From a bacterium (lineage in GTDB: Bacteria > Arandabacterota > Arandabacteria > Arandabacterales > JALGWA01): a stretch of DNA of 10,487 nt. The DNA lies in the NCBI GenBank assembly GCA_050125095.1, contig JASFEA010000112.1:1-10487 (forward strand), written 5' to 3'. This document shows positions 1 to 10,487 of the stretch, one piece after another. Every line of letters starts with the position of its first letter. The stretch's first letter is position 1. The notes beneath the pieces were generated by a model that saw nothing but the letters and a program-made list of their open reading frames with translations, did no database searches and was not told the DNA's origin. A program made the position numbers and the translations under genes.

Positions 1-3000
1 GCCGTCCGCTGCGCCACTCGAGTTTGGGAGCGCCGTAAGGGCAGGCTGCGACGCACATTCCGCAGCCGGCGCAGATGTCCGCGTCCACGCTGGCGACGTT
101 CGCCACCGAGAGGTACTCATCCGAGCTTATGATGGTGCAGGCCCTCTCCGCAGCCGCCTTGGCCTGAGATATGGTCTCCTCCACCATTTTGGGCGAATGC
201 GCGAGACCGGCGAGGAAAATGCCCTCCGCCGAGAAGTCAACCGGCCTCAGCTTGACATGCGCCTCCATGAAGAAGTTGTCTTCATTGAGAGGGATCTTCA
301 GCATCTGCGAAAGGACCGACGCGTCCTCCTGGGGAACCATCGCCGGGGCCAGTATCACCTTTGAGGGCCTGATCTCCAGATCGGCCCCCAGCACGTGGTC
401 CCTCACCCTCACGGTGATCTTGCCGCCTTCCCCGTCTTCGCGCTCGATCACGGGTTTCCTGTCCTCGTCGTACCTTATGAAAGTGACCCCGAGAGCCCTT
501 GCCTCCTGGTAGTACGCCTCGTAGAAACCATATGTGCGGATGTCACGATAGAGGATATACACATTCATCCTGGGATTGATCTTCTTCAACCTTATGGCGT
601 TCTTTATGGCCTGTGTGCAGCATACCCTGGAGCAATACATGCGCTCTTCATCCCTGGAGCCGACGCATTGCACCATCACGACGTCCTTTACCTTCTTATA
701 CGCCGCCTCTCCCTTCTCGAGGTCGTCCTCCAGCTCGAGCTGGGTCATGACATCCGGCTCGCCGTCTCCGTATAGATATTCCTTCGGCTTCATCTCGTTC
801 GCGCCGGTCGCTATCAGTATCACGCCGTGCTCGAAGTCCTCTGTCTCCCCGCTGTCCTTCATCCTTATGGTGGTGACGTAATTTCCGATGTAGCCGTCGA
901 CGGCGGCGATCTCGGCGTTTGTGAAGACCTTGATGCGCTTGTGGTTCCCGATCTTCTCCTTGAGTTCCTCGAGGAATTCAACGACGCCCCTGCCATCGGG
1001 CATTCTCTTCAGGCGCACGAGATTGCCTCCGAGGCGCTCTTTCCGCTCCACCAGCGCCACTTCGAAGCCCTGCTCGGCTATCGACAGCGCGGCGGTCATC
1101 CCGGCCAGCCCCCCGCCGACTACCAGCCCCTTCTGCGTAACGGGCAGGGCCACGGAGTGCAACGGCTCCAGCAGGCGCGCCTTGCCGACCGCTATTCTCG
1201 TCAGGATCTTGGCCTTCTCGGTCGCTTTGGCGTGGTCGTCGCGATGCACCCAGCTGCAGTGGTTCCTTATATTGGCCATATCGAAGAGATAAGGATTCAG
1301 GCCCGACTCCTTGAGCGTTTCCTGGAAAAGCGGCTCATGAGTGCTCGGAGAACATGACGAAACCACGACCCGGTTGAGTTTCTGCTCCTCGATTACCTGT
1401 TTTATCTTCTCCTGTGTATCCTGAGAACAGGTGAAGAGGTTCTCCTCCGCATAGACGACATCCGGCAGCGTCCTTGCGTATTCGACAACTGACGGGACAT
1501 CCACGACGCTTCCGATGTTGATGCCGCAATGGCACACGAAGACGCCTATACGCGGCCTCTGGCCGCCGACGTCCTTCTCGGGCGGGTATTCCTTCTTGCT
1601 TATTTCCGTCCCGCGCGCATCGGCGAGGATCTCGCCGGCGCCGCCCACCGCCCCGGAGGCCTGCATGACCGTCTCGGGTATGTCCTTGGGCGACACGGCG
1701 GGGCCGCACACGAATACGCCGGGGCGGGTCGTATCCACCGGCGAATTCCCCGAGTGCTCGATGAAGCCGTACTGGTTCAGACGGATGCCCAGCTTGTCCG
1801 AGAGGTCTTTCATGTCTCTCCTCGGCGTAAGGCCGACCGAAAGCACCACGAGGTCGAATTCCTCCACGATGTTCTCGCCGCTTTCCGTGACGTAAAGGAC
1901 CTCGAGATTCCCGGACTTCTCTATCTCCCTTATCTTCCCTACCCTGGCCCGGATGAATCGCACCCCGGTATCCTTGGCCCTCTCATAGAACCGGTCGAAG
2001 TCCTTTCCGTACGCCCTGAGGTCCATGAAGAAAATCGCCGGCTCGACGGTTTCGACATGCTCCTTGGCTATAATGGCTTCCTTCATGGCATACATGCAGC
2101 ACACCGAGGAGCAGTAGGGCATGTGACAGTCCTCAGTCCTCGACCCCACGCATTGCAGCCACGCGACTTTAACCGGCACCTTGCCGTCCGAAGGCCTCTG
2201 GAGGTGCCCTTCATAGGGACCCGACGCCGCCAGGATTCTCTCGAATTCGATACTTGTCAGCACGTTCCTGTATCTTCCGTACCCGTATTCGTGGAGGGGA
2301 ACCGGATCATACTTGTCGGCCCCGGTGGTGATGATTATCGAACCCACGTTTATGTCCCGCATCTCTTCCTTCTGATCGAAGTCGATGGCGTCCGCTTCAC
2401 AGAACTCCTTGCAGATCTGGCAATCACCCGTGTTGAGGTGAATGCAGTACCTGGGATCGATATTGGCGTAATTGGGAACGGCCTGGGCATAGGGTATATA
2501 GGCCGCGGCCCTGTCCACCAGGCCCGCGTCGAACTCCGACTTGATTCTCATGGGCGTGTTCGCCGTTATCTCATCGAGCTTTATGCCAATACCGGTGGGG
2601 CAGACGCTGTAACAGGCCCCGCAGGTCTGGCACTCGTCCGAATGCGCGTCGAAGGCCGGTGATATAACCCGCCCGCTCCCCCTGTTGGAAAACGCAAGCA
2701 CCCCCCTGCCCATCCTCTCCTTGCAGATGCGCACGCACAATCCGCAGAGGATGCAGTCGTCGTTCTTGGGCTCGATCCTCTGCCCCGTCACGCCGAGCTC
2801 CCCGGCTATGGTCTTGATATTCTCGGAATCGGGGCACCTGGCGAGCAGGAGCTCCGCCATGAGCCTGCGCGTCTTTATGACCCTCTCGGTGGAAGTCCTG
2901 ACTGTCAGCCCTTCCCGTGCAGGGTAGTTGCACGAAGTCTGTATTGAAGTCCTGCCGCCGGCTTCGACTTCGACCAGGCAGAGTCGGCAGGCGCCGTACG

Positions 3001-3133
3001 GAGTAAGGGCCTTGTGATAGCAGAGCGTCGGGATCTTGATATCGAGCTTGGCGCATGCTTCGAGCAGCGTCGCTCCCTTCTCGACCTCGACGGGCCTGTC
3101 ATCGATCACGAGTTTGATCTTGTCGCTTTCCAT
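1..3133 (-). CDS. hdrA: NuoG/HydA-type N-terminal Fe-S domains fused to a tandem HdrA-like flavoprotein (C-terminal part of HdrA module 1 + full HdrA module 2); 3' end beyond window
   Basis: Hand translation from ATG 3133 (2 nt after the upstream TAG; GGTGG at 3145-3141) is open to position 2 (1044 codons). NuoG/HydA N-terminal part: MESDKIKLVIDDRPVEVEKGATLLEAC..IPTLCYH..GACRLCLVEV..TSC ([2Fe-2S]), CILCGLCVRIC and CQTCGACYSVCP. HdrA module 1 remainder: SEFDAGLVDRAAAYIPYAQAVP, YGYGRYRNVLTSIEFERIL, WLQCVGSR..YCSSVCCMYAMKEA, PKDIPETV. HdrA module 2: RIGVFVCHCGINIG, SCSPSTHE, NIRNHCSWVH, VVGGGLAG, QCVGSR..YCSRVCCTQAIKNA, FFMEAHVKLRPVD, CAGCGMCVAACP. Probably absent from the ORF track because it has no stop in the window. 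Confidence 0.93.
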   Translation of the reverse strand, partial: MESDKIKLVIDDRPVEVEKGATLLEACAKLDIKIPTLCYHKALTPYGACRLCLVEVEAGGRTSIQTSCNYPAREGLTVRTSTERVIKTRRLMAELLLARCPDSENIKTIAGELGVTGQRIEPKNDDCILCGLCVRICKERMGRGVLAFSNRGSGRVISPAFDAHSDECQTCGACYSVCPTGIGIKLDEITANTPMRIKSEFDAGLVDRAAAYIPYAQAVPNYANIDPRYCIHLNTGDCQICKEFCEADAIDFDQKEEMRDINVGSIIITTGADKYDPVPLHEYGYGRYRNVLTSIEFERILAASGPYEGHLQRPSDGKVPVKVAWLQCVGSRTEDCHMPYCSSVCCMYAMKEAIIAKEHVETVEPAIFFMDLRAYGKDFDRFYERAKDTGVRFIRARVGKIREIEKSGNLEVLYVTESGENIVEEFDLVVLSVGLTPRRDMKDLSDKLGIRLNQYGFIEHSGNSPVDTTRPGVFVCGPAVSPKDIPETVMQASGAVGGAGEILADARGTEISKKEYPPEKDVGGQRPRIGVFVCHCGINIGSVVDVPSVVEYARTLPDVVYAEENLFTCSQDTQEKIKQVIEEQKLNRVVVSSCSPSTHEPLFQETLKESGLNPYLFDMANIRNHCSWVHRDDHAKATEKAKILTRIAVGKARLLEPLHSVALPVTQKGLVVGGGLAGMTAALSIAEQGFEVALVERKERLGGNLVRLKRMPDGRGVVEFLEELKEKIGNHKRIKVFTNAEIAAVDGYIGNYVTTIRMKDSGETEDFEHGVILIATGANEMKPKEYLYGDGEPDVMTQLELEDDLEKGEAAYKKVKDVVMVQCVGSRDEERMYCSRVCCTQAIKNAIRLKKINPRMNVYILYRDIRTYGFYEAYYQEARALGVTFIRYDEDRKPVIEREDGEGGKITVRVRDHVLGADLEIRPSKVILAPAMVPQEDASVLSQMLKIPLNEDNFFMEAHVKLRPVDFSAEGIFLAGLAHSPKMVEETISQAKAAAERACTIISSDEYLSVANVASVDADICAGCGMCVAACPYGAPKLEWRSGR

Positions 3134-3135
3134 TT

Positions 3136-5043
3136 CTATTCCACCATGACCGCGCCGAACTTGCAGACATCAAAACAAGCTCCGCACTTTGTGCACCTGA
3201 CCGGGTCGATCGAATGGGGCTTCTTGGGCTGGCCCGTTATCGCGCCGACCGCGCAGTTCTTGAGGCAGAGAGTACATCCGGTACAGGTCTCCGCGTCTAT
3301 GCTGTATGTGATAAGGCCCTTGCAGACATGGGCCGGGCACTTGCCCGACTCCGTATGGGCTCTGTACTCGTCTCTGAAATACTCAATAGTGGAAAGCACG
3401 GGATTGGACAGCGTCTGGCCCAGCCCGCACTGCGAAGCGTCCTTGACTGCCTCTCCAAGCTCAAGCAGGAACTCGATGTCTTCAGGCTTCCCGTTGCCCT
3501 GAGTTATCCTCTCGAGCGTCCTCAGCATCAACTCGCTGCCTTCTCTGCACGAGGTGCACTTGCCGCAGGATTCGTCATTCGTGAACTCGAGGAAGTACTT
3601 GGCGATATCGACAACGCAGGTGTCCTCATCCATTACCACCATGCCGCCGGACCCCATTATGGACCCGGCCTCGGCCAGCCGCTCATAATCGACGGGCAGG
3701 TCTATCAGCGACGCCGGTATGCAGCCCCCTGACGGACCGCCGGTCTGAATCGCCTTGAACTCCTTGTCCTCCAGGATGCCCTCGCCGACTTCGAATATTA
3801 TCTCCCTGAGCGTGATGCCCATCGGCACCTCCACGAGGCCGGTGTTCTTTACCTTCCCGACGAGAGAAAACACCTTTGTGCCTTTGGACTTCTCCGTGCC
3901 GATTCCGGCATACCAGGAGCTGCCCTTCTCGATTATCGCCGGGACATTCGCCCAGGTCTCCACGTTGTTGATATTGGTGGGACTGTCCCACAGCCCCGAT
4001 TCGGCAGGGAAAGGAGGCCTGTTCCTCGGCTCCGGCGAGATACCCTCGATGGAGTGTATGAGAGACGTCTCTTCCCCGCAGACAAAGGCTCCCGATCCTT
4101 CGCGGATCCTGATATCGAAGGAGAATCCGGAGCCGAAGATGTTCTCACCCAGGAATCCCGCCGACGTGGCCTGCTGTAGCGCCCTCTGGAGCCTCTCAAT
4201 CGCCAGCGGGTACTCGCTTCTCACATATATGAACCCTCTCTGGGCCCCTATGGCGTAGCCGCCGATTATCATGCCCTCGATCACCGTGTGGGGATCTCCC
4301 TCGAGAACCGACCTGTCCATGTAGGCTCCCGGGTCGCCTTCATCGGCGTTGCATATGATGTACTTGGCGTCTCCCTCGGCCCTCCTCGTAAACTCCCATT
4401 TGAGGCCGGTGGGGAATCCCCCGCCTCCGCGCCCCCTCAGGCCGGACTTCTTTACCTCATCGATGACCTGCTCCGGTGACATATCCGTGAGGACCCTGTA
4501 TAGCGACCTGTAACCCGACCGGGCGACGTACTCCTCGATGCAACCCGGGTCTATATACCCGCAGTTTCTTAAGGCGATCTTCACCTGCTTGGCAAAGAAC
4601 GGGACTTCCTCGTAGAGAGGTATTCCCGCGATCCCGTTGTCGCCGGCGTCGCGTTCATACTCCTTAAACTCCTCGCCGAGCAGCGTTTCCCTGTCATGCC
4701 TGCAGAGCACGTATTCTTCAGGGAATTTGCCTTCCTTGAGAGCGTCTATGAGCTCCGCCGCTTTGGGAGCGCTCATTTCGGCAAGGGTGAGCCTTGGTTT
4801 GCCAGGGATATATACGTCCACAAGGGGCTCCCTCTGGCAGAACCCGAGGCATCCCGTGGGCGACAGCACCGCTTCGAGGCCCGTCCGGGCGATTGACTTC
4901 TCGAGTTCATCGAATACGTCCTGGGCCCCGGTGGCAAGACCGCAGGTGGCCATACCCACGGCGATCTTGATGGTGCCCGGGTACATGGACTCGAGGCCCT
5001 TCTTGCCAAGGTCCTCCAACCTCTTCGTACTCTCAGCGCTCAT
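3136..5043 (-). CDS. nuoF: NADH/FMN-binding NuoF/HydB-like subunit (about 635 aa) with N-terminal thioredoxin-like [2Fe-2S] domain and C-terminal 2x[4Fe-4S]
   Basis: Motifs SGLRGRGGGGFPTG, CNADEGDPGAYMDR, GAFVCGEETSL, NNVET, GGPSGGC, ESCGKCTSCREG..SQCGLG. N-terminal GMATCG..TGCLGFCQREP; C-terminal CTGCTLCLKNC and CTKCGACFDVC. Start placed at ATG 5043 (ATGA overlap with the upstream stop; AAGGA at 5054-5050) instead of the track's 5145. The architecture is that of a soluble HydB-type protein, not respiratory complex I. Confidence 0.93.
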   Translation of the reverse strand: MSAESTKRLEDLGKKGLESMYPGTIKIAVGMATCGLATGAQDVFDELEKSIARTGLEAVLSPTGCLGFCQREPLVDVYIPGKPRLTLAEMSAPKAAELIDALKEGKFPEEYVLCRHDRETLLGEEFKEYERDAGDNGIAGIPLYEEVPFFAKQVKIALRNCGYIDPGCIEEYVARSGYRSLYRVLTDMSPEQVIDEVKKSGLRGRGGGGFPTGLKWEFTRRAEGDAKYIICNADEGDPGAYMDRSVLEGDPHTVIEGMIIGGYAIGAQRGFIYVRSEYPLAIERLQRALQQATSAGFLGENIFGSGFSFDIRIREGSGAFVCGEETSLIHSIEGISPEPRNRPPFPAESGLWDSPTNINNVETWANVPAIIEKGSSWYAGIGTEKSKGTKVFSLVGKVKNTGLVEVPMGITLREIIFEVGEGILEDKEFKAIQTGGPSGGCIPASLIDLPVDYERLAEAGSIMGSGGMVVMDEDTCVVDIAKYFLEFTNDESCGKCTSCREGSELMLRTLERITQGNGKPEDIEFLLELGEAVKDASQCGLGQTLSNPVLSTIEYFRDEYRAHTESGKCPAHVCKGLITYSIDAETCTGCTLCLKNCAVGAITGQPKKPHSIDPVRCTKCGACFDVCKFGAVMVE

Positions 5044-5942
5044 TTGTAATCCTTCAGTATCTTCGGCAGGTCGCTGATCTTGACCCGCCCGTAGACCTTG
5101 TCGTTTACCATTATCGCCGGAGCGAGACTGCAGCAACCGAGACATCTGGCCGATTCAATTGTGAACCGCATGTCCTCGGTCGTGCCGCCCGGCGCCGTGT
5201 CCAGCTGCTCGCACAGTCTCTGCAGCAGCTTGTCGGCTCCCCTGACGTAACAGGTCGTCCCCATGCACACGCTGATCTTGTGCCTGCCCCTCGGCTCCAG
5301 GCTGAACGCGTTGTAGAACTTCGCGATGCTGTAGATGTCGGATATTTTGACTTCGAGCTCGACGGCCACGTAACGGAGGACTTCCTTCGGAAGGTAGTTG
5401 TATTGCCTGTTGATCTCCTGCAGCACCGGCATCAGGCTGCCCCTGCGGCCCCTGTGCTTATCCAGGATCCCGTCCACGATGTCCCGGTCCTTCTTCTCGA
5501 TTTCGAGCTCGGGCGCCTCTATCTGATACACCGCCCTGGTCACGGGGCAGTTCTGGGTGCACGCGCCGCAGCCGGTGCACTTGGCGGGATCGATGTATCT
5601 CGGCTTCTGCTTGACCCTGACCTCGAAGTTGCCCGCCTCGCCCGTAACTTCCTCGAGCTCCGAGTTGGTGATCAGATCGATATTCAGGTGCCGCCCGCAG
5701 GCCACCAGCTTAGGGGAAATCACGCACATGGCGCAGTCGTTCGTGGGGAAGGTCTTGTCCAGCTGCGCCATGGTCCCGCCGATCGCCGGTGTCTCTTCGA
5801 GCAGGTATACCTTGAATCCCGAGTCTGCGAGGTCGAGCGAGGACTGGATCCCGGCTATGCCTCCCCCTACTACCATTACCGCCCCGGATTTCGCCTTCTT
5901 ATCCTCTTTGTCCATCTGATCAGCTTCCCGCTTTTCGTTCAT
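5040..5942 (-). CDS. Fusion of HdrA N-terminal fragment (FAD-binding beta-alpha-beta + one [4Fe-4S] motif) with NuoE/HydC-like [2Fe-2S] domain
   Basis: N-half is HdrA-like: AVMVVGGGIAGIQSSLDLADSGFKVYLLE..IGGTMAQLDKTFPTNDCAMCVISPKL..PRYIDPAKCTGCGACTQNCPV. C-half is NuoE/HydC-like: LMPVLQEINRQYNYLP..FYNAFSLEPRGRHKISVCMGTTCYVRG..RCLGCCSLAP. Alternative start at ATG 5915. Confidence 0.92.
   Translation of the reverse strand: MNEKREADQMDKEDKKAKSGAVMVVGGGIAGIQSSLDLADSGFKVYLLEETPAIGGTMAQLDKTFPTNDCAMCVISPKLVACGRHLNIDLITNSELEEVTGEAGNFEVRVKQKPRYIDPAKCTGCGACTQNCPVTRAVYQIEAPELEIEKKDRDIVDGILDKHRGRRGSLMPVLQEINRQYNYLPKEVLRYVAVELEVKISDIYSIAKFYNAFSLEPRGRHKISVCMGTTCYVRGADKLLQRLCEQLDTAPGGTTEDMRFTIESARCLGCCSLAPAIMVNDKVYGRVKISDLPKILKDYK
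5050..5054 (-). promoter_or_regulatory. Shine-Dalgarno site for the NuoF/HydB-like gene (translational coupling)
   Basis: AAGGA 6 nt upstream of ATG 5043, which overlaps the upstream TGA (ATGA). Confidence 0.6.
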
Positions 5943-5955
5943 CCCTTACTGACCC

Positions 5956-7092
5956 CTAGGCCCCGCCGGCCCTTAGCCTCTCCAGCGTCGCCTCTCCGCG
6001 CCGTTTCTTGAGCTCCGCGAATTCCTCCACAAGAGATACTATCCTCTGTCTTTCTCCCGCACGTTCCTGCGCCGACTGTCTCGATATACACTGAAGTCCT
6101 CCGTTGTACAGGGCGTCCGCGAACATCTCTTTACCCTTTATGCTGCGGATCAATACCGTCGTGTATCCGTCGGGGGAGCCCAGGCCTCCGACGGAGATAT
6201 CCGCAAAGTCGTTCGCGAAGAGCCGGCAGGCAAGGCACGCGGGCCTGGCGATTTCCTCGATCTCCTTCAGGGGAATATGAATGGTAATTCCGGATTTCAT
6301 CTTAAGGACGAAATCCTCCTTGATGTTCACCCTCGCTATATCTTCAACCTTGATCTTGTGGGACTTGATGACTTCCTTCTCCATCAGGTTGCCTACCTCG
6401 AAGCACTGCATGCAGAAGAGCCCGATGGCGAAAGTGACCATGTCCGACGGTGTGATCTGGAGGATCTGCATTTTCCTTATCGCGTCTATCTGGCAGGGGG
6501 TCCCGACGACGGCCAATTTCCTCACCTTCTTCGGCGCGATATCCTGTATGGACTTGACGACAGGAACGTAGGTCGTGTAACCCTTGCCGACTTCCTCGAG
6601 ATGAGGAGATTCTTCGAACTGCGAACCTGCCGCCTGCAGGAGTTCTTCCCGGGTGGTCGCGACCACGGCCTTCCTGCGCAGAGGGTCGGCGCTTACGGAC
6701 ACGACGGCCCCGTCGATGAGGCCCTTATCGAGCATGTGAATCAAGAGCGATGTCACGACGCCGCCGTCCGTCGCCCTGTCCCGGACTTCCGTATGGGCGC
6801 TCCTGGCAGAGAAGACGTCCAGCACGTTCCCGATAGGGGGTTTCCACCTGAAGTGCTCGTCGACTTCGTCCTTCATGGGATGAGTCTGCGGACAGACCAT
6901 ATAACAGAGCCCGCACTCCAGGCACTTGTCCTTGTCCCCGTATGACGGGAAGCCCGCTTCGTCCATCACCAGCGCCCCTATCCTGTTCGCGGAACAGAAT
7001 GAAACGCATCCCCCGCACTTGCCGCATATGCCCTGTTTGATGACTTCGGATTCAAGATCCGCGAATGACCACGTTCGGCCTTTTTCCATCAT
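5956..7092 (-). CDS. Coenzyme F420 hydrogenase/dehydrogenase beta-subunit family protein (FrhB/FdhB/FpoF-like) with N-terminal 2x[4Fe-4S] ferredoxin domain
   Basis: CGKCGGCVSFC and CLECGLCYMVCP, then FrhB-family motifs TDGGVVTSLL, VVGTPCQIDAIRK, IGLFCM, CLAC..ADISVGGLGS. The start could be the second ATG (7089), which gives better spacing to the upstream AGGGA. Confidence 0.88.
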   Translation of the reverse strand: MMEKGRTWSFADLESEVIKQGICGKCGGCVSFCSANRIGALVMDEAGFPSYGDKDKCLECGLCYMVCPQTHPMKDEVDEHFRWKPPIGNVLDVFSARSAHTEVRDRATDGGVVTSLLIHMLDKGLIDGAVVSVSADPLRRKAVVATTREELLQAAGSQFEESPHLEEVGKGYTTYVPVVKSIQDIAPKKVRKLAVVGTPCQIDAIRKMQILQITPSDMVTFAIGLFCMQCFEVGNLMEKEVIKSHKIKVEDIARVNIKEDFVLKMKSGITIHIPLKEIEEIARPACLACRLFANDFADISVGGLGSPDGYTTVLIRSIKGKEMFADALYNGGLQCISRQSAQERAGERQRIVSLVEEFAELKKRRGEATLERLRAGGA

Positions 7093-7108
7093 GTTTCCCT
7101 ACCGTATG

Positions 7109-7131
7109 ACCCCGATCCTGTCGACCGGGGC
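7109..7131 (-). other. Intergenic RNA stem-loop between hdrC and the FrhB-like gene
   Basis: mRNA GCCCCGGUC-GACAG-GAUCGGGGU: 9-bp stem including two G-U pairs, no following U-tract. Confidence 0.5.
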
Positions 7132-7146
7132 GCCTGTCCCACCGGT

Positions 7147-7617
7147 TTACCAGTCGTCCTTGGCCAGCTCCTCGACCTTTGAACGGATCTTGTCGGCCTT
7201 CTTCTTGCCGGGGTGCAGCTTGTTGTCGATAAGCAGGCACCTCAGTTCCTGGACGGCCCTGTCCAGCTCCTTCGCCTCTTCCTGCCTCTTCTCGGGGACG
7301 TAGCCCTCCTTTATGGCCATGCCCCTCAAGACGCTTATTACATCCGTGAATTTCACGTTCTGAGGGCAGAGCGCGTGGCACGTATAACACCTGGAGCACA
7401 TCCAGAGGATATCCGATGACAGGACTTCCTCGCGCATCCCGAGGATGGCCATCCTGATGATCTTCCTCGGATCATACTCTTCGTGCACTTCGGCCACCGG
7501 GCAGGAGGCCGTGCATGTCCCGCAGGTGAAGCATCGCATGAACACCTCCGCCCCCGGCTGGGAAGCGATCTCGTTCTTGAAGTTCGGGTCTTTCTCGCTG
7601 AGTACGATCTTTTCCAT
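7147..7617 (-). CDS. hdrC: Heterodisulfide reductase subunit C-like 2x[4Fe-4S] protein (156 aa)
   Basis: CFTCGTCTASCPV..YDPRKIIRMAILGMREEVLSSDILWMCSRCYTCHALCPQNV is the typical HdrC pattern. Start set at ATG 7617 because AAGGAG lies 9 nt upstream; the track's 7740 start would overlap flxA. Confidence 0.88.
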   Translation of the reverse strand: MEKIVLSEKDPNFKNEIASQPGAEVFMRCFTCGTCTASCPVAEVHEEYDPRKIIRMAILGMREEVLSSDILWMCSRCYTCHALCPQNVKFTDVISVLRGMAIKEGYVPEKRQEEAKELDRAVQELRCLLIDNKLHPGKKKADKIRSKVEELAKDDW

Positions 7618-7626
7618 CCGGATTAT

Positions 7627-7632
7627 CTCCTT
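7627..7632 (-). promoter_or_regulatory. Shine-Dalgarno site for hdrC
   Basis: AAGGAG on the minus strand, overlapping the flxA TAA, 9 nt before ATG 7617. Confidence 0.75.
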
Positions 7633-8465
7633 TAGATCATCTCCGGTATTTCCCCGATCTCCTCCATTGAGAAGACCGGCCCGTCGATGCATATATACTT
7701 GGATCCGATGTTGCATCGCCCGCACTTGCCTATGCCGCACTTCATCCGCCTCTCGAGCGACGTGTAGACCCTTGCGTCAGGGAAATCGAGCTCCTTGAGC
7801 ACGGGCAGGGTGAACTTGATCATTATGGGCGGCCCGCAGAGAACCACCCACGCGTTCTCGGTACCGGGCGCCACTTCCTTGACGACCGCGGGCACGAATC
7901 CGGTAAGCCCCGTCCACCCCTCCACCGGATTGTCGATAGTGAGATGAAGGGTCAGGTCGTCTCTTTTCTGCCACTCATTCAGCTCGTCTTTATACAGGAA
8001 GAGGTCGGGGTTCCGGACCCCGTAGATCACCGTTATGTCGCCGTAGTCCTGCCTGTGCTCGATGAGGTAAACGAGCAGCGACCTCAGGGTCGTAAATGCG
8101 AATCCCCCGCCTACTATTACTATGTTTCCGCCCTTGAATTTCTCAACCGGGTACCAGTTGCCGAGCGGCCCCCGGATGCCGACGATATCTCCCTCTCTCA
8201 GGCAGTGAATCTCATTGGTGACCGAACCCGTCCTGTTCACCGTGAACCTCAGGAAGCCGGGCTCGGTGGGAGATGAGGCGATGCCGAAGGGGGATTCCCC
8301 CTTGCCGAGCAGGGAGAATTCGCAGAACTGCCCGGGCATATATTCGAATCTCTTCTCGTCGGCTTCGTCCACGAACGATAGATCGAAGGTCCGCAGGGCC
8401 TTGTCCGGGTCCTCCACCATTATCTTCTTAACCTTCATGTTTATCGGGATATATGTATTGCTCAT
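7632..8465 (-). CDS. flxA: FAD/NAD(P)-binding oxidoreductase with C-terminal [2Fe-2S], FlxA (AsrB/PyrK-like family)
   Basis: PGQFCEFS..GESPFGIASSP, RGPLGN, GGGFAFTTLRSL, CGPPIMIK, SLERRMKCGIGKCGRCNIG..CIDGPVF. Context next to hdr genes and two Flx-type Fe-S genes. ATGA overlap with the upstream gene. Confidence 0.87.
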   Translation of the reverse strand: MSNTYIPINMKVKKIMVEDPDKALRTFDLSFVDEADEKRFEYMPGQFCEFSLLGKGESPFGIASSPTEPGFLRFTVNRTGSVTNEIHCLREGDIVGIRGPLGNWYPVEKFKGGNIVIVGGGFAFTTLRSLLVYLIEHRQDYGDITVIYGVRNPDLFLYKDELNEWQKRDDLTLHLTIDNPVEGWTGLTGFVPAVVKEVAPGTENAWVVLCGPPIMIKFTLPVLKELDFPDARVYTSLERRMKCGIGKCGRCNIGSKYICIDGPVFSMEEIGEIPEMI

Positions 8466-9505
8466 CTGGCACCTTTGTCTTCATAGGAGAGAACGCCCCT
8501 GACAACTTCCCTTATGTCGACGTTAACCGGGCATGCGATAATGCACCTGCCGCAGCCCGTGCATAGTGATTCTCCGTAATTGTCCACGAAGTAGGAGAAC
8601 TTATGCATGAACCGCTGTCGGAACCGGTCTCTCGACAGTTTCCTGGGATTGTGGCCGGAGGCCTCCATGGTGAATATCGGGAACATGCAGGAGTCCCATA
8701 TGCGTATGCGTTTCCCCTTCCCGCCCTTGCCCTCATCCTGTACGTCGAAGCAGTGGCAGGTCGGGCACACAAACGCGCAGGCGCCGCAGTTGACGCACTT
8801 GGCGGCGAGCTCATCCCAGATATCCTCGTTGAAGACGGCCTTGAGTCTCGCGTCAAGACCATCGAGCTCGCCCGGCGGATTCATCATCTTCCTGGCCCCG
8901 TCCGCCAATTTGGCAGCCTTCTTTTCATCCTTGGCGGAGGCTTTATCCAGACCGCCCATCTTGTCGATGAAGGCCCTGCCCTTGTCCGTCCGGGGCTCCA
9001 TCAGGAAGGCGTCGCCCGCGTCGACGACGAAGACATCCGAGCCCTCTCCGCCGTGCGGATCGCCGCCCAGCCAGTTGCAGAAGCAGGTCGAGCGCGGCTC
9101 GTTGCACGCGAGACCGAAGACGAGCGAGTCGTCGTATTTGCGTTTCCAGTAAGGGTCTTGGAACATCTCGTTCTCCGGCATCTGCCTGGCCCTTCCGAAC
9201 ACCATGTCGAGCAGCCTAAGGCCCCTGGAGTCGCAGCCCCTCAGCCCCCATACGGCTATCGGCTTCGCGGGCTGCTCCACTTCCCGGACCCCTTCCCGGT
9301 CGTACTCGAAAAGCACCTCCGAGTGGGGGAAGAACACCTCCTTGGGGGATCTGTCCGTGACAAGGCAGGTCGCGTCTATGTCCTCGGCCGACTCGATCAC
9401 CTTGAAGCCCGACTTCCCGTTGGCGGTCACGGGCGCATAGACTGCAAAGTCCGCCGCCAGCGACCGGATGAAGTCGGCGAATCCTTCCTTCTCAAGTCTG
9501 ACCAT
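8462..9505 (-). CDS. flxB: Iron-sulfur protein FlxB (AsrA/sulfhydrogenase beta-like family)
   Basis: SPKEVFFP, GLRGCD, C..PRSTCFC, CVNCGACAFVCPTCHCFD, RIWDSC, RFRQRFMHKF, CTGCGRCIIACP; lies directly upstream of flxA. Confidence 0.85.
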   Translation of the reverse strand: MVRLEKEGFADFIRSLAADFAVYAPVTANGKSGFKVIESAEDIDATCLVTDRSPKEVFFPHSEVLFEYDREGVREVEQPAKPIAVWGLRGCDSRGLRLLDMVFGRARQMPENEMFQDPYWKRKYDDSLVFGLACNEPRSTCFCNWLGGDPHGGEGSDVFVVDAGDAFLMEPRTDKGRAFIDKMGGLDKASAKDEKKAAKLADGARKMMNPPGELDGLDARLKAVFNEDIWDELAAKCVNCGACAFVCPTCHCFDVQDEGKGGKGKRIRIWDSCMFPIFTMEASGHNPRKLSRDRFRQRFMHKFSYFVDNYGESLCTGCGRCIIACPVNVDIREVVRGVLSYEDKGAR

Positions 9506-9510
9506 TCTCC

Positions 9511-10476
9511 CTACCCCATTATGAAGTCTTGTTTCTCATCTTCCCGGAAGTCGGCCATGGCCGGTTTCTCGCCGGAGTCCATTCCAGTTACATAGCCGAA
9601 TCGCTCCTCGACCTCCCTGGCGGCCTTCCGGTTGAGAAGAAGCAATTCCAGTCCCATGGGACAAGCTCTCTCGCACGCGCCGCACTCCACGCACCTCCCG
9701 GCAACATGCAGGTTCCGGATTATATGGAATATCATGGTGTCGGTTATCTCGGGGGTCTTGCCTACCCACTGCGGGTCATTCTGGTCTACGAAACACTCGT
9801 TGCAATAGCATGACGGGCAAACGTTCCTGCAGGCATAGCATCTGATGCACCTTGAGTACACTTCCGTCATCTTCTCCCAGCGCTCCCCGGGACTCAGCTT
9901 CTCGAATTCATCGAGCGCCGCGTTCTGGTCCTTCCCGTCTTGCCTGTCTCTCGCCTCCCCGATGAATATGTCGTACTCCCTGGCATCCGGATAAACGCAG
10001 GTGAGGCAGGAGTTGCTGAGCACGTCCTCGGCGTCCAGCGTGAGGTCGAGGTCCTTGCCCCTGACCGTGATCTTGCCGTCCTCTTCCGAGTATTCGAGCA
10101 CCTCCCGGCCGCCAGCCGCGTCCGCCACCTTGTTCCTGTCCAGAACGCCCCGGCAGGGAACACCTATGATTACTATGTTCTCTCTTTTTGCCTGTCTCTC
10201 CGCCAGGTAGAGGGACAGCGACCGCGCGTCGCAGCCCTTGACCACGATACCGACCTTCCTGCCGGATTTTGCAAGCCGCCTGGCGTCCTTGGTAAAGTAG
10301 ACCGCTGGGTTGTTGCCGCATGTCGCGTCGAAAATCAGCCGGTCGGCGTCCTCGGGGCTCTCTATGAAAGCCGGCGTAGCCGCAAGCGCGCGGGACCCTT
10401 TCTCCCAGCCGATCACGAGTTCGACCTCTCCGTCGGCGAGCAGCTTCCTTACCTTTTCCCGCAGTTCATTCACCAC
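9511..10476 (-). CDS. flxC: Iron-sulfur protein FlxC (FdhB C-terminal-like 4Fe-4S dicluster protein)
   Basis: VIGW, GIVVKGCDARS, IIGVPC, CLTC, CIRCYACRNVCPSCYCNEC, HVAGRCVECGACERACP. GTG start at 10476 (or 10473) with GGAG at 10487-10484; position upstream of flxB-flxA. Confidence 0.82.
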   Translation of the reverse strand: MVNELREKVRKLLADGEVELVIGWEKGSRALAATPAFIESPEDADRLIFDATCGNNPAVYFTKDARRLAKSGRKVGIVVKGCDARSLSLYLAERQAKRENIVIIGVPCRGVLDRNKVADAAGGREVLEYSEEDGKITVRGKDLDLTLDAEDVLSNSCLTCVYPDAREYDIFIGEARDRQDGKDQNAALDEFEKLSPGERWEKMTEVYSRCIRCYACRNVCPSCYCNECFVDQNDPQWVGKTPEITDTMIFHIIRNLHVAGRCVECGACERACPMGLELLLLNRKAAREVEERFGYVTGMDSGEKPAMADFREDEKQDFIMG

Positions 10477-10487
10477 TTCTACGCTCC

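Follow-up and report, generated by a model that had tools for sequence, protein, structure and literature searches.

A double HdrA divided between two genes, both fused to subunits of a nested NADH/ferredoxin (Bfu) module

The FlxABCD-HdrABC (Flox-Hdr) system is reportedly known in Desulfovibrio and syntrophs. The available text of one paper also notes Flox-Hdr in Krumholzibacteriota (PMC7382037). HdrL was described in Desulfobacterium autotrophicum as a "heterodisulfide reductase/glutamate synthase fusion", and its NAD(P)H-binding module is usually read as an input, according to the accessible part of that source (PMC2702500); an HdrL-type, NfnB-like insert also occurs in HdrA of ANME-1, as given in a partly available paper (PMC9012536). 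The closest characterised system to the locus described here is the class II benzoyl-CoA reductase Bam[(BC)2DEFGHI]2 ("Bam-Bfu") of Geobacter metallireducens (bioRxiv 10.64898/2026.04.10.717634; PMC9304861, both available in part), which is wired differently; the accessible text of the former shows a Bfu module feeding a fused double HdrA in this complex. Our literature search found no paper describing an HdrA split around Bfu and no characterised example of such a nested split, and the novelty caveat of an earlier first-pass annotation of this DNA, which knew of none, therefore stands.

All genes of the window, by which we mean the whole analysed stretch of 10,487 nucleotides, are on the minus strand in the ORF list. 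Three adjacent genes encode the electron-bifurcating flavoprotein HdrA in split form, and both of its pieces are joined to subunits of a second electron-bifurcating module, which handles NADH and ferredoxin. The first (5942-5040), encoding the 300-residue P1, carries the N-terminal ~115 residues of the flavin domain of HdrA and the first ferredoxin-domain cluster motif, followed by NuoE/BfuC; as relatives of P1 are ~291 residues long, its start is probably Met10 at 5915. A complete HydB/BfuB follows (5043-3136, 635 aa). The third gene (3133-2), encoding P3, starts with the N-terminus of NuoG/BfuA and continues into the remainder of the split HdrA unit and then a second HdrA unit. P3 runs off the contig after 1044 residues, with ~45-75 C-terminal residues missing beyond the contig end, as ten complete relatives have 1088-1118 residues.

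HdrA piece 1 (P1 ~20-135; 5538-5885) contains the FAD Rossmann beta-alpha-beta unit and a CxxC pair equivalent to Cys194/Cys197, as well as the CxxCxxCxxxCP motif that comes first in the inserted ferredoxin domain; P1 21-134 aligned to residues 145-258 of a solved HdrA (5ODC_A, E 6.5e-42). The rest of P1 is a thioredoxin-like [2Fe-2S] domain of the NuoE/HydC/BfuC type (P1 157-300; 5043-5474; PF01257, E 5.5e-49), which matches 7Q4V_C, 8A6T_C and 9BOV_C at E 1e-38 to 1e-41, with P1 151-299 aligned to HydC 7Q4V_C 8-156 (E 4.9e-41). Pfam gave the same order on P1 (FAD_oxidored 22-59, Fer4 116-134, 2Fe-2S_thioredx 157-300). In P3, the NuoG/HydA/BfuA piece (P3 1-190; 2564-3133; Fer2_4 4-82, Fer4_7 127-182) has motifs for one [2Fe-2S] and two [4Fe-4S] clusters and aligned over residues 4-188 to 3-188 of a NuoG-like chain (9MQX_A, E 1.7e-35). 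HdrA piece 2 (P3 193-520; 1574-2557) completes the inserted ferredoxin domain with its second half (C230, C238, C241, C245) and provides the remaining flavin domain 1 with a four-Cys cluster (C328, C341, C345, C346) and Lys351, and the second HdrA unit occupies 2-1561. Against 5ODC_A, P3 193-450 aligned to 256-510, 525-759 to 2-237 and 899-1043 to 462-606 (whole-protein E 4.6e-161). BfuB, with an N-terminal thioredoxin-like [2Fe-2S] domain (26-110), an FMN/NADH core and a C-terminal 2x[4Fe-4S] ferredoxin domain, aligned through its last residue to 9BOV_B (E 1e-227) and, judged by sequence, appears to be a complete subunit of the bifurcating type.

Base 5541 is the end of Val134 in the CPV motif of P1, and base 2539 is the start of Ser199 in the SEFDAGL segment of P3, which confirms by residue mapping the points near which the first-pass annotation had HdrA stop in frame with NuoE/HydC and restart after the NuoG N-terminus. 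From the alignments of P1 and P3 to 5ODC_A, the HdrA halves therefore abut at residue ~257 (~256-258) of solved HdrA, with nothing lost or duplicated, bearing out the proposed colinear rejoining. The true start of BfuB is the ATG at 5043-5041, overlapping the P1 stop TGA at 5042-5040 (ATGA), and its stop (3138-3136) is separated by a 2-nt spacer from the P3 ATG at 3133, in keeping with the intact, tightly coupled frames reported earlier. The host HdrA is a fused double ("tandem", BamE-like) HdrA, and the Bfu module (BfuC, BfuB and the BfuA N-terminus) sits in the ferredoxin domain inserted into its first unit. The nested NuoE/NuoF/NuoG-N cassette of ~3 kb proposed by the same annotation was recovered; that it was "inserted" is an inference about history, and our trees give only a sister relation and interconversions.

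The window is the tail of an operon of ~26 kb, the front of which carries sulfur-import and sulfur-carrier genes, encoding a transporter, rhodaneses and DsrE; MvhD and FdhB-C-like proteins are also encoded in the operon. Directly upstream of P1 lies an FrhB-family flavoprotein with 2x[4Fe-4S] (5956-7092, 378 aa; 8RIU_B, E 6.7e-46), preceded by an HdrC-like 2x[4Fe-4S] protein without a CCG domain (7147-7617), of ~156 residues counted from Met42 of a 197-residue ORF, the relatives of which align from residue 37-42. Then come a sulfhydrogenase-gamma/FlxA-like NAD(P)H-binding subunit with FAD and [2Fe-2S] (7632-8465, 277 aa; 9NEZ_C, E 4.5e-51), a sulfhydrogenase-beta/FlxB-like iron-sulfur subunit (8462-9505, 347 aa; Fer4_22; 9NEZ_B, E 1.2e-48) and an iron-sulfur protein resembling the C-terminal part of FdhB (9511-10476, 321 aa), residues 190-306 of which aligned to 7BKB_E 272-384 (E 6.4e-29). 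In Fdh-Hdr complexes, HdrA is fed by a subunit of this kind. The part of the operon that was read showed neither an HdrB/CCG protein nor an obvious sulfur-reducing catalytic subunit, and no RNA runs containing the window were found.

A chimeric contig, joining hdrA to a nuoEFG cluster through assembly or binning, could be suspected given that the window is a 10.5 kb contig of a fragmented metagenome-type assembly (268 contigs). However, a 12,030-nt contig of run X1 spans 2300-5754 with 18 differences and no gaps, and the junctions are also spanned by contigs from other studies (runs X2, X3 and X4), with no indels listed; these contigs are independent assemblies of runs from four studies, and one of the four runs may be the source sample. 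HdrA-N and NuoE also share one ORF in 23 of the 80 fetched loci, from many separate assemblies, with nuoF next in 20 of the 23 and NuoG-N and HdrA in one ORF in 13. Both the junction check and the genome search suggested by the first-pass annotation came out in favour of the architecture; chance or misassembly was rejected on the bridging contigs and this recurrence, and an artefact is scarcely conceivable. Among the 23 split loci, 22 have the FrhB-family gene directly before P1 (the exception being L013), and each fusion is represented by at least 120 protein clusters: PF12831 and PF01257 were read together in 119 of the 120 best clusters for the P1-type fusion, and the whole NuoG-N/HdrA junction was covered in 120 of the 120 best for the other. 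The layout is common in uncultured anaerobes. It is likewise very improbable that the HdrA fragments are relics on NuoE and NuoG, lacking FAD, clusters or any joint work, in genes for an ordinary NuoEFG-type diaphorase. Such a reading can point only to the unusual layout and to generic database names ("NADH:ubiquinone oxidoreductase subunit E", "FAD-dependent oxidoreductase"). Against it, the GxGxxG motif and all cofactor ligands are invariant in 50 relatives per fusion (53-93% identity), down to 53-55% identity: in P1, G26, G28 and G31, C70 and C73, C122, C125, C128 and C132, and the NuoE [2Fe-2S] ligands C226, C231, C267 and C271; in P3, C38, C49, C52, C68, C127-C137 and C168-C178 of the BfuA part as well as the cofactor residues of HdrA piece 2. 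Lys351 of P3 aligned to K409 of 5ODC, the residue opposite flavin N5 in HdrA structures, and unit 2 has a counterpart Lys. The two HdrA pieces always co-occur in split loci where contigs let both be seen, and the predicted P1/P3 interface rebuilds the fold. This complex prediction, run on P1 with P3 1-520, gave an ipSAE of 0.84 (best control 0.00; 58 of 80 solved complexes attain that mark, as do 2 of 110 mismatched pairs), at least 96% contact agreement between runs, partner pLDDT of at least 83 and ~430 contacts, the closest pairs being P3 260-268 with P1 22-25 and 106-109, and P3 207-252 with P1 116-134. The model supports a Rossmann sheet and ferredoxin domain rebuilt across chains; as it may pass through memory of solved HdrA and HydABC structures, it shows likeness and not binding.

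We consider it likely that the three chains form one complex with the Bfu module built into the inserted ferredoxin domain of the double HdrA. Since each HdrA piece is fused to a Bfu subunit, assembly probably yields a single complex in which both machines are hard-wired together. P1 contributes the FAD Rossmann unit, the flavin-adjacent CxxC pair and the first four-Cys ferredoxin motif before continuing as BfuC, and P3 supplies the BfuA cluster motifs, then the second four-Cys motif, what is left of flavin domain 1 and the second HdrA unit. After folding, the flavin site and both ferredoxin-domain clusters would be built from two polypeptides, and the Cys197-equivalent of P1 probably serves to complete the cluster in the N-terminal domain of P3's unit 2. 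The rebuilt ferredoxin domain would adjoin the BfuA clusters, giving a fixed wire from the Bfu flavin/iron-sulfur core to the arm that is the low-potential exit of HdrA in solved complexes.

For the direction of flow, we infer Bfu to HdrA, and tentatively adopt, at a little under even chances, a working mode in which Bfu is the donor through the inserted ferredoxin domain. Bfu would then replace the NAD(P)H-only, GltD-like input module of HdrL, in the same domain and operon slot; the sulfhydrogenase beta/gamma-like subunits, FdhB-C-like proteins and MvhD would form a second NAD(P)H port, and the electron sink is probably sulfane sulfur delivered via the transporter, rhodaneses and DsrE. However, these Flx-like NAD(P)H subunits, FdhB-C-like proteins and MvhD are already a canonical input path, and, because the inserted ferredoxin domain is an exit in solved complexes and Bfu of Bam enters elsewhere, the donor mode contradicts the only characterised Bfu-HdrA wiring. 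With the same architecture, Bfu could instead be the acceptor, which we regard as a less probable but serious alternative: the upstream set would feed the HdrA flavin via the C-terminal ferredoxin domain, the route known from Hdr complex structures, and upon bifurcation the low-potential electron would pass through the rebuilt ferredoxin domain to BfuA, the Bfu core reducing ferredoxin and NAD+. A complete canonical input set directly upstream, the use of this domain as low-potential exit in Mvh-Hdr and, per the accessible Bam text, in BamE, and the reversibility of Bfu enzymes (PMC9304861, available in part) all favour the reverse flow, whereas sending low-potential electrons through a second, NADH-making bifurcation seems wasteful, and HdrL carries in this very domain the module usually read as input (PMC2702500, available in part).

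Compared with known systems, the locus shares with MvhAGD-HdrABC and Fdh-Hdr of methanogens (PDB 5ODC, 7BKB, 8RVU) the HdrA fold and cofactor motifs, the Cys197 cross-ligation logic (PMC9012536, available in part) and a nearby FdhB-C-like protein and MvhD, but HdrA in those complexes is a single chain that forms a homodimer and reduces free ferredoxin through its inserted ferredoxin domain, and HdrBC with CCG domains, absent from the operon stretch here, are present. As in FlxABCD-HdrABC, FlxA-, FlxB- and FlxC-like upstream genes (sulfhydrogenase gamma/beta relatives) lie beside HdrA and MvhD; that system has whole HdrABC and no Bfu module, whereas the window has no HdrB and has Bfu nested in HdrA.

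Bam, named in the first-pass annotation for its separate BamE and BamGHI, agrees with that description in the accessible text (bioRxiv 10.64898/2026.04.10.717634), from which the following points are taken. It likewise unites a HydBC/Bfu-type module (BamGHI) and a double HdrA (BamE) in a single complex where confurcation precedes bifurcation, and the inserted ferredoxin domain and CxxC pair lie in unit 1. Its subunits, however, are separate, whole genes, in contrast to the split HdrA; Bfu reaches the C-terminal ferredoxin domain and the MvhD-like adaptor (BamF) through BamI, and the way out to BamBC is the inserted ferredoxin domain, whereas here Bfu is covalently fused into it. Genes for tungsten BamB, BamC and BamD (HdrD-like) were absent from the window by Pfam.

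HdrL had also been cited earlier as a single chain with a different NAD(P)H module, and its insert is indeed Fer4_20 plus Pyr_redox_2. Split-type HdrA and HdrL of the FCB (Fibrobacterota-Chlorobiota-Bacteroidota) superphylum form one clade with 100% support, separate from intact tandem HdrA of the same loci, and in our trees the two are sisters that interconverted at least twice. The HdrA N-piece of the window is 70-79% identical to HdrL, and HdrL takes the same operon slot, the same upstream genes preceding it in Neomarinimicrobiota, Delongbacteria and Cloacimonadota. In both, a nicotinamide-handling module interrupts the inserted ferredoxin domain of a double HdrA between its two Cys motifs. 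When the split type was compared with HdrL and intact tandem HdrA of a related locus (L005), the breakpoints lay ~30 residues apart within this domain, the GltD/NfnB-like insert of single-chain HdrL being further on, just before the second Cys motif; unlike HdrL, the window has a three-subunit Bfu as the interrupting module, with the host gene broken into two.

The window is one entire contig (C112) of a source genome of 3.35 Mb in 268 contigs. P1 (5942-5040, minus strand, 300 aa) is a fusion in which residues 21-134 align with residues 145-258 of a solved HdrA (5ODC_A, E 6.5e-42) and residues 151-299 with HydC (7Q4V_C, E 4.9e-41), and its Pfam domains agree with both the HdrA and the NuoE structure matches. 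The next gene on the minus strand, nuoF, is likely to start at the ATG at 5043-5041, on the stop codon of P1 (ATGA overlap), and ends 2 nt short of the ATG of P3 (3133-2, minus strand, 1044 aa, open at the contig end). P3 begins with a NuoG-like [2Fe-2S]/2 × [4Fe-4S] piece (residues 4-188, matching 9MQX_A) and then matches 5ODC_A three times (residues 193-450 to 256-510, 525-759 to 2-237 and 899-1043 to 462-606). The alignments of P1 and P3 to 5ODC_A place the cut in unit 1, the first half of a fused double (tandem) HdrA, at residue ~257, and the breakpoints that the first-pass annotation had located at bases 5541 and 2539 are exact, both corresponding to this residue. Unit 1 is thus not one polypeptide: two genes encode it, 5942-5040 and 3133-2, separated by two stop codons and nuoF. 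Unit 2 is located in the same chain as the unit 1 remainder and shares 34% identity with unit 1 (E 1e-27). Complete copies of P3 in relatives (n = 10) have lengths of 1088-1118 aa, indicating that P3 in the window is short by about 45-75 residues.

Misassembly of the junctions, against which a coverage check had been proposed at the outset, is excluded by independently assembled contigs that cross them without indels. A 12,030-nt contig from one sequencing run (X1) spans window 2300-5754 with 18 differences and zero gaps, and contigs of three more runs from other studies bridge the junctions with no insertions or deletions listed; one of the four bridging runs may be the source sample. A read-alignment joint from 4353 to 4456, observed in X1 and a second run, X2 (shorter side of 23 letters), is probably due to cross-matching of a paralogue. 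Habitats in which this DNA occurs include sediments and wetlands. Among RNA sequencing runs, no match was listed for window 2300-5800.

HdrA-N::NuoE and NuoG-N::HdrA fusions both recur around nuoF in other genomes. The HdrA N-piece and NuoE are present in a single ORF in 23 of 80 loci fetched from species genomes, assigned by record title to Candidatus Eisenbacteria, Aegiribacteria/Fermentibacterota, Sabulitectum and Krumholzibacteriota; nuoF comes next in 20 of them and NuoG-N plus the HdrA remainder share one ORF in 13, the others being cut by contig ends. Searching a large protein collection with P1 returned FAD-oxidoreductase and NuoE Pfam domains in 119 of the best 120 clusters (manual reading), while P3 residues 100-330 as query gave coverage of the whole junction in 120 of the best 120, with sources including Cloacimonetes, KSB1, WOR-3, Stahlbacteria and Aminicenantes. 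At 50% identity, both halves of P1 are covered at full length in eight of the best 150 representatives (P0361-P0368) and 16 further fragments cross the junction (manual count); the remaining ones match the HdrA part or the NuoE part alone, so that E-value tallies are no measure of the P1 family size. Four relatives (P0364-P0367, 418-436 aa) carry ~140 additional residues N-terminal to the HdrA piece, which could be the HdrA N-terminal cluster domain, i.e. a split single rather than tandem HdrA. Five of the best 120 longer proteins cover at least 89% of P1. Such longer forms are rare; four are HdrA-N::NuoE::NuoF chains of 750-932 aa (P0241, P0243, P0246 and P0247, with P0241 and P0243 at ~931 aa), and P0242 (1356 aa) has the same parts plus a GltD-like (Fer4_20) part, demonstrating that Bfu, the HydBC-type NADH/ferredoxin bifurcating module, and GltD-type modules can share one chain. 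No chain with all five parts was present among the best 120 longer proteins, which is weak evidence of absence. In another protein, P0244 (669 aa), the HdrA N-piece and NuoE are joined to histidine-kinase and receiver domains (PF00512, PF02518 and PF00072), and it may be a redox sensor made from the split HdrA piece.

Alignments of 50 relatives per fusion (53-93% identity) revealed that all expected cofactor ligands are invariant in both fusions. In P1 these are the glycines of GxGxxG, C70 and C73 of the CxxC pair (aligned with Cys194/Cys197 of 5ODC), C122-C132 of the first ferredoxin motif and the NuoE cluster cysteines; in P3 they comprise the ligands of the BfuA clusters, C230-C245 of the second ferredoxin motif, the four-Cys set C328/C341/C345/C346, Lys351, aligned with Lys409 of 5ODC, and the cysteines of the unit 2 N-terminal domain. 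The hallmarks of the HdrA FAD domain are therefore divided between two chains, GxGxxG on P1 and the four-Cys cluster with K351 (the Lys facing flavin N5) on P3, as are those of the inserted 2 × [4Fe-4S] ferredoxin domain, with motif 1 on P1 and motif 2 on P3. Unit 1 possesses the Cys194/197 pair and lacks the N-terminal domain; unit 2 possesses the N-terminal domain and lacks the pair. The same complementarity is described for tandem or fused HdrA in PMC9012536; in those proteins the N-terminal cluster of a unit is completed by Cys197 of its partner. Sites likely to be shared by P1 and P3 are the flavin of unit 1, both clusters of the inserted ferredoxin domain and the cluster of the N-terminal domain.

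When P1 and P3 residues 1-520 were modelled as a complex from custom alignments, the ipSAE was 0.84 versus 0.00 for the best control; this mark was attained by 58 of 80 solved complexes and two of 110 mismatched pairs, contact agreement between runs was at least 96% and partner pLDDT at least 83. The tightest predicted contacts, of P3 260-268 with P1 22-25 and 106-109, rebuild the Rossmann sheet, those of P3 207-252 with P1 116-134 rebuild the ferredoxin domain, and the NuoE part contacts the BfuA part. Since both halves resemble solved structures, this prediction is a likeness and no proof of binding. The intervening NuoF aligns end to end with 9BOV_B (E 1e-227), 8OH5_B, 9N5U_B, 7T2R_B and 7Q4V_B, with StnB, NfnB and HydB chains among the matches, and its Pfam domains are Complex1_51K, NADH_4Fe-4S and Fer4_7 (620-665). 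It has the FMN/NADH core, the N-terminal [2Fe-2S] domain (26-110) and the C-terminal 2 × [4Fe-4S] domain of BfuB and is, as judged from its sequence, a full bifurcating-type HydB/BfuB. The [2Fe-2S] cluster of BfuC and the N-terminal [2Fe-2S] and [4Fe-4S] clusters of BfuA (PMC9304861) are found in P1 and P3.

The end of another contig of the source genome, C1, overlaps the window end over 154 nt with 99% identity (window 10334-10487 versus G000:C1:69577-69730; L108 and L109), indicating that the two contigs join and the operon continues upstream; the operon thus measures at least 26 kb, and the window forms its tail. The C1 part encodes, on the same strand and in order, an ArsR regulator, a YeeE/YedE-type sulfur transporter, three rhodanese-domain proteins interspersed with a porin, a DsrE-like protein, MvhD, two separate HdrA, two FdhB-C-like proteins, MvhD, an intact tandem HdrA (1039 aa) and MvhD. 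Upstream of P1 in the window, all on the minus strand, are genes for an FdhB-C-like iron-sulfur protein (matching 7BKB_E), sulfhydrogenase beta- and gamma-like proteins (9NEZ_B and 9NEZ_C, the gamma-like one being the NAD(P)H/FAD subunit), an HdrC-like protein and an FrhB-family flavoprotein. The HdrC-like ORF (7147-7740, 197 aa) overlaps its upstream gene by 109 nt, and as relatives align from residue 37-42 only, translation probably begins at the ATG at 7617, giving about 156 aa. The tandem HdrA-MvhD-FdhB-C-like junction is also present in two other loci (L005 and L021), and a Krumholzibacteriota genome (G001) carries a sulfur transporter on the contig and strand of its tandem HdrA, ~11 kb upstream, as in the source genome; this linkage could be placed in that genome alone out of five. 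A Krumholzibacteriia locus (L022:12075-14076) has a second sulfhydrogenase beta/gamma-like pair directly downstream of the split set, with 34% identity to the window pair. Many additional HdrA, MvhD and CCG-domain genes are located elsewhere in the source genome; no CCG-domain gene was found in the operon stretch (the window and the C1 upstream proteins). Several MvhD- and HdrA-like paralogues have a single in-frame TGA (G000:C47:7366-7734, C16:9270-9965, C1:45149-45874 and C47:10864-11139), which may encode selenocysteine. HdrA and MvhD of Desulfobacterium contain selenocysteine.

Neomarinimicrobiota, Delongbacteria and Cloacimonadota have the same upstream genes, and in place of the split set comes a single ~1480-aa gene made up of the HdrA N-piece, an insert of ~507 aa and the rest of HdrA with the second unit. 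The insert is Fer4_20 plus Pyr_redox_2 (GltD/NfnB-like, as seen in the comparison protein L047), and the gene is HdrL as described in the accessible part of PMC2702500. The window HdrA N-piece shares 70-79% identity with these HdrL and only 49-56% with the intact tandem HdrA of the same loci. In trees of the shared HdrA part (FastTree, 87 rows; quick IQ-TREE, 32 rows), a single clade with a support of 100 in both unites the 11 rows of the split type with the 13 HdrL rows from the Fibrobacterota-Chlorobiota-Bacteroidota (FCB) superphylum. One HdrL-type locus (L036) is nested within the Fermentibacterota split clade, which points to a recent switch between the GltD-like insert and the Bfu cassette. 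Forcing the split rows together was rejected (p-AU 0.0003), a test weakened by the choice of the group after the tree was seen. The nesting and this rejection indicate at least two changes between split and HdrL states among close relatives. The breakpoints differ: the split lies directly after the first Cys motif, and the HdrL insert ~30 residues further on, just before the second.

Beyond the domain order, ligand conservation, gene coupling and conservation across genomes observed here, we infer that the three chains form an obligate complex in which BfuA and the reassembled ferredoxin domain link the Bfu core to the flavin of unit 1. As for the direction of flow, the Bfu core would feed HdrA through the arm of the inserted ferredoxin domain; we consider Bfu as the input a little short of an even bet, favoured by the sister HdrL, which has an NAD(P)H module in the same domain and slot. 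Conversely, Bfu might be the acceptor of the low-potential electron, a reading that fits the canonical input set encoded upstream and that we regard as rather unlikely. The most likely sink is sulfane sulfur, for which the proteins encoded at the operon front would act as carriers; the operon stretch yielded no candidate for a catalytic subunit. A tentative overall picture, to which we give about one chance in three, is a ~20-subunit soluble complex in which two bifurcating machines are fused through shared cofactor sites: the Bfu core would connect to the low-potential arm of an HdrA flavin by way of a ferredoxin domain in which both clusters take ligands from two chains. NADH together with reduced ferredoxin, and NAD(P)H at a second port, would drive electrons through two coupled bifurcation steps onto imported sulfur, and the inserted ferredoxin domain would be a general evolutionary docking socket in which input modules (GltD-like or Bfu) were swapped repeatedly.

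That the split type is sister to HdrL suggests a socket that different input modules can reuse. Two coupled bifurcation modules have been demonstrated only recently and for a single enzyme, benzoyl-CoA reductase; the split HdrA/Bfu lets one ask, in a natural system, how bifurcation of the HydBC and HdrA types can be chained and whether electrons can enter by way of the inserted ferredoxin domain. The layout is of clear interest to electron-bifurcation specialists. Flavin and cluster sites built by two chains also make an uncommon example for protein engineering. Uncultured fermenters and syntroph-like bacteria commonly carry the family (by record names, Eisenbacteria, Fermentibacterota, Krumholzibacteriota, Cloacimonadota, WOR-3, KSB1 and Aminicenantes), and metabolic reconstructions miss it because annotation of its members stops at "NuoE" and "FAD-dependent oxidoreductase".

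Class II benzoyl-CoA reductase (Bam) is the one characterised Bfu-HdrA enzyme in the sources available. According to the accessible part of its description (bioRxiv 10.64898/2026.04.10.717634), BamGHI confurcates NADH and reduced ferredoxin, feeding BamE via the C-terminal ferredoxin domain and BamF, and low-potential electrons leave by the inserted ferredoxin domain. As far as that text goes, the Bam modules are separate proteins joined by an adaptor and Bfu enters via the C-terminal ferredoxin domain, whereas in the window gene structure itself fixes the coupling, and Bfu is attached at the inserted-ferredoxin (exit) arm. Tungsten BamB, BamC and an HdrD-like BamD with CCG are absent from the eight window proteins and the 15 upstream proteins on C1. 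FlxABCD-HdrABC shares FlxA-, FlxB- and FlxC-like proteins and MvhD with the operon, whose stretch read here lacks the HdrB/CCG protein, and a Desulfotignum paper describes nuoEFG adjoining mvhD and hdrA, all as separate genes. HdrL, the sister of the split HdrA in the trees, harbours within one chain the GltD/NfnB-like domain (Fer4_20 plus Pyr_redox_2) that is absent from P1 and P3 by Pfam. A full-text literature search of accessible main texts found no published description of HdrA split around NuoEFG/Bfu. The layout appears to be a new arrangement of the known kinds HdrA, Bfu, HdrL and Bam-Bfu.
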